From Eubacteriales bacterium (GTDB lineage Bacteria > Bacillota > Clostridia > Oscillospirales > CAG-382): DNA of 64,000 bases. Position 1 is the first letter of the stretch. Every line of letters begins with the position of its first letter. The notes under the pieces were generated by a model. That model was not told the DNA's origin and ran no database searches. It saw only the letters and a program-made list of their open reading frames with translations. The stretch covers positions 137,668-201,667 of the forward strand of contig JAZNPH010000050.1 of NCBI GenBank assembly GCA_045589515.1, read 5' to 3'. This document shows, in pieces, positions 1 to 64,000 of this stretch. The translations under genes were made by a program, and so were the position numbers.

Positions 1-2
1 CT

Positions 3-740
3 GCCGCAGGAACCCCCGTGTTTTGCTCCAGCTTTGCTATGTTCGCTTGCGGACGTGCTTACGAGCAGATCCGTAATTCCGTGGCTTATCCCAAACTGAA
101 CGTGAAGATCTGCGCTTCCCACGGCGGTATCACCGTTGGTGAGGACGGCGCTACCCACCAGTATTGCGAGGATTTGGCCATCATGCGCGCCACCCCCAAC
201 ATGGTGGTGGTGAACCCTGCCGACGCTACCGAGACGGTGAAGGCTATCGAGGCCATTCTGGATTACGACGGCCCCGTTTACTGCCGCTTGGGCAGATTTG
301 CCGTTCCCGTGGTGTTTGACCCCGCTACCTACAAGTTCGAGCTGGGCAAGGGCAACGTACTGGCAGACGGCAAGGACGTAGCCATCTTTGCCACCGGTAT
401 TATGAACGCCGCCGCTTTGGAGGCAAGAGAACAGCTGAAGGCTTACGGCGTGGATGCGGCCATCATCGATATTCATACCATCAAGCCCATCGACAGAGAT
501 CTTATCGCTCACTACGCCGCCAAGACCGGCGCCGTGGTTACCGTTGAAGAGCATAATATCATCGGCGGCTTGGGCAGTGCGGTGGCCGAGGTTCTGGCCG
601 AGACCGTGCCCACCAAGATGGCCCGGGTTGGCATTGAGGACGTATTCGGCACTTCTGCTTCCGCAGAGGTTCTGCTGGATTACTACAAGCTCAACGCACA
701 GGGCATCGTAGAGAAGACTTTGAAGCTTCTCGGAAAATAA
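3..740 (+). CDS. Transketolase C-terminal subunit, with the 5' end cut by the window edge
   Basis: Translation reads ...GEDGATHQYCEDLAIMRATPNMVVVNPADATE...IDIHTIKPIDRDLI..., typical of the split transketolase C-terminal subunit. The frame is open to the window start. Confidence 0.85.
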   Translation, partial: AAGTPVFCSSFAMFACGRAYEQIRNSVAYPKLNVKICASHGGITVGEDGATHQYCEDLAIMRATPNMVVVNPADATETVKAIEAILDYDGPVYCRLGRFAVPVVFDPATYKFELGKGNVLADGKDVAIFATGIMNAAALEAREQLKAYGVDAAIIDIHTIKPIDRDLIAHYAAKTGAVVTVEEHNIIGGLGSAVAEVLAETVPTKMARVGIEDVFGTSASAEVLLDYYKLNAQGIVEKTLKLLGK

Positions 741-794
741 CAAACACGTGCCCACCCTCGGGTGGGCACACTTTGTATCACTAAGAGGTACCAT

Positions 795-1547
795 ATGACC
801 GTACAAGAATTGGCAGTATACCTGGATGAACGGATTCCCCCGGCCCTTTCCGAGCCCTGGGATAACGACGGACGGATGGTGATCCCCCATAGAGAGACTA
901 AGGTCACGGGGGTGCTTTGCGCCCTGGATTGCACAAGCGGCGCCATCGCCCGTGCCAGGGAGCTGGGATGCAACGTGATCTTGACCCATCACCCCCTGAT
1001 CTTCAAGCCCCTGGCAAGCCTTGCGGATACCGACAGCGTGGGGAAGCGGGTGCTTGCCTGCGTGGAAAGCGGCATCGCCGTCCTTTCCTACCACACCCGT
1101 CTGGACTCTCTGGAGGGCGGGGTCAACGATTGCCTGGCAAAGGCTCTGGAATTGCGGAACGTCACCTCCTTCCTGCCCTACGGCAGAATCGGCGAGGTGG
1201 AGGAGCAACCCTTCGAGACATTCGCCTCCCACGTGGGCAAGGCGTTGGAAACGAAAGAGCTTTCCTTGGTGAAGGCAACGTCCACCGTGAAAAAGGTTGC
1301 TTTGGTCTCCGGCAGCGGCAAGGACGAGATCCGTGAAGCGCTGGAAGCAGGGGCAGATACCTTTGTCACCGGGGAAGCCAACCACAGCAGTATGCTGGAT
1401 TGTATGGAGCTGGGGCTGAACCTGATCTGCGCAACCCATTACGCCACCGAGCGGGTGGTGCTGCCCTTTTTGCAGACTCTCACAGAGGAAGCAGGGCTGA
1501 AGGCCGTTATCTACCCCTTCGCCAGGGAGGCGGAATATGGCATTTGA
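795..1547 (+). CDS. Nif3-like dinuclear metal centre protein (YqfO/GTP cyclohydrolase 1 type 2 homologue)
   Basis: MTVQELAVYLDERIPPALSEPWDNDG...LTHHPLIF...ICATHYATE motifs. ATG at 795 follows AAGAGG (783-788). The longer ORF-track start at 762 lacks an RBS. Confidence 0.8.
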   Translation: MTVQELAVYLDERIPPALSEPWDNDGRMVIPHRETKVTGVLCALDCTSGAIARARELGCNVILTHHPLIFKPLASLADTDSVGKRVLACVESGIAVLSYHTRLDSLEGGVNDCLAKALELRNVTSFLPYGRIGEVEEQPFETFASHVGKALETKELSLVKATSTVKKVALVSGSGKDEIREALEAGADTFVTGEANHSSMLDCMELGLNLICATHYATERVVLPFLQTLTEEAGLKAVIYPFAREAEYGI

Positions 1548-3267
1548 CGGCTTCTTTTGTGTGGCGGTTGCCAATGAATTGAACGCGTGGGCAGGTGCCA
1601 AGGTAGAAAAGGTCCACCAAAGCGCCCCCTCTTGTATGTATCTTTGCCTGTATCGGGAGGGCAAACGGGCCAATCTGATCCTTTCCGTGGCGGCCTCCCG
1701 CCCTCTTTTGGCTATTACCGAGGAGGACATCGCCAAGCCCAAGGATCCCACCCCCTTCTGTATGCTGTTCCGCAAGCATTTGCAGAATGGCAGGTTGACC
1801 TCCGTCTCCTGTGTGCCCCACGAGCGTATTGTGAAGTTTTCCTTCGCCTGCGCCGACGAATTGGGCTTCCTGCGGGAGAAGACTCTGTATGCGGAGATGA
1901 TGGGGAAGTATTCCAATCTGATCCTTGTCAACGAGGACGGAAGGATCGTGGGGGCAACCTCCACGGCAGACCTCACCGCCTCCGTGCGCCAGGTGATGCC
2001 GGGGATGCCCTACGAATTGCCCGCCCCCCAGGAGAAATTCGACGCCCTCACCGTGACGGAAAGCGATTTCTTTGCCCTGCTGGCGGTGAATCGGGAGTTG
2101 ACCTTCGACCGCTTTCTGGTGTCTAAGTTCTTCGCCTTTTCCCCCGCCGTGGCAAGGGAGATCGCCTTTTTGGCATCGGGGAGCACCGATACCTTTGTCA
2201 GCGAATTGAACTTCACCCGTGCATGGGAGAGCTTTTCCTCCGTGATCGCCCGTATACGGGAAAACGACTATCTGCCCTCTGCGGTATACAACGGAGAGAA
2301 GGGCGTGGAATACGCCTACATTCCCCTCACCCAGTACGAAGGCATGACGGTGAAGCCTTACCAAAGCTTCTCAGAACTCCTGCTTTCCTATTTCGCCTCC
2401 AAGGAGGAGACGGTGAACATCCGCTCCTATGCGGCGGATATTCTCAAAACGGTGAACAATCATCTTGCCAGAGAAGAAAAGAAGATGGGTCTGCAGAAAA
2501 AAGAACTGCAGGACTGCGAAAAACGGGAGGCTCTGCGGAAGAACGGAGACCTGCTCATGGCAAACCTGTACCGCCTGAAGGGCGGCATGACCTCCGTGGT
2601 GGTAAGCGACTATGAGACCGGGGAGGACGTGGAGATTGCCATGGACGGCAGACTCACCCCCGTGCAGAACGCCCAGAACTACTACAAAAAGTACGCCAAG
2701 ATGAAGCGTGCCGCCGAGGCGTTGACGGAACAGCTTTTGCTCACGGAGGGGAAGATCCACCATCTGGAAAGTATTCTGGACGCCGTGGCCCGTGCAAGCG
2801 AGCTCACCGACTTAGAGGAGATCCGCAGAGAGCTGATAGAAACCGGCTTTTTGAAGTCCCACGCCGCCTTTAACCCCAAAAAGAAAAAGCAAGGGCTTTC
2901 CAAGCCCATCACCTATACCACCACCGACGGCATGACCGTCCGCGTGGGGCGTAACAACCTGCAAAACGACGCCCTGACCGCCTCTGCGGAGAAAAAGGAC
3001 CTGTGGTTCCACATCAAGAAGTTCCACGGCTCCCACGTGATCCTGGTGACAAACGGAGTGGAGCCCACCGACCGTGACTACACCGAAGCCGCCATGCTAG
3101 CCGCCTTCCACAGCGAAAAGAAGGGAAGCTCCAACGTGGAGGTGGATTATACCCGTGTGAAGTTTTTACGCAAGCCTGCGGGAAGCGCCCCGGGCTTCGT
3201 GACCTACGAGACCTATTACAGCGCCGTGGTAGACGCGGTGGATCCCTTTGCAAAAGGAAAGGAATGA
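1537..3267 (+). CDS. rqcH: RqcH / FbpA-NFACT family ribosome quality-control protein
   Basis: 576 aa. It has an NFACT-N-like N-terminus, a coiled-coil middle and a C-terminal ...LWFHIKKFHGSHVIL... (NFACT-R/DUF814) signature. It overlaps the upstream gene by 11 nt. Confidence 0.8.
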   Translation: MAFDGFFCVAVANELNAWAGAKVEKVHQSAPSCMYLCLYREGKRANLILSVAASRPLLAITEEDIAKPKDPTPFCMLFRKHLQNGRLTSVSCVPHERIVKFSFACADELGFLREKTLYAEMMGKYSNLILVNEDGRIVGATSTADLTASVRQVMPGMPYELPAPQEKFDALTVTESDFFALLAVNRELTFDRFLVSKFFAFSPAVAREIAFLASGSTDTFVSELNFTRAWESFSSVIARIRENDYLPSAVYNGEKGVEYAYIPLTQYEGMTVKPYQSFSELLLSYFASKEETVNIRSYAADILKTVNNHLAREEKKMGLQKKELQDCEKREALRKNGDLLMANLYRLKGGMTSVVVSDYETGEDVEIAMDGRLTPVQNAQNYYKKYAKMKRAAEALTEQLLLTEGKIHHLESILDAVARASELTDLEEIRRELIETGFLKSHAAFNPKKKKQGLSKPITYTTTDGMTVRVGRNNLQNDALTASAEKKDLWFHIKKFHGSHVILVTNGVEPTDRDYTEAAMLAAFHSEKKGSSNVEVDYTRVKFLRKPAGSAPGFVTYETYYSAVVDAVDPFAKGKE

Positions 3268-3271
3268 CCAT

Positions 3272-3835
3272 ATGGCAAAAATGAAATGGAAGGGCGGCAC
3301 CATGATGTCTCCCGTTCCCGCGGTGCTGGTAAGCTGTGCCGACGGGGAAAAGAAAAATCTGTTTACCGTGGCGTGGACGGGCATCGTATGCTCCAACCCG
3401 CCCCGTACCTACGTTTCCGTCCGTCCCGAGCGGTATTCCTACGAGCTGATCAAAAACAGTGGGGAATTCTGTATCAACCTGCCCACCTCTTATCTTGTGA
3501 AGGCGGTGGACTTCTGCGGCGTGCGAAGCGGCAGAGATATGGATAAGTTCGAGATGTGCCGCCTTACCCCCGAATCCTCCCAAACGGTTTCCTGCCCCTC
3601 TGTGGCGGAATGCCCCATTACTTTGGAATGCAAGGTGTTTGAGGAAAAGGATCTGGGCAGCCACACCATGTTCCTTGCAGACATCACTGCCGTAACGGTT
3701 GATGAAAGCATCGTGGGCGAGGACGGCAAGATGCATTTGGAGAAGGCTCACCCCATGGCCTACGGTCACGGCACCTACTATACTTTGGGGAAACGGATCG
3801 GCAAATTCGGCTACTCCGTGAAGAAGCGCAAATGA
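3272..3835 (+). CDS. Flavin reductase-like (FMN-binding split-barrel) protein
   Basis: SPVPAVLVSCADGEKKNLFTVAWTGIVCSNPPRTYVSVRPERYSYELI is a typical flavin reductase domain. ATG at 3272 is preceded by AAAGGAAAGGA. Confidence 0.75.
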   Translation: MAKMKWKGGTMMSPVPAVLVSCADGEKKNLFTVAWTGIVCSNPPRTYVSVRPERYSYELIKNSGEFCINLPTSYLVKAVDFCGVRSGRDMDKFEMCRLTPESSQTVSCPSVAECPITLECKVFEEKDLGSHTMFLADITAVTVDESIVGEDGKMHLEKAHPMAYGHGTYYTLGKRIGKFGYSVKKRK

Positions 3836-4308
3836 CCTCCGTCGTATTGATCCACGTGGGGGATTTTCGGGAAACCTACTTCCGCGAGGCGGAGGCGGAA
3901 TACAAAAAACGTCTCCAGAAGTATTGCACCTACCGCACGGTTTGCATTGCGGAAGAGCGTGTCCCCGACGAAAATAACCAAACCCACATCAAGCGCGCCT
4001 TGGAAAAGGAAGCGGAAAAGATCCGTGCCGCCATCCCGCCCCACCACACCAAGATCGCTTTGTGCGTGGAGGGGAAACAGCTTTCCTCCGAGGGGCTGGC
4101 CAAGCTGATGGGGGAAAAGACCTTGGAAGGCGGGCTGTGCTTCATCATCGGCAGCAGCCACGGGCTGGACGAGACCCTCAAAAAGGAATGTCCCGTAAAG
4201 CTTTCCTTCTCCCATATGACCTTCCCGCACCGCATCGCCCGCATTCTGCTGGCGGAGCAGGTGTACCGCGGCTTCACCATTTTGGCGGGGACAGGCTACC
4301 ACAAATAA
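3832..4308 (+). CDS. rlmH: 23S rRNA (pseudouridine1915-N3)-methyltransferase RlmH
   Basis: 158 aa with the SPOUT C-terminus ...IIGSSHGLDETLK...LSFSHMTFPHRIARILLAEQVYRGFTILAGTGYHK. ATGA overlap with the upstream gene. Confidence 0.9.
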   Translation: MTSVVLIHVGDFRETYFREAEAEYKKRLQKYCTYRTVCIAEERVPDENNQTHIKRALEKEAEKIRAAIPPHHTKIALCVEGKQLSSEGLAKLMGEKTLEGGLCFIIGSSHGLDETLKKECPVKLSFSHMTFPHRIARILLAEQVYRGFTILAGTGYHK

Positions 4309-4320
4309 TCTGTATAAAAA

Positions 4321-4369
4321 AGCTTCTTTTCGGTCTATACTAAGGTTACCAACCGAAAGGAGCTTTTTC
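4321..4369 (+). terminator. rlmH intrinsic terminator whose 3' arm contains the RBS of the downstream micro-ORF
   Basis: AGCTTCTTTTCGGT (4321-4334) pairs with ACCGAAAGGAGCT (4352-4364): 13 bp with one bulge. It is followed by TTTTT. Confidence 0.55.
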
Positions 4370-4370
4370 T

Positions 4371-4523
4371 ATGTCCAATTCCAAGAACCAAAAGAATCAA
4401 GCCAAGAACCAAAAGAACGATTGCAAGAATCAGCAAAATCAGCAGAACCAGCAAAATCAGAATCAGCAGAACAAAAGCAAAATACAAAACGAAAAAAGCA
4501 AAGAGCAGCTCTACGACTTCTGA
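4371..4523 (+). CDS. Unannotated 50-codon Gln/Asn/Lys-rich micro-protein, possibly a minor SASP-like spore protein
   Basis: Hand translation: MSNSKNQKNQAKNQKNDCKNQQNQQNQQNQNQQNKSKIQNEKSKEQLYDF*. AAAGGAG RBS at 4356-4362, 8 nt before the ATG, and an intrinsic terminator 12 nt after the stop. It is below the ORF-track length cut-off. Confidence 0.35.
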   Translation: MSNSKNQKNQAKNQKNDCKNQQNQQNQQNQNQQNKSKIQNEKSKEQLYDF

Positions 4524-4534
4524 TCCTCTCTCTG

Positions 4535-4564
4535 CCCGCCCTCCTCGGAGGGCGGTTGTTTTTT
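4535..4564 (+). terminator. Intrinsic terminator after the micro-ORF
   Basis: CCGCCCT/AGGGCGG GC-rich stem (4536-4555) followed by TTGTTTTTT. Confidence 0.7.
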
Positions 4565-4594
4565 ACCAAAAGAGAACCTTTGTTCGATTTTCTA

Positions 4595-4623
4595 TTGCAA
4601 TCGGGCAAAAAGTATGATATAAT
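4595..4623 (+). promoter_or_regulatory. Sigma-A-type promoter of the ycaQ-like operon
   Basis: TTGCAA-17 nt-TATAAT with a TGn extended -10, about 27 nt upstream of the 4651 ATG. Confidence 0.55.
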
Positions 4624-4650
4624 GAAAAAACAGGGAAGGGGGGAACGTCC

Positions 4651-5703
4651 ATGACCTTGGAAGAGCTGAAGATCCGCCAAATGACCAACCAATATCTGAT
4701 CCGAAAGGGTACAAAGGAAACCGTGGTTCGTGACCTTTGCGGGGTGCAAGCCCAATTTTTGGGGAACGCCATCCATTCTTTGCGGATCCGTTGCCATGAT
4801 TTTGAGGAATCCACGGTAAAAGACGGCCTGGCGAAAAACTGGACGTTGCGCGGTACCGTCCACGTTTTCTCGGAGAAGGATCTACCCCTGTTCATCCGTT
4901 GCAACAACGGGGCGGACTACCGCAGAAATCAATGGAACGGCTACACCTTCTGGAACCAACGGGACAAATGGGCACTTTCCCCGGAGCGTCAGGCTTACCT
5001 TTCCGAAGTGATCCTGGAGGCTTTGGAAAACGGCTCCAAGACCCGTGAAGAACTAAAGGAGATCTGTCGGGAAAAGGGCATGATCTACCCGGAGGAGACC
5101 TGTATGTTCGAGCCCTGGGGCGGCGGGATCTGCGAGCTTTGCAAGCGGGGCTTTATGCAGTATGTGGTGCAGGAAAAGAAGGCTTACTGCCTGTCACCTG
5201 CCTTCACCCCCATGAAGGACGAGGAAGCACAGCTTGAGATCGCAAGGCGGTATTTCACCCACATCGGCCCTGCCACCATCCACGACGCCATGTATTTCCT
5301 GGGGGCAAAGCAGGCGGAGGTGAAAAGGTGGCTTTCCCTGCTGCCTGTGGAAAGCACCACCCTGGAGGGCAAGACCTATTTCTACATCGAAAACGGAAAA
5401 TCCTACGACGAGGCTATCCCCAAGTGCGTCTTCCTCGCAGGATTCGACCAATTGATGTTGGGTTATCAGAAAAAGGAAAGCCTGTACCTTCCTCCGGAGC
5501 ATCTCCGCGGGATCTTCAACTTAGCGGGGATCGTGATGCCTGCCCTCCTTTTGGACGGCCGCGTGGTGGGGAAGTGGAAAAAGAAAAATACCAAGCTCAC
5601 CGTCACCTTGTTTGAGCAGGTGAGGGCGGAGGACAGAAAAGCCATCGTCTCCCACGGGGAAGCCCTTTGGAGCGACCTGAAGAAGATCGAGTTTGAGGAG
5701 TAA
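4651..5703 (+). CDS. Winged-helix DNA-binding protein of the YcaQ/AlkZ (DUF1006) DNA glycosylase family
   Basis: The N-terminal ...VVRDLCGVQAQFLGNAIHSLRIRC... (QxQ-type motif) and the overall 350-aa length fit the YcaQ/AlkZ family. Confidence 0.65.
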   Translation: MTLEELKIRQMTNQYLIRKGTKETVVRDLCGVQAQFLGNAIHSLRIRCHDFEESTVKDGLAKNWTLRGTVHVFSEKDLPLFIRCNNGADYRRNQWNGYTFWNQRDKWALSPERQAYLSEVILEALENGSKTREELKEICREKGMIYPEETCMFEPWGGGICELCKRGFMQYVVQEKKAYCLSPAFTPMKDEEAQLEIARRYFTHIGPATIHDAMYFLGAKQAEVKRWLSLLPVESTTLEGKTYFYIENGKSYDEAIPKCVFLAGFDQLMLGYQKKESLYLPPEHLRGIFNLAGIVMPALLLDGRVVGKWKKKNTKLTVTLFEQVRAEDRKAIVSHGEALWSDLKKIEFEE

Positions 5704-5707
5704 AGCC

Positions 5708-6094
5708 ATGCTGACCCTGAAAAACAAAAACCTTTGTTATTCCTACGTGATGGGGATGAACGACGAGATCTTTTCCCTGAAGGAGCAGGGCTTTACCGTC
5801 TGCCGAGACGGAGAGAACTACACCGTGACCTTCCCGAAGGAACTAACTTCCCTGTGGGAAATGTTCGTTTCTTCTCATTTGCCCCGGGACTATTGGAACG
5901 AGTATCTTGCCGACGGCTGTGTGGTGTTCCTGTTCTCCTTGGAAGCGGGGATCAAACGCTTTGTAGTGGAAGCCGACTCCCACCCGGAGGTGCTTTCCCT
6001 TTGCGAAGCGCTTTGCGGGTGTAAGTTCCCGTCCTTGCAAGAGATGCTCTTGGGAAATTGGTTTTATAGGCAAGCGATAGGAGGAACCCCATGA
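5708..6094 (+). CDS. Hypothetical protein
   Basis: ORF packed 4 nt after the upstream stop, with an ATGA overlap to the next gene. No family recognised. Confidence 0.5.
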   Translation: MLTLKNKNLCYSYVMGMNDEIFSLKEQGFTVCRDGENYTVTFPKELTSLWEMFVSSHLPRDYWNEYLADGCVVFLFSLEAGIKRFVVEADSHPEVLSLCEALCGCKFPSLQEMLLGNWFYRQAIGGTP

Positions 6095-6810
6095 CGAAAA
6101 ACGAGATCTGCCAACCGATCTACGATACGTATCATGCATTAAACGCCGCCCTGCAGGGGGATGACCTTGGGTTGATCAAAAAGCTGGCCTTGGAGCTTCA
6201 CGCCATGACCCATCCGAGGGAGGTTTCCGGGAGCGATATTCCCACCATCGCAGACACCGTTTTTGACTATATGCGTTGCGGCCACCGGAATCTTTTGGTT
6301 CCCCGGGAGGATTACGAAACGGATCTTCACTATGCGGGGACGAAGACCGTTCCTCTGTGCTGGTACTTCTGGCATACCTACCGCATCGAAGACCTGGTGA
6401 GCAATCTTCTCATGTGCAACCAAAACCAGATCTTCGACAGCACGTGGCAAAAGGCGATGAACGCCCCCATCACCGACACGGGCAACGCCTTGAACGAGGA
6501 GGAAGCCATTGCCTTGGGCAAGGCGTTGGATCTCAACGCGCTGTACGAATACATGATCGCTGTGGGGAAGAACTCCCGCAGGGTGATCGAAGGCTTGTCC
6601 CTTGAGGAGATCCGTTCCATGGTGCCCGAGGAATGGGTGATGCGCATCCTGGAGGAAGGGGGCGTCACCACAGACTTCCGCTCCGTGTGGCTGTTGGTGT
6701 TCTGGGGCAGACTCACCCGCGGCGGCATGATCCTGACCCCGCTGACCTCCCACCACATGATGCACCTCCCCGCGTGCTTGGATAAAATATTGAACGAACG
6801 GTTTATTTAG
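6091..6810 (+). CDS. Hypothetical helical protein, possibly with a DinB-like fold
   Basis: 239 aa, with conserved-looking His residues (HAMTHP, WHTYRIEDL, SHHMMH). Translationally coupled to its neighbours. The family assignment is tentative. Confidence 0.5.
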   Translation: MTKNEICQPIYDTYHALNAALQGDDLGLIKKLALELHAMTHPREVSGSDIPTIADTVFDYMRCGHRNLLVPREDYETDLHYAGTKTVPLCWYFWHTYRIEDLVSNLLMCNQNQIFDSTWQKAMNAPITDTGNALNEEEAIALGKALDLNALYEYMIAVGKNSRRVIEGLSLEEIRSMVPEEWVMRILEEGGVTTDFRSVWLLVFWGRLTRGGMILTPLTSHHMMHLPACLDKILNERFI

Positions 6811-6828
6811 ATCGGATAATAAAAAGAT

Positions 6829-7695
6829 ATGCACTTCGTCAATGCAAAAGGGATCTTATCCCAACACAACGGAATGAATATTTACCGCGGGTGTACCCAC
6901 GGGTGCATCTACTGCGACAGCCGTTCTGCCTGTTATCAAATGCCCCACGATTTTGAGGATATCGAGGTGAAGCAAAACGCTCCCGAACTGTTGGAGCAAG
7001 CTCTGCGGCGGAAGCGGAACAAATGCATGATCGGTACGGGGGCTATGTGCGACCCGTATATGCATTGCGAGGCGGAGCTGATGCTCACCCGCCGTTGCCT
7101 GGAGATCATCGACCGCTATCACTTCGGGGTGGCGTTGCAGACGAAATCCGATCTGGTACTGCGGGATCTGGATCTCCTCAAAAGCATTCACGCCCATTCC
7201 AAGGCCGTGGTGCAAATGACCCTGACCACTTACGACGAAGCGCTTTGCCGCATTGTGGAGCCGAACGTCTGCACCACCAAACGGCGGTACGAGGTCTTGA
7301 AGCGCCTTCAAAAGGAGGGCATCCCCACGGTGGTTTGGCTCACTCCGCTTCTGCCCTACATCAACGACACCCCGGAGAACGTGCGGGGGATCCTGAGCTA
7401 CTGTTTTGATGCAGGGGTGAAGGGGATCCTTACCTTCGGCGAGGGCGGTATGACTCTGCGGGAAGGGGATCGGGAATACTACTATGCCGCTTTGGATCGG
7501 CATTTCCCGGGGTTGAAGCAGAGGTATATCCGGCGATACGGGATGGAGTACCAACTCCCTTCGGACAGGGGCAGGTACTTGATGCACATCGTCCGCGAGG
7601 AATGCAAAGCCCACGGCGTCATGTGCGACCAAAACGAGATCTTCGGATATCTGTTTGCGTATCCAAAGAAGTTTGAACAGTTAAGCCTGTTTTGA
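6829..7695 (+). CDS. Radical SAM protein, SplB/COG1533-like (DNA repair photolyase-type)
   Basis: The N-terminal ...NIYRGCTHGCIYCDSR... is a CxxxCxxC cluster motif in the context typical of SPL-family radical SAM proteins. Confidence 0.75.
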   Translation: MHFVNAKGILSQHNGMNIYRGCTHGCIYCDSRSACYQMPHDFEDIEVKQNAPELLEQALRRKRNKCMIGTGAMCDPYMHCEAELMLTRRCLEIIDRYHFGVALQTKSDLVLRDLDLLKSIHAHSKAVVQMTLTTYDEALCRIVEPNVCTTKRRYEVLKRLQKEGIPTVVWLTPLLPYINDTPENVRGILSYCFDAGVKGILTFGEGGMTLREGDREYYYAALDRHFPGLKQRYIRRYGMEYQLPSDRGRYLMHIVREECKAHGVMCDQNEIFGYLFAYPKKFEQLSLF

Positions 7696-7716
7696 TGGAA
7701 CGCAATTGTCTATTGC

Positions 7717-7745
7717 TTGACGGCGAACCTCTGCGGTGGTATAGT
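7717..7745 (+). promoter_or_regulatory. Sigma-A-type promoter
   Basis: TTGACG-17 nt-TATAGT upstream of the XRE/zinc-ribbon gene. Confidence 0.55.
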
Positions 7746-7773
7746 ATAGTTAACAATATTTCAGGAGTACGCT

Positions 7774-8220
7774 ATGAAAGATATGATCATTGACCTCCGC
7801 AAAAGGAATCACCTTACCCAAGAACAGTTTGCAGAGAAGCTTTTTGTAACCCGTCAGGCCGTATCCCGTTGGGAGCTTGGAGAGTCTATACCCAACGTGG
7901 AAACAATAAAAATGATTTCCGAGCAGTTCGGCGTTCCTACCGACACGCTTTTGAATGTCAAGCGAAATATGATGTGTCAGTGCTGTACCTATCCGTTGCA
8001 CAAGATCGAGGAACTGGGCACAAATGAAGACGGCACGTTGAATACAGATTACTGTATTTACTGCTTCAAGGACGGGAAGTGGGTGGATCCCGATTATACC
8101 GTTGAGGATGTGGTGAACTATACGATCCCGTTTATGACTTCTCCGAATTTCACGTCGGAGCAAGCCCGCGAATATCTTGAATCTCTTGTTCCCACACTAA
8201 AAAGATGGCGCAAGGAATGA
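7774..8220 (+). CDS. XRE-family HTH regulator with a C-terminal zinc-ribbon domain
   Basis: HTH LTQEQFAEKLFVTRQAVSRWELGESIPNVETI, then CQCC...CIYC Cys pairs. AGGAG RBS, with a consensus promoter upstream. Confidence 0.75.
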   Translation: MKDMIIDLRKRNHLTQEQFAEKLFVTRQAVSRWELGESIPNVETIKMISEQFGVPTDTLLNVKRNMMCQCCTYPLHKIEELGTNEDGTLNTDYCIYCFKDGKWVDPDYTVEDVVNYTIPFMTSPNFTSEQAREYLESLVPTLKRWRKE

Positions 8221-8229
8221 GCACTTTCG

Positions 8230-8256
8230 GCCGAGGTTATTCCTCGGCTGTTTTTT
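8230..8256 (+). terminator. Intrinsic terminator
   Basis: GCCGAGG-TTATT-CCTCGGC followed by TGTTTTTT. Confidence 0.7.
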
Positions 8257-8392
8257 GCAATGAGAAGGTTGTGGGGACAACGAAAAGGCGTCCCTTGGCA
8301 TGGGGGAAGAGGGGGATTGTCCTAAAGACAAAATATTTTTTGCGGGCCCCCTGTTTTTATCGAGGCGGGTTGTCCTCGCAACGAAATGTTGC

Positions 8393-8421
8393 TTGATTCT
8401 TTTTGGCTTTTTTGCTATACT
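8393..8421 (+). promoter_or_regulatory. Sigma-A-type promoter
   Basis: TTGATT-17 nt-TATACT, 27 nt upstream of the 8449 ATG. Confidence 0.5.
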
Positions 8422-8448
8422 CAAAGCACACCGGATTGGAGGGACAAT

Positions 8449-9123
8449 ATGATCGGCGAAAATATTAAAAAAATGCGTGTGCAAATGAACATCACGCAAG
8501 ATGCTCTTGCCGAGACTTTGAATGTGACTCGGCAGGCGGTTTCCAAGTGGGAAAATAATAACGGCGAACCGGATCTCGACATGCTGCAACGTATAGCGGC
8601 GGCTTTGAATACGACGTTGGAGGAGCTTCTGTATGGAGATTGCTCTGTCCAAATCCTTTCCATCTCCAAAGAAAAGCTTCCTGCGGTTCGCCTGGTTGGG
8701 AAGCGGTATAGCGGGAATGAAAATTTCCATGCAAAATGGCGGCAGTGGCAAACAAACGGCTTGTTTTCTGCGTTGGAGCAATCGAACTCTCCTTATAGTG
8801 GCTGTTGCGTCGGCGCAAAACGCATTGTAAACGGAGGGCTGGAGTATTGGATCGGGATGTTATTTCTTCCCGACACACCCGTTCCCGCAGGTTTTGAGTT
8901 TGCGGATATAGCCTCGGTGGATTTAGCAAACCTCCGCTTGCGTGGAAAAGCGTATCAGCTTTCTTCTTTCGATACTCATAACCGCTGTCTTGCGGAGCTA
9001 AGCGCGCATGAAATGACCCGATTTGAAGATCACTGGTGCTTTGAATGCTTCGAGAGGCATATGGTAGGGTTGGCATACACCGAAAAAATGGTCGAAATGG
9101 AGTACAAAATCGCGATCCTGTAA
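8449..9123 (+). CDS. XRE-family HTH regulator with a GyrI-like/effector-binding C-terminal domain
   Basis: HTH ITQDALAETLNVTRQAVSKWENNNGEPDLDML. The C-terminal half resembles GyrI-like small-molecule-binding domains. ATG at 8449 follows GGAGGG. Confidence 0.7.
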   Translation: MIGENIKKMRVQMNITQDALAETLNVTRQAVSKWENNNGEPDLDMLQRIAAALNTTLEELLYGDCSVQILSISKEKLPAVRLVGKRYSGNENFHAKWRQWQTNGLFSALEQSNSPYSGCCVGAKRIVNGGLEYWIGMLFLPDTPVPAGFEFADIASVDLANLRLRGKAYQLSSFDTHNRCLAELSAHEMTRFEDHWCFECFERHMVGLAYTEKMVEMEYKIAIL

Positions 9124-9151
9124 GTGGAGTGCAAAAAGAAACTTTTCCTCA

Positions 9152-9180
9152 TTGACAAATCTTTTGCGGTGTGTTAAACT
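9152..9180 (+). promoter_or_regulatory. Sigma-A-type promoter
   Basis: TTGACA-17 nt-TAAACT upstream of the lipoprotein gene. Confidence 0.5.
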
Positions 9181-9210
9181 AAAAAAAACGAATACAGGAA
9201 GGAATCATTT

Positions 9211-11124
9211 ATGAAAAAACGTTTGATCCCGTTGCTTCTGATCCTGACCTTGCTTTTGGGGGCTTGTGCCACTGCACCTGCAGACACCTCCTCGGAACCT
9301 GAAGACACTTCCTCGGAAGCGAGCGCGGAAGCAAGCACAGAAGCCAGCGACGAAACATCATCTGAAGAAAGCGGTGAAGACATGCCCAACCAACCCATCG
9401 TCCGTCCCACGGATTACCCCACTCTGTGCGGTAACTTTATGCAGCCCGGGGCGTTTAAGAATTATTCTGCCCAGCAGATGAAATCCCACCTCCAGACCAT
9501 GTACGACGTGGGCATCGACATTCTGATCCTCCAGTGGTCTTTTGAGAACACAAGCGACGGCGTGACAAGCGTTTACTACGACGCTTCCTTTGAGTCTGCG
9601 GACAAGTCGTCTCTTTACAACGAAAGCGGCAAGAACCTGCTGGGGAACATCCTGAAGGCCGCCGAGGAGGTTGGCGTAAAGGTGTTTGTAGGCCTCAATA
9701 ACAACGACGAGTGGTGGGAAAAGGCTGTTTCCGACCGTTCCTGGCTTGCCGATCAGGCAGATTTGGGTATCAAGGGCGCAAAGCAGATCTATGATACCTA
9801 TAAAGAACAGTACCCCAACGCACTCTACGGCTGGTACTTCGTATTTGAAATGTATAACACCGCGACAACCCAGACCATGATGGAAAACGCAGCATTCCTG
9901 CTGAACGGCTTCTGTGACGGTTTGACGGAGATCGATGGGGAAATGCCCATGATGCTCTCTCCCTTCCTTTCCGCTTACGGCACCGAGCCTGAGGTCACAG
10001 GTCAGCAGTGGAAGGAGATCTTCGCCATGACCCATTTCCGCGACGGCGACATTTTCTGCTGCCAGGATTCCGTGGGTGCAGGCTACATCTCCATCGACCA
10101 GCTGGAGGGTTATTACAGAGAGATCAAGAAGGCGGTAGACACCAAGGAAGGTTTGCACTTCTGGGCCAACAACGAGGATTTTGACCTGTCCAACAGCAGT
10201 ACCGCTCCTTTGAATCGCTTTTTGAAGCAGCTGCAGATCTCTTCTTCCTACGTGGAAGCGCACGTCACGTTTGCATACTCTCATTATCAGCATCCCGATA
10301 TGGGAAAGACCGGTTATCACAACGCCTATAAAACCTATTACGAGACGGGAAAACTCCCCGAAAATACGTTGACCGCGCCCGAAGTAAGCTTCGATATGGA
10401 GGAGGATGGTTCCGCCGTCACTCTGAGCGGTTCTATTCAAAACCCCGATAAGACCGTAGCGGGCATTCGTATCCTTAAGAACGGCGAGGAGCTCCAGGCT
10501 ATCGATCTCACCCGCGAGTATGGCAAATCTTCCATCAGCTTCTCCTTCACCGATCACGACAATGCAGGAAGCGGCACTGCAGAATACGAGATCTGCGGTA
10601 TTGACTACTGCGGCAGCAACGGCCCCGCCGCTAAGCTCACCGTGTCCTTTGTAACGCGAAACGGCGTGAACGTTGCCGCAGGGAAGGACTACACCATGCT
10701 GAAACAGCCTGAAGCCAACTACCCCGACGAGGTGGGAAATGCCTTCACCGACGGCAAGCTGGGCGAACCCACCTACGGCGATAAGGCATGGTCCGGCTTC
10801 CTGGGCAAGCCCGAGTTTGTCATCGACCTGGGCGAAAAGGTGGATGGCATCTACTCCGTCCGCGTCAATACCCTGGGCGGCGGCAATGCGGCCATCTACG
10901 CCCCCAATCAGATCACGATTTACGTTTCCGACGACGGCGAGAACTTCACCCAGGTGGCAAGCAAGACCTTCGCCGCCGACGTGAACACCGGCAGCCTGAA
11001 CGTGGTGGTACGCAGCGTTTCTCTGCCCCAGGATGCTTCCGCGAGATACGTGAAGATCGCGGTGGCTACCAACCAGAGCTGGATCTTCATCGACGAGATC
11101 AGCGTTATGGCTGAACAGTCATAA
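9211..11124 (+). CDS. Lipoprotein with a DUF4434-like (glycoside-hydrolase-like) domain and a C-terminal discoidin (F5/8 type C) domain
   Basis: Lipobox LLLGAC, then a Ser/Glu-rich linker. DUF4434-like core (FMQPGAF...DILILQWSF). The C-terminal ...DKAWSGFLGKPEFVIDLGEKV...ITIYVSDDGENF is discoidin-like. Confidence 0.75.
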   Translation: MKKRLIPLLLILTLLLGACATAPADTSSEPEDTSSEASAEASTEASDETSSEESGEDMPNQPIVRPTDYPTLCGNFMQPGAFKNYSAQQMKSHLQTMYDVGIDILILQWSFENTSDGVTSVYYDASFESADKSSLYNESGKNLLGNILKAAEEVGVKVFVGLNNNDEWWEKAVSDRSWLADQADLGIKGAKQIYDTYKEQYPNALYGWYFVFEMYNTATTQTMMENAAFLLNGFCDGLTEIDGEMPMMLSPFLSAYGTEPEVTGQQWKEIFAMTHFRDGDIFCCQDSVGAGYISIDQLEGYYREIKKAVDTKEGLHFWANNEDFDLSNSSTAPLNRFLKQLQISSSYVEAHVTFAYSHYQHPDMGKTGYHNAYKTYYETGKLPENTLTAPEVSFDMEEDGSAVTLSGSIQNPDKTVAGIRILKNGEELQAIDLTREYGKSSISFSFTDHDNAGSGTAEYEICGIDYCGSNGPAAKLTVSFVTRNGVNVAAGKDYTMLKQPEANYPDEVGNAFTDGKLGEPTYGDKAWSGFLGKPEFVIDLGEKVDGIYSVRVNTLGGGNAAIYAPNQITIYVSDDGENFTQVASKTFAADVNTGSLNVVVRSVSLPQDASARYVKIAVATNQSWIFIDEISVMAEQS

Positions 11125-11134
11125 GCATCATAAA

Positions 11135-11166
11135 AACGACCTGTCTGCCTCGGCAAACAGGTCGTT
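11135..11166. terminator. Bidirectional terminator between convergent genes
   Basis: AACGACCTGT/ACAGGTCGTT 10-bp stem, with an A-run upstream and a T-run downstream. Confidence 0.65.
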
Positions 11167-11168
11167 TC

Positions 11169-11396
11169 TCATTCTCCAAGCTTTTCAAACAGCTCCGCCA
11201 AGGATTCCTCCCCGCGGATCTCGGCGGTGGTCACAAATCGTTCTGTTTCGATGCGTCCATCTTCAAAGAATTCCACTTCCCAACGTTCTCCCGGAACGGC
11301 GATCTCCACCATGATGCTGTCCCGTACCCGTTCCAAACGGTAGCTGATCCTCTTTTCGTCCAGCAGATTCAGAAATTGAAAAATGCTCATCTTCAT
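11169..11396 (-). CDS. Small hypothetical protein
   Basis: 75 aa starting MKMSIFQF..., preceded by GGAGGG. No family recognised. Confidence 0.5.
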   Translation of the reverse strand: MKMSIFQFLNLLDEKRISYRLERVRDSIMVEIAVPGERWEVEFFEDGRIETERFVTTAEIRGEESLAELFEKLGE

Positions 11397-11539
11397 CCCT
11401 CCTTGGTTGGTGTATCCATAGGATAGCATACTTTTCCCGCCGTGTCAAGCGCCCTTCTGTCAACCACGGGACGATTGACAAAACGCTCATCCTGTGGTAT
11501 GATGAAAGCAGAAATACGTTCGGAAAGAAAGGAACCGCC

Positions 11540-11848
11540 ATGGAACATCCTCAAACTCCTGCCACAACCAAAGAATTTCTCTTTTTGATGGAATGGGTCT
11601 GCTATACCATCGACGATCTGATCGACCACGTTCTGGCGGATTCCGAGGAAGATCCCCATTATTCCGCCGTGACCGCCACCAATATGATCAAATGCCTGAT
11701 CAAGACTATGGCAGATCACGGAGAGCCCCTTTCCTATACCGATGCGGAAGGATATTTCCGAAAGAGCGGCTATTCCCCCGAAGACTTCCGTCTCTTTGAA
11801 GAAAAACGACTCAAGGAGATTCCCGTTTTCCACGGCGAGATCTTTTGA
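11540..11848 (+). CDS. Hypothetical protein
   Basis: 102-aa ORF with a GAAAGGA RBS, coupled to the next gene. Confidence 0.5.
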   Translation: MEHPQTPATTKEFLFLMEWVCYTIDDLIDHVLADSEEDPHYSAVTATNMIKCLIKTMADHGEPLSYTDAEGYFRKSGYSPEDFRLFEEKRLKEIPVFHGEIF

Positions 11849-11865
11849 GCAAACGAGGGTCTTTT

Positions 11866-12693
11866 ATGTCCGATTGTTCTTTTCTTACCCTTAACACCAA
11901 CCCCTCCGTCTCTGCCATCTACTACGCGCTTTTGCAATGTGGTTACGAATACCACCTTCCCGAGAGAGACGCTACTCACGGGGAAGCCTTGGAGCGTTTT
12001 CGCGGCGGGGATGTACCCGACTTCTTTCGGGGCGTCAAGCAAAACACCTGTGAGGTCTACCCCTATTGGCCCCGTGCCGCCTTGCTGGAAAGCGTCCTGT
12101 TCTACTTGACTCCCGATCATAGGGAGTGGGCAGACTTTCCTGCCTTCCGGGCCCGGGTGATGAACGCCCCAAATCTCACGCCGGAGGAGCGGAATGACGA
12201 TCTTTGGCAGTGGATCCGGGAGTTCCCCTCTGCTTTGCAGGAGGTCCTTGCGTCCCCTGCCTTCGGGGATTATCTGACATGGGAAAGCACCCGGACGGAA
12301 GAACAAAAAGCTCTCCACGCCCATTCTCTGAACGCCTTGGGAGACCTGCTTGCAGAGTGCAATGCCCGTTACGGCGGAAGTGTAAGGCGGGTACAGCTTT
12401 GGCTGAACCCCATCAAATGCGTTTACTCCGCGGATTATCACATCCACGGCGACACCTTGTACTATTGCTCCGGCACGTTGAAGCCGGAATCCATCCTCCA
12501 CGAGTTTCTCCACCCCATCGTTCACCCGCTGATGGTGGAGAGGGAAGACCTCCCCGCAGATCTCGGTCTGGATCCTTCCTATACAGCAGATCCCCGCTAC
12601 GCCGCAGAGGAGACCGCTGTTCGCCGTCTCACCTCCGCCATCTTAAAAGGGGAGTTCCCCGAAGATCTGCCCACATTTCTTTCGTCTCTCTAA
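11866..12693 (+). CDS. Hypothetical protein with an HExxH motif, a possible zinc-metallopeptidase-like fold
   Basis: ATG at 11866 follows GAGGG; the ORF-track start at 11845 is TTG. The motif ...ILHEFLHPIVHPL... is HEFLH. Confidence 0.5.
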   Translation: MSDCSFLTLNTNPSVSAIYYALLQCGYEYHLPERDATHGEALERFRGGDVPDFFRGVKQNTCEVYPYWPRAALLESVLFYLTPDHREWADFPAFRARVMNAPNLTPEERNDDLWQWIREFPSALQEVLASPAFGDYLTWESTRTEEQKALHAHSLNALGDLLAECNARYGGSVRRVQLWLNPIKCVYSADYHIHGDTLYYCSGTLKPESILHEFLHPIVHPLMVEREDLPADLGLDPSYTADPRYAAEETAVRRLTSAILKGEFPEDLPTFLSSL

Positions 12694-12699
12694 AAAACG

Positions 12700-12734
12700 G
12701 CATCCCGACCCACACGGATCGGGATGCTTTTTTT
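12700..12734. terminator. Bidirectional terminator between convergent genes
   Basis: GCATCCCGA/TCGGGATGC 9-bp stem flanked by AAAAAA and TTTTTTT. Confidence 0.7.
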
Positions 12735-12737
12735 GTC

Positions 12738-15700
12738 TTATTCCACCGTGATCTCCACGTAGCAGATTTGGGATTCCCCAAGGTAATTGTTGTAGGTGTA
12801 AGCGAAGGTGTCCTTCCCGGTGTAGCCGGGTTCGGGGAGATAGCGGAAGGTGCCGTCGACGGAAAGCACCACGCTGCCGTGGGTGGGAGAGCCCGCCGGG
12901 GTGTACCGTGCAGGAACGTCACCCCTATGCAGGGTGCCGTCCAGAATGGTGTCCTTCTTCGCCGTGAAGGTGAGGGTTTCTACCGTCTCGGGATAGACCT
13001 CCAGGGTGCCTTTTGCAAACCGGTAGGTGGATTCGTACTGCATGCGGCAGAGAGGCAGGTCGCTTCTTGCCATCTGTGCGAAGTTGTCACGGTCGTCGTA
13101 GTAGATCCGCACGCCCTCGTCGTACCCGGTGACAACGCCGTAATACAGATACAGCATATAGTTCCGCACGAAATGGGGGTCGGAAAGGGCCTGGTAGGAA
13201 TGCTCGATCTCCACGGACATATGGAGCTGCTTGGAAACCTCCGCGGTGTGGGTGAACTGCCACAGAGGCACGTCCCCGGTGAACATCACGTTGGGCTGCA
13301 TACAAACCAGGTCAAAGCCCAATTCGTACCCGGTGTAGTAGCGGTTGGCCACGTAGTAGGGAATCCAAAGAAGCTGTGAGCCTCTGTCGTGGATCACGTC
13401 GGCGGTCTCTTTTACCAAATGGGTGTCGTCTCTGCCGTAGCCGATGGCCTCGATGCCCCAGTAGAACCCGCCGAGCTCCAGGTTTTTATACCCGCGGGAG
13501 GCGAATTCCTCCAGGCACAGATCGGTGAACCACTCCAGAACCTTTTTGCGGTCTTCAGCCTTGGTAAGATCCTCGGAAACACCGTCCCCGTCCACGTCGC
13601 CGAAATCCTTCACCGTGTCACGGATGGGAAACAGGGAGAGGTAGATCTGCACCTTGTAATCGGGCTTGTTCAAGGCATCCTTGACGGTGCCCACCACTTC
13701 CTCCACGTGATCCATGCCCGTGGGGCCGTTGAACACGCAGTCAAAGAGGTGATCCCAGTCCTTTTTGTAGCTGGCCTCCGCCACCTTGGACTTGGAGGGA
13801 AGATCCTCTCCGTTGGAAAGGATAAAGCCGTCCATAAAGGTATCGGTGATATTGCCTTCCTCATCCAGATACGCCACGTAGGGTAGGAGACGGTTCAGAT
13901 CCGTCATTTGGGTGTTGATAAAGGAGATATCGTGGGCCTTCACGGAGGTGTTTTCCGTGGTGGCGTATTGGAGGGTCTCCTCGTTGGTGTAGAAACGATT
14001 GGGGACGATACCGCTGTCCTGTACGAGGACGGCGTCATCCTTCACTTCCTTGGTGCCGAAGGCCTCCAGCTCGTCCAGCCAAACGGATTCGTTGTAGCCG
14101 CATTCCACACGGAAGCGGACGAAGCGGGCGGCGTAGGGGGTGTCAAGGGTGAAGTCTAGAGTGACGGGGGAGAAATTGTTTCCCAGCTTGGATTCATCCC
14201 ACTTGCAATCGGAAACGGGATACCACAGATTGCCGTCGTTGGAGAGCAGGATCGTCACGAACTTGGGACGGGAGATGCCCCAGCTCTTCTGATCCAGTGT
14301 GTGCACCTTGAAGGACTCCAGAGTGGAGATGGCTCCCAGATCAAAGAAGAAATCAATGGCGTTGCCGCCGCTGGCAAAGAACCAGTCGGGGGCGTAGCAG
14401 GTCTTGCTGGTGGCCCGTTTGCCGTCGGTGAGAATGGGGCTGTCCCCGGGCGTGTGCTCCTTCTTCACCGTGGCGGGGGCGTAGTAAGAGGTGGCGATCT
14501 GTTGGAGCTTGCCAAAGAGCAGGTTTTGGGTCTTGTCGTAATCTGCGTCGCTTGGGTTCCAGTATACTTCCTCGGTGACGGCGGGGAAGCGTACCTTCCC
14601 GTAAACGGAATCCTCGGGGATGTTTTCCAGCCCCGCGAAGACTTCAATTTCCTCCACCCAATAATTCCCCGCGCCGGGGGCAAAGTCCAAACGGATATAC
14701 CTTGCGGATATAAATTCCGGCAACAGCAGGGTGTAGGTGTAATTATCTCCCTGCAAAGGGGCGTACATTCTACCTAAGAAGGTGTAAGTCTTGCCGTCCG
14801 CGGAGCCATAGGCGTCGATGTAATCCGCATACCGCACGTCGATCCCCGAGCCTAGGGCGTGGACACGGAGGTGGTACAGATCGGAACGCTTCTGCCCCAG
14901 ATCCAGCTTGATAGAGGAAAGATCCTTTTCTTTGGCCCGGATCCCCACCCAAACGGACTCGCTGAACAGGCGGGTGGTACGTTCCCCGTTGGTGAGAAGC
15001 TTGTCGTTCTTGGGGGCACGTTCGTCGAAGGTGCAGTTTTCAAAGGTATAGGTAGCGCCTGCGGCTGCGTTTTCCGAAGCGGCGGGCAGGGCTTCTTTCC
15101 TGGTGGAAAGGGATTTCCACGCCATACGGTCGATGTTCTCTTTGCCGTATGCCAGAGCAACGGTGTCTGTTTCCTCCTTGGGCGGCACGTCGGCGTAAAC
15201 CTCCAATTCATCCAAGAAAATGAACATTCCTCCGATACCCACCCGCATACGGATGCGGATATAGCGGTAGTCCGCCACCTCCTCCAACTCAAGCCTTGCG
15301 GAGCTGACGGTGAGGTAGCCCGTCTCCTCAAAATTCACGGTGCCCAGTCGTTCAAACTCCTTGCCGTCGTTGGAGCCGTAAAAGCGAGCGCTTTGAGCCA
15401 GCTTCACCCCGTCCTTGGTCTGATCCAGACTGCGGGCAACGATGGCGGAGATCCGTTTGCCGTCCTCTCCCAGATCGATGGTGAAGATCACGTCGGAGGC
15501 AAAGCCCACCATGCGGGAGTCGATATAATGGGCCCCCACATCGGGAGTCTTCAGCCCGTCGGTGAGCTGTTGATCAAAAAAGTCGTCGTATCCGCCGCCG
15601 GAGGGTTCCACGTTATAGGTGTAGGGCTTCCCTACGCTGACCAGGGTGTAAAGCCGCTCCTCCTTGTTGGTATTTTCCTCGGAGGAGGCCTCTTCCATAG

Positions 15701-15809
15701 AGGAGTCCTCGGAAGAGGGCGTCATGGATTCCGTTACCCCGCTTTCGCAAGCGGAAAACAAAAGCGTCGCCGCAAGGAGCAACAGAAGCCATTTTTTCAT
15801 ATATTTCAT
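12738..15809 (-). CDS. Large lipoprotein with discoidin (F5/8 type C) repeats, a DUF4855-like domain and a C-terminal Ig-like domain
   Basis: 1023 aa with lipobox LLFSAC. Several ...YIRIRM/YIRLDF/FVRFRV... discoidin-type beta-sandwich signatures. The C-terminal GKDTFAYTY... region is cadherin/Ig-like. Confidence 0.75.
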   Translation of the reverse strand: MKYMKKWLLLLLAATLLFSACESGVTESMTPSSEDSSMEEASSEENTNKEERLYTLVSVGKPYTYNVEPSGGGYDDFFDQQLTDGLKTPDVGAHYIDSRMVGFASDVIFTIDLGEDGKRISAIVARSLDQTKDGVKLAQSARFYGSNDGKEFERLGTVNFEETGYLTVSSARLELEEVADYRYIRIRMRVGIGGMFIFLDELEVYADVPPKEETDTVALAYGKENIDRMAWKSLSTRKEALPAASENAAAGATYTFENCTFDERAPKNDKLLTNGERTTRLFSESVWVGIRAKEKDLSSIKLDLGQKRSDLYHLRVHALGSGIDVRYADYIDAYGSADGKTYTFLGRMYAPLQGDNYTYTLLLPEFISARYIRLDFAPGAGNYWVEEIEVFAGLENIPEDSVYGKVRFPAVTEEVYWNPSDADYDKTQNLLFGKLQQIATSYYAPATVKKEHTPGDSPILTDGKRATSKTCYAPDWFFASGGNAIDFFFDLGAISTLESFKVHTLDQKSWGISRPKFVTILLSNDGNLWYPVSDCKWDESKLGNNFSPVTLDFTLDTPYAARFVRFRVECGYNESVWLDELEAFGTKEVKDDAVLVQDSGIVPNRFYTNEETLQYATTENTSVKAHDISFINTQMTDLNRLLPYVAYLDEEGNITDTFMDGFILSNGEDLPSKSKVAEASYKKDWDHLFDCVFNGPTGMDHVEEVVGTVKDALNKPDYKVQIYLSLFPIRDTVKDFGDVDGDGVSEDLTKAEDRKKVLEWFTDLCLEEFASRGYKNLELGGFYWGIEAIGYGRDDTHLVKETADVIHDRGSQLLWIPYYVANRYYTGYELGFDLVCMQPNVMFTGDVPLWQFTHTAEVSKQLHMSVEIEHSYQALSDPHFVRNYMLYLYYGVVTGYDEGVRIYYDDRDNFAQMARSDLPLCRMQYESTYRFAKGTLEVYPETVETLTFTAKKDTILDGTLHRGDVPARYTPAGSPTHGSVVLSVDGTFRYLPEPGYTGKDTFAYTYNNYLGESQICYVEITVE

Positions 15810-15934
15810 AGAAATCCTGTCCTTTCGCAGTATTACCTATAAGTATAGCATATTCCCAAATCTTTGGCAATCGTCAAGAGGGTCAAAAATTCTCCTCCCG
15901 TTTTATGAAAAATCCCGAAACACCAAACCCATCG

Positions 15935-15963
15935 TTGCATTTTCTTGCAGAGTGTGTTATACT
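15935..15963 (+). promoter_or_regulatory. Sigma-A-type promoter of the nitroreductase-WYL-WYL operon
   Basis: TTGCAT-17 nt-TATACT with a TGn extended -10, 25 nt before the 15988 ATG. Confidence 0.55.
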
Positions 15964-15987
15964 GTGGAAAACACTTGGAGGTCATTT

Positions 15988-16518
15988 ATGGAATTCTTTG
16001 AAACCTTATACAGCCGCAAAACGGTGCGGAGCTACAACGGAACCCCCGTGACCGAGGCAGAGCTGCAAGAGATCTTAAAAGCGGGCTACGCCGCCCCCAT
16101 CGGCAGAAGACGGTACGACACGTTGCATCTCACGGTGATCACCGATGCCGCTTTCCTTGCGGAATGGGAAAAACAGGTGGGGATCGAAAGCGGAAAAGAG
16201 GACGCTCATCCTTTTTACGGTGCGCCCACGGTGGTGCTCATCTCTTCTGTGGTGGACGAGGATCCCTACGGCAACGTGAACTACTCCAACGCCGCCTCCA
16301 TCGCCCAGAACATGGCCCTTGCGGCCTGTGACCTGGGTGTGGGTGCCTGCCACATCTGGGGCGCCGTCCGCACCTTGAACAACTGTCCCGACCTGCTGTC
16401 CCGCTTGCCTATCCCTGCGGGAATGAAGCCCGTTTGCTCGGTAGCCTTGGGACACACCGACGAGACCTATACCCTGCGGGAGATCCCCGCGCGGATCGAG
16501 ACCGCCTATTTGAAGTAA
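15988..16518 (+). CDS. Nitroreductase family protein
   Basis: MEFFETLYSRKTVRSYNGTPVTEAELQEILKAGYAAP... is a classic nitroreductase N-terminus. ATG at 15988 follows GGAGG. The upstream part of the ORF-track call is antisense read-through. Confidence 0.85.
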   Translation: MEFFETLYSRKTVRSYNGTPVTEAELQEILKAGYAAPIGRRRYDTLHLTVITDAAFLAEWEKQVGIESGKEDAHPFYGAPTVVLISSVVDEDPYGNVNYSNAASIAQNMALAACDLGVGACHIWGAVRTLNNCPDLLSRLPIPAGMKPVCSVALGHTDETYTLREIPARIETAYLK

Positions 16519-16540
16519 CCTGTGAAAGGAGAAGCCGTAT

Positions 16541-17788
16541 ATGTCCGCATACCGTGAGTTGATCAAAAATTTCGGGCGGATCCGCGCCTATATGCGGGAG
16601 TTCTATGTTTACGGCTTCAAGCATAGAGAGCAGTACGCCGCAAAAAGCCCCCGCTCCTACGACGACGAGCGCCGCCGCGTGGAAAGCTGGCTGGGGGATC
16701 ACATGGGCTTCGTCCGCACTCCCGAGGGGAAGAACGTGTTCCTTTCCATCGATAGCCGCAGGATGGATCACAATCCCCTGTACAAGGCCTGGAAGGCAAA
16801 AAGCTTCACCGACGGGGATATTACTTTGCATTTTATTCTGCTGGACATCCTGCATACTCCCGAGACGGCACTTTCCGCAGGGGAGCTGCTGCGGATCATG
16901 GACAGTGAGTATCTTTCTTCCTTTCAAAAGCCCTTGGCATTGGACGAATCCACCCTGCGGAAGAAGCTGAAGGAGTACGTCTCCGAGGGGATCTTGACCA
17001 TGGAAAAACAGGGGAAGCGGGTGCTTTACCGCCGTGCGACAGATACCGTCGCCCTTCCGTCTCGGGACGTGTTGGATCTGTTTTCCGAGATCCTGCCCTG
17101 CGGCGTCATCGGTTCTTTTATGCTGGACCGCACAGAGGAGCGGGACAGCCCCTTCCGCTTCAAGCACCACTACATCACCGGCACTTTGGAAAGCGACCTG
17201 ATGGCCGTCTTGTTCGACGCCATGGGGAAGGGGGCTTCCGTGACGGTCACCAACGCTGCAAGGCGTACGGGGGAGCCTAAGCGGGTACGGACGATCCCCT
17301 TGCGGATTTACATCAGCGTGCAAAGCGGCAGGCAGTATCTGGTGGCTTACGTGCCGGAGCAAAACCGCATCCGCGCCTTCCGTTTGGATTATCTTTCCGC
17401 CGTAAAGCTTGAAGAACCCACGCCCCGCTTTGGGGAATTGCGGGCAAGGCTGGATGCCATGGAGCCTTTTCTTTGGGGCGTGAACTTGAAGGATGGGAGC
17501 GGAAAAACGGAGACAATCTCCTTCACCGTGAAGGCGGGGTACAACGAAGGGTACATCATCGACCGTCTGAGGCGGGAAAAACGCACGGGTCAGGTGGAGT
17601 GCCTGGAAAACGGGCTGTACCGCTTTTCCGCCCAAGTGCAGGACGCAAGAGAGCTGCTTCCCTGGATCCGTACCTTCTTATGCCGCATTGTGGCCTTTGA
17701 CTGCTCCAATACCGGCGTTAAGGAGCAGTTTTTGCGGGATCTGAAGGCTATGTATGCGATCTATGGCTTGGGAGGTGATTCGGGATGA
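16541..17788 (+). CDS. WYL domain-containing putative transcriptional regulator (wHTH-WYL-C-terminal extension)
   Basis: 415 aa. The WYL-like core is ...RTIPLRIYISVQSGRQYLVAYVPEQNRIRAFRLDYLSAV.... A winged-helix-like segment lies upstream (LSAGELLRIM...TLRKKLKEYVSEGIL). It starts 22 nt after the nitroreductase. Confidence 0.8.
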   Translation: MSAYRELIKNFGRIRAYMREFYVYGFKHREQYAAKSPRSYDDERRRVESWLGDHMGFVRTPEGKNVFLSIDSRRMDHNPLYKAWKAKSFTDGDITLHFILLDILHTPETALSAGELLRIMDSEYLSSFQKPLALDESTLRKKLKEYVSEGILTMEKQGKRVLYRRATDTVALPSRDVLDLFSEILPCGVIGSFMLDRTEERDSPFRFKHHYITGTLESDLMAVLFDAMGKGASVTVTNAARRTGEPKRVRTIPLRIYISVQSGRQYLVAYVPEQNRIRAFRLDYLSAVKLEEPTPRFGELRARLDAMEPFLWGVNLKDGSGKTETISFTVKAGYNEGYIIDRLRREKRTGQVECLENGLYRFSAQVQDARELLPWIRTFLCRIVAFDCSNTGVKEQFLRDLKAMYAIYGLGGDSG

Positions 17789-18696
17789 TCTTCCGTGAAT
17801 ATTTTTCTGCCTATTACCGCACCGTGGGGAAGCTTCTGGAGGCGTTGCAGACGGGAACTCCAACGGAGAAGGAGCTTCAAGCCATCGTGAGGAGGTACGC
17901 CTTTGAGGAAAGCACCGCTGCCATCCTTCCCGCCTTAAAGCAGGGGGAGTGGCAGTTGATGAGGGTGGATCTTACCACGCCCATCCGTCACACCCCCACC
18001 ATGCCCTTGACCTTGATGGAAAAGCGTTGGCTGAAGGCGGTCTCCTTGGATCCCCGCATTCGTCTGTTCGATTTTTCCGCGGAGGGGTTGGAGGACGTGG
18101 AGCCTTTGTTCACCCCGCGGGACTTTCGTGTGTTTGACCGCTACGGTGACGGCGATCCCTACGAGGACGAGACTTACCGCCGCCATTTCCGTACCGCTTT
18201 GGAGGCGGTGAAGACGGGAAAGCCGTTGTTCATCCGCATGAAGGGACGGAAGGGCAACGATGTTTGTGCCGTTTGTATGCCCTACAAGCTGGAATACTCC
18301 GAAAAGGACGATAAATTCCGCCTCCTCACCCGAGGCAACCGCTACGTCACCACCCTGAATCTGGCAAAGCTTATAGAATGCCGTTTCCACGAAGGTGTTT
18401 GGCAGAACCGTCGGAGCAGGGAACAGCGGGAGCAATACGCCGTTGTGCTGGAGATCCACGACCGCCGCAACGCCATGGAGCGGGTGATGTTCCATTTCGC
18501 CCACTTCAAAAAGCAGGCGGAGAAGATGGGGCGGGAAAAATACCGTCTCACCCTTTGGTGCGACAAGGAGGACGAGATGGAGCTTGCCATCCGTATCCTG
18601 TCCTTCGGCCCCATGGTAAAGGTTTTGGAGCCTGCACCCATGGTGGATCTCATCCGAAAAAAGTTAATGATGCAGAAAAACTGCGGACTCATTTAA
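17785..18696 (+). CDS. Second WYL domain-containing protein, paired with the upstream one
   Basis: 303 aa with an ATGA overlap to the upstream WYL gene. Core ...VCMPYKLEYSEKDDKFRLLTRGNRYVTTLNLAKLIEC..., plus a WCX-like C-terminus (ELAIRILSFGPMVKVLEP). Confidence 0.75.
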   Translation: MIFREYFSAYYRTVGKLLEALQTGTPTEKELQAIVRRYAFEESTAAILPALKQGEWQLMRVDLTTPIRHTPTMPLTLMEKRWLKAVSLDPRIRLFDFSAEGLEDVEPLFTPRDFRVFDRYGDGDPYEDETYRRHFRTALEAVKTGKPLFIRMKGRKGNDVCAVCMPYKLEYSEKDDKFRLLTRGNRYVTTLNLAKLIECRFHEGVWQNRRSREQREQYAVVLEIHDRRNAMERVMFHFAHFKKQAEKMGREKYRLTLWCDKEDEMELAIRILSFGPMVKVLEPAPMVDLIRKKLMMQKNCGLI

Positions 18697-18714
18697 GAGT
18701 TCGCAGCTTTTTTT
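18681..18714 (+). terminator. Intrinsic terminator overlapping the stop codon of the second WYL gene
   Basis: CTGCGGACTC/GAGTTCGCAG 10-bp stem (one G-U pair), a 6-nt loop containing the TAA stop, then CTTTTTTT. Confidence 0.75.
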
Positions 18715-18724
18715 CCGTGTTTTT

Positions 18725-18895
18725 ACAGGAAAACCATGGTAAACTGTGCTTGCAAGAGGGAAGACGGAGCGTTTCCTCACACGCCGGGGTGCGGCGGAGG
18801 CTTTCTCCGAGCGTATTCCCAAGTCCTCTCTCTTGTAAAAAGCAGGTTCGATTCCTGCGGTATGCACTCAAAAAATGCATACTCCTATGGTTTGG
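18725..18895 (+). ncRNA. Candidate structured RNA with a tRNA-like T-arm. It could be Y-RNA-like or tRNA-like, or a tRNA 3'-fragment relic.
   Basis: GCAGG-TTCGATT-CCTGC (18842-18858) is a canonical 5-bp T-stem with a 7-nt T-loop. GGTATGCA follows. A closing helix pairs AAACCATGG (18731-18739) with CC-T-ATGGTTT (18884-18893). There are several internal hairpins and no credible ORF. Confidence 0.3.
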
Positions 18896-19122
18896 GAAAG
18901 CGCTCTTCGGAGCAAAAACGGTACGCGAAAGCGTGCGAGAACGTTTTTATGCAAAACCAAGGTGCTCCCGCAAAGACGGCAAGCTTGGGGGACACGCCGC
19001 CTTTGCAGTGAAAGGATCGCCTTGCCGGGGAGAGGATACCGCATTCTTGCATAGAAAAGAGTGCTGAATCTTCCTGCCGCGGTCCTTTCACGGAAGCGCC
19101 CTTCAAGGAAGGAAGAAAAGTG
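18896..19122 (+). promoter_or_regulatory. Long structured leader of the hyp-SPFH-rtcB operon
   Basis: It has a UUCG-capped hairpin (18902-18913) and a GAAA-capped hairpin inside an AAAACG/CGTTTT helix (18915-18947). There is an 11-bp stem at 18970-19006. Long-range pairs are TATGCAA/TTGCATA (18948-54/19047-53) and GTGAAAGGATC/GGTCCTTTCAC (19008-18/19082-92). CTTCC can pair with the RBS GGAAG. Confidence 0.3.
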
Positions 19123-19719
19123 ATGTTTTGGAAAGACAGGAAAAAATTCAGAAAAAAGATCAGCGCCGCTTTTCCCGGCGTCTGCCAAAAGGACGTTTTG
19201 GCGGTGTTGAGACGTCTCCTTCCCGGGGGATTTGCCGAGATCGGTGAAGGCATGACTTGGCAGCTATCCGACGGCGAAACCGTCTCTCTCCCGCGCTGTG
19301 TGTGGCATTCGGATGTCCTGCTTCCGGGTTTTCCGCTGACGGAACGGCAAAAGCTGATCTACCACTGCATTTTCACACGAAGTTCAGACGGATACGCCCG
19401 ACAGCGGCACGCGGAAGCGCTTTTGGAACGGGAGACCCCGGAGTGGGTGTTGCCCTTTGTCGTCCAGCTGAGCCAGAGCTACGTGGCGGAGATCTTAGAG
19501 GCGATCTATAACGGGTTGCGGGAACGTGACAACCAAGACTATCGCGCTTTCTGCCGTTTGAACTACACCACCTTCCACAGGGGCTACGACAGAATGCTCA
19601 GCTATTGGGCGGAATACTACCGTTGGTACGATCCCCGTACCCAAAAATACTGCAAGACACGCTATCGTGATTACGTAGGCTGGAAGCTGTACGCCGAGGT
19701 CTTCGGCTGTAAAAAATAG
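19123..19719 (+). CDS. Hypothetical protein, first gene of the SPFH-RtcB operon
   Basis: 198 aa, Trp/Tyr/Arg-rich C-terminus. ATG at 19123 is 7-10 nt after AAGGAAGGAAG. No family recognised. Confidence 0.6.
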   Translation: MFWKDRKKFRKKISAAFPGVCQKDVLAVLRRLLPGGFAEIGEGMTWQLSDGETVSLPRCVWHSDVLLPGFPLTERQKLIYHCIFTRSSDGYARQRHAEALLERETPEWVLPFVVQLSQSYVAEILEAIYNGLRERDNQDYRAFCRLNYTTFHRGYDRMLSYWAEYYRWYDPRTQKYCKTRYRDYVGWKLYAEVFGCKK

Positions 19720-19740
19720 AAGGAAGAAAGGAATCTACTT

Positions 19741-20838
19741 ATGAAAACGATCATCCATGAAAATATGAAAGGTCTGCTGTTCAAGAACGGCAGATTCCAA
19801 AGGCTGCTGGGCGCGGGAAAATACTGCACGTGGGGCGGCAAGGTCATTGAGACGGTGGCGTTGGATGCCCCGCTGGAAAGTGCATATTGCTCTTTGGAGG
19901 CGCTGTTGGCCGATCCCGTGATCGCCGCAAAGACGGTCACCGTGGAGGTAGGGGAGCAACAGCTGGCTTTGCACTATGCGGACGGTCTGTTCTGTCACGC
20001 CCTCACCGCCGGTAAATACGCTTTCTGGAGGGAAGGCAAAAACCACGAGTTCCGTATGGTGGACGTTTCCCGTCCCGAGGCAGACCCCGATCTGCCCGCT
20101 CATCTGTACGCAAAGCTTCCAAAGACGCTTTACGCCAAGGTGGAGGTGGCTCCCCACCAAAAAGCCATGCTGTTTGTGGATTGCAAGCCTGTCAAGCTGT
20201 TGGATGCGGGCGTTTACCATTTCTGGAACAACGACGTGTCCGTGGAGGTCAAAAAGGCGGACGTTCGTCTGTGTTCCATGACGGTATCCGGTCAGGAGCT
20301 GCTCACCAAGGACAAGGTGACCTTGCGGATCACCTTCGTTTGCAGCTTCCGTGTCACGGATCCCGAAAAGGCTCTGACCTTGGTGGATGATTACGTCTCC
20401 CAACTGTACGTAGCGGTACAGCTGGCATTGCGGGAATACGTGGGCAGTTACCGTCTGGATGAGATTCTGGAAAACAAGGAGGAGATCTCCCGTTACGTGC
20501 TGGAAAAGCTTGCCGCAAAGCGAGAAGAGCTGTTTGTGGAGATCACCGAGGCGGGTGTGAAGGATATCATTCTCCCCGGCGAGATCCGGGAGATCATGAA
20601 CACCGTGTTGGCGGCGGAGAAACGGGCGCAAGCCAACGTGATCACCCGCCGTGAGGAGGTGGCCTCTACCCGTTCTCTGCTGAACACCGCCAAATTGATG
20701 GAGGAGAATCCCATCCTTTACAGATTGAAGGAACTGGAATATCTGGAGAGGATCTGCGAAAACGTAGGCAATATCCAACTAAGCGGCGGCGATATGCTTA
20801 CCCAACTGACCGCACTGTTCCGAAGCGGTGCTACCTAA
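19741..20838 (+). CDS. SPFH/band-7 (slipin-like) protein with a ~180-aa N-terminal extension
   Basis: The C-terminal half ...LTKDKVTLRITFVCSFRVTDPEKA...VKDIILPGEIREIMNTVLAAEKRAQANVI... is an SPFH domain. 21-nt gap from the upstream gene. Confidence 0.8.
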   Translation: MKTIIHENMKGLLFKNGRFQRLLGAGKYCTWGGKVIETVALDAPLESAYCSLEALLADPVIAAKTVTVEVGEQQLALHYADGLFCHALTAGKYAFWREGKNHEFRMVDVSRPEADPDLPAHLYAKLPKTLYAKVEVAPHQKAMLFVDCKPVKLLDAGVYHFWNNDVSVEVKKADVRLCSMTVSGQELLTKDKVTLRITFVCSFRVTDPEKALTLVDDYVSQLYVAVQLALREYVGSYRLDEILENKEEISRYVLEKLAAKREELFVEITEAGVKDIILPGEIREIMNTVLAAEKRAQANVITRREEVASTRSLLNTAKLMEENPILYRLKELEYLERICENVGNIQLSGGDMLTQLTALFRSGAT

Positions 20839-20850
20839 AGGAGAATTGAT

Positions 20851-22059
20851 ATGATCGAAATAAAAGGAAAACATAACACCGCCGTTTGTTACACCGACAC
20901 CATGGAGGAGGGAGCAATGGCACAGATCAAGACCATGTGCGATCTGGAGGCATTCTCAGGCTCCCGCATCCGCATCATGCCCGATGTGCACGAGGGGATG
21001 GGATGTACCATCGGCACCACCATGACCGTGACGGATAAAGTGGTTCCCGCCATGGTGGGGGTGGACATCGGATGCGGAATGTATACCATGGCATTGGGAA
21101 AGGTAGATTTGGACCTCGCTTTGCTGGACGAGGCGGCCCACGGCATTCCTTGCGGCTTTTCCGTATGGGAGGGCAGGCAGGAGCGGTTTGACCTGACGGA
21201 GCTGAAGTGCTACCGCTATCTGAAGGACTCCAAGCGCTTGGAGCGAAGCCTTGGCACTCTGGGCGGGGGCAATCACTTCATCGAGGCGGACGTGGATGAT
21301 GAGGGAAATCATTATTTGGTGATCCACTCCGGGAGCCGTAATTTGGGCACCCAGGTGGCCAATTACTACCAGGACCTTGCCGCAGACCTGAATGCGGGGA
21401 AGGAGGACCTCTTCCGCGAAAGAGAGGAGCTGATCCGTATCTACAAGGAGCAGGGGAGGCGCACGGAAATTCAAAAGGCCTTGAAGGAGCTGGAAAAGGC
21501 CTACGAGGCCAAATCTCCCACCCTGCCCAGAGAGCTTTGCTACCTCTACGGAGACTTTATGGAGAGCTACCTCCACGACATCCGCATCTGTCAGCAGTTT
21601 GCAGGGCGGAATCGGGAGAAGATGGGGGAGATCCTCCTTGCCAAGCTGGGGCTTGAGGCGGCAGACGCCTTCCACACGGTGCACAACTACATCGATGTGG
21701 AGGCGGGCATCCTCCGCAAGGGTGCAGTTTCCGCGGCGGCGGGAGAGAAATTGTTGATCCCCATCAATATGCGGGACGGAAGCCTGATTTGCATCGGCAA
21801 AGGCAACCCCGATTGGAACTTTTCCGCACCCCACGGGGCGGGGCGGTTGATGTCCCGTGCCAAGGCCTTTGAGAAGCTGACCATGGAGGAGTACCGTAAG
21901 GAGATGGCGGGGATCTACACCACCTGCGTCAACGAGAACACCTTAGACGAGTCTCCCATGGCCTACAAAAGCATGGAGGAGATCTTACGCCATATCGGGG
22001 ATACCGCGGAGGTGGTCGCTCATATCAAGCCCATCTACAATTTCAAAGCGCCGGATTGA
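20851..22059 (+). CDS. rtcB: RtcB-family RNA 3'-phosphate ligase
   Basis: Motifs PDVHEGMGCTIG, VGVDIGCGM, GGGNHFIE, HSGSRNLG and APHGAGR. 402 aa. 12-nt gap after the SPFH gene, followed by a terminator. Confidence 0.9.
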   Translation: MIEIKGKHNTAVCYTDTMEEGAMAQIKTMCDLEAFSGSRIRIMPDVHEGMGCTIGTTMTVTDKVVPAMVGVDIGCGMYTMALGKVDLDLALLDEAAHGIPCGFSVWEGRQERFDLTELKCYRYLKDSKRLERSLGTLGGGNHFIEADVDDEGNHYLVIHSGSRNLGTQVANYYQDLAADLNAGKEDLFREREELIRIYKEQGRRTEIQKALKELEKAYEAKSPTLPRELCYLYGDFMESYLHDIRICQQFAGRNREKMGEILLAKLGLEAADAFHTVHNYIDVEAGILRKGAVSAAAGEKLLIPINMRDGSLICIGKGNPDWNFSAPHGAGRLMSRAKAFEKLTMEEYRKEMAGIYTTCVNENTLDESPMAYKSMEEILRHIGDTAEVVAHIKPIYNFKAPD

Positions 22060-22065
22060 CCGAGA

Positions 22066-22100
22066 CGGGAGATTTTTTAGGAAGTCTCCCGCTCTTTTTG
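22066..22100 (+). terminator. Intrinsic terminator after rtcB
   Basis: CGGGAGA/TCTCCCG stem followed by CTCTTTTT. Confidence 0.6.
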
Positions 22101-22122
22101 TTCTCCGAGGCGAGAAAATCAG

Positions 22123-22151
22123 TTGCAATTCCTATAAAACTGTGGTATAAT
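22123..22151 (+). promoter_or_regulatory. Sigma-A-type promoter of mtaD-ahcY
   Basis: TTGCAA-17 nt-TATAAT with a TGn extended -10. Confidence 0.6.
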
Positions 22152-22189
22152 ATTCCAAAGAGTATAATAGGAGGAGTGTTGAAACAGAT

Positions 22190-23449
22190 ATGGAAAGCAT
22201 TCTCATCAAAAATACGAAAGCCCTATCCGGTGGGCAGGTGGTGGAGGCGGAGATCGCTATCGAAAACGGCGTGATCCTTTCCATGACGGGTACCCCCGAA
22301 GGCTTTACGGCAGATAAAGTGATCGACGGGGAAGGGAAGCTTTGTATTCCCGGCCTGGTCAATGCCCACACCCACGTGTATATGACCCTGTTCCGCAACT
22401 ACGCCGACGACGTGGCCTTTACCGAGTGGCTCTTCGGCCGTGTTCTCCCCAAGGAGGACGCCATGTCCGTGGAGGATGCCTATTGGGGCACTCTGCTGGG
22501 CTGTATCGAAATGGTAAAAAGCGGCACCACCACCTTCTGCGATATGTACCCCATTGCGGGGATGTCCGCAGAGGCCGCCCGCAAGGCTGGTATGCGCGCC
22601 GTGGTGAGCAGAGGGCTGACAGGCTCCGAGGGCGGAGAACGGCGGATCGCCGAGGCCTTGGGAGAATGGGAGACCTGGAAGCATGATCCCATGGTGACCC
22701 ATATGCTGGCACCCCACGCCATCTATACCTGCGATACTCCCTTCCTGGAGCGGGTGATGCAGGTCTCCGACGAGACGGGAATGCTGATCAACACCCACCT
22801 TTCAGAGTCCGAAAAGGAGATCGCCGATTGTATTGAAGCACACGGCTGCTCTCCTGTGGAATACCTGGCAAAGCTGGGGATGTTCGACCGCAAAACCTTG
22901 GCCGCTCATTGCGTACACCTTTCCGAGCTTGACATCATGCTGTTGGCGGAAAAAGGGGTCTCTGTTGCCCACAACCCCAAGAGCAATCTGAAGCTTGCCA
23001 ACGGTATCGCTCCCGTAAAACAGCTTTTGGACGCAGGAGTGAACGTGTGCCTGGGTACCGACGGCGCAGGCTCCAACAACACCTTGAATATGTTCTCCGA
23101 AATGAACTTCGCCTGCCTCCTGCCCAAGGGTGTGAACAAGCAGGGAGATGTGGTCAGCGCCAACACCGTTTTGCAGATGGCCACGGCAAACGGCGCCAAG
23201 GCACTGTCTCTGGACAAGCTGGGCGACCTGCAGGCAGGCTGGAAGGCTGATATTGCCATCCTGAACCTTGACTATCCCTGGATGCATCCCATGCATAACG
23301 TGGCAAACGCCCTGTGTTATTCCGCCACCGGCACCGAGGTGGAAACGGTGATCATCGGCGGCGAAGTGGTAATGGAAAACCGCAAGATGACCAAGATCGA
23401 CGAAGAAGAGGTCTACGCAAATATCGCGCGGATCGCAAAGGATTGGTAA
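22190..23449 (+). CDS. mtaD: Amidohydrolase, 5'-methylthioadenosine/S-adenosylhomocysteine deaminase-like
   Basis: ...CIPGLVNAHTHVYMTLFRNYADDV...WL... is a metal-binding HxH motif in the MtaD context. It is adjacent to ahcY. Confidence 0.75.
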   Translation: MESILIKNTKALSGGQVVEAEIAIENGVILSMTGTPEGFTADKVIDGEGKLCIPGLVNAHTHVYMTLFRNYADDVAFTEWLFGRVLPKEDAMSVEDAYWGTLLGCIEMVKSGTTTFCDMYPIAGMSAEAARKAGMRAVVSRGLTGSEGGERRIAEALGEWETWKHDPMVTHMLAPHAIYTCDTPFLERVMQVSDETGMLINTHLSESEKEIADCIEAHGCSPVEYLAKLGMFDRKTLAAHCVHLSELDIMLLAEKGVSVAHNPKSNLKLANGIAPVKQLLDAGVNVCLGTDGAGSNNTLNMFSEMNFACLLPKGVNKQGDVVSANTVLQMATANGAKALSLDKLGDLQAGWKADIAILNLDYPWMHPMHNVANALCYSATGTEVETVIIGGEVVMENRKMTKIDEEEVYANIARIAKDW

Positions 23450-23454
23450 TTTTT

Positions 23455-24708
23455 ATGTTGAACTATGAAATCAAAGACCCCTCCCTGTGGGAAAGCGGGG
23501 AACGAAAGATCCTCTGGGTCAAGGAGCATATGCCCCTGTTGAGAGGGCTGGAGGAGGAAATGCTGGCTACCAAGCCCCTGGCAGGCTTGCGTGTTGCCCT
23601 TTCCGTCCATTTGGAAGCAAAGACCGCCTACCTCTGCCGCGTGCTTGCCGCAGGGGGCGCAGAAATGTATATCACCGGCAGTAACCCCTTGTCCACCCAG
23701 GACGACGTTGCCGCCGCTTTGGTGAAGGACGGCCTCCACGTCTACGCGGAGCACGGATGCTCCATGGAGACCTACCACCGCCATATCTCCTATGTGATCC
23801 AGGCCGCACCCCAGATCATCATCGACGACGGCGGTGACCTGGTACACTTGATCCACACGGAATACCGCCACCTCCTCCCCGGCGTCATCGGCGGCTGCGA
23901 GGAGACCACCACGGGCATCCTCCGCCTCCACGCCATGGAGCGTGAGGGAGAATTGAAGTTCCCCATGGTAATGGTAAACGATGCGGATTGCAAGCATCTC
24001 TTTGATAATCGTTACGGCACGGGACAGTCCGTTTGGGACGGCATCAACCGTACCACCAATCTGATCGTGGCAGGGCAGACCGTTGTGGTAGCCGGCTACG
24101 GCTGGTGCGGCAAGGGCGTTGCCATGCGCGCCAAGGGCTTGGGCGCTTCCGTCATCGTCACGGAGGTAGATCCCATCAAGGCCATGGAGGCTGTGATGGA
24201 TGGCTTTGCTGTGATGCCCATGAAGGAAGCCTGCCCCAAGGGCGACTTCTTCGTCACCGTGACGGGAGATATGGAGATCATCACCACCGAGCATTTCCCC
24301 CTGTTAAAGGACGGCGCCATTCTTTCCAACGCCGGCCATTTCGACGTGGAGGTGGATATGCAGGCTCTGCGTGCCTACGCGGTTCGCTCCTGGGAGGCAA
24401 GACAGAATATCACCGGCTACGAGCTGCCCGATGGCAAGAAGGTCTACGTTCTGGCAGAGGGCCGCTTGGTAAACCTGGGGGCAGGGGACGGCCACCCCGC
24501 AGAGATCATGGATATGTCCTTCGCCGTCCAGGCCATGAGCGTGCTGTACCTTATCCGTAACAAGGACGTGCCCAAAACCTCCAACGTCATCGCTGTTCCC
24601 AGAGAAGTGGATCTGGAGATCGCAAGACGGAAACTTTCCTCCTGGGGCATCGCCATTGACGAGCTGACGGAAAAGCAAAAAAGATATCTGGATTCCTGGG
24701 GCTCGTAA
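23455..24708 (+). CDS. ahcY: Adenosylhomocysteinase
   Basis: MLNYEIKDPSLWESGERKILWVKEHMPLL...CEETTTG...GYGWCGKG... are hallmark AhcY motifs. ATG at 23455; the upstream part of the ORF-track call overlaps the mtaD 3' end. Confidence 0.9.
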   Translation: MLNYEIKDPSLWESGERKILWVKEHMPLLRGLEEEMLATKPLAGLRVALSVHLEAKTAYLCRVLAAGGAEMYITGSNPLSTQDDVAAALVKDGLHVYAEHGCSMETYHRHISYVIQAAPQIIIDDGGDLVHLIHTEYRHLLPGVIGGCEETTTGILRLHAMEREGELKFPMVMVNDADCKHLFDNRYGTGQSVWDGINRTTNLIVAGQTVVVAGYGWCGKGVAMRAKGLGASVIVTEVDPIKAMEAVMDGFAVMPMKEACPKGDFFVTVTGDMEIITTEHFPLLKDGAILSNAGHFDVEVDMQALRAYAVRSWEARQNITGYELPDGKKVYVLAEGRLVNLGAGDGHPAEIMDMSFAVQAMSVLYLIRNKDVPKTSNVIAVPREVDLEIARRKLSSWGIAIDELTEKQKRYLDSWGS

Positions 24709-24785
24709 TTTTTGCAAACCCTTCTCGGAATCTGCATAAAATATTCATATTTTCATGTTAAAATGAAGGGAAAGGAGGGGGAAGG

Positions 24786-26252
24786 ATGTTTAAAAGCGTA
24801 TTTTCCCGTATGCTTACGGCTTTCACCGTGATCCTGCTTTTGTGTATCACGCTGTTGGTCTTTGTGGTCGCCTCGGGCTTGTTTCAGGAAAGTCTGGAAA
24901 AAGAGCGTTCCGAATTGGGAGTTGCCGCCAACGAGATCGGCTTCTTCTTAGAGGAAATGCAACGCATTTCCGCCTTGCCCGCTCCCTTGCTTTTGCAAAG
25001 TGAAAGCTTTCATTCCAACCTGATCGGTATTGCCGATCTGACGGAAGCGGATATCTCCGTCCTGCGTATGGACGGTGTTGTAGCCGCCACCTCTGCCGAT
25101 CGCTGGGGGGTAGGGAAGCAAATGCTTTCCAAGGAGACCGTGATGCGGATCATGGAAAACGATGCCGCTTATATTGTCAGCAATCTGGACGGTGTTCTGG
25201 AACGCAAACAGCTTAACAGCTTTGCCATCATCGGAGATGCTAAGGGTTCTCCTGCTTACCTCATTGTGGTGACCAGCGAAAAGGCCTTGAATTCCGACGT
25301 AGCCAACTCCGTCACCGAGCGTATGGTGGTGGTGGCCATCTGGATCTTCTTTGCCGCTATGATCATCATTTTCCTGATCTCCCGCCGTATCACCGATTCC
25401 ATCAAGGTGCTTTGCTCCGCCGCACGTGAATACGCCCAGGGGCGGTTTAACATTCGCGTCAAGGTGAACGGGCAGGATGAGATCACGGAGTTGACCACGG
25501 CCTTCAACAACATGGCAAGCGGCCTTGCCAAGCTGGAGGAAAACCGTAACACCTTCATCGCCAACGTGTCCCACGACCTACGCACCCCTATGACCACCAT
25601 TTCCGGCTTTGTGGACGGCATTTTGGACGGCACCATTCCTCCCGAGGAGCAGCAGCGGTATCTGCAGACCATTTCCGCAGAGGTGCACCGCCTTTCCCGC
25701 TTGGTAAACACCCTTTTGGAGATCTCCCGTTTGGAATCCGGCAAGGGGATGAACACAAGAGACTTTAACCTCACCGAGACGGCAAGGCAAGTCCTCATTT
25801 CCCTGATGGGAAAGATCGAAGCCAAAAAGCTGGACGTTGAGTTTGAGGGAGGGGACGAGGACGTATTCGTCCTGGCTGACCCGGATGCCATCCACCAGGT
25901 GATGTATAACCTGCTGGACAACGCCATCAAGTTCACTCAGGAGAAGGGCACCATTTCCATCGGCATCACCGCCAAGAGCAAAAAGGCCTTGGTGCGGGTG
26001 CGGAACACCGGGGAGGGGATCCCCGAGGAAGAGATCTCCCACATTTTTGAACGCTTTTATAAGTCCGACCGTTCCCGCGGACTTGACAAAACGGGAACAG
26101 GCCTTGGACTTTACATCGTCAAGACCATTTTGGAAAAGCACGGGGAGGAGATCTCCGTGGAATCGGTTGTCTCGGCTTATACGGAGTTTCGCTTTGGATT
26201 GTCCTTGTCCGCGGGGAAACCAAAAGCCAAGGGCGGAGACCTGATGGATTGA
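24786..26252 (+). CDS. Sensor histidine kinase (TM-sensor-TM-HAMP-HisKA-HATPase) with no adjacent response regulator
   Basis: H-box FIANVSHDLRTPMT, N/G boxes LLDNAIKF and GTGLGLYIV, and two TM segments. Confidence 0.85.
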   Translation: MFKSVFSRMLTAFTVILLLCITLLVFVVASGLFQESLEKERSELGVAANEIGFFLEEMQRISALPAPLLLQSESFHSNLIGIADLTEADISVLRMDGVVAATSADRWGVGKQMLSKETVMRIMENDAAYIVSNLDGVLERKQLNSFAIIGDAKGSPAYLIVVTSEKALNSDVANSVTERMVVVAIWIFFAAMIIIFLISRRITDSIKVLCSAAREYAQGRFNIRVKVNGQDEITELTTAFNNMASGLAKLEENRNTFIANVSHDLRTPMTTISGFVDGILDGTIPPEEQQRYLQTISAEVHRLSRLVNTLLEISRLESGKGMNTRDFNLTETARQVLISLMGKIEAKKLDVEFEGGDEDVFVLADPDAIHQVMYNLLDNAIKFTQEKGTISIGITAKSKKALVRVRNTGEGIPEEEISHIFERFYKSDRSRGLDKTGTGLGLYIVKTILEKHGEEISVESVVSAYTEFRFGLSLSAGKPKAKGGDLMD

Positions 26253-26279
26253 TATTGAACGCGAAAGGAAACGACACAC

Positions 26280-27611
26280 ATGAACGATTTTAAGAACGAC
26301 CGTGACGATCAGAATACGGAGTTGACCCCCGAAGGCAACCAGACTCCCCATCAAACTCCTCCCGCCTACGTTTGGGACGGCAAGCAGGGCGGCAACCGCC
26401 GCAGAGGGAAAAAGCCCTTTATGTTCTTTGTGGTAGCCGTGGTGTGCTTGGCGTTGACGGCGGCCATCTGCATTCCCACCGTCCTGTACGCATTGGACGA
26501 TAGTCACATTGCAGACGGTTCGGCGGATTCTTCCGTGGGCGGTACCTCCGAAGGAGAGCAGTCCCGCGAGGAGACCTCCTTTGACGTCAGCGAAACGGTG
26601 ACCATCACCGACACCCCCTTCTTGGAGGAAAACGCGCTGACCCGGGTGTACAAAAAGTGCCAGGGCTCTTGCGCTACTATTTACGTAGAGATCGGCACCA
26701 CCGGCTATTCCATCGGCAGCGGCTTTGTCCTCAGCGAGGACGGCTATTTGGCAACCAACCAGCACGTTGTGGACGACGGCACCAAGGTAACGGTGATCTT
26801 CTATGACGGCACCGAGTATGAGGCACAGGTGGTAGGGGAAGACCCCATCCGCGACCTTGCGGTGTTGAAGATCGACGCCAAGGACCTCACTCCCTTGGAG
26901 CTGGGGGATTCCGACTCTCTTTCCGTGGGGCAGACCACCATCGCCATCGGCACTCCCTACGATCAGGAGCTGGCAGGCACCATGACCATGGGTATCATCA
27001 GCGGTCTGAACCGCGGGATTACCATCGAAAACGATGCGGGCGTGGTCACCAAGACCATGCATCTCATCCAGACGGATACCCCCATCAACCCCGGTAACAG
27101 CGGCGGCCCGCTGATCAACATGGCCGGCCAGGTGGTCGGTATCAACTCCCTGAAGCTGATCAATGAATACGAGGGCATCGGCTTCGCCATTCCCATCAAC
27201 TCCGCCGTGGAGATCTTCAACCAGCTCATTCAGTACGGTGAGGTGGTACAGGATCCCGAAAACGATTTCGTTATCGAAAATCCCCGCCTTGGCGTACAGG
27301 TATACGAGCTGGAGGCAGGCCTTGAGGCCTTCCGCATCAAGCCTCGCTGCGAGTATCCCAAGGAGGGCGTTCTGGTGGCTTCCGTAGAGCCCCACACTGC
27401 CGTCTACGCCGCAGGTCTGGAGCTGTACGACATCATCACCGACTTCAACGGCACTCCCATCAAGGGTCTGCAGGATCTTACCAATGCCTTGAAGCAGTAC
27501 CGCGCAGGAGATGAGGTGACCATCACCGTGTTCTCCTTCTCCCGCAACTTCTCTGAGGGCGAATACAAGACCTTGAAATTCATTTTGGATTCCGCTGAGG
27601 CCATCGGCTAA
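26280..27611 (+). CDS. HtrA/DegP-family trypsin-like serine protease with a PDZ domain
   Basis: ...GSGFVLSEDGYLATNQHVV..., ...TDTPINPGNSGGPLIN..., an N-terminal TM segment and a C-terminal PDZ-like region. Confidence 0.85.
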   Translation: MNDFKNDRDDQNTELTPEGNQTPHQTPPAYVWDGKQGGNRRRGKKPFMFFVVAVVCLALTAAICIPTVLYALDDSHIADGSADSSVGGTSEGEQSREETSFDVSETVTITDTPFLEENALTRVYKKCQGSCATIYVEIGTTGYSIGSGFVLSEDGYLATNQHVVDDGTKVTVIFYDGTEYEAQVVGEDPIRDLAVLKIDAKDLTPLELGDSDSLSVGQTTIAIGTPYDQELAGTMTMGIISGLNRGITIENDAGVVTKTMHLIQTDTPINPGNSGGPLINMAGQVVGINSLKLINEYEGIGFAIPINSAVEIFNQLIQYGEVVQDPENDFVIENPRLGVQVYELEAGLEAFRIKPRCEYPKEGVLVASVEPHTAVYAAGLELYDIITDFNGTPIKGLQDLTNALKQYRAGDEVTITVFSFSRNFSEGEYKTLKFILDSAEAIG

Positions 27612-27618
27612 AAATCAA

Positions 27619-27653
27619 ACGGATCACCTTTTTGTGGGTGATCCGTTTTTTTA
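27619..27653. terminator. Bidirectional terminator between convergent genes
   Basis: ACGGATCACC/GGTGATCCGT 10-bp stem followed by TTTTTTT. Confidence 0.7.
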
Positions 27654-28385
27654 TCCAAACCTTCTTCTCCCCAAAAGGGCGAAGGTACCTACTGCGGAGA
27701 TTCCGCAGAGCAACACGAAAAGCAATAGGTTGCTGTCCCCCGTCTGGGGCGCGGAGGTATCCCCATGAGGCGGTGCAGAGGATCTGCCTGTATTCTCCTC
27801 CGAAGGCGGGGGAGAGACGGTCACGGGGTTTCGCCCCTGCAACACGGAGATCTCGTCTAAGAACGTCCAGGCTGCGTTTTCTTCCGGGGTGATTACCACC
27901 TTCAAGAACTGCCCCGATTGCTCTTCAAGAGCATTCAAAGCAACCACACCCGCCTTTTCCGAGGTGGCGGCGGGGGAAAGCTCTCCCAAAAAGAGAAACT
28001 CTCCCTCCTCCGTGTCCCCCAGATAGAAGGCGATCCTTGCGGGGGCGTGGATCCCCACCTCTTCCTCTCGAAGGTAACTGACCTCGAAGGTCCAAAGCTC
28101 CGAATAAGGTTCCCCCAAGTCCAAAACCACGGTGATCTCTTCACTACCCCGAAATCCCACGTATTCGCTGTCCCGATAGTAATAATTCACCGTGCCGTTT
28201 TCCACGGGAGTGCCGTACTTGCCGTTGGTCAGCTCAAAGCCCTCGTCGGGATACCCTTGGGAAGCCCCCGGGGAAAGGGTGTACCCCTTGTGCAGGGACA
28301 CCACGTTCTGCGCCGCAGAAACGGAAAGCATCCCCACCAAAGAAAACAAAAACAAAAAGATACAAAAAGCCCGCTTCATTGCCAT
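27651..28385 (-). CDS. Secreted discoidin-like protein with a sortase sorting signal (APQTG + TM + RRR)
   Basis: Signal peptide, and C-terminus ...SAPQTGDSNLLLFVLLCGISAVGTFALLGRRRFG. This resembles the (S/P)PxTG signals used by clostridial class B sortases. Confidence 0.65.
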   Translation of the reverse strand: MAMKRAFCIFLFLFSLVGMLSVSAAQNVVSLHKGYTLSPGASQGYPDEGFELTNGKYGTPVENGTVNYYYRDSEYVGFRGSEEITVVLDLGEPYSELWTFEVSYLREEEVGIHAPARIAFYLGDTEEGEFLFLGELSPAATSEKAGVVALNALEEQSGQFLKVVITPEENAAWTFLDEISVLQGRNPVTVSPPPSEENTGRSSAPPHGDTSAPQTGDSNLLLFVLLCGISAVGTFALLGRRRFG

Positions 28386-28588
28386 TCTCCGATCCTGTTC
28401 ACCACGCTTTGCATTTCTTCCTTGCTCCTGGCGTGGCGGGCATCAAAGAGAAACCGTTGCCGCTGTCGCTCGTCCATCTTACCGAACTTCTTCAGCGCCA
28501 GATCGTTTTGCGCCAAGGCCATGCCGAACCCCAAGGGAAGCTCCTCGTCGGACACTCCCGGCAGGGTGTTTTTTTGATAACGCTCCAT
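28376..28588 (-). CDS. Small hypothetical protein, start uncertain
   Basis: 70 aa starting MERYQKNTLPGVSDEELPLGFGMALAQNDLALKKFGKM..., with AGGA 8 nt upstream. It overlaps the downstream gene start by 10 nt. Alternative starts are at 28597 and 28639. Confidence 0.45.
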   Translation of the reverse strand: MERYQKNTLPGVSDEELPLGFGMALAQNDLALKKFGKMDERQRQRFLFDARHARSKEEMQSVVNRIGEWQ

Positions 28589-28730
28589 AAAGCCCATCCT
28601 TTTTTTGTTTTTAGTGTTCCGAGCAGGCAGTTTTTCCATACCTTTGCCCCTCTGGAAAAATATGGACTTGACATTCTTTTCGAAATGTTGTAAATTGTAA
28701 AAAAGACCGTTTGTGAAAGGAGCCCCCTTG

Positions 28731-29927
28731 ATGAAAAAACACCTTCTTTTGCTTTTGACCCTCGTTCTGCTGTTGGCGGCCTGCACGGCGCAGGAAACAC
28801 CCCAGACCTCATCCTCTCCGGAAAGCTCTCTTCCCGAAAGCAGTTCTCTCGCCGAGCAGAGTGCTGTGGAAACCTCCTCCGAAGAAGAACCGTCTGCAGA
28901 ATCATCCCTTCCCACCGAAGAAGATCCCCCCGAGGAGGTACCTCCCTTGACCATGACCCAGGTTTCCACCGTCACAGATAATTTCCTGAACGTTACGCTT
29001 TTTCAGGAATTCCTTGCGGGGGGCGAAAAATACGCTCTGATCCCCGGACTGAAGGAAGGCATCGTGCCCCAGGGCATGGGCCGCCATCCCGTGACGGGGT
29101 ACGTGTACATCTCCGCTTACTTCACCACAAGCGATACTCCCTCCGTGATCCTTGTGCTGGACGAGCAGGGGAGCTTCGTGGCGGAATACCATATGTACAA
29201 AGAAGACGGCAACCCTTATACCGGCCACATGGGCGGCGTTTGCGTCACGGAGGAGTATCTCTATTTCTCCGGCCCCGGTGTGGGAGACTATTACGGCATC
29301 GGCGAGCTTGCTCTGGCGGATCTCCCGAAAAAGGGCGCCCACGACGTGACCTTTACCTCCGTGGTTCCTCTGCCCATCCACGCCAGCTATCTGTTTTATG
29401 ACCAAGGCAACCTTTGGGTAGGCACCTTCTACCTCAGCGGCTCCTACGACATGGGCAAGTATTTCAACCGGAAGGTGAAGAACTCCGCAGGCGCATCCTA
29501 CGGCGGATTTGCCGCCATGTTCCCCGTGGACGAAAACGGCCGCCTCACCGTTCCCGAAGGGAGCGACTACGCCGTTCCCACCCTGACTTTGGCCACCGTG
29601 GACAAGGTGCAGGGCTTTACCTGTCGGGACGGCAAGGTGACGCTGAGCATCTCCTACGGCAGAAACAACAACTCCACCCTGGATTTCTATTCTATTGATC
29701 CCGCAAATGCAACCGCAACCTACACCGCCGACAGCAAGACCTACCCCATGATCGTGCTGGATGATACCAACCGCGTCAAGAAGGTCATCACCATGGGCAT
29801 GACGGAGGGCATCACCCTGGATGAAAAGGGCAACGTGCTGATCCTCTTTGAATCCGGTGCCCAGAAGTATTACAACTCCAAAAACCCCACCGACTGCGTC
29901 TGGCGCTTCCCCTTCCCGGAGGAATAA
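28731..29927 (+). CDS. Lipoprotein, hypothetical
   Basis: MKKHLLLLLTLVLLLAAC lipobox, a Ser/Glu-rich linker, then a ~300-aa domain of unrecognised family. Confidence 0.65.
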   Translation: MKKHLLLLLTLVLLLAACTAQETPQTSSSPESSLPESSSLAEQSAVETSSEEEPSAESSLPTEEDPPEEVPPLTMTQVSTVTDNFLNVTLFQEFLAGGEKYALIPGLKEGIVPQGMGRHPVTGYVYISAYFTTSDTPSVILVLDEQGSFVAEYHMYKEDGNPYTGHMGGVCVTEEYLYFSGPGVGDYYGIGELALADLPKKGAHDVTFTSVVPLPIHASYLFYDQGNLWVGTFYLSGSYDMGKYFNRKVKNSAGASYGGFAAMFPVDENGRLTVPEGSDYAVPTLTLATVDKVQGFTCRDGKVTLSISYGRNNNSTLDFYSIDPANATATYTADSKTYPMIVLDDTNRVKKVITMGMTEGITLDEKGNVLILFESGAQKYYNSKNPTDCVWRFPFPEE

Positions 29928-29955
29928 AAGCGCTGTATACCGTTGGTTGAACACC

Positions 29956-29984
29956 TTGAAAACCGCAAGGATCTATGGTATACT
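29956..29984 (+). promoter_or_regulatory. Sigma-A-type promoter
   Basis: TTGAAA-17 nt-TATACT with a TGn extended -10, upstream of the 30011 gene. Confidence 0.5.
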
Positions 29985-30010
29985 GCTTTTGACAGGAAAG
30001 GCGGTGTAGT

Positions 30011-30484
30011 ATGAAATTTTCTGCAAACGATCTGTATCTGAGCTATGGTGAAAATCCCCAAGTGAGTCTGCATGACTGTGAGTTTACTGTCAAACGGGAT
30101 GGGGAGGATCTTGTTTTTGATTTCCCGGAAGGCTTTATCTTCGGGAAAGACGGCGCCTTCTACCGTTGCGCCCATGGAACAATCCGCGCAGTGAAAGTGG
30201 GAGAAGAGGACGTGCAGATCTTCGCCATCCGCTGCAAATGGAAGCGGAAAAGATATTGTAAGAAATCGGTTACCATTTCTTTGGAAGAACTGTTGGAGGC
30301 AATGGGAAGTTACCCTTTGGAGAATTATCGGGAATTCTATTCGTCCCATGAATTTTTCTGGAGCTGTTCTCTGTGGAACATTCCCAAGTATAGAAAGAAA
30401 TTGGGAGACGATCTTGAACTCCAAGTCTATTACGACCACTTAGAATACGAGATCTCCGATGAATACAGCCCCTACGAGGGGTGA
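30011..30484 (+). CDS. Hypothetical protein
   Basis: 157-aa ORF with an RBS (GGAAAGG) and a consensus promoter upstream. AT-richer than its surroundings. Confidence 0.5.
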   Translation: MKFSANDLYLSYGENPQVSLHDCEFTVKRDGEDLVFDFPEGFIFGKDGAFYRCAHGTIRAVKVGEEDVQIFAIRCKWKRKRYCKKSVTISLEELLEAMGSYPLENYREFYSSHEFFWSCSLWNIPKYRKKLGDDLELQVYYDHLEYEISDEYSPYEG

Positions 30485-30559
30485 CTGAAATGGGTTGAGC
30501 CTTTGGCTTGACCCTTTTTGTGTAGGTGACAGCGTAAACCGATCGTTACAATGACTATC

Positions 30560-30601
30560 CCGAAAACGACAGTTTTCGGCAGTAAAAGTTCTTTGAAGTT
30601 T
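30560..30601 (-). repeat. Partial inverted copy of the dispersed multi-hairpin element (hairpin 2 plus linker)
   Basis: CCGAAAACGACAGTTTTCGG (30560-30579) is the exact reverse complement of 35192-35211. The adjacent ...GTTCTTTGAAGTTT resembles the reverse complement of the AAACTCCAAAGAAAC linker. Confidence 0.6.
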
Positions 30602-30699
30602 AAGCATACCTAAATACAAAAAATATGATAAAATCACTGTGAGAAAACAAACTCTTTTTCGTCTAAAGAGTGAAAGCCAAGGAAAGGAGGGCACCGCCC

Positions 30700-31248
30700 A
30701 TGGATCACGGCGCAAGTAGCTACCGCCGTTTTCTGCAGGGGGATGACAGCGGGTTCGAGGAGCTCGTCCGCACCTATAGCGACGGGTTGATCCTGTACCT
30801 GTACGGATACGTTTCCGATTTCCACCTGGCAGAAGATCTTTGCGAGGATACCTTTTTCCGCCTGCTGATAAAAAAGCCCCGCTTTGACGGGCGTTCCTCC
30901 TTCAAGAGCTGGCTGTATACCATCGGGAAGAACCTGGCAACAGATCACCTCCGCCGTGCAAAAAAATACCAAACGGCAGAGTATGAGGGGGATTACCCCG
31001 ACGGAGACACCCCGGAACGGAAGCTTCTCAAGGAGGAGCAACGGGTACAGCTTTACCGCGCCCTGCAAACCCTGAAAACGGAATACAGATGCGCACTGTA
31101 TCTCCTGTATTTCGAGGGCTTTGACATGGAGCAGACCGCCAAACACTTAGGGAAGACCAAGCACCAAACGGAGACCCTGGTGTGGCGGGCTAAGAATGCA
31201 TTGAAAGGGAAATTGGAAGAGGAAGGGTTTGTATATGAAGAGCCATGA
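30700..31248 (+). CDS. ECF-type RNA polymerase sigma-70 family factor
   Basis: Region 2 (...LVRTYSDGLILYLYGYVSDFHLAEDLCEDTFFRL...) and region 4 (...CALYLLYFEGFDMEQTAKHLGKTKHQTETLVWRAKNAL...). Confidence 0.85.
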   Translation: MDHGASSYRRFLQGDDSGFEELVRTYSDGLILYLYGYVSDFHLAEDLCEDTFFRLLIKKPRFDGRSSFKSWLYTIGKNLATDHLRRAKKYQTAEYEGDYPDGDTPERKLLKEEQRVQLYRALQTLKTEYRCALYLLYFEGFDMEQTAKHLGKTKHQTETLVWRAKNALKGKLEEEGFVYEEP

Positions 31249-32071
31249 GGAAATGATCCAAAGCCTTTACGCACGGCGGGAGGCTTACGAAAGGAAGAAA
31301 CTGAAACGAAAAAGAGCCACGATACGGGTCACGGGCATTGCCGCCTGCTTCGTGCTTTGCACCGCCGTCCTTTTGGGAAGCTACGGACAAAGCGAGCCTC
31401 CCGTAACCCCAGCCGTTTCGGAGGAACCGGAGCAGAGCTTGCATAGTGAAAGCAGCGCGGGGGACTCCTTTACGGAGGAAAGCAGCGAAGAACCCGACCG
31501 GCCTTCTCTCCCGCCCGAGGAGAGCAGTGAAGATCCCGATAACCCTTCCCTTCCTCCCGAAGAGAGTGAACGAACGCCCATTTACAGTGAGATCCGCAAG
31601 GTGGAACGGGACGTTCCGGCTTTGGAAGGAGATATCGTGGACGGAATTTTAGGTGGAGGCATATTTGTCGAGGAGAGTGTGAATAGCACCACCTTTGGGC
31701 AAGCGTTGACTTTGAAAATGATGCTCAAATCCGACGACCAGGCCTATCTGTTCAACGTAGTGGTGTATATGAAAGTCGTAGGCGAAGGGGACGGCGATGG
31801 CATGCTGTCCGACGCTTGTGCTATGATCACACAAGATGAAACTGCGGGAATCTCCACGGGAGATTGGCTTCCGGTGGAATGGTTCACAGAAGGAAACGCT
31901 TATTATTGCAGATTGACCGCTCGGGAGTTGTTTGTGCTGAATTCCTATGGAATCACCTGCTTGTACGTAGGCTCTGGAGAAGGCGATCTGAAACAGGCGG
32001 AAACGCAATCGAAAAAAATCGACGCCTATTGCGAATTGTACGGAGATTGCTTGGTGGGTGTCAAAAAGTAG
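31235..32071 (+). CDS. Putative anti-sigma/membrane protein, single-pass
   Basis: It overlaps the sigma gene's 3' end. One TM segment (VTGIAACFVLCTAVLL) follows a short cytoplasmic N-terminus. ATG at 31235; the ORF-track start is TTG. Confidence 0.55.
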   Translation: MKSHEEMIQSLYARREAYERKKLKRKRATIRVTGIAACFVLCTAVLLGSYGQSEPPVTPAVSEEPEQSLHSESSAGDSFTEESSEEPDRPSLPPEESSEDPDNPSLPPEESERTPIYSEIRKVERDVPALEGDIVDGILGGGIFVEESVNSTTFGQALTLKMMLKSDDQAYLFNVVVYMKVVGEGDGDGMLSDACAMITQDETAGISTGDWLPVEWFTEGNAYYCRLTARELFVLNSYGITCLYVGSGEGDLKQAETQSKKIDAYCELYGDCLVGVKK

Positions 32072-32094
32072 ACTTGAGGAAAGGAAGAGAACGA

Positions 32095-33600
32095 ATGAAA
32101 ATCAGAAGATATTTTTGTATGCTGTTGGTCCTGTTCCTGCTTACAGGCTGCGGGACAGAAGCACCGAAGGTGGAAAATACAGGGTCAAAAGCAGAGCCGC
32201 CGCGCGGTGAAAGCGTGGAATTGCATCATGGCCAAAACGAGGAACGTGACGGATCCGGCGAAAGCTCTTTTGAAGGATCCGACGTGAGCGAGGGAAGCGA
32301 TGAAGCACAGCCGGCCGAAGAGCCTCAGCCGGTCAAGCCCGATTGGGATTTTGGTGAAATGCTTCAGCTGACTCCCGGCGAACATAAATATGGCGGCTTT
32401 TATGAGGATTTCGAAAGATTGAAGATCTTATACAGCACCGAGGAACTGGAAGCCTTTGCGGATGATATGGGCTGGAAGGGAGAATGGCTGGACAAATATA
32501 CGGGAATGCTTTCCGGATTTGATGAAGCGTTCTTTGAGACCAATGTGCTGGCAACGGTTTTTGATTGGAGCGGTGCCGGATTCCCCAAATATGGATTTGA
32601 AGGGGTACGCTGGCTTTCGGATAGCGAAAACGGCGAGACCAACGGAGAATTGCTGATACGGGAATACAGGCCGGACGGTTTATTTGCGGATGACATCTAT
32701 CTCGAGTATATGTTCGTGATACCGCTATCCAGGGCAGCGGTGGAGGCTTGCGATCATTTGCAGGTGCGGTATCTGTACGGGAGGCGCCAAGAAGACGGGC
32801 ATCTGCATATTGAACCTGTTGATCCGTTGCTTACTCAGAATGAATCTTCCTACGAAAAGGGAACGCCCGTAGAGGTGACAAGATGGGGAAAGATCTGGGA
32901 AGGAGAGGGAACCTACCGATACGATTTGCGTACCGACGTATTGGCCGATGATGCTCTGGCGGAAGCCTTGATGGTTATGCTGGAGACCCTTGACTATACG
33001 GAGGAAGCTGTTTGCTCCTGCGAAACGGAAATTGATGAAGAGGATCTGTATTTTGGATCCTTCTGCGTCAACGGGGAGTATACTTTTTTCCGTAACATCG
33101 TGCGTTGTTCGCGAGGACAAGTACAATTGACCGGTGATCAGATCAAGCTCATGCATTCCGTTAGAGAGGAATTGAGCAAGATAGAGGTAGGACTCTTTTG
33201 CGCTTACTCCGGTGTGGTGGATTGCTTCTATTTGGGAGAAGAAGATCCCTTCGCGGAGGATGATATGGTTTTGATCGAGGATGCGCGGCAATGGCAGACC
33301 TTTAACCAACAGCTCTATCTGAACGATACGACCCGTTGCTTGAGGCTGTTTGACGATGCGGAAACAGCTTTTGAGACATTGTCATTGTTGGTCTATCGGG
33401 TAGCCACAACGGAAGACGTATCCTATTGGATCAAGCGAAAGATGTGGAACGTAGAGGAAGATACTGTACAAATACAGTTGATGCAGGATGAATCCCGAAA
33501 TCCTACGGGAAATACGGAGATCCGGTACCAGCTGGTTTGTGTTCCTCTGTTCAAATACAACCTGCACGACGGCACGGAAATTACCGTAGAAATCGATTAG
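32095..33600 (+). CDS. Lipoprotein, hypothetical
   Basis: MKIRRYFCMLLVLFLLTGC lipobox. ATG at 32095 follows GGAAAGGAAGAG. The upstream part of the ORF-track call overlaps the previous gene. Confidence 0.65.
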   Translation: MKIRRYFCMLLVLFLLTGCGTEAPKVENTGSKAEPPRGESVELHHGQNEERDGSGESSFEGSDVSEGSDEAQPAEEPQPVKPDWDFGEMLQLTPGEHKYGGFYEDFERLKILYSTEELEAFADDMGWKGEWLDKYTGMLSGFDEAFFETNVLATVFDWSGAGFPKYGFEGVRWLSDSENGETNGELLIREYRPDGLFADDIYLEYMFVIPLSRAAVEACDHLQVRYLYGRRQEDGHLHIEPVDPLLTQNESSYEKGTPVEVTRWGKIWEGEGTYRYDLRTDVLADDALAEALMVMLETLDYTEEAVCSCETEIDEEDLYFGSFCVNGEYTFFRNIVRCSRGQVQLTGDQIKLMHSVREELSKIEVGLFCAYSGVVDCFYLGEEDPFAEDDMVLIEDARQWQTFNQQLYLNDTTRCLRLFDDAETAFETLSLLVYRVATTEDVSYWIKRKMWNVEEDTVQIQLMQDESRNPTGNTEIRYQLVCVPLFKYNLHDGTEITVEID

Positions 33601-33616
33601 AATATCCCTGCCATAC

Positions 33617-33650
33617 AAAAAACGCGGCGTGAGTGATCACGTCGCGTTTT
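33617..33650. terminator. Bidirectional terminator between convergent genes
   Basis: AAAACGCGGCGTGA-GTGA-TCACGTCGCGTTTT extended hairpin. Confidence 0.7.
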
Positions 33651-33662
33651 GCATCTCGTTTT

Positions 33663-34823
33663 TTACTTCAAAGCTACCCGGAGGATGTTCTCCAGCGCGG
33701 CTACCTTTTCCACCACGTCGGCGGAGATCTCGTTGCCGAAATCAAACATAGACACCGCGTAGTTGCCCTTGGATTGGTTTGCCATGGCCTCGATGTTCAC
33801 GCCGATGATGGCAAGAGCACCGGAAATGGCGTTCACCACGCCGGGCACGTTGCGGTGGAGCACCACCAAGCGATGGTCGTGGATGCGGGGCATATGGATC
33901 TCGGGGAAGTTCACGCTGTTCTTGATGTTGCCGTTTTCCAGGAAGTCGATCAGTTCCTCCGCCGCCATCTTGGCACAGTTGTCCTCAGACTCGGGAGTGG
34001 AAGCGCCCAAGTGGGGGATACATACCGCACCCTCCAAGCCCAAAAGCTCTTCCGCAGGGAAGTCGGTGACATAGGAAGCGATCTTGCCGCTCTTCAAGGC
34101 CTCTGCCACGTCGGCAACGTTTGCCAGATCCCCGCGGGAGAGGTTGATGATCCGCACGCCTTCCTTCATCTTGGCGATGTTTTCTTTGTTGATGATGCCC
34201 TTGGTGGTGGGCAGGGCGGGGATGTGGTAGGTGATATAATCCGCATTTGCGTAGATCTCATCGTAATCCGCCGCGGAATGGACGGAGTTCTTCAAGGACC
34301 AGGCCGCCTTGACGGAAAGGAAGGGGTCGCAACCGATGACGTTCATTCCCAGGCTCACCGCCGCGTTGGCAACCATACCGCCGATGGCACCCAAGCCGAT
34401 CACGCCTAAGGTCTTTCCCTTCAGCTCCGGGCCCACGAATTGGGACTTGCCCTTTTCTACCTTCTTGGAGAGCTCGGGGTCACCCTTCAGGGTTCTTGCC
34501 CATTCAATGCCGGCCACTACCTTACGGGAGGCCATCAGCAGTGCCAGAATGGCAAGCTCTTTGACACCGTTTGCGTTGGCGCCGGGTGTGTTGAACACCA
34601 CGATGCCTTCCTCGGCACAGCGCTCCAGGGGGATGTTGTTGACGCCTGCACCTGCGCGGGCGATGGCGGCAAGGGTGGCAGGGAACTGCATATCGTGCAG
34701 TACCGCAGAACGCACCATGATCCCGTCGGGGGATTCCACCTCTGTGCCCACGTTGTACGCGGTCTTGTCAAACACCTCAAGACCTACGTCACTGATCGAA
34801 TTCAAAAGCTGAATGTTTTTCAT
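33663..34823 (-). CDS. serA: D-3-phosphoglycerate dehydrogenase with a C-terminal ACT domain
   Basis: NAD-binding GVIGLGAIGG, catalytic ...LSRG...PHLGAST..., and an ACT-like C-terminus. Downstream of serC. Confidence 0.9.
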   Translation of the reverse strand: MKNIQLLNSISDVGLEVFDKTAYNVGTEVESPDGIMVRSAVLHDMQFPATLAAIARAGAGVNNIPLERCAEEGIVVFNTPGANANGVKELAILALLMASRKVVAGIEWARTLKGDPELSKKVEKGKSQFVGPELKGKTLGVIGLGAIGGMVANAAVSLGMNVIGCDPFLSVKAAWSLKNSVHSAADYDEIYANADYITYHIPALPTTKGIINKENIAKMKEGVRIINLSRGDLANVADVAEALKSGKIASYVTDFPAEELLGLEGAVCIPHLGASTPESEDNCAKMAAEELIDFLENGNIKNSVNFPEIHMPRIHDHRLVVLHRNVPGVVNAISGALAIIGVNIEAMANQSKGNYAVSMFDFGNEISADVVEKVAALENILRVALK

Positions 34824-34845
34824 AATTTTTTACCAATATTTTCGT

Positions 34846-35133
34846 CCCACGCATGGCGACGATCCTTTCTTTAGGTTTATTATGAAATGATTGTTGTAAT
34901 AAACTAATTATATGAAATTGCCGTTTACGGCAATTTCCCCCTGAAAAACGATCCGCTTTTCAGGATTTCCACTGCATGGTAGCAGTCCTTTCTGAGTTTT
35001 ATTATGAATGTTGTTTTAGGATACACTACGCAGATGAAATTGCCACTTGTGGCAATTTCCCCCTGAAAAACGATCCGTTTTTCAGGATTCCCACCTGCAT
35101 GGCGACGATCCTTTCTGTGTATTATTATGAAAT
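34846..35133. repeat. Tandem repeat with an exact 123-bp period, about 2.3 copies, filling the serC-serA spacer
   Basis: The GCATGG anchor recurs at 34851, 34974 and 35097. Each unit carries ATTGCC(N6)GGCAAT and CCTGAAAA(N9)TTTTCAGG hairpins. A compensatory change is seen between units (ATTGCCG..CGGCAAT versus ATTGCCA..TGGCAAT). Confidence 0.8.
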
Positions 35134-35139
35134 TTATTC

Positions 35140-35296
35140 AAGAACCTTTCTTTCGAAAAGAAAGGTTCTTAAACTCCAAAGAAACTGACTTCCGAAAACT
35201 GTCGTTTTCGGTTTTTTATTTATGATCCTCAAAATACCGGGTTCTTAGGGAGCGGGCTCCCTAAGCGGAGATTCTTAAGAGGCGGCGCCTCTTAAG
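35140..35296. repeat. Dispersed four-hairpin intergenic element, copy A
   Basis: Hairpins at 35140-35170, 35192-35211, 35244-35265 and 35274-35296, collinear with 54436-54590. Confidence 0.8.
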
Positions 35297-35307
35297 CCCT
35301 CGTTCCC

Positions 35308-36384
35308 TCAACCGTTCTCTTTTTCGAACTTCTCCATAAAGGCGATCAGCGCCTCTACGCCTGCCACGGGCATAGCGTTGTAAATAGAAGCGCGCATACC
35401 GCCAACGGAGCGGTGTCCCTTCAGGTTGGAAAGCCCCGCCGCAGTTGCCTCGGCACAGAACTTCTTGTCCAGATCGGCATCCCCGGTGACAAAGCAAACG
35501 TTCATCAGAGAGCGGCATTCCTTTTCTGCGGTGGCCTTGAACAGCTTGCTGTTGTCCAGGAAGTCGTAAAGCATACCCGCCTTGGTCTCGTTGATCTTCT
35601 GCATCTCCTCCAAGCCGCCAAGCTCCAACAGCCACTTGTACACCAAGCCTGCCACGTAAATGGAGTAGCAGGGCGGGGTGTTGTACATAGAGCCGTTTTC
35701 CGCCTGGATCTTGTATTGCAGCATCACGGGACAGCAATCCATGGCGTCGCCGATGAGATCCTCACGGACGATCACCAAGGTCATGCCCGCGGGTGCCATG
35801 TTCTTCTGTGCACCTGCGTAGATCAGACCGTAATCTGCCACGTTCACAGGCTTGGAAAGAATACCGGAGGACATATCCGCCACCAGGGGGATATCACCCG
35901 TCTGAGGAACGTAAGGATACACCGTGCCGAAAATGGTGTTGTTGTAGCAAATGTGTACGTAGTCGGAATCCTTGTTGAACTCCGTCACGTAGGGGACGTA
36001 GGTGAAGTTCTTGTCCTTGGAGGAGGCAAGAATGCGCACTTCGCCGTAACGCTCCGCTTCCTTGGCCGCCTTGCCGGAGAACTGACCGCTGACGATGTAG
36101 TCCGCCTTGCCGTTCTTGGTCATCAGGTTCAAGGGTACCGCGGAGAACTGGGTGGAAGCACCGCCCTGGAGGAACAATACCTTGTAATTATCGGGAATGT
36201 TCATCAGCTTGCGAAGATCCGCCTCGGTCTGATCGATGATCTGCTGATACACCGCAGATCTATGGCTCATCTCCATTACGGACATCCCACTGCCGTTGTA
36301 ATTCAGCATTTCGGATGCGGCACGCTCCAACACGGGAACGGGCAGCATGGAAGGTCCTGCGGAGAAGTTAAAAATACGATTCAT
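35308..36384 (-). CDS. serC: Phosphoserine aminotransferase
   Basis: MNRIFNFSAGPSMLPVPVLERAASEML...MSHRS...FLQGGASTQF... are canonical SerC motifs. Confidence 0.92.
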   Translation of the reverse strand: MNRIFNFSAGPSMLPVPVLERAASEMLNYNGSGMSVMEMSHRSAVYQQIIDQTEADLRKLMNIPDNYKVLFLQGGASTQFSAVPLNLMTKNGKADYIVSGQFSGKAAKEAERYGEVRILASSKDKNFTYVPYVTEFNKDSDYVHICYNNTIFGTVYPYVPQTGDIPLVADMSSGILSKPVNVADYGLIYAGAQKNMAPAGMTLVIVREDLIGDAMDCCPVMLQYKIQAENGSMYNTPPCYSIYVAGLVYKWLLELGGLEEMQKINETKAGMLYDFLDNSKLFKATAEKECRSLMNVCFVTGDADLDKKFCAEATAAGLSNLKGHRSVGGMRASIYNAMPVAGVEALIAFMEKFEKENG

Positions 36385-36444
36385 GGAAGAATTCCCTCTT
36401 TCTTGAAAAACTAAAAAGTGATACTTTGATAAGCTTTTCTTTAT

Positions 36445-36472
36445 ATTATACTCTTTTTCTGTAAGATGTCAA
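36445..36472 (-). promoter_or_regulatory. Sigma-A-type promoter of serC
   Basis: On the minus strand, TTGACA-16 nt-TATAAT. Confidence 0.55.
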
Positions 36473-36492
36473 GAGGGAACGCAAGGTTTCTG

Positions 36493-36521
36493 TTGACAAA
36501 CAGATCATTTTTTGATAGAAT
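36493..36521 (+). promoter_or_regulatory. Sigma-A-type promoter of the Gfo/Idh/MocA gene
   Basis: TTGACA-17 nt-TAGAAT with a TGn extended -10. Confidence 0.55.
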
Positions 36522-36572
36522 ATTTAGGATAAAATACGGGAGTTTTTTCTTTTCTTCACAAAGGAGCTTTTT

Positions 36573-37601
36573 ATGGATCGTAAGATCGGTTTCGGGATCA
36601 TTGGTTGCGGTGTCATTGCAGATTTCCATGCCAACGCCCTGTTCAGTCTCCCCGAGGATGCCGTTTTGGTGGGCGTTGCCGATGCACGGCCGGAATCCGC
36701 ACAGCGGTTTGCCCTGGCAAAGCAGGTGCGCGCCTTCGCTTCCGTGGAGGAGCTGTTGGCTTGCCCCGAGATCGACGTGGTGACTATCTGCGTCCCCAGC
36801 GGCTTCCACGCGGATATTGCCGTCAAGGCTGCCAACGCAGGGAAGCACATCATCGTGGAAAAACCCATGGCCATCACAAAGGAGCAATTGGACGCTATGG
36901 AAGAAGCCTGCGCCCGCAACGGGGTGCTTCTTTCCTCCATTGCCCAGAGCCGCTTCACCAAGGGCGTGAGCATGACCAAGCAGGCTGTTGCAGACGGTCT
37001 TTTGGGCAAGCTGGTGTGTGCCGACGTTTATATGAAATTCAACCGCACCCAGGAATATTACAACAGCGGCGGCTGGCGGGGTACGAAAGCCATCGACGGC
37101 GGCGGTGCCTTGATGAACCAGGGCATCCACGGCGTGGATCTGCTGTTGTACCTGGCAGGGGATGTGAAGAGTGTCTACGCCGTTTCCAAGACCTTGGCCC
37201 GTCAGATCGAGGTTGAGGACACCTTGTCCGCTGTGCTGGAGTTCAAGTCCGGTGCTACGGGCGTGATCCAGGCCACCACCTCTGTCTACCCCGGCTATCC
37301 CCGCCGCCTGGAGCTGAACGGGGACAAGGGCTCCATCGTCTTGGAGGAGGGCAACGTGGTTCGTTGGGATCTGGAAAACCCGGGCAAGCAGGACATCGTC
37401 CTCCAGCCCACCATGTATTCCTCTGCCGCCACCCCCACAGCCATCGCCGTGGATAACCACACCAAACAGTTCAGAGACGTGATCCGCGCCCTGCGTACCG
37501 GCACCAAGCCCCTCATCGATATTCACGAGGGCAGACGTCCCGTGGATCTCATTCTCGCCATCTACAAGTCTGCCGAAGAGCGCAGAGTGATCGAGCTTTG
37601 A
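36573..37601 (+). CDS. Gfo/Idh/MocA family oxidoreductase
   Basis: Rossmann N-terminus IGFGIIGCGVIADFHA, ...EKPMA... motif, 342 aa. Confidence 0.85.
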   Translation: MDRKIGFGIIGCGVIADFHANALFSLPEDAVLVGVADARPESAQRFALAKQVRAFASVEELLACPEIDVVTICVPSGFHADIAVKAANAGKHIIVEKPMAITKEQLDAMEEACARNGVLLSSIAQSRFTKGVSMTKQAVADGLLGKLVCADVYMKFNRTQEYYNSGGWRGTKAIDGGGALMNQGIHGVDLLLYLAGDVKSVYAVSKTLARQIEVEDTLSAVLEFKSGATGVIQATTSVYPGYPRRLELNGDKGSIVLEEGNVVRWDLENPGKQDIVLQPTMYSSAATPTAIAVDNHTKQFRDVIRALRTGTKPLIDIHEGRRPVDLILAIYKSAEERRVIEL

Positions 37602-37745
37602 TCGAAAGAGACCTCGTTTTTTGCACGCGGGGTCTCTTTTCTGTACGAAAAATGCAAAAAGATGCCGTTCGGTCGAAAATCGGCAACATCTCGGTGGTAT
37701 GATAGGAACAGCAGAAGATTTGCAGTAGGAAAAGGAGGGCATATT

Positions 37746-38393
37746 ATGGCAAAAATACTCATCGTCGAGGACGAAAAAGCCATCAACGACCTTGTGAGGT
37801 TCAACCTGGAGCTGGTGGGTCACGAATGTGTCCAGACGTTTGACGGCGGGACAGGGCTGGAGGAAGCCATGCGCGTTAAATACGATCTGATCATTCTGGA
37901 CGTGATGCTCCCGAAGCTTTCCGGCTTTGAGATCATGGAATGTATCGAGGGCACTCCCACCATCTTCGTCACCGCGAAAACGGGAGCCCGGGATCGGATC
38001 AAAGGCCTCCGTCTGGGCGCCGACGACTATATCACCAAGCCCTTCAACATCATTGAGCTGGTGGAGCGCGTCAAGGCAGTTTTGCGGAGAACGAAAAGCG
38101 ACGGGGAAGTCTTCGAATTCGACGATATCCGCATTGAGTTTCATACCCGCAGGGTGTACAAAGGCGGGGAAAAGGTGGCTCTCAAGCCCCGTGAATTCGA
38201 TCTTCTGGAGGTTTTGGTGAACAACCGCAACCTTGCCCTTTCCAGAGAAAAGCTGTTGAACCTGGTTTGGGAATACGACTACGAGGGAGATATCCGTACT
38301 GTGGACGCCCATATCCAACGACTGCGCCAAAAGCTGGGCATCTCGGACCGCATCCAAACGGTCTACAAAACGGGGTACAGGTTTGAAATATGA
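37746..38393 (+). CDS. OmpR/PhoB-family response regulator
   Basis: MAKILIVEDEKAINDLV...LIILDVMLPKLSG...KPF..., and a winged-helix C-terminus ...VWEYDYEGDIRTVDAHIQRLRQKL.... ATG at 37746 follows AAAGGAGGG. Confidence 0.9.
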   Translation: MAKILIVEDEKAINDLVRFNLELVGHECVQTFDGGTGLEEAMRVKYDLIILDVMLPKLSGFEIMECIEGTPTIFVTAKTGARDRIKGLRLGADDYITKPFNIIELVERVKAVLRRTKSDGEVFEFDDIRIEFHTRRVYKGGEKVALKPREFDLLEVLVNNRNLALSREKLLNLVWEYDYEGDIRTVDAHIQRLRQKLGISDRIQTVYKTGYRFEI

Positions 38394-39781
38394 AAATGAG
38401 ATTTTGGCAAAAGACCTACATCTTCACCCTGGTGCTGTTTCTCGTCTGCCTGAACGTGGGGGTTCTTTCCCTCACGGTGTATACCTACCGAAAGAACGTG
38501 GAGGCGGCAGAGACCGCCACCGCGGCAGAGCAGTACTACGTGGCAATGTGCTTTGAGCGGGATTATCGGGATATGACGGAATCCAACGCTTACAGCAACC
38601 CCTCTCTGCTGATGCAATCCTTCGGGGTGTATTACAGGAACAAAGGGCTGTACCTCGCCTTCGAAGAACAGGGTGAAGTGATTTTTACCGGATTCCCAAG
38701 CGATTACGCCATCGGGGAAAATGAATTGCTTCACACCCGCATTGACGGAAAACGCCATATTCTTATTTCTTCCGATCTCTGCGACGGCAAGTACAAAATG
38801 ATCTTCGCCAAGGACGTAGCGTCTTTGGACACCGAGTTTCAATCGCTGATGGTGACCTACGTTCTCACCGCGGTGGGGGTATCCCTGCTTCTTGCAATCT
38901 TCCTGTACTTCATTCTGAAAAAGCTTTCCGGCCCTCTGGAAAAGCTACGTAAGACCACCGAGGCCATCCGTGCAGGGGATTTTTCCGTCACCGCCGAGGA
39001 AAAGGGGAGTGATGAATTTACCCTTCTGGCAGAGAGCTTCAACGCCATGCTGGGGAAGATCAATCAGCAAATGGCGGCTTTGGAGCAGGAGGCGGAGGCA
39101 AAAATGCTGGAAGCCGACCGAAAGCAGATGCTGGTGGACAATATGGCTCACGAGCTTCGCACCCCGCTTACCAGCATTCACGGCTACGCGGAATACATCG
39201 AAAAGGCCAACACCACCGAGGAACGGAGGCTGATCGCGGCGAAGTACATCATGTCCGAGTCCGAGCGCCTTGGGAAGATCTCCGAGCTCCTGTTGGACGG
39301 CGCTTTCATTCGGGAAAACGCCATCGAAATGACTTGGGTGGAGCTTCCCGCCCTTCTTGCCGACGTGGCGGAAAAGCTGCAGCCGAAGGCGGAGCATGGG
39401 GAGGTGGAGATCCTCTGTAATACCTCGCCTGCCACCGTTTGGGGCAACGAGACCTTGCTTTCCATGCTGTTCTACAACCTGACGGAAAATGCCATCAAGG
39501 CGTGTCCTCCGGGCGGTAAGGTGAAGCTTTCCTGCGAAGGCACCCAAGCCACCGTGGAAGACAACGGCAAGGGGATGACGGCGGAACAGCTTTTTCATAT
39601 CACGGAGCCCTTCTACCGCACCGACAGATCCCGTTCCCGTGCGGAAGGGGGTGCAGGGCTGGGGCTGGCCCTTTGCAAGCAGATCATCCGCACCCACGAC
39701 GCAGAGATGAAGTTTGAATCCGAAATGGGCGTGGGGACGAAAATTTTTGTGAATTTCTCGGAAACGGTGAAAACTCGGTGA
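38390..39781 (+). CDS. Sensor histidine kinase, cognate of the upstream response regulator
   Basis: ATGA overlap with the response regulator. Two TM segments, HAMP, H-box NMAHELRTPLTSI, N box LTENAIKA and G box GAGLGLALC. Confidence 0.88.
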   Translation: MKMRFWQKTYIFTLVLFLVCLNVGVLSLTVYTYRKNVEAAETATAAEQYYVAMCFERDYRDMTESNAYSNPSLLMQSFGVYYRNKGLYLAFEEQGEVIFTGFPSDYAIGENELLHTRIDGKRHILISSDLCDGKYKMIFAKDVASLDTEFQSLMVTYVLTAVGVSLLLAIFLYFILKKLSGPLEKLRKTTEAIRAGDFSVTAEEKGSDEFTLLAESFNAMLGKINQQMAALEQEAEAKMLEADRKQMLVDNMAHELRTPLTSIHGYAEYIEKANTTEERRLIAAKYIMSESERLGKISELLLDGAFIRENAIEMTWVELPALLADVAEKLQPKAEHGEVEILCNTSPATVWGNETLLSMLFYNLTENAIKACPPGGKVKLSCEGTQATVEDNGKGMTAEQLFHITEPFYRTDRSRSRAEGGAGLGLALCKQIIRTHDAEMKFESEMGVGTKIFVNFSETVKTR

Positions 39782-39866
39782 CAAGTTGGAGACATTCCTA
39801 TGGTACACTCATAGCGCAGGGTAAGGGATCCCCTCTGCAAAATACGACGAAAGGATGGTTGATACC

Positions 39867-41102
39867 ATGAAAAGAAACGTGAAATTTTTTATGACCGTAA
39901 CCGCGTTGCTTCTGTTGTCCGCCGTGATCCTGACGGGATGTATGTACGTCATCGCCGCAGACAACGGCGCAACAAAGCCTTACGATCTGAACGTACAAGA
40001 GGAAAACAGCGGCTCCGGTGGCATTGTGGAGGATGCTCCGATTTCGCAGGATTCTTTGCAAGCAAAGTTTGAGGCTATGTATCACATCAGCGAGGATGAT
40101 AAAACGATCACCGTTATTTCCGAGGACTATCTCAATAATTACTGGCAGAGTGCCCCCGAAGAGATTAAGTCCCTTACCACGGAAGAGGTGTACTTTATTG
40201 TTCAGGATTCTTTTCGCATCTATGAAGAGTACGACGAGGTTATGCTTCCCGATTGTGCTTTGTATTCCGATCTTCCCTTTATTGCTGCAAAATATCCGCT
40301 TCCCGAGAATCATATCATCAATACAAAACCGAATAACCAATCTTTTAATCTATGTTTTACCCATGAAGACCTTCGCAGTATTTATGTGATGATCATGTAT
40401 CGTTTGGCTGCGTTGTCTTCCCGCGAGGCTTTCTTTTCCGCTTGGGAAGCAATTGCCTATATCGGCGACGATCCTACGACATATAGTGATATGTATCCCG
40501 AAACCGTATTCTATATTCCCGGTTATTCCGAAACCACAGACAGGGAGTATATCCTCTCAATCTGTGGAGGAAATAGCGACTTTACTGACCTCGAAAGATT
40601 TTCCGACTTGTTTGTGGTATACCACCGGGACACCCCGTTTATAGGATTTTCGTCCAAAACCAATGGTACGACACAAGTTTTCTCAATAAGTGGAAGAGAC
40701 AATCCGTATAGTTATTTCTATACGACAACACCGGGAGGCTATAAGTATGACACAAATGGGGAGTTGATCGATCAGCTTGTTTACGGTCCGTCCTTCTGGT
40801 TATACAGAAATAAAAGGTTTGTTATTTCCTATCATACGTGTCTTTCCACCTGTGACATCGGTACGTATATAAAAGAGGGGGATAAGCTTACGTTGGTATA
40901 TGAAGGCGACGAAACTTATAAACTCGTTTTCTATTACCAAACAGGTGAAGGATATCGCTACGCTAAGTCGGAATCTGTTCCTTGGCCCAGCGCCTATAAT
41001 TACGAAGATGGAACTATGTTCTACTTTGTTTTTGGGGATGAACATACAGATGAAGCTATAGGTTCAGGCAAGCCCGTTGAAACGCCCAACGGAGAAGGTT
41101 GA
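39867..41102 (+). CDS. Lipoprotein, hypothetical, AT-richer gene
   Basis: MKRNVKFFMTVTALLLLSAVILTGC lipobox. No family recognised. The start could also be 39855. Confidence 0.6.
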   Translation: MKRNVKFFMTVTALLLLSAVILTGCMYVIAADNGATKPYDLNVQEENSGSGGIVEDAPISQDSLQAKFEAMYHISEDDKTITVISEDYLNNYWQSAPEEIKSLTTEEVYFIVQDSFRIYEEYDEVMLPDCALYSDLPFIAAKYPLPENHIINTKPNNQSFNLCFTHEDLRSIYVMIMYRLAALSSREAFFSAWEAIAYIGDDPTTYSDMYPETVFYIPGYSETTDREYILSICGGNSDFTDLERFSDLFVVYHRDTPFIGFSSKTNGTTQVFSISGRDNPYSYFYTTTPGGYKYDTNGELIDQLVYGPSFWLYRNKRFVISYHTCLSTCDIGTYIKEGDKLTLVYEGDETYKLVFYYQTGEGYRYAKSESVPWPSAYNYEDGTMFYFVFGDEHTDEAIGSGKPVETPNGEG

Positions 41103-41143
41103 AAATCGAGTTGAGCGAACGCGGGTAAATAAATCGTCAAGCA

Positions 41144-41173
41144 AAAAGGGCTCCTTTGACGGGGAGCCCTTTT
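41144..41173 (+). terminator. Intrinsic terminator
   Basis: AAAAGGGCTCC...GGAGCCCTTTT hairpin after the 39867-41102 gene. Confidence 0.65.
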
Positions 41174-41381
41174 ACGTTGTTTGTAACCGTCGGCTCCTGA
41201 TACGTCCTTCATCTGTTATGCGAGCACTTGGATTTGAGAATCAGCTTTCTTTGCTTTCAACCGAAAAAATCACCTATCAAGCAAAAAAACAACCGATTAT
41301 CCCTGTTCTTTTCTAAAAAAGTGTGGTAAGATAGGATCATCGAGAGTGCATTCCGAAAAAAACATCGGAGGAACGTGATTT

Positions 41382-41867
41382 ATGAAAGAACACATTGGCG
41401 AACACATTGCCGTTTACCGCAAGAAGGCGGGGCTGACCCAGGAGCAATTGGCGGAGAAAATGAACGTCACCGCCCAGGCGGTCTCCAAGTGGGAAAACGG
41501 GCTGACCTGTCCCGATCTGGATTCCGTTGCCAGGCTGGCAGGCTTTTTGGGAGTGACCGTGGAGCAGTTGATCCACGGCGACGCCGCCGTCCCTGCCGTT
41601 CAGGTGGTGGAGACACCCCGGGTGGGGAAACGGGTGCTTTGCATCCGCGTGCAGGTGAAGGGCCCCGCAACCACTAACGTCACCGTACGTTTTCCCGTGG
41701 AATTGATCTTGAAGGCGTACGAGATGGGCTGTCTGGAGTCTCTGGTGGGGGATGAGGCCCCCTTCGTGGAGCAGGCGATCGAAATGATCCGCCAAGGCAC
41801 CGTGGGCTCCCTTGTGGACGTGGAAACGGAGGAAACTGACGTGAAGATCGAGGTGGTGGAGGTATGA
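41382..41867 (+). CDS. XRE-family HTH regulator with an unknown C-terminal domain
   Basis: HTH LTQEQLAEKMNVTAQAVSKWENGLTCPDLDSV, with GGAGGAA RBS. Confidence 0.75.
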   Translation: MKEHIGEHIAVYRKKAGLTQEQLAEKMNVTAQAVSKWENGLTCPDLDSVARLAGFLGVTVEQLIHGDAAVPAVQVVETPRVGKRVLCIRVQVKGPATTNVTVRFPVELILKAYEMGCLESLVGDEAPFVEQAIEMIRQGTVGSLVDVETEETDVKIEVVEV

Positions 41868-42163
41868 CGGTATATTTGCAGACCACCGCAGGCAGGGAAG
41901 TGATTCCTTTGCCGGAGGAGACCGTTTTCGTGGGCGTGTATAACAAAGCGGAGGACGGCAGTAATAACCTTGAGATCATGACGGGCTTCGAGAAGGTGTT
42001 TCCCTGCGGGAAGATCCGGCGGGTCACCCCTGAGGGCGTGAATATTACCATAGACTGCATGGCCGCAGAAGAATCGGCATTTTATGAAATCTTGCAGCGG
42101 TATCGCGGCATTTCCATGGTGGAGATCGTGGAGCAGGACTTTGAGCTTACCGTGGTGATATAA
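41864..42163 (+). CDS. Hypothetical protein
   Basis: 99 aa, with an ATGA overlap to the upstream XRE gene. Confidence 0.45.
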   Translation: MTVYLQTTAGREVIPLPEETVFVGVYNKAEDGSNNLEIMTGFEKVFPCGKIRRVTPEGVNITIDCMAAEESAFYEILQRYRGISMVEIVEQDFELTVVI

Positions 42164-42195
42164 AAATAAGGGGTGCTTTTGCGGCACCCCTTGAC

Positions 42196-43752
42196 TTATT
42201 TCTTGCTGTTCTGCAATATCTCCTCTTTCGTCAAGCCGTAGGCCCTGGCGATGTCCTTGGCGTAGCTTTGTCCGCTACTGCCGGGTAGGATGCGGAACAC
42301 CCGCCTGTGGGAGGTCTCCTCCAACTGTGCGGTGAGGTTGTGCAGGGTGGGGATCTCCCCTTCCAAACGGCATAGGTCGTGGAAATGGGTGGTGAAGATC
42401 CCCTTGGCCCCGATCTCCCCGTAGGCCGCCAGGATCTCACTCGCAATGGCGGTGGCTTCCGTGGCGTCGGTGCTGGAGAGGGCTTCGTCGAACAGGAACA
42501 AGCTGTCCTTGGTAATGACCCGGTTCAGCTCGCTGATCTGCAAGCACTCGTCGGAAAGTCTGCCGTGGACGTAGGATTTCCCCCGCATATCAATGAAATG
42601 CACCAGAATGGCGTCTACCGGGGTGACAGCCGTGGTGTTGGCGGGGAGAAGCAACCCCAAATGGAGCATGGCGTACAGGAGCCCCACCGATTGGGTATAG
42701 ATGGACTTGCCGCCTTGGTTGGGTCCTGTGAGAATATACTGCCTGCGGGTAGCGGAAAAGTCCAGGTCGTTTTGCACCACGCCGTGTTTCTTTTCCGTGG
42801 CGAGGGCGAGAATAGGATGGTAAAGCCCCTCTACCTTGTCTTCCGCCCCGAAGGTGGGCTTGCACAGAGGATAGCCGCCCTCCCTCAGCTCCCGCAAGGG
42901 AACCATGGCGGCGGAGACAAACTTCCACTCTTCAAAGACGGAAAGCAGGCTTTGCAGGTTGCCCAGCATATATTTCTTGATCACGCCCGACCAGGAGCGC
43001 AAAGCGGAGGAGAACACTTTCCCAAGTGCGCTGTTGACGGAGGCACGCAAAGAACCCAATTCCTCCGCCGTCAGCCTGTGCTGTAAGGGCAACAGAGGTG
43101 CAGAACAGGTCTGATCCTTGCTCCCGGGATCCAGCCGCAACAGCCTGTCCAGATAATTTCCGGACACGAAGGGCTCCGTATGTACCTCGATCAGCCCCGC
43201 CTCCGTGGGTTGCAGCTGACCGTTCAGGTTGATCCCAACGGAAATGCTCTTGACATCCCGCACCAAATGCACCTGCTCCTCCACGGCGCGGCAAAGCTGT
43301 TCAAAGCCTTCTCCGTCGCAAAGAGGGGCAAGTAGCCTTCGCAGAGTTTGCAAAGCGGTGCTTTGGGGTCGGAAGCGGCCGAACAGCGCCTTCATGTCGG
43401 ATAAAAAATCCACGTAGGACTCCATTTCCTTCACGCTGTAAAGCAAGCGCTCGTTGGAGGTGGCAGAGTCTTTTTCTTTTTGCAGGTCGTAAAGATCGGA
43501 AAGCTTTGCAAAGCCCTGCTCCAAGCCTTCAAACAGCGCGGGATGCTCCAAAAGCTCTTCGAAAAGCGCTTCCCGCAACTGCAGAGTTTCCTTGCATACC
43601 GAGAAATACCCGCGGATCTCCCGTTCCTTTTCCCCGATCTTTCTTCCCTTGCCAATGGGGATCAAGGCGTTCAGATCCAAGGCCTCCACGAAGGAGAACT
43701 GCAAAAAAGATGTGCGGGAATCCTGCTCATGCCAGATCATGCTTGCGGTCAT
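42196..43752 (-). CDS. MutS-family ATPase (domain V only), lacking mismatch-recognition and Smr domains
   Basis: Walker A ILTGPNQGGKS, ...SLFLFDEALSSTD... (Walker B) and ...FTTHFHDL.... The N-terminal 300 aa do not resemble MutS domain I. Confidence 0.8.
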   Translation of the reverse strand: MTASMIWHEQDSRTSFLQFSFVEALDLNALIPIGKGRKIGEKEREIRGYFSVCKETLQLREALFEELLEHPALFEGLEQGFAKLSDLYDLQKEKDSATSNERLLYSVKEMESYVDFLSDMKALFGRFRPQSTALQTLRRLLAPLCDGEGFEQLCRAVEEQVHLVRDVKSISVGINLNGQLQPTEAGLIEVHTEPFVSGNYLDRLLRLDPGSKDQTCSAPLLPLQHRLTAEELGSLRASVNSALGKVFSSALRSWSGVIKKYMLGNLQSLLSVFEEWKFVSAAMVPLRELREGGYPLCKPTFGAEDKVEGLYHPILALATEKKHGVVQNDLDFSATRRQYILTGPNQGGKSIYTQSVGLLYAMLHLGLLLPANTTAVTPVDAILVHFIDMRGKSYVHGRLSDECLQISELNRVITKDSLFLFDEALSSTDATEATAIASEILAAYGEIGAKGIFTTHFHDLCRLEGEIPTLHNLTAQLEETSHRRVFRILPGSSGQSYAKDIARAYGLTKEEILQNSKK

Positions 43753-43767
43753 AGGTTGGTGCCTCCT

Positions 43768-44073
43768 TTATAAAAGCCATTGATGGATCCCCATTGCCGC
43801 CAGCAACGCCAGCAGGGGAAACGCCCCTAAGTAGAGCCCCGAAAAACGGTAGGATCGCCAGACCTTGCAGAAGAAGTAGTAAAAATACCCCTCAAAGGCA
43901 AGAATGGGCAGGGCGACGATCACCCAAGGGGTGAAGACGAACACGAAGAGCAGGGTGGCCACGGCGAAAAAGACCAAAGCCATGGTCAACAGCCTCCCCG
44001 TGGGGGAAAGGATGAGGGTGCTTTGCTCGCAGAGGTTGAGGATTCTGTTTGCCCATTGGGACAATACGTGCAT
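43768..44073 (-). CDS. Small integral membrane protein
   Basis: 101 aa starting MHVLSQWANR..., after AAAGGAG. Three hydrophobic segments. 15 nt upstream of the MutS-like gene. Confidence 0.5.
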   Translation of the reverse strand: MHVLSQWANRILNLCEQSTLILSPTGRLLTMALVFFAVATLLFVFVFTPWVIVALPILAFEGYFYYFFCKVWRSYRFSGLYLGAFPLLALLAAMGIHQWLL

Positions 44074-44138
44074 ACCTTGCTCCTTTCGTGTTTTCCAAAA
44101 ACAGTATACCACGGTTTTCCGCAAAATGCAAGTGCGTG

Positions 44139-44885
44139 TCAGATATACAATTCCGCCTTAACGTTAAGCTTCCCCTTACGGCTGGTGGAAACCACGCCCG
44201 CAAAGCGGAACTTCCCGTGGTGGCGGACGGAGACCACGCTGTTTTCGTTTACTATGCCGCTGTTGTTTTCGATGCGCCGTCCGTCTATGAAAACCAGACC
44301 CTTGCGGAACAGCTCCAGGCTTTCCTCTCGGGAAAGCTTGAACATCCCTGCCACCAGCACGTCCGCCCGCAGGGAGGCTACCTGCAAAAATTTTTCCTCT
44401 GTGCGGGTGCAGAGGTCGGTAGGCGCTTCCTCGCAGAGACTGCAACGCAGGGAGGTGTGCTTCGCTTTCACCAGTTCCTCCAGCAGGATGGGGGCGACGG
44501 ATTCCTTGCAGAAGATATACCCCACGTTGTCCCGCAGGTAGATATCTCCAAGGGTGTCCCTGGCGATGTCCAGGTTCATCATGGCTCCCAGCAGGTCTCT
44601 GTGGGTGAGGGAATCAGCGAACTTTTGTTGGGCGGGCTCCGCCTTGATGCAAAGGATGGGGAAGGGGTCTTCCCGCTCTCCGAAGCGGGCCATCACCCGC
44701 TCACAGCCCTCCGTGCCGCCGAACAATGTCAGCCCGGCGTAGTCTATTTCATTCTTGCATTGCAGTAGCAGATCTACCTCGTCCATGGAAAGGAAGTCGG
44801 TGAACAGACATCGTCCCGTGACGTAGGCACGCTCTGCCAGCTCCTCAAAACGGCGGATCTTCTGTTGTTCTTCAGTATAGGACAT
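44139..44885 (-). CDS. ylmH: YlmH-like S4-domain RNA-binding protein
   Basis: MSYTEEQQKIRRFEELAERA..., and a C-terminal S4 domain (...LRADVLVAGMFKLSREESLELFRKGLVFIDGRR...). Confidence 0.75.
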   Translation of the reverse strand: MSYTEEQQKIRRFEELAERAYVTGRCLFTDFLSMDEVDLLLQCKNEIDYAGLTLFGGTEGCERVMARFGEREDPFPILCIKAEPAQQKFADSLTHRDLLGAMMNLDIARDTLGDIYLRDNVGYIFCKESVAPILLEELVKAKHTSLRCSLCEEAPTDLCTRTEEKFLQVASLRADVLVAGMFKLSREESLELFRKGLVFIDGRRIENNSGIVNENSVVSVRHHGKFRFAGVVSTSRKGKLNVKAELYI

Positions 44886-44925
44886 GGTAAACTCCTGTGA
44901 AAAAGTCGAGACGCGGAAGCGGTGT

Positions 44926-44959
44926 GAAAGAAACACCCCGAAACCGAGGTTTCGGGGTG
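44926..44959 (-). terminator. Intrinsic terminator of fba
   Basis: CACCCCGAAAC/GTTTCGGGGTG 11-bp stem, followed on the minus strand by TTTCTTT. Confidence 0.65.
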
Positions 44960-44974
44960 AGAGCGAAGCGAAAA

Positions 44975-45913
44975 TTATGCCTTGCCGTTGCAGCCGAGTA
45001 CGTTGACCAGCTTGTGACGAACCAGCTCTTTGATGTTCGCGCGAGCGGGCTTCAGATATTCTCTGGGGTCGAACTTGTCGGGATGCTCGTTGAAGAACTT
45101 ACGGATGGTACCGGTCATAGCCAGACGGAGGTCAGAGTCGATGTTGATCTTACAAACAGCGGATCTGGAAGCTTCGCGGAGCTGCTCTTCGGGAACGCCG
45201 ATAGCGCCGGGCATTGCGCCGCCGTTCTCGTTGATCATCTGCACATAGTTCTGAGGAACGGAGGAAGAACCGTGGAGAACGATGGGGAAGCCGGGGAGCT
45301 TCTTCTCGCACTCGTGGAGTACGTCGAATCTCAGCTAGGGCTTGGTACCGGGCTTGAACTTGTAAGCGCCGTGGGAAGTACCGATAGCGATTGCCAGAGA
45401 GTCGCATCCGGTTCTGGAAACGAATTCCTCAACCTCTTCGGGTCTGGTGTAGGAAGCCGCGCCTGCGTCAACCTTAACGTCGTCCTCGATACCTGCCAGG
45501 GTACCCAGCTCAGCCTCAACCACAACACCGTGAGCGTGAGCGTATTCAACTACCTTCTTGGTGATCTCAATGTTCTCTTCGAAGGGCTTGGAGGAAGCGT
45601 CGATCATAACGGAAGTGAAGCCGCCGTCGATGCAAGCCTTACAGGTTTCGAAGTCGGGACCGTGGTCCAGGTGAAGAACAACGGGGATCTCGGGGCATTC
45701 CAGAACTGCAGCCTCAACCAGCTTTACCAGATAGGTGTGGTTAGCGTAAGCGCGTGCACCCTTGGAAACCTGGAGGATGACGGGAGCCATCTCTTCCTTA
45801 CAAGCCTCGGTGATCGCCTGAACGATCTCCATGTTGTTTACGTTGAAAGCACCGATAGCGTAGCCGCCTGCGTATGCCTTCTTAAACATCTCGGTAGAAT
45901 TGACAAGTGCCAT
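44975..45913 (-). pseudogene. fba: Class II fructose-1,6-bisphosphate aldolase interrupted by one in-frame TAG (45335-45337)
   Basis: Two ORF-track pieces (45335..45988 and 44975..45244) are in the same frame. Read through, the sequence is ...SHGAYKFKPGTKP*LRFDVLHECEKKLPGFPIVLHGSSSVPQNYVQMINENGG.... The total of 312 codons is normal for Fba. AAGGAG RBS and a terminator are present. Confidence 0.85.
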
Positions 45914-46003
45914 AATGTTTGAATCTCCTTTTGTAAAATCGCTTTTTAATCCGTCTAAGAGTTTACTCCAAAATGAATAAAATGTCAATAGTTTTTTGGC
46001 AAA

Positions 46004-47284
46004 TTATTCTTCGGATTCCGTTTCAATATACTCTGCAAAGCAGTAACCCTCGTGCCACATACCGGGGGAAACGTCGTAGCGGACGAAGTACCACAGATCA
46101 CCGTTCTCATCTGTCTCGGAACGCAGGATTTCCACGTGGGTGTTTTCGGGGATGGTGGCAATGATATTGGAATTGTCGGAGGTATCCATGGCCTTGCGCA
46201 TACGGAGACGGGTGGTGGTGCGGGGAAGCTCTGCGGGAGTGGTGTCCACGGATTCCTCGGGTTGGGAGGATTCTTCGGGCTCGGAGGATTCCTCGGGTTC
46301 GGAAGGCTCCTCGTCCTCGGAGGATTCTTCTGCTTCGGAGGATGCCTCAACTTCGGAGGATTCTTCTGTCGCGGATTCTTCCGCGGAGCTTTCTCCTGCG
46401 GGAAGAGAGCTTTCCGTTTGAGAGACGGGGTCGGTGCTGCCTTCGGCGGGAGAGGTGGAGAACCAATAGATTACGTAGGTCAAAGCACCTACCAGCAACA
46501 GTGCAAGCAGAACATACAGCCAGGAGGTAAGCTTTTTGGAAATGGTCACGGGCTTTTCCTCGGGCGCAGACTCGTAGGATGCGGGAAGCTCTGCTTCCAC
46601 GGCCTGCAAGGCGGCGGCTACCCGTTCATCCAACTCTGCGGGCGGGTTGCAGTTTCTGCCGCAGGTGCGCAGCAGTCTGCCCAGATGGGGACGCAACAGC
46701 TCACCGAAGCCGGGAGCGGAAGCTTCCATCCCTGCGATCAAAGCCTCGTTGGCGTTATAGATACGGCATTTTGCGGTGGCCACGGAGCAGCCTGCCACGG
46801 AGGCGACCTCTTCCGGGGTGAAGGAGGCGTAATCGTACAACAGAACACAAAGTCTGTCGCTGTCGGGAAGCTTGTTCACAAGCTCCGTTACCGCCTCCAG
46901 ATCCGCGCGGCGGATGGTGGGCTCGGGAGTGGGAAGCTTGTTGTCCGCCACCATCTGCTCAAAGCAGTCTGTGTCGGGGTTTTCCACAGGCTCGATGTTG
47001 GCAGAGCCGCCGCGAAGACTTGCCAGCGCGATCTTCGCAAAATAAAAGGCGTTTCCACAGACCCAATGATAGAAGGTCTGCTCCCTCGGGAGCTGACGGA
47101 TATTCCGTCTTGCATACGTGAAGGTGTCCTCCGTCACATCCAGCGCTACGTCGCTATCACCCACCAGGGTCAGGCAGAAATAATAGATCCGCTTTCCGTA
47201 AGCGGAATAAAGTGAACCGAACGCGGCAGAATCGCCCTTTTTGGCATCCGCCGTGAGTTTCGCAATGCGTTCCGTTTCTGTCAT
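46004..47284 (-). CDS. Sigma-70 family (ECF-like) factor fused to a TM segment, an acidic linker and a C-terminal SH3b-like domain
   Basis: Region 2 (FGSLYSAYGKRIYYFCLTLVGDSDVALDVTEDTF), region 4 (LPDSDRLCVLLYDYASFTPEEVASVAGCSVATAKCRIYNA) and a TM segment (WLYVLLALLLVGALTYVIYWF). The C-terminal ...TRLRMRKAMDTSDNSNIIATIPENTHVEIL...WYFVRY... is SH3b-like. Confidence 0.75.
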   Translation of the reverse strand: MTETERIAKLTADAKKGDSAAFGSLYSAYGKRIYYFCLTLVGDSDVALDVTEDTFTYARRNIRQLPREQTFYHWVCGNAFYFAKIALASLRGGSANIEPVENPDTDCFEQMVADNKLPTPEPTIRRADLEAVTELVNKLPDSDRLCVLLYDYASFTPEEVASVAGCSVATAKCRIYNANEALIAGMEASAPGFGELLRPHLGRLLRTCGRNCNPPAELDERVAAALQAVEAELPASYESAPEEKPVTISKKLTSWLYVLLALLLVGALTYVIYWFSTSPAEGSTDPVSQTESSLPAGESSAEESATEESSEVEASSEAEESSEDEEPSEPEESSEPEESSQPEESVDTTPAELPRTTTRLRMRKAMDTSDNSNIIATIPENTHVEILRSETDENGDLWYFVRYDVSPGMWHEGYCFAEYIETESEE

Positions 47285-47586
47285 GTTTGCGTCCTCTCTT
47301 TCCATATTCTAAAACAGGTATTTTTTCTTCCGTATTTTATTATACCGATTTTCCTGCCTCTGTCAAGGAGGATGGATAGAAAGTTTTGTGAACAAATGGG
47401 AAATTTCCCGGCTTTGCCCCGGAGGACCGCCTCGGAGGTGCAGAGGAAGGGGAAATGGTAGTGGTTTCGCCAAACATCCCCCACAAGATACGGTAGTTGA
47501 CAAAATCCTCGTTTTGTGTTATAATACCTGCGTATGTCTCTGAGATGAGACGGTTTCGCTTCGTTTATTACTATGGAGGTTGGCTC

Positions 47587-49941
47587 ATGAATCCAAAAAC
47601 AAAGCACCGAAAGCACCCGCTCAAACGGTGTTTGTCTCTGATGCTTGCTCTGCTTGTTTTGTTCACCGTGCCGGTGATCCCCTCCACCACCGTTTCCGCG
47701 GGGGTGAAGGATAATATTGCCAAGCTGAATGAGTGGCAGCAGATCTACCTGCGGGTCATCAGCTGCCTGGCGTTGAAGGATTCCTATGAATCCGGTATTT
47801 TCCCCTCCCTGACTGCAGGGCAGGCGGTTTATGAGAGCGGCTGGGCACGCTACGGGCTTTCTGTGGTTGCCCATAACCAATACGGCATCAAGGCTTATTC
47901 CAGCTGGGAAGGTAAGGTCATCGACTATAAGCAGTACGTGATCTACGACAGCTACGAGGATCTGGTGCGTATCAAGGGTGCTTCCTACGCCCGTCACGGC
48001 AGTATCTGGCGTGCTTACGACAGCTGGGATGAAAGCATCGCAGACCATTCCGCCCTGCTCTCCACCGATCGCTACGAGGGTGTACGCAAGGCAAGAAATT
48101 ATAAAAAAGCCATTCAGGCCATGATCGACGCGGGGTATTCCTCCAACGACGATTACGTGGATAAGCTGGTGGATATCATCAAGACCTACGGGTTGGACGC
48201 TCTGGACGACGTTGAGGTGGATGAGAAGGGTATCTTCGGATTGATCATGAACCAGTCCAAGGTTGCCATCCCCGTGAACGGCTCCCTGTCGCTTTCCGCT
48301 ACCACCTATCCCGAGGTGGTGGACGTCGGCGTGGAATGGAAGTCCAGCAATCCCAAGGTTGCCAAGGTGGACGATCAGGGGAACGTCACCGCCCTGCAGC
48401 AGGGTGTGGCGCTGATCACCGCTACATACAACGGCAAGGAAGCAGCCTGCGCGGTATGCGTAGGCACCAACGGCTTTGTCTTTGACGACGACGTGGCCAT
48501 CCGCTCCACCCCCGACAGAGATTCCAACTCTCTGGGGAAGGTGTACCGCGGTATGCCCATTGCCGTGGTGGACGGCAAGCTGTATAAATCCTCCGACGGT
48601 ACCAAGTACTACCGCGTCCGCGCCAATTGCACCAACGGCAAGATCGTTGAGGGCTACGCCATTGCGGAATGCATCTACCTGAATACCCGTGAGGTATCCG
48701 TCATCTCCACAAAGCAGGAATTAAACCTGAACGTGAACGTGGAGTACGAGATCGAAGTGGAGATCGCTCCCGCCGACGCTATCGACAAAACGTTGGAATG
48801 GAGCTCCTCCGACGAATCCATCGTCAGCGTGGATCAGGAGGGATGGATCACCACCCACCAGCCCGGTACGGCCACCATCCGTATCACCGCAGTGAACAGC
48901 GTTTATCTGGACGTTGTGGTACACGTGGGCGGTACGGTGAACTATAAGGGTATCACCACTGCCAACTTGTACGTTCGCTCCAGCCCAAGTTCCGGGGCTT
49001 CGACCCTGGGTCTGGTTGCGGAGGGCACCGAGATCACCCTGATCGGCGAGCCTGTGAACGGCTGGTACCACGTGGAAGCTAAACTGATCAACGGCAACGT
49101 CGTGGACGGCTATTGCTACAGCACGTATATCGAATTGGATTCCGACAGAAACCCCGAGATCGGCTCTAACCAGCGCGAGCGGGACGGATACATTTCCGTA
49201 AATTCCGGCTCTTCTCTGAACCTGCGGTCTACCGCGGGCACGGCGGGGAAGAAGGTGGTCTCTGCGGATAACGGTACCACGGTGCTGATCGTCGGAGAGG
49301 ACATCATTCTCAACAACGAGCCCGTCTACAAGACCTGGTACTACGTTCACCTGTATCTGGACGGCGAATTCTACGAGGGCTACGTAGCCGCAGACTTTGT
49401 TACCGTCACCAAGGACAGGCCTCCCGTGCAGGAGGATCCCAATGAAGAACCGGACGACCCCTGGGAGGATCCCGATAATACCCCCGGGTTTATCCCCGTG
49501 CCTCCCATCGATCTGCCCGATCCCAACGAGATTCCCGGCTACATTCCTCCGGAATACATTCTTACCGATACGGTGATCCGCGGCATCAGCCCCGAAACCA
49601 CCGTGGCACAGTTGCGGGAAAAGGCAGGGCCTTTGGTGGACGTATTCGACAGCGAAGGCAACAAGCTGGCGGACAATGCCGAGGTTGCCACCGGTTGCGA
49701 GGCCCGTTACGTGATCGGCTCCACCGTGATCCGCTCCGTAACCATCATCGTGAGAGGGGACTTGAACGCCGACGGCAGAGTCAACTCCGTGGACTATATG
49801 ATGTTAAAGCGTTACGCCATGCACACCTATGATCTGGACGAAAACGGCATTTACGCCGCCCTGCTCACAGATAAGGACGAGCCCACCGCAGTGGACTATA
49901 TCATGCTCAAGCGTTACGTGCTGGGCAAATTCAGACTGTAA
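47587..49941 (+). CDS. Secreted GH73-type N-acetylglucosaminidase with Big_2 (Ig-like) repeats, SH3b repeats and a C-terminal dockerin-like module
   Basis: ...TAGQAVYESGWARYGLSVVAHNQYGIKAY... (glucosaminidase). Two Ig-like repeats (KSSNPKVAKVDDQGNVTAL, SSSDESIVSVDQEGWITT). The SH3b-like repeats carry the typical NVRS/NLRS motif. The C-terminus is GDLNADGRVNSVDYMMLKRY...DYIMLKRYVLG. Confidence 0.8.
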   Translation: MNPKTKHRKHPLKRCLSLMLALLVLFTVPVIPSTTVSAGVKDNIAKLNEWQQIYLRVISCLALKDSYESGIFPSLTAGQAVYESGWARYGLSVVAHNQYGIKAYSSWEGKVIDYKQYVIYDSYEDLVRIKGASYARHGSIWRAYDSWDESIADHSALLSTDRYEGVRKARNYKKAIQAMIDAGYSSNDDYVDKLVDIIKTYGLDALDDVEVDEKGIFGLIMNQSKVAIPVNGSLSLSATTYPEVVDVGVEWKSSNPKVAKVDDQGNVTALQQGVALITATYNGKEAACAVCVGTNGFVFDDDVAIRSTPDRDSNSLGKVYRGMPIAVVDGKLYKSSDGTKYYRVRANCTNGKIVEGYAIAECIYLNTREVSVISTKQELNLNVNVEYEIEVEIAPADAIDKTLEWSSSDESIVSVDQEGWITTHQPGTATIRITAVNSVYLDVVVHVGGTVNYKGITTANLYVRSSPSSGASTLGLVAEGTEITLIGEPVNGWYHVEAKLINGNVVDGYCYSTYIELDSDRNPEIGSNQRERDGYISVNSGSSLNLRSTAGTAGKKVVSADNGTTVLIVGEDIILNNEPVYKTWYYVHLYLDGEFYEGYVAADFVTVTKDRPPVQEDPNEEPDDPWEDPDNTPGFIPVPPIDLPDPNEIPGYIPPEYILTDTVIRGISPETTVAQLREKAGPLVDVFDSEGNKLADNAEVATGCEARYVIGSTVIRSVTIIVRGDLNADGRVNSVDYMMLKRYAMHTYDLDENGIYAALLTDKDEPTAVDYIMLKRYVLGKFRL

Positions 49942-49943
49942 AA

Positions 49944-49986
49944 CAAAAGATCCGAGTTTTGAAAGACTCGGATCTTTGTTTTTTTA
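49944..49986. terminator. Bidirectional terminator between convergent genes
   Basis: AGATCCGAGT/ACTCGGATCT 10-bp stem flanked by an A-run and TTTGTTTTTTT. Confidence 0.7.
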
Positions 49987-50994
49987 TTGCTTGTTCGGTT
50001 CTTTGCGAGAACAGCCCGCTCTGCCGCCGCCGGCACAGGCGCAGGCACAGGCACAGGCGCACCCTCTGCCGCCGCCTCCGCGGCTGTTTTGGGCATCGCG
50101 GTAAGTGCGGTAACGGGGATTTACCCGCCCGTAATGATGTACGTGATAGCCTCCGCTGCGGATAAAGCCCCGCCCGCGGTGATAGGAAACGTAGCTATCC
50201 ACAATGTAGACCTCTGCAATGATCAGCAAAGCGGCAAAGAGGATCGCCATGATCCGTATCCCCCACAGGGTATTCTGCAGTTCGTTATAGGCGTCATCGT
50301 CGTCAAAGGAGTAGAACTCCACCGTTTCGGCAGTGGGGAAGGACCCTTCCCGATAGTGCACCTCCATGGGAACGTATTCTCCGCACTCCAAAGAGCCCTG
50401 CCAGATAAGCCAGCCCAAGCCGTCGCTTTGGGTATTGGAGGAAACAACGTCAAAGGAATCCTTCCAACGGAAGGTGTACTGCTCCACGGGGGTGGCGTTG
50501 AACCAGCCGGGAACGAAGTAGAAATACCGTTCCTTTCCCTCGCCGTGCAACAGATCCCGTTGATTGATCTTGAAGGAGAACTGCACCTTGTCCCCACCGG
50601 TATATGCTCGGGGGAAGTCCATACGGACGTAGCAGTAGCCGTCGTAAACTTCACGGGTGGCGGTGCCGCCTTTTACGGAGTCCGGGTACAGGGAGAAGTT
50701 GCTGTTGGCGATGCCGATCTCCACCCAGGTGAGAGGTTCTTCCTCATCCAGCGCCGTCCAGATAAACTCGTAGGTAATATCCAAAGAGCCGTTTTCCAAG
50801 GGCTCCACCGTCACGGTGTAGGAATCGATCTTATCCTGAGGTGCAGGGGCTTTTGCAAAGATGGCAAGGCAGACCAGAACGATCTGCGCCACGATGCAAA
50901 GCACCAAAAGAAAGGTCTTCAAAGCGGGGAAGGTGCGATGTTTGCGAATATATTCCGGGGAGAACTTGTCCTCTGCCGTCTTTTTCTTAGCCAT
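49984..50994 (-). CDS. DUF2207-like membrane protein with a Gly/Cys-Ala repeat C-terminal tail
   Basis: N-terminal TM segment, ~200-aa ectodomain, second TM segment, then the tail ...RGGGGRGCACACACACAGGGRAGCSRKEPNKQ. Its start overlaps the radical SAM stop by 8 nt. Confidence 0.7.
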   Translation of the reverse strand: MAKKKTAEDKFSPEYIRKHRTFPALKTFLLVLCIVAQIVLVCLAIFAKAPAPQDKIDSYTVTVEPLENGSLDITYEFIWTALDEEEPLTWVEIGIANSNFSLYPDSVKGGTATREVYDGYCYVRMDFPRAYTGGDKVQFSFKINQRDLLHGEGKERYFYFVPGWFNATPVEQYTFRWKDSFDVVSSNTQSDGLGWLIWQGSLECGEYVPMEVHYREGSFPTAETVEFYSFDDDDAYNELQNTLWGIRIMAILFAALLIIAEVYIVDSYVSYHRGRGFIRSGGYHVHHYGRVNPRYRTYRDAQNSRGGGGRGCACACACACAGGGRAGCSRKEPNKQ

Positions 50995-52360
50995 GGCGTG
51001 CCTCCTTTCGAAAGGGGCAGGCTTCCGCCTCTTTTTCCGTCATCCCGCGGAGCTTTTTGCACACAGGGCGGTTCCAGATGGCTTTCCAATCCTCGGTAAG
51101 CAGGTTGCCCAGACCGCTGTCCGCCTTCAGCCAGCTTTGGCAGGGGATCACCGTGCCGTCGGGAGCTACCGCCATGTTGGAAAGGCAAGCCCCGCAGATA
51201 GGAACGTGAAGTTCCAAGGTTTCCAGCTTTTCCCTTGCGATCAGCCCGGGGGAGGTGAAGTCCATCTCCATGCCGTGGGTGTCGCAGAAGGCCTTTGCCT
51301 TTTCCACAATAGCAAAAAGCGCTTCCTCGGTGAGCTGTTTTTCCGTGGTTTCGGCGGCGCTCCCCGTCAGGATCAGCCCGCTGAGGGTCACGAACCGCAC
51401 CCCCAAGTCCTTCAGGAAGGAAAGGGTGCTTTCGTAGTCTTTGTTGGCGTGGCAAAGGGGCGTGTTCACACTGACGTCCAGCCCTGCCGCCAGGGCGTTG
51501 CGGATGCCCTGTACGGTGTCTGCAAAATGGGTACTGCCCACCAGACGGTTATGGATGTCTTCGTCATGGGAATACAGGGTGATCTGAACGCTGTCCAGAC
51601 TTGCCGCTTTCAGCTGTTCGCAAAGGGGACGGGAAAGCAAAACGCCGTTGGTGTTCAAACGGGTGACGAACCACTTGGCGTATTCCACCAACTCCGGCAG
51701 ATCCTCCCGCAGGGTTGGCTCCCCACCGGTAAAGGTGACCATGGGCACGCGGGACTCACGCAGGGTGTCCAGAATTCCCTTCCATTCTTGGGTGGAAAGC
51801 TCGGGTCTTGCTCCCAGGGGCTCATTTTCCGCATAGCAAAACAGGCAGTTCTGGTTGCAACGCCTATTACCCTTTCCGTCGGCCATGGCGGAGATCATCA
51901 GATCCATTCTGTGGGGTGCGGACATATGCTTGGCGTATGCCTGCAGGGAAAGGGTTTCGATCATCGCTTCCGTTTTCTCTCCCTGCGCCACGGCGAACAG
52001 CACGTTCAGCATTTCCTGCAGGTCATCCTCCAAAACCGCCTTGTCTGCCGAAGGGTAGACCTTTTTCGTTTTGGCAATGGTTTGGGCGAAGATACGCTCT
52101 TCGTCTGCGGGGGTGATCTCTTTGCCGTCAAAGGCGTTGACCTCGTCCATGAAATGGGAAAGCATCACCGCCCAGGAATAGCCCAAGGGCAACAGGTAAT
52201 ACCCGTTTAAGATCACGATATGGCTTGGATTGCCGAACAGGGAGAACTTGGGCGGGATCAAATGGATCCGCACCACTCCCGGCCCCATGGGGTCAAAGGT
52301 GCAGTGCTTCACGCCCTTTTGCCATTCCCGCTTTTGGGCAAGCTTGTTTTTGAAGCTCAT
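50987..52360 (-). CDS. Radical SAM protein with a SPASM-type C-terminal domain and a ~130-aa N-terminal extension
   Basis: CNQNCLFC (CxxxCxxC). GGEPTL. The Cys-rich C-terminus is ...VPICGACLSNMAVAPDGTVIPCQ...CPF.... It starts 3 nt after the prfA stop. Confidence 0.85.
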   Translation of the reverse strand: MSFKNKLAQKREWQKGVKHCTFDPMGPGVVRIHLIPPKFSLFGNPSHIVILNGYYLLPLGYSWAVMLSHFMDEVNAFDGKEITPADEERIFAQTIAKTKKVYPSADKAVLEDDLQEMLNVLFAVAQGEKTEAMIETLSLQAYAKHMSAPHRMDLMISAMADGKGNRRCNQNCLFCYAENEPLGARPELSTQEWKGILDTLRESRVPMVTFTGGEPTLREDLPELVEYAKWFVTRLNTNGVLLSRPLCEQLKAASLDSVQITLYSHDEDIHNRLVGSTHFADTVQGIRNALAAGLDVSVNTPLCHANKDYESTLSFLKDLGVRFVTLSGLILTGSAAETTEKQLTEEALFAIVEKAKAFCDTHGMEMDFTSPGLIAREKLETLELHVPICGACLSNMAVAPDGTVIPCQSWLKADSGLGNLLTEDWKAIWNRPVCKKLRGMTEKEAEACPFRKEARHG

Positions 52361-52363
52361 GGA

Positions 52364-53434
52364 TCATGCCTCCTCGTTACCGGAAAGTTGTGCCGTGCGG
52401 TCTGCTACGGAGAGGGCCTCGATCATTTCCTCCAAATTGCCGTTCAAGAAGCCGTTCAGGTCGTACAGGGAAAGTCCGATACGGTGATCGGTGACTCTGC
52501 CCTGGGGATAGTTGTAGGTGCGGATCCGCTCGGAACGGTCCCCGGTGCCGATCTGACTGCGGCGCTTGGAGGATTGCGCCTCCTCCGCCTTTTGCTTTTC
52601 CATGGCGGCCAGGCGGGATTTCATGATCTCAATGGCCTTGGCCTTGTTCTGGAGCTGACTGCGCTGATCCTGGCAGTCCACCACCAGCCCCGTGGGCTTG
52701 TGGATGATGCGGATGGCGGACTCCGTTTTGTTTACGTGCTGACCCCCTGCGCCGGAGCTTTTGTGGGTGGTGATCTCCAGATCCTCCATGTTCAGCTGGT
52801 AGTCCACCTCCTCTGCCTCGGGGAGAACGGCCACGGTGGCGGTAGAGGTCTGGATCCTGCCCTGGGACTCTGTTTCGGGAACTCTCTGCACACGGTGAAC
52901 GCCGCTTTCGTATTTCAGCTTGGCGTAAGCCCCCGTTCCCTTGATCAGGAAAGAGACCTCCTTCATGCCTCCCAGCTCCGTCTCGTTGCAGTAAGCCAGC
53001 TCGAAGGCAAAGCGGTTGGCGTCGGCGTACATATGGTACATACGGTAGAGCACATAGGCGAACAGGCAGGCTTCCTCGCCCCCCGCCCCTGCGCGGATCT
53101 CCACCACCACGTTTTTGTCGTCGTCGGGATCCTTGGGAAGCAGGAGAAGCTTCAGCTCTTCCTCCAATTTTTCCATGGTTTCTTTTGCTTCCGCCGCCTG
53201 CAGTTCCGCCAGCTCCTTCAGTTCGGGATCGTTTTCCCCCAGCAGAAGCTGTGCTTCCTCAAGGTCGGCGTTTGCTTTTTTATAGGCGCCAAAGGCCTCC
53301 ATAATGGGTGTCAGCTCTTTGTATTCCTTCATGAGTGCCTTGTAGCGCTCCATATCGGAGACCACGTTGGCATCGGAAAGGCCGGCCTCCACCTCTTGGT
53401 ATCTTTTTTCGATTTGGGTGAGTTTGTCTGTCAT
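52364..53434 (-). CDS. prfA: Peptide chain release factor 1
   Basis: MTDKLTQIEKRYQEVE..., PxT-type tripeptide region, and the GGQ motif in ...HKSSGAGGQHVNKTESAIRI.... ATG at 53434 follows AAGGAG. Confidence 0.95.
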   Translation of the reverse strand: MTDKLTQIEKRYQEVEAGLSDANVVSDMERYKALMKEYKELTPIMEAFGAYKKANADLEEAQLLLGENDPELKELAELQAAEAKETMEKLEEELKLLLLPKDPDDDKNVVVEIRAGAGGEEACLFAYVLYRMYHMYADANRFAFELAYCNETELGGMKEVSFLIKGTGAYAKLKYESGVHRVQRVPETESQGRIQTSTATVAVLPEAEEVDYQLNMEDLEITTHKSSGAGGQHVNKTESAIRIIHKPTGLVVDCQDQRSQLQNKAKAIEIMKSRLAAMEKQKAEEAQSSKRRSQIGTGDRSERIRTYNYPQGRVTDHRIGLSLYDLNGFLNGNLEEMIEALSVADRTAQLSGNEEA

Positions 53435-53489
53435 AGTGAAACTCCTTCGTTCATACAATGAAACAAGAAAAAACTGCAAAGGAACGTTG

Positions 53490-54422
53490 ATGAAAATGAA
53501 ACGAAATACATATTTTCCCGAAGGCGGGCTGTTGCGTACCGAAAGTAACCGCACCTATACCGCCTCGGCCGAGGGCTTGCGGTGCGCCATGGAGGATGGG
53601 ATCATCCTGGAGGGACGAAGCTATCTCTGCGACGAGGATCGGGATCTTCACGTGTCTCTCGGGCAGTTCCGCGGGATCATGCCCAAGGAGGAATGCCTGT
53701 ACACAGGCGGGGGAGAGATCAAGGATATCGCCATCATCTCCCGTGTGGGGAAGCCTGTCTGCTGTAAGATCATCGATCTGAAAACCGACGAAAACGGCAG
53801 GCCCTACCCCATCCTTTCCCGCAAGGAGGCCCAGCGGGAATGTATGCATAACATGATCGAAAAGCTTTGCCCCGGGGACGTGGTGGATGCAAAGGTCACC
53901 CATCTGGACCCCTTCGGTGCTTTCTGCGATATCGGTTGCGGGCTGGTGTCCCTTATGCCCATCGACTGTATGTCCGTTTCCCGTATCAACCACCCCAGAG
54001 AACGGTTCGTGGTGGGGCAGAGGATCCGTGCGGTGATCAAGCATTCCGCAGACGAGTTCGGGCGGATCACCCTTTCCCATCGGGAGCTTTTGGGCACCTG
54101 GGAGGAGAACGCAAGCCGCTTTTCTCCGGGGCAGACCGCCGCAGGCATCGTCCGCAGTGTGGAAAGCTACGGTATCTTCGTGGAGCTTGCACCCAATCTG
54201 GCAGGACTTGCGGAGTGCAAGTCCGACGTACATCCCGGACAGAACGCCGCGGTGTATATCAAGAGCATCCTCCCGGGGAAGATGAAGATCAAGCTGGCCA
54301 TCATCGACGTGTGCGAGGGGGACGGGCTGATGAACGATTACCGCTACCCCGACACCCACCATCTGGACGGCTGGCAGTATTCACCCCCGGAATGCGATAA
54401 GCTCATCGAAACGGTGTTTTGA
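53490..54422 (+). CDS. S1 RNA-binding domain-containing protein
   Basis: Two S1-like OB folds (...GDVVDAKVTHLDPFGAFCDIGCGLVSLMP... and ...GQTAAGIVRSVESYGIFVELAPNLAGLAE...). The ATG at 53490 gives MKMKRN.... Confidence 0.75.
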   Translation: MKMKRNTYFPEGGLLRTESNRTYTASAEGLRCAMEDGIILEGRSYLCDEDRDLHVSLGQFRGIMPKEECLYTGGGEIKDIAIISRVGKPVCCKIIDLKTDENGRPYPILSRKEAQRECMHNMIEKLCPGDVVDAKVTHLDPFGAFCDIGCGLVSLMPIDCMSVSRINHPRERFVVGQRIRAVIKHSADEFGRITLSHRELLGTWEENASRFSPGQTAAGIVRSVESYGIFVELAPNLAGLAECKSDVHPGQNAAVYIKSILPGKMKIKLAIIDVCEGDGLMNDYRYPDTHHLDGWQYSPPECDKLIETVF

Positions 54423-54435
54423 TAAGGATTTACGC

Positions 54436-54590
54436 ATAAGAACCTTTCTTTGAAAAGAAAGGTTCTTATGAAACTCCAAAGAAACTTGAATGCCAAAAAC
54501 TGTCGTTTTTGGAGAAATACATATTGAATACGGGATTCTAAAGGGACGAGTCCCTTTAGCGGAGATTCATAAGAGGCGGCGCCTCTTATG
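54436..54590. repeat. Dispersed four-hairpin intergenic element, copy B
   Basis: Hairpins at 54436-54469, 54493-54512, 54538-54559 and 54568-54590. The order and linkers match copy A (AAACTCCAAAGAAAC, CGGAGATT), with compensatory stem changes. Confidence 0.8.
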
Positions 54591-54593
54591 TGT

Positions 54594-55859
54594 TTAAAAT
54601 AGGAAATCAAATTCTACGTCGTAAATGTTGACGGTGTCACCCTCGTCGATGCCCGCATCCTCCAGGGCTTGGATCACGCCCTTTTCCCGCAAAAACTTCT
54701 GGAAGTACTGCAGGGATTCGTAGCTGTCGAAATCCGTGCGGCCGATGAGCTTCAGCAGCCATTCGCCCTTCACGAAGAAGGTGTTGCCGTTTCTGGTCAC
54801 GTCCACGGAATAATCTTCCTTTTCGGGCTCGGGGGCAATATACTCCGGCTCGTAAATGCGGATGGGAGGGAGCTTGTCCAGCAATGCGGCGGTGGCCTTC
54901 ATCAGCTCGGATACGCCCTCGTCGATCTCACCGGCGATGAGGAACAGCTGCCAGCCCTTTTCTTCTGCAAAGGCCTTGATCTCTTGGTACTTCTCTTCGT
55001 CGTAGCCAAGGTCGATCTTGTTGCCCACCAGAATCTGAGGACGGCTTGCCAGCTCGGGGCTGTATTTTTCCAGCTCCGCGTTGATCTTCTTGATGTCCTC
55101 CAAAGGATCGGGACGTTCCGACCCGGAAATATCAAAGATGTGCAGGATCAACCTGCAACGGTCGATATGCCGCAGGAAATCGTGACCCAGCCCCGCACCC
55201 TCGGAAGCACCCTCAATAAGTCCGGGAATGTCCGCGGCCACAAAGGTCTTGTCGTACACGGAGATCACACCCAAATTGGGAGAAAGGGTGGTGAAATGGT
55301 AGTTGGCCACCTTGGGCCTGGCAGAGCTGATCACGGAAAGCAGGGTGGACTTGCCCACGTTGGGGAATCCTGCAAACCCTACGTCTGCCAGCATTTTCAG
55401 CTCCAGCGTCAGGTTCTTTTCTTCACCGGGAGTGCCCTCCTTGGCAAAACGGGGCACCTGGCGGGTAGCCGTGGCGAAATGGGTGTTTCCCCAGCCGCCT
55501 CTGCCGCCTTTTGCAACCACGAAGCGGTCGCAATCCCCCATGTCCTTGATCACCAAGCCGGTCTCCGCATCGCGGATCACCGTTCCGGGAGGCACGGGGA
55601 TCTCCAGATCCTTGCCGTATTTCCCCATGAACTTCTTTGCGGCACCGTCGGCACCGTTCTCCGCCACGAACTTGCGGCGGTACTTGAAGTCCAGCAGGGT
55701 GTTCTTTCCTTCGTCGGTGACAAAGACGATGCTGCCGCCCTTGCCGCCGTCTCCGCCGTCGGGTCCTCCGTGGGAGACGTATTTTTCTCGGCGGAAGGAC
55801 ACGGCACCGTTGCCGCCCTTGCCCGCCTTGACAAAAATATTTACCTTATCAATAAACAT
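54594..55859 (-). CDS. obg: GTPase Obg/CgtA
   Basis: MFIDKVNIFVKAGKGGNGAVSFRREKY...GGPDGGDGGKGG..., G1 GFPNVGKST, and a C-terminal OCT/TGS-like domain. Confidence 0.95.
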   Translation of the reverse strand: MFIDKVNIFVKAGKGGNGAVSFRREKYVSHGGPDGGDGGKGGSIVFVTDEGKNTLLDFKYRRKFVAENGADGAAKKFMGKYGKDLEIPVPPGTVIRDAETGLVIKDMGDCDRFVVAKGGRGGWGNTHFATATRQVPRFAKEGTPGEEKNLTLELKMLADVGFAGFPNVGKSTLLSVISSARPKVANYHFTTLSPNLGVISVYDKTFVAADIPGLIEGASEGAGLGHDFLRHIDRCRLILHIFDISGSERPDPLEDIKKINAELEKYSPELASRPQILVGNKIDLGYDEEKYQEIKAFAEEKGWQLFLIAGEIDEGVSELMKATAALLDKLPPIRIYEPEYIAPEPEKEDYSVDVTRNGNTFFVKGEWLLKLIGRTDFDSYESLQYFQKFLREKGVIQALEDAGIDEGDTVNIYDVEFDFLF

Positions 55860-55899
55860 ATCGATCCCTCGATTCATGCCCCCGTGGGCATATCGTGAT

Positions 55900-55937
55900 G
55901 AAAAAAGCCCTTTCAGTCTGCTACGATTGAAAGGGCT
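55900..55937 (-). terminator. Intrinsic terminator between rpmA and obg
   Basis: AGCCCTTTCA/TGAAAGGGCT 10-bp stem, followed on the minus strand by TTTTTT. Confidence 0.6.
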
Positions 55938-55974
55938 GTTCTTCGTTCTTTTTTCGTAAAACCGTTTTTAGGAA

Positions 55975-56262
55975 TTACTGTGCGTCGGCAGAGAGAACGG
56001 AAACGCTCTTTCTTCCGCCTGCGATGGGCTTGAATTTGACAACGCCGTCAACCAGAGCAAACAGGGTGTCATCAGAGCCACGACCTACGCCTTCACCCGG
56101 ATGGATGGAGGTGCCGCGCTGGCGAACGATGATGTTGCCGGCGATAACGGACTGGCCGTCCTGCTTCTTCACGCCAAGTCTCTTGGATTCGCTGTCACGG
56201 CCGTTCTTGGTAGAACCAACGCCTTTTTTATGAGCAAAGAACTGCAAAGACAATCTAAGCAT
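55975..56262 (-). CDS. rpmA: 50S ribosomal protein L27 with an N-terminal propeptide
   Basis: MLRLSLQFF|[23 protein letters not shown].... The 9-aa extension before AHKKG is typical of Prp-processed L27. Confidence 0.95.
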
Positions 56263-56275
56263 GATTACGTACTCC

Positions 56276-56584
56276 TTACTTTGAATTTTTTTGCACCCGC
56301 ACGTATGTCGGGTACTGCTTTTGTAGCTGCCTCAGCTCTTCGTAGAAGACGGAGATCAGCTTGCTGGCTTCCTCGCAGGGCTTGCACAAATGGTAGGAGA
56401 CCTGTGCCTCCTCACCCTCGGCAGAAACCTCTGCCTCTGCACCGAAGGCTTCTGCGCCGTTAACCACGAAATTGGTCATGGCACTCACCGCGGCACAGAC
56501 GATATCCTCGCCCGCCTCGGCATAGCCTGCGTGCCCCGAAAGGGAAAACCCGGAAAAATCGCGATCAAAGGTGGCTCGGATCAT
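56276..56584 (-). CDS. prp: Ribosomal-processing cysteine protease Prp
   Basis: 102 aa between rplU and rpmA. ...[19 protein letters not shown]... contains the conserved His/Cys dyad context. Confidence 0.85.
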
Positions 56585-56590
56585 AAGATC

Positions 56591-56902
56591 TTAACCGTTG
56601 ATAGCAACGATCTGCAACTTGGTGTAGGGCTGTCTGTGACCGAGATGTCTCTTCTCGTTCTTCTTGGGCTTGTAAGTCATTACGTGGATCTTCTTGCCCT
56701 TGCCGTTCTTAACCACAGTTGCGGTAACGGTTGCGCCTTCCACAACGGGAGCGCCAACCTTAAAGCCGTCTGCGCCGGAAACAGCCAGAACCTGGTCGAA
56801 GGTGTAGGTGGTGCCTTCCTCAACGCCCAGCTTTTCAACGAAGATGATATCACCCTCGGAAACCTTGTACTGCTTACCGCCGGTCTGAATTACTGCGTAC
56901 AT
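56591..56902 (-). CDS. rplU: 50S ribosomal protein L21
   Basis: [25 protein letters not shown]...[19 protein letters not shown]... Confidence 0.95.
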
Positions 56903-57003
56903 TCCAATATAACCTCACTTTCCGTAAGTCTCGCTACCTGAGAGGCACGTGCCCATGAGTTATCGCCAAAAAGCACGATTTGAAAAGCCCCATATATGCG
57001 GCA
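56903..57003 (-). promoter_or_regulatory. rplU 5' leader, a candidate L21-type ribosomal-protein leader
   Basis: About 100-nt untranslated leader between the promoter and the rplU ATG. It contains the palindromic GGCACGTGCC hairpin. The motif identity was not verified. Confidence 0.25.
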
Positions 57004-57009
57004 ATGGTT

Positions 57010-57038
57010 ATCATACCACACTTCCCGCTATTTGTCAA
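57010..57038 (-). promoter_or_regulatory. Sigma-A-type promoter of rplU-prp-rpmA
   Basis: On the minus strand, TTGACA-17 nt-TATGAT with a TGn extended -10. Confidence 0.6.
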
Positions 57039-57094
57039 TAGGATTTTGTACTTTTTCCTAAAAAAATCACGGCTGATTTGTATACAATGCCGAG

Positions 57095-57124
57095 TTGACA
57101 TAATGCAAGGGACTGTGGTATACT
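57095..57124 (+). promoter_or_regulatory. Sigma-A-type promoter of the GH25 hydrolase gene
   Basis: TTGACA-18 nt-TATACT with a TGn extended -10. Confidence 0.5.
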
Positions 57125-57153
57125 GAATTGATCGTAACAGGAGGCGAAAGAGG

Positions 57154-59298
57154 ATGAAAAAGAGGATATTCGCGTGCATTTTTTTGGTTATAGTGTTGCT
57201 TGCGGCCATGCCCTTGACCGCTTTTGCTTACGGACACAGCGCCACTACCCCCTTGCCCGACGGGGCATATAAGTCCTGGTCTCAAGAGGATCCCCGTTGG
57301 ACGGATGTTAAGATCGGGGTTGATCCTTGGACGGATTCTCAGGGCAAGCGTCACGAGGACGAGACCATCGGCCACGCGGGCTGTCTCATCAGCTCCATGG
57401 CTATCCTCGCCCGTGCTTATGGCCTGACGCTGGCAGACGGCACCGCCATCGATCCCGGCACGTTGGGAAAGGCGATGTACGACGACGGCAGCTGCAAGTA
57501 TGTGAATTACAAGGGCGCTTCCAAGTACGAAACGGCCTTTGATATCCTGATCCCCGGGGTGAAGTTCTACAAGACCATGTTCCCCTCCAACCCCGTTTCC
57601 ACCATCCGTACCCTGCTTTCCGACCCGGATAAGGAGTATATCATCATTGCCGCGGTGAAGAACGGCGGGCATTACGTAGCGGTGGACTGCGTGGTGGACG
57701 GCGATGTGGCGATCTGTGACACGGGCTATCCAAAGACCCGACTTTCGGAATATACTGTCCTCTGTCTGCTGGTGTATACCGTGGACGAGGAATACGTGCA
57801 ACAGCCTGTTCAGCCCTCCGGCGCACCCATTTGGCTGGTGACGGAGGCATCGGGTATCAAGATCCGTTCCGGTCCCGGGCTGGATTACGACCGTGTGGGG
57901 GCATATAAGGTAAACACCGAGATCGAAGTGACCGAGACGGTGGAGGCCGACGGCTACCTGTGGGGCAAGACGGAAAAGGGCTGGTGCGCCCTCCGTGCTT
58001 TGGACGGCTCCGATGAATTCTGCAAATGTCTGACGGTAATCAAATATCCCGTTTCCTACCATCTTGCAGGGGGCAGCGACGGGCCTGACGCTCAAGAAAA
58101 GACAGCGGGTGAGCCCCTTACCCTTTCCGATGTGATCCCCAAGAAGGAGGGACACCGCTTCCTGGGCTGGTCTGCAGACCCATCTGCCATTTCCGCTACC
58201 TACGCCCCCGGCGCTACGTATGGGGTGGACGAGCCCTTGACCTTGTACGCCGTCTGGATGGAGGAAAAGGCGATCTACGCCTATGGGATCGACGTATCCT
58301 CCCATCAGAAAGCGGTGGATTGGCAGGCGGTGGCCGACAGCGGGATCCGTTTCGTGCTCCTCCGCGCAGGCACCTCCAACGGAAAAGATACGAATTTCGA
58401 GGCAAATTACGAAGGAGCCAAGGCCGCAGGGCTTTTGGTGGGCAGCTATTTCTTCACTTACGCCGTGACGGAGGAGGAAATGCTGGCCGATGCAAAGCTG
58501 TTCGAGGAATGGCTTGCAGGCAAGGAGTTTGAGCTTCCCGTTTACGTGGACGTGGAGACGGAGGAGCAAAGCAAGCTTCCCGCAGGGGAGCTGACCCGCC
58601 TGACACAGGTGTTCCGCACCTATATCCTGGATGCGGGCTATTACTGCGGTGTTTACGCCAGCTACAATTGGTTCGATTGGTTCCTGGATAAGGATGCCTT
58701 CGGCGGCAAGGAATCCCTCTGGATGGCAAAATGGTCTTCCAGCGGTACTCTTTCCCAGAACCTCAGCGGCGATTGCGGGATGTATCAGTATTCCGAGACG
58801 GGCTCCGTCCCCGGTATTTCCACCACGGTGGATCTCAACGTGTGCTACGCCGATCTTCCTGCCATTGTGGCAGAGTATGATGAGCATATCAAAAACAACG
58901 TTTCTCCCTTGCCGGATTCAGGGCTGACCATCTACGATGACATCCTCACAGGCGGCAGAGAGCGGATGACCGTGGCGGAATGGAAGCTGTTGTTCGACGG
59001 GGAAGTGACCTTCACCGACGGCATGGGGAACACCCTGGCAGATAACGCCGTGGTGTCCACGGGAGACACTGTCCTTTGCGGCGAGACTGTCTACACCGTT
59101 GCCGTGAAGGGCGACCTTGACGGGGACGGAAGAGTGACCGCGGCGGACTACATGCTGACCAAGATGTACGTTATGGGACGGTATCGCCTCACCCCGGAGG
59201 CCTACTACGCCGCTCTGGTCCAAGGGGACAGGGTGAACAGCGTAAGCTACGTGATGATCAAGCGCCACGTGCTCGGGACTTATTCTCTCTATAAATAA
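57154..59298 (+). CDS. Secreted multidomain cell-wall hydrolase: papain/C39-like peptidase domain, SH3b, Listeria-Bacteroides repeat, GH25 muramidase and a dockerin-like module
   Basis: Signal peptide. ...GHAGCLISSMAIL...GGHYVAVD... is a Cys/His pair. YPVSYHLAGG...GHRFLGWSADP...LYAVW is an InlB-type repeat. YGIDVSSHQKAVDWQAV...GSYFFTYA is GH25. The C-terminus is GDLDGDGRVTAADYMLTKMY...YVMIKRHVLG. Confidence 0.85.
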   Translation: MKKRIFACIFLVIVLLAAMPLTAFAYGHSATTPLPDGAYKSWSQEDPRWTDVKIGVDPWTDSQGKRHEDETIGHAGCLISSMAILARAYGLTLADGTAIDPGTLGKAMYDDGSCKYVNYKGASKYETAFDILIPGVKFYKTMFPSNPVSTIRTLLSDPDKEYIIIAAVKNGGHYVAVDCVVDGDVAICDTGYPKTRLSEYTVLCLLVYTVDEEYVQQPVQPSGAPIWLVTEASGIKIRSGPGLDYDRVGAYKVNTEIEVTETVEADGYLWGKTEKGWCALRALDGSDEFCKCLTVIKYPVSYHLAGGSDGPDAQEKTAGEPLTLSDVIPKKEGHRFLGWSADPSAISATYAPGATYGVDEPLTLYAVWMEEKAIYAYGIDVSSHQKAVDWQAVADSGIRFVLLRAGTSNGKDTNFEANYEGAKAAGLLVGSYFFTYAVTEEEMLADAKLFEEWLAGKEFELPVYVDVETEEQSKLPAGELTRLTQVFRTYILDAGYYCGVYASYNWFDWFLDKDAFGGKESLWMAKWSSSGTLSQNLSGDCGMYQYSETGSVPGISTTVDLNVCYADLPAIVAEYDEHIKNNVSPLPDSGLTIYDDILTGGRERMTVAEWKLLFDGEVTFTDGMGNTLADNAVVSTGDTVLCGETVYTVAVKGDLDGDGRVTAADYMLTKMYVMGRYRLTPEAYYAALVQGDRVNSVSYVMIKRHVLGTYSLYK

Positions 59299-59305
59299 AC
59301 GAAAA

Positions 59306-59341
59306 AACGGACTTTTACCCGGCGGGCAAAAGTCCGTTTTG
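59306..59341. terminator. Bidirectional terminator between convergent genes
   Basis: AACGGACTTTT/AAAAGTCCGTT 11-bp stem. Confidence 0.7.
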
Positions 59342-59548
59342 CTATCTGTTGATCTGGGGATTGTCCGTGCGTTCCAGAAGGTAATCTACCGAGACGTCAA
59401 AAAAGTCTGCAATCCGAATGAGCATGGCGTAATTCGTCTCACGTTCTCCCGTTTCGTAACGGCTGATGGTGTGCTGGGAAACGGAAAGCTCCATGGCCAG
59501 CCGCACCTGGGAGATCCCCCGCTCTTTGCGTAATTGCTTCAACCGCAT
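59342..59548 (-). CDS. Small XRE-family HTH transcriptional regulator
   Basis: MRLKQLRKERGISQVRLAMELSVSQHTISRYETGERETNYAMLIRIADFFDVSVDYLL, 68 aa. Confidence 0.8.
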   Translation of the reverse strand: MRLKQLRKERGISQVRLAMELSVSQHTISRYETGERETNYAMLIRIADFFDVSVDYLLERTDNPQINR

Positions 59549-59613
59549 ACAAGCTCCTCCTGCATTTTTTTAGCATACCTCTTAACAATAGTATAACAAT
59601 ATGGTATGACAAA

Positions 59614-59634
59614 TATATCCCAATATGGGATATA
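59614..59634. promoter_or_regulatory. Perfect 9-3-9 palindrome, a candidate operator of the adjacent XRE repressor
   Basis: TATATCCCA-ATA-TGGGATATA, 66 nt upstream of the XRE start on the minus strand. Confidence 0.4.
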
Positions 59635-59791
59635 AAAGGCAAGAGAAAAGCCGCAAGAAAGCGGCTGATTCTCTATCTTTTTATCTTCGCAATGAAAAGT
59701 TTTTGAAGATTTTCAAGAAACTTTTTTCAAAAAGTTTCTTGAATGGGGCTTGGGGCAACGCCCCACCATCGCCCCCTCCTTCTTGTCGCCC

Positions 59792-60568
59792 TTACACAGC
59801 GGCGACGGTCTTGTTCTTCAACCGCAGATTGTCGGCGATCATGGCGATGAACTCGGAGTTGGTGGGCTTCCCGCGGGAGTTCTGCACCGTGTACCCGAAG
59901 AAGCTGTTGAGCACGTCCAGATCGCCCCGATCCCAAGCCACCTCAATGGCGTGGCGAATGGCACGTTCCACCCGTGAGGAGGTGGTACCGTAGGACTTGG
60001 CAACGGAGGGATAAAGGATCTTGGTCACGGAGTTGATCACATCGGTGTTCTCCACCACCATGATGATGGCGGTGCGGAGATATTGATACCCCTTGATGTG
60101 GGCAGGCACACCGATCTGATGGATGATCTTGGTGACTTGCGCCTCCAGATCGCTGTCCTCGCGGGAGGGAAGATGTCCGCCAATACGGGGCTTTCCTTTT
60201 TCGCCGATGCGGCGGATGCGGTCGCCTAAGGTGTTGTAGTCCAAGGGCACCAGCATACAGTAGGCCGCCCCTGCCTCCACGCATTCCTCAAATACCCCGG
60301 GATTGTGGAAGGAGGAGATCATGATGAAGGCTGGGTAAGCATCCCCCAACTGCTTTTTGGATTCCCGGATCAACCCCACACCGTCGATCTTCCCTAGGTG
60401 CATATCCGAGATCACCACCCCGGGCTTCAAGCGGGTGATCTTCACAAGGGCATCCTGCCCGTCGGCGGCCTCGCCGATGACGTTGATCCCCTGACGGCGG
60501 AGGATCTGTGTACATTGGGTACGCAACTCGTCGTTGCCTTCTGCGATCAATACTCTGACTTTTTCCAT
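59792..60568 (-). CDS. spo0A: Sporulation master regulator Spo0A, with an atypical receiver pocket
   Basis: The C-terminal effector domain is near-canonical (...[21 protein letters not shown]...[15 protein letters not shown]...[17 protein letters not shown]). The receiver has E10-G11 instead of DD and V107 instead of the conserved Lys. Confidence 0.9.
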
Positions 60569-60765
60569 GACCTGTATGTTTCTCCTTCAAGATAAGATTT
60601 GTTGATGGGTATATTCTACCATTTTCCAAGCGGAAATTCAATATTTTGACCCTAAAAAAACCACGCAAAAAGGCAACTTTCGTATCCTAATAATCGACAC
60701 TCCCGGTCGAAAACGGCGGTTCTTCCTGTATAATTTCCCGATTTCGACGGCAAAAAATGACAATT

Positions 60766-60782
60766 TGTCGAATTTTGTCGAA
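60766..60782 (+). promoter_or_regulatory. Two tandem consensus Spo0A boxes (TGTCGAA) 10 bp apart
   Basis: TGTCGAA at 60766-60772 and 60776-60782. Related half-sites are GGTCGAA (60705-60711) and TTCGACG (60743-60749). They lie in the spo0A / DUF4430-gene divergent intergenic region. Confidence 0.45.
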
Positions 60783-61001
60783 ACGGATCAAAAAAAGAAA
60801 AGACCGAGGTAGGGGGCGTTTTCCCCCATGTCCATGACGGAAAGGTTTTTTATCCATCATATTTCCCTTATATACACAATTTTTCCCAAAAATAACGGTA
60901 GAATTGTTGCAGATTTTTGCCGAAACGCCGTTGACAAAGGGAAGGGAAAATGCTATACTGCTACACGGAAAAACAAGAGAATCTTTTGGAGTTTTAGAAG
61001 T

Positions 61002-61823
61002 ATGAGCAAACGTTTTTTGATTTGCCTTCTTTTTTTGTGTGTAGCGGTAGGCTGTGTTTCCGTTTCCGCACTGGCAGAGGAGGAGAGTGAACAAGAATCC
61101 GTATACGTGTTCGTCACCCTTGCAGACGGCAAGGGACAGACGGTTCTGGCCCATGAAGAGGTCACCGTGGAGGATACCGACGGTGACGGCGTTCTCACCA
61201 TCCACGACGCATTGACCTGTGCCCACGCACAGAAGTATACCGGAGAAGGGGATGGCTACTGTGCAGAGAGCACGGAATTCGGTCTTTCCATGACCAAGCT
61301 TTGGGGCTGTGAAAACGGCGGTAGCTACGGCTACTACCTGAATAACCAATCTCCCCAAAGCCTTGCCGACCCCATTCGGAAGGGAGATTCCGTCCACGCC
61401 TTCGTGTATACCGATCTCACCGCCTGGTCGGATACCTATTGTTATTTTGATCAAGAGCACGTGGCTGTCTCCGGGGACGGTTCCTTGACCCTCACCCTGT
61501 ACGCCATTGGCTACGATGCCGATTGGAACCCTGTTTCCCTTCCCGTGGCCGGGGCATCCATTACCATCGACGGAAAAGCCACCCCTTACGTCACCGACGA
61601 GGAGGGGAAGGTCACCCTCACCTTTGACGGCGCAGGCTATTGCGTGGTCAGCGCGGTGAAGGAGGGGGGGAACCTGGTGCCTCCCGTGTGTGCCGTGGCC
61701 GTGAGTAGCGGCAGTGCGGATGCAGGGGACCGCGGCGCGTTGCTTCCTTGGATCGGGTTGGGCCTGGCCGCCTTGGTGGCGATCCTTCCCTTGGGGAAGC
61801 GTTTCAAGCATGAAAAGCTGTAA
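61002..61823 (+). CDS. Secreted/membrane-anchored DUF4430-like protein
   Basis: Signal peptide MSKRFLICLLFLCVAVGCVSVSALA, two beta-rich repeats (...GYYLNNQSPQSLADPIRKGDSVHAFVY...) and a C-terminal TM anchor. ATG at 61002. Confidence 0.6.
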   Translation: MSKRFLICLLFLCVAVGCVSVSALAEEESEQESVYVFVTLADGKGQTVLAHEEVTVEDTDGDGVLTIHDALTCAHAQKYTGEGDGYCAESTEFGLSMTKLWGCENGGSYGYYLNNQSPQSLADPIRKGDSVHAFVYTDLTAWSDTYCYFDQEHVAVSGDGSLTLTLYAIGYDADWNPVSLPVAGASITIDGKATPYVTDEEGKVTLTFDGAGYCVVSAVKEGGNLVPPVCAVAVSSGSADAGDRGALLPWIGLGLAALVAILPLGKRFKHEKL

Positions 61824-62913
61824 GCCGCTCTGCGCCCTTCTGCTTGCAATCGCCTTGACGGCGCTTACCCTTCTGCCCGTTTCCGCATCGGAGGAGGAAA
61901 ATCTTTCCACTCTGCTGATGGGAGAGGATCTTAACGCCTACGCCCAGCAGACCTTGCCTTCCTTGGCAGGGGAAGGGGGCGAATGGCTTGCCCTCTATCT
62001 TGCACTGCAGGAGGAAGCATACGATCTTTCGGAATACGCTGCCGCTCTGGCGGCGTATTTTTCCTCGGAGCATAGGCTGAACCCCGTGGAACGTCAGCGG
62101 TGCGCCTTGGCGTGGCTGGCGGCAGGGGGAAGCAGGGAGACCGCCGCAGAGATGGCGAAGGATTCCATAGGCTCTCAGGGGATCATGAGCTGGATCTTCG
62201 GTCTGCACCTGTTGCACAACGGGGTGGAGATGGAAGGATATACCACCGCTTCCGTGGCGGATACTCTGGTGTCCTTACAGCTTGCCGACGGGGGCTTTGC
62301 CCTCAGCGGGCAGTACGCCGACGTGGACGTGACTGCCATGGCACTGCAAGCCTTGGCGCCTGTCAAGGAAGACTACGCCGCTACCATCGAAAAAGGCATC
62401 GCTTGCCTCGCCTCCAAGCAACAGCCCGACGGCGGGTTCAAAAGCTACGGCGTTTCCAACCCGGAAAGCGTGGCGCAAGTGGTGATCGCCCTGACGGCTC
62501 TCGGCGTCGACCCCCGCACCGATGCACGGTTCTCGGGAGACATGACCGAAGCTTGGAAGCAGTTCCGCCTGGAGGACGGAAGCTATTCCCATATTGCAGG
62601 GGGCAAACGGAACGAAAACGCCTGCACCCAAGTGCTGTTGGCTTTGGCGGCCCTTTCCCGCTTTGACGCAGGGAAGGGAAGTCTGTATTTGTTAGATACA
62701 CCTTCGGAAGAACTGCCCGAGATCAGCTTCCCCGAGGAATCCTCCAAAGAGGAGAGCATCCCCGAGGAATCTTCCAAGGAAGAAAGCTCCTCACTGCCTC
62801 CCGCACCTACCGAGGAGGATGGAATGTCCTTCCCACGCAAGGTCGTCCTAACCGTGTCCATCTTGCTGGCGGTGGCAAGCCTTGTGTATCTGTTGATTCC
62901 TAAACGAAAATAA
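61810..62913 (+). CDS. Prenyltransferase/squalene-oxidase-repeat (terpenoid-cyclase-fold) surface protein with a C-terminal TM anchor
   Basis: Repeated ...LADGGFALSG..., ...QQPDGGFKSYG... and ...LEDGSYSH... motifs, plus a signal peptide. It overlaps the upstream gene by 14 nt. Confidence 0.7.
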   Translation: MKSCKPLCALLLAIALTALTLLPVSASEEENLSTLLMGEDLNAYAQQTLPSLAGEGGEWLALYLALQEEAYDLSEYAAALAAYFSSEHRLNPVERQRCALAWLAAGGSRETAAEMAKDSIGSQGIMSWIFGLHLLHNGVEMEGYTTASVADTLVSLQLADGGFALSGQYADVDVTAMALQALAPVKEDYAATIEKGIACLASKQQPDGGFKSYGVSNPESVAQVVIALTALGVDPRTDARFSGDMTEAWKQFRLEDGSYSHIAGGKRNENACTQVLLALAALSRFDAGKGSLYLLDTPSEELPEISFPEESSKEESIPEESSKEESSSLPPAPTEEDGMSFPRKVVLTVSILLAVASLVYLLIPKRK

Positions 62914-62918
62914 ACAAG

Positions 62919-62949
62919 ACGCGTGTTTCAACGAGAAGCACGCGTTTTT
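62919..62949. terminator. Bidirectional terminator between convergent genes
   Basis: ACGCGTG/CACGCGT stem followed by TTTTT. Confidence 0.55.
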
Positions 62950-62950
62950 C

Positions 62951-63655
62951 TTATACCAATTCTTCCAAAAGCTGCAGTTCCTCTTCCGTCAGCTCCCGCA
63001 GCTTGCCCACGGGCAGGTCATCGGGCAGGGCGAGATTCCCCATGGAGACGCGGTGAAGACCCACCACGGTAGCCCCGCAGGAACCAAACATCCGCTTGAT
63101 CTGATGATACCGACCCTCTACCAAGGTGACGTAAGCGGTATTGCCCTCCAGAATTTTCATCTCCGCAGGCTTGGTGAGCCCCTCGGAAAGGGAGATCCCC
63201 TCCTTGAAGCGGTCTACCATCTCCTCCGTGGGAGGAACGTCTAAGGTGACAAGATATTTCTTCTTCACGTGCTTTTTGGGGGCGAGGATGCGGTGTGCCA
63301 TCTGTCCGTCGTCGGTGAGGATCATCATCCCCGTGGTGTCCTTGTCCAGCCGCCCGGCAGGGAACAGCCCGTCACGGTAAAGCTCCTCGGGCACCAGCTC
63401 CAGCACGTAGGCGCCATCGTGCCCCTCCGTGGAGGAGACGTAGCCTTTTGGCTTATTCAGCATGAGATAAAGGTGTTTTTTGATGGTCAGAGGGATCCCG
63501 TCGATGGCAATGACGGCCGCCGTTTCGTCGATCTTTACGTCCGCGCTTTTCACAGAGACACCGTCCACCGTGACCCTGCGGCGGGCCACCAGCTGCTTGA
63601 CTTCCTTGCGGGAATACTTCCCTTGGGAGGCGATGAGCTTATCCAACCGTTCCAT
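62951..63655 (-). CDS. Pseudouridine synthase, RsuA/RluB family (S4 domain + catalytic domain)
   Basis: MERLDKLIASQGKYSRKEVKQLVARRRVTVDG (S4), catalytic ...FPAGRLDKDTTGMMILTDDG... and ...EGRYHQIKRMF.... Confidence 0.85.
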   Translation of the reverse strand: MERLDKLIASQGKYSRKEVKQLVARRRVTVDGVSVKSADVKIDETAAVIAIDGIPLTIKKHLYLMLNKPKGYVSSTEGHDGAYVLELVPEELYRDGLFPAGRLDKDTTGMMILTDDGQMAHRILAPKKHVKKKYLVTLDVPPTEEMVDRFKEGISLSEGLTKPAEMKILEGNTAYVTLVEGRYHQIKRMFGSCGATVVGLHRVSMGNLALPDDLPVGKLRELTEEELQLLEELV

Positions 63656-63802
63656 ACGGTACCGTCCTTTCCTGTTTTCTTTGGGTAGTCTACCATAAAT
63701 TCCATCTTTTTTCAAGGTAAAATGAAAAAAACTCTTGCAATTTCACGGGGAATAAGGTATCATATACTTATACGAAAGACTTGAAAACAAAGGAGATCAA
63801 TC

Positions 63803-64000
63803 ATGCAGAAACCCATCACCGGAACCTGGTTTGAATTTTGGCATCATAACATCCCCGAGGGCAAGTATTGGAACCCCATCTGCCGTCACTTCTCTGCAGA
63901 GCAGTGGGAGGCAAAGGTAGACGAGCTTGCTTCCGTTGGCATGAAGTACATCGTGCTTATGGCAACCGCTCTGGGCTATGAGGAATATGCGGAAAGCTAT
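63803..64000 (+). CDS. DUF4434-like protein, N-terminal fragment, with the 3' end beyond the window
   Basis: ATG at 63803 after AAAGGAG. MQKPITGTWFEFWHHNIPEGKYWNPICRHFSAEQWEAKVDELASVGMKYIVLMAT... resembles the core of the 9211-11124 protein. The frame is open to the window end. Confidence 0.6.
   Translation, partial: MQKPITGTWFEFWHHNIPEGKYWNPICRHFSAEQWEAKVDELASVGMKYIVLMATALGYEEYAESY

Follow-up and report, generated by a model that had tools for sequence, protein, structure and literature searches.

A Spo0A with a degenerate phospho-acceptor pocket and a candidate pseudo-receiver in a clade of uncultured Oscillospirales

All endospore-formers are considered to use Spo0A that is activated via phosphorylation of an Asp residue (PMC11210211). 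In C. difficile Spo0A, phosphorylation of D56 was seen on Phos-tag gels, and the substitutions D10A, D11A, D56A, S86A and K108A each strongly lower sporulation (10.1101/2022.02.07.479450). Canonical Spo0A, as known from B. subtilis, G. stearothermophilus and C. difficile (1qmp/1dz3, 5wq0, 1fc3, 1lq1), combines a REC domain with a Spo0A_C domain, and the same architecture was found for the protein analyzed here, whose gene lies in a 64,000-nucleotide stretch of DNA from an Eubacteriales bacterium of the Oscillospirales (hereafter, the window). Shared with canonical Spo0A are also the DNA-binding domain, at 61-64% identity, the 0A boxes in its own promoter, the single copy per genome and the sigma F/E/G/K cascade. 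However, the second acidic residue of the receiver is Gly, the conserved Lys is replaced by Val, D10 is Glu and the residue three positions before the Lys is Cys. Furthermore, there are sister species without the phospho-acceptor Asp, and spo0A is not located beside spoIVB.

WhiI of Streptomyces, an orphan regulator of sporulation septation, is without the Lys and one Asp of the pocket, and its control does not involve phosphorylation (PMC4125116). The present Spo0A resembles it in several respects: the Lys and one of the Asp pair are missing, the putative phospho-Asp is kept, the gene is an orphan, the product is a sporulation regulator, and the pocket is degenerate lineage-wide, the Lys and the second acidic residue being lost in all the 24 members of a clade that we refer to as Lys-less. 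On the other hand, WhiI has a NarL/FixJ effector domain and belongs to an unrelated phylum with an unrelated developmental programme, and it acts as a heterodimer with BldM, whereas the genome here has a single Spo0A-type protein. By analogy, WhiI is the closest mechanistic precedent.

A second group for comparison is formed by the aspartate-less receivers (ALR: RitR, ChxR, HP1043; PMC4395418), receiver folds that selection keeps without phosphotransfer. They resemble the present Spo0A in that the second acidic residue is the one most often lost. ALR are, however, defined by replacement of the phospho-acceptor Asp. The present Spo0A keeps this residue as D55, and only sister species with Asn at this position (Asn55 species) qualify. 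Moreover, ALR mostly keep the Lys position basic (70%), whereas the Lys-less clade lost the Lys first. The nearest relatives are the Spo0A proteins of Lys-bearing congeners, which show 67-76% identity (about 91% in the DNA-binding domain), the same 0A-box layout and the same minimal two-component repertoire. These differ in keeping D10 and K107 and in never having Asn55; the second acidic residue is already absent from them as well, and in most of them the Thr/Ser position is occupied by Ala.

In the literature on atypical, pseudo-receiver or phosphorylation-independent Spo0A, we found no published account of a Spo0A whose pocket is degenerate, and the only trace was a supplementary table that counts 7 Asp-less proteins among 391 REC~Spo0A_C architectures and is not discussed there (PMC4395418). 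If the interpretation given below is true, the Lys-less clade would be a natural exception to the rule that Spo0A is Asp-phosphorylated in all endospore-formers, and intermediates of the types D-S...K, E-x...no K and Asn55 could reveal how a master developmental switch is rewired. For the prediction of sporulation from gut MAGs, the presence of spo0A is uninformative on how, or whether, its signal input works.

The spo0A gene and the pocket of its receiver

The genome to which the window belongs is a draft MAG of 2.40 Mb in 98 contigs, 98% complete. The spo0A gene (Table 1) is an intact open reading frame of 258 codons with a GGAG ribosome-binding site 5′ of the ATG. Its product matched the NCBIfam equivalog TIGR02875 over model positions 1-261 of 262, and the score of 267.8 bits exceeded the cut-off of 200. 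In Pfam, Spo0A_C was matched by residues 145-248 over the full model (1-104 of 104; 1e-45), and Response_reg (PF00072) by residues 6-118 (1.5e-14; 54.5 bits versus 30.2). When the TIGR02875 profile was compared with the whole genome, spo0A was the one match above the cut-off, and the other 12 matches were ordinary response regulators. The gene is syntenic with rplU-prp-rpmA-obg, as in the congeners. We also built an AlphaFold2 model with 36 homologues (mean pLDDT 82.8; 80-96 in the receiver) and compared it with known structures using Foldseek. The C-terminal half resembled the Spo0A C-domains 1fc3/1lq1 (TM 0.88-0.96), and the receiver resembled those of Spo0A (5wq0, 1qmp), Spo0F and CheY (TM 0.88-0.90). 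By these results, the gene in the window is a genuine single-copy Spo0A orthologue. The promoter match on its 5′ side and the terminator-like hairpin past its stop suggest that it is monocistronic.

The first-pass annotation of this DNA, made from the sequence by eye, had read the pocket as E10-G11, D55, S85 and V107. All the motifs it quoted are found in the Spo0A translation, and the assignment was borne out by the HMMER alignment and by the AlphaFold model. In the phmmer alignment with the receiver of G. stearothermophilus Spo0A (1dz3), IAEGNDEL was paired with IADDNREL, ISDMHL with LLDIIM, IMISSF with IMLTAF and CMLVPLD with FILKPFD, and there was no gap around these key motifs. The manual alignment was thus not shifted, and Glu-Gly and Val stay at the conserved positions. 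In the model, the receiver shows the order b1-a1-b2-a2-b3-a3-b4-a4-b5-a5, with E10/G11 right after b1 (5-9) and V107 right after b5 (103-106), whereas D55 and S85 are the last residues of b3 (51-55) and b4 (80-85), respectively. The five pocket residues are thus E, G, D, S and V versus D, D, D, T/S and K in the canonical case, and Cys is found at the aromatic switch position, three residues before that of the Lys. The receiver accordingly has the (beta/alpha)5 fold of a canonical receiver but not its conserved quintet, the second acidic residue and the Lys being absent clade-wide. Glu in place of Asp at position 10 is a conservative change.

Table 1. Positions of the features discussed, counted from the first letter of the window
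Feature	Position	Strand	Remark
spo0A CDS, 258 aa	59792..60568	-	sole Spo0A of the 2.40-Mb genome
Receiver (REC) domain, residues 4-125	60194..60559	-	canonical (beta/alpha)5 order in model; TM 0.88-0.90 to Spo0A receivers 5wq0, 1qmp
Spo0A_C DNA-binding domain, residues 145-248	59825..60136	-	61-64% identity to solved Spo0A C-domains
Codons E10 (GAA, 60539-60541) and G11 (GGC, 60536-60538)	60536..60541	-	acidic-pocket positions after beta1
Codon D55 (GAT), phospho-acceptor position	60404..60406	-	kept in this species
Codon S85 (TCC), Thr/Ser switch position	60314..60316	-	read from DNA and alignment
Codon V107 (GTG), replaces conserved Lys	60248..60250	-	next residue P108 invariant
Sigma-70-like promoter match TTGAAT-17-TG-TAGAAT, ~45 nt 5′ of spo0A ATG	60613..60641	-	consensus match only
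Two exact 0A boxes (TGTCGAA on +, TTCGACA on gene strand), 10 bp apart	60766..60782	+	-214 and -204 from spo0A start
Terminator-like hairpin past spo0A stop	59649..59666	-	consensus match only
Orphan HAMP-HisKA-HATPase kinase, then HtrA-like protease	24786-26252		the one orphan of ten HisKA kinases

Distribution of the pocket and selection on the receiver

The first-pass annotation had left open whether the E-G/V pocket is lineage-wide, and the answer was found to be a clade: the Lys is absent from 24 of 24 sequences, corresponding to one change on the tree. Among 120 database homologues, the nearer group (76-100% identity) has E10, G/S/C/A at position 11 and a residue other than Lys at 107, and the farther group (~70-75% identity) reads D-S...D...A/S...K. 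The species-representative genomes used for the finer comparison make up one large uncultured genus of the Oscillospiraceae/Ruminococcaceae with genomes of 1.2-2.4 Mb. Spo0A was detected in 34 of the 36 congeners. The Lys is absent in seven species with a full-length Spo0A (G000, to which the window belongs, G035, G036, G007, G024, G030 and G023), and two further genomes also appear to be Lys-less, namely G008, where Spo0A is a fragment truncated by the contig end, and G001, which gave a near-identical match to the G023 Spo0A. The rest of the congeners with Spo0A have D-S...K. In NCBI, the relatives are labelled Ruminococcaceae or Oscillospiraceae bacterium, and several of the contigs come from ruminant gut MAG sets.

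A maximum-likelihood tree was calculated by a quick search from 65 Spo0A sequences, 24 Lys-less and 41 Lys-bearing. All the Lys-less sequences were separated from the others by a single branch, with an SH-aLRT support of 95; removal of the five pocket columns lowered it to 87. Judged from this tree, the loss of K107 happened a single time, in a monophyletic subclade within an animal-gut genus. E10 is fixed in all the members of the clade, S85 is kept in all of them, N12-D/E13-E14 is conserved and position 11 is G, S, C or A. At position 107 eight residues are found (V/M/T/I/S/A/Q/L), and in its sequence pattern the position looks like a free site. We considered the possibility that a gained basic residue compensates for the lost Lys, and this was rejected, as none of the 12 clade-diagnostic substitutions introduces one.

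The phospho-acceptor Asp itself is replaced by Asn in 8 of the 24 Lys-less sequences, for example in G023 and G030, corresponding to 4-5 separate changes. Asn at this position was found in 0 of the 41 Lys-bearing sequences, three of which have Glu, including the outgroup L018. The genus offers a graded series from D-S...K through E-x...no K to Asn55. When the comparison was extended to 80 species from neighbouring genera of the Oscillospirales, 76 were seen to keep the Lys, 74 the Asp and 49 the full canonical quintet, the second acidic position being much looser than the Lys and the Asp. This result bears on the claim that the second Asp of the pocket had become Gly. G11 is indeed present, but the starting point was Ser and not Asp, since the whole genus has D-S. 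Because only 49 of the 80 neighbours have the full quintet and the ancestral state of the genus is Ser, G11 alone is unremarkable. By these comparisons, the distinctive feature is that the Lys disappeared and that the Asp was then lost several times.

Selection on the two domains was compared by dN/dS, using close pairs only because dS was saturated in the deeper ones. Among close Lys-less species, dN/dS was 0.015-0.064 for the receiver, at dS of 0.8-1.3, and about equal for the DNA-binding domain (0.012-0.045). The per-column entropy of the receiver was 0.69 in the Lys-less clade (36 of 125 columns invariant) and 0.68 in the Lys-bearing clade (33 invariant). By these measures the receiver is not decaying. 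The low dN/dS, the equal entropy and the lack of a new basic residue together indicate a selected, folded module of which only the pocket has been released.

0A boxes, kinases and the question of phosphorylation

The whole genome contains 212 exact 0A boxes, and only two pairs of them are less than 60 bp apart, one being the pair upstream of spo0A (Table 1). Exact 0A boxes at about -200 of spo0A were found in all the 29 loci of the genus for which upstream sequence exists, Asn55 species included, and one exact 0A box is located at -72 of the spoIIE-like gene. The DNA-binding domain of Spo0A is almost invariant, with 88 of 116 positions identical across the Lys-less clade. As part of the explanation that we favor, the DNA-binding half would act like that of any other Spo0A and recognise 0A boxes, including the tandem pair in the promoter of spo0A itself.

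That explanation, which we hold with moderate confidence, is that the protein is a true Spo0A carrying a pseudo-receiver of the WhiI kind and that its activity would be independent of phosphorylation. The first-pass annotation had suggested a pseudo-receiver from the pocket residues, and this suggestion is supported and strengthened by the replacement of Asp by Asn, which occurred 4-5 times and solely in the Lys-less clade. A pseudo-receiver is the most economical solution because the spore genes and a constrained receiver are kept at the same time as position 107 drifts and Asp changes to Asn repeatedly. As we envisage the sequence of events, the ancestor of the subclade, which already had Ser at the second acidic position, would have lost the Lys and changed D10 to Glu. 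The phospho-acceptor Asp would have become dispensable afterwards, and Asn would have replaced it several times. The activity of Spo0A would then no longer be gated by His-Asp phosphotransfer and would more likely be set by its amount, through transcription and 0A-box autoregulation, by a partner binding to the receiver, or by both. Strong selection would maintain the receiver itself as a folded module for regulation or dimerisation. Its task is probably to dimerise, to inhibit the DNA-binding domain or to bind a partner, and no longer phosphotransfer. In this lineage, sporulation would thus probably start without the classic phosphorylation signal.

A stronger version of the same idea is put forward tentatively, as we consider it slightly more doubtful than a coin toss. 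It states that, in this clade of putative endospore-formers, His-Asp phosphotransfer would have no part at all in the entry into sporulation. As a WhiI-like, constitutively competent regulator, Spo0A would be controlled by its own level, via the tandem 0A-box autoregulation and sigma-factor control, or by a protein or ligand acting on the conserved pseudo-receiver.

The main alternative is that the non-canonical pocket is still phosphorylated. In the species with D55, the present one among them, E10 together with the nearby D13 and E14 would bind Mg2+ and D55 would be phosphorylated, perhaps slowly or by a dedicated partner, and the Asn55 tips would be secondary, lineage-specific escapes. Receivers of the CheY type can be phosphorylated even after mutation of the Lys, and for this reason loss of the Lys alone is no proof of lost phosphorylation. 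D55, S85 and an acidic residue at position 10 are all kept in the present species, and in the clade D55 is kept in two thirds of the members (16 of 24), so that D55 may still have a role; the invariant E10, the S85 found in all members and the conserved N12-D/E13-E14 agree with this alternative as well. Evidence against it is that position 107 is free among eight residue types with no basic residue gained among the clade-diagnostic changes, and that Asn55 originated 4-5 times, only in this clade and with the sporulation genes kept. In addition, D11A and K108A each cripple Spo0A of C. difficile (10.1101/2022.02.07.479450).

The input side was inspected with the same question in mind. Ten HisKA kinases are encoded in the genome, nine of which adjoin a response regulator and one of which is an orphan (Table 1); no kinase gene adjoins spo0A in the window. 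The orphan HAMP-HisKA kinase is conserved in 5 of 5 genomes examined, a point in favor of a phosphorylated pocket. It has orthologues of full length in the Lys-less, the Asn55 and the Lys-bearing species, with 73, 64, 47 and 48% identity, the value of 64% being that of the Asn55 species. A kinase that is kept where Spo0A has no phospho-acceptor Asp must have another substrate, and it probably serves a conserved orphan regulator of the OmpR type. With this kinase retained whether or not the Lys or the Asp is present, no kinase loss matches the loss of the Lys, and the kinases do not tell the two explanations apart. Spo0E-type phosphatases were not detected in any of the 37 genus genomes with a profile that is short and weak, and their distribution is uninformative on this question. 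A spo0B gene between rpmA and obg was excluded, because rplU-prp-rpmA-obg is contiguous and leaves no room. Throughout the genus the two-component repertoire is minimal, and there is no gene-content signature for or against phosphorylation of Spo0A. Taking both sides into account, we regard continued phosphorylation of the pocket as unlikely, though as the most serious of the competing explanations.

Sporulation genes and the remaining alternatives

The degenerate pocket would have a different meaning if the lineage consisted of former spore-formers, in which Spo0A is drifting or has been recruited for non-sporulation genes and the relaxed selection on the pocket is a symptom. Spo0A has non-sporulation targets in other Firmicutes. 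In addition, the genus has no cultured member and its genomes are small (1.2-2.4 Mb). An inventory of sporulation genes, already proposed in the first-pass annotation, found that the gene set is kept in the genome, as judged from about 13 marker genes and not the full core set, with MAGs of uncultured organisms as the source of all genomes. SpoIVA scored 668 bits, above the cut-off, and the genome also has a SpoIIE-like protein of 736 aa, adjacent spoIIGA-sigE, an intact spoIIAA-spoIIAB-sigF operon, SigG (above one curated cut-off), SigK, a SigH-like sigma factor, SpoVAD, and SpoIIIAE-, SpoIID- and SpoIVB-like proteins. Four products scored under the NCBIfam cut-offs, namely SpoIIE (161 versus 491 bits), SpoIIGA (105 versus 210), SpoIIIAE (105 versus 247) and SpoIID (112 versus 235), which would speak for such a history. 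However, the scores are equally low in the Lys-bearing congeners, indicating divergence of the lineage and not decay.

Across the genus, SpoIVA was above the cut-off in 32 of 37 genomes, including all the sufficiently complete Lys-less ones and the Asn55 species G023, and the distribution of SpoVAD gave the same picture. The Lys-less congeners, again with G023 among them, keep SpoIVA, SpoVAD, SpoIIIAE, SpoIID and SpoIVB, and all the sporulation genes tested are intact open frames in Lys-less genomes. Within the Lys-less clade, dN/dS of SpoIVA and SpoVAD was 0.05-0.16, and these genes have therefore been under selection since the loss of the Lys. Constraint on the receiver of Spo0A, too, equals that seen in the Lys-bearing clade, a point against a drifting regulator. 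A further argument comes from G021, a 97%-complete congener and the only one to have lost SpoIVA and SpoVAD, which lacks spo0A together with them; in this genus, abandoning sporulation takes spo0A along. This agrees with the published association of spo0A with the sporulation gene signature, which amounts to 98.9% (PMC8340488). A history as former spore-formers thus appears improbable, clearly more so than continued phosphorylation of the pocket.

An artefact, whether from a wrong alignment, from faulty assembly or binning, or from a paralogue taken for the true Spo0A, might be feared in a draft MAG of 98 contigs, but it can be set aside as very improbable indeed, given that the alignment and the structure model agree on the pocket positions, that spo0A is the sole match above the equivalog cut-off with rplU-prp-rpmA-obg synteny as in the congeners, and that dozens of independent metagenome contigs from different samples encode the same protein or one nearly identical to it.

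A small XRE gene is located 3′ of spo0A in the core Lys-less species and is absent from G023. It was considered as a clade-specific partner of Spo0A and makes a weak candidate, as it is missing in G023 and other small HTH genes are present at that spot in a Lys-bearing congener.

Pocket lesions and the switch residue of Spo0A

Lesions of the Spo0A pocket also occur independently outside the genus, at 10 loci of other Oscillospirales species, where the conserved Lys has given way to Met or Ser in L030 and L062 and to Arg in L069 and L090, and the phospho-Asp to Asn (L057, L077) or to Glu (L018, L060, L065, L081). The full canonical quintet (two acidic residues after beta1, phospho-Asp, Thr/Ser and Lys) was found in only 49 of 80 species from neighbouring Oscillospirales genera. 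In the Spo0A of the window, the aromatic switch residue, three positions before that of the Lys, is C104; its counterpart is Phe in Geobacillus stearothermophilus Spo0A and Tyr106 in CheY. Cys at this position is invariant among 120 close homologues and occurs in many other Oscillospirales Spo0A proteins as well, in the motifs LCLLKP and YCMLKP.

Surroundings of spo0A

The placement of rplU-prp-rpmA-obg downstream of spo0A is shared by the congeners. Whereas Bacilli have spo0B in this neighbourhood, spo0A stands there in G000, the genome holding the window, and no spo0B lies between its rpmA and obg. The XRE-type HTH and GH25 lysozyme genes form an insertion that separates spo0A from rplU. The pair was found only in the core species whose Spo0A lacks the pocket Lys (G000, G035, G036, G007, G024 and G030), and was not found in G023, a Lys-less species with Asn55, or in the Lys-bearing congeners, one of which (G012) carries two different small HTH genes at the corresponding spot.

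Features in the window and elsewhere in G000 (G000:Cn, contig n)
Feature	Position	Strand	Remarks
Orphan HisKA kinase, 488 aa	window 24786-26252	+	HAMP-HisKA-HATPase
HtrA-like protease	window 26280-27611	+	Trypsin_2-PDZ; next gene after the kinase
rplU-prp-rpmA-obg	window 54594-56902	-	downstream of spo0A
GH25 lysozyme, 714 aa	window 57154-59298	+	also SH3, Listeria-Bacteroides repeat, dockerin
XRE-type HTH, 68 aa	window 59342-59548	-	
Perfect 9-bp inverted repeat	window 59614-59634		promoter region of XRE-type HTH gene
spo0A	window 59792-60568	-	
spoIIE-like	G000:C41:8703-10913	+	outside window
Orphan OmpR-type regulator	G000:C93:19033-19362		
RNPP/Rgg-style regulator, 427 aa	G000:C95:19972-21255	-	HTH + TPR-like; outside window

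Sporulation and signalling genes in the genus

Spo0A, SpoIVA and SpoVAD were all not found in the congener G021 (97% complete, 1.4 Mb), so that within this genus G021 looks to have abandoned sporulation altogether. In G000, an exact match to the 0A box is located at -72 of the spoIIE-like gene, whose product scores 161 bits, far under the NCBIfam cut-off of 491, but is not shortened and still has its C-terminal PP2C region. Only some 80 bp separate the end of the RNPP/Rgg-style regulator gene from spoIIAA-spoIIAB-sigF downstream, and the regulator is possibly a peptide-sensing input to this first forespore sigma operon. The kinase in the window is the sole orphan HisKA kinase of the genome, with full-length orthologues in four congeners (identity about 48-73%), and its partner is likely the orphan OmpR-type regulator. 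This arrangement is similar to a CssS/WalK-like envelope-stress pair whose two members have become separated in the genome.
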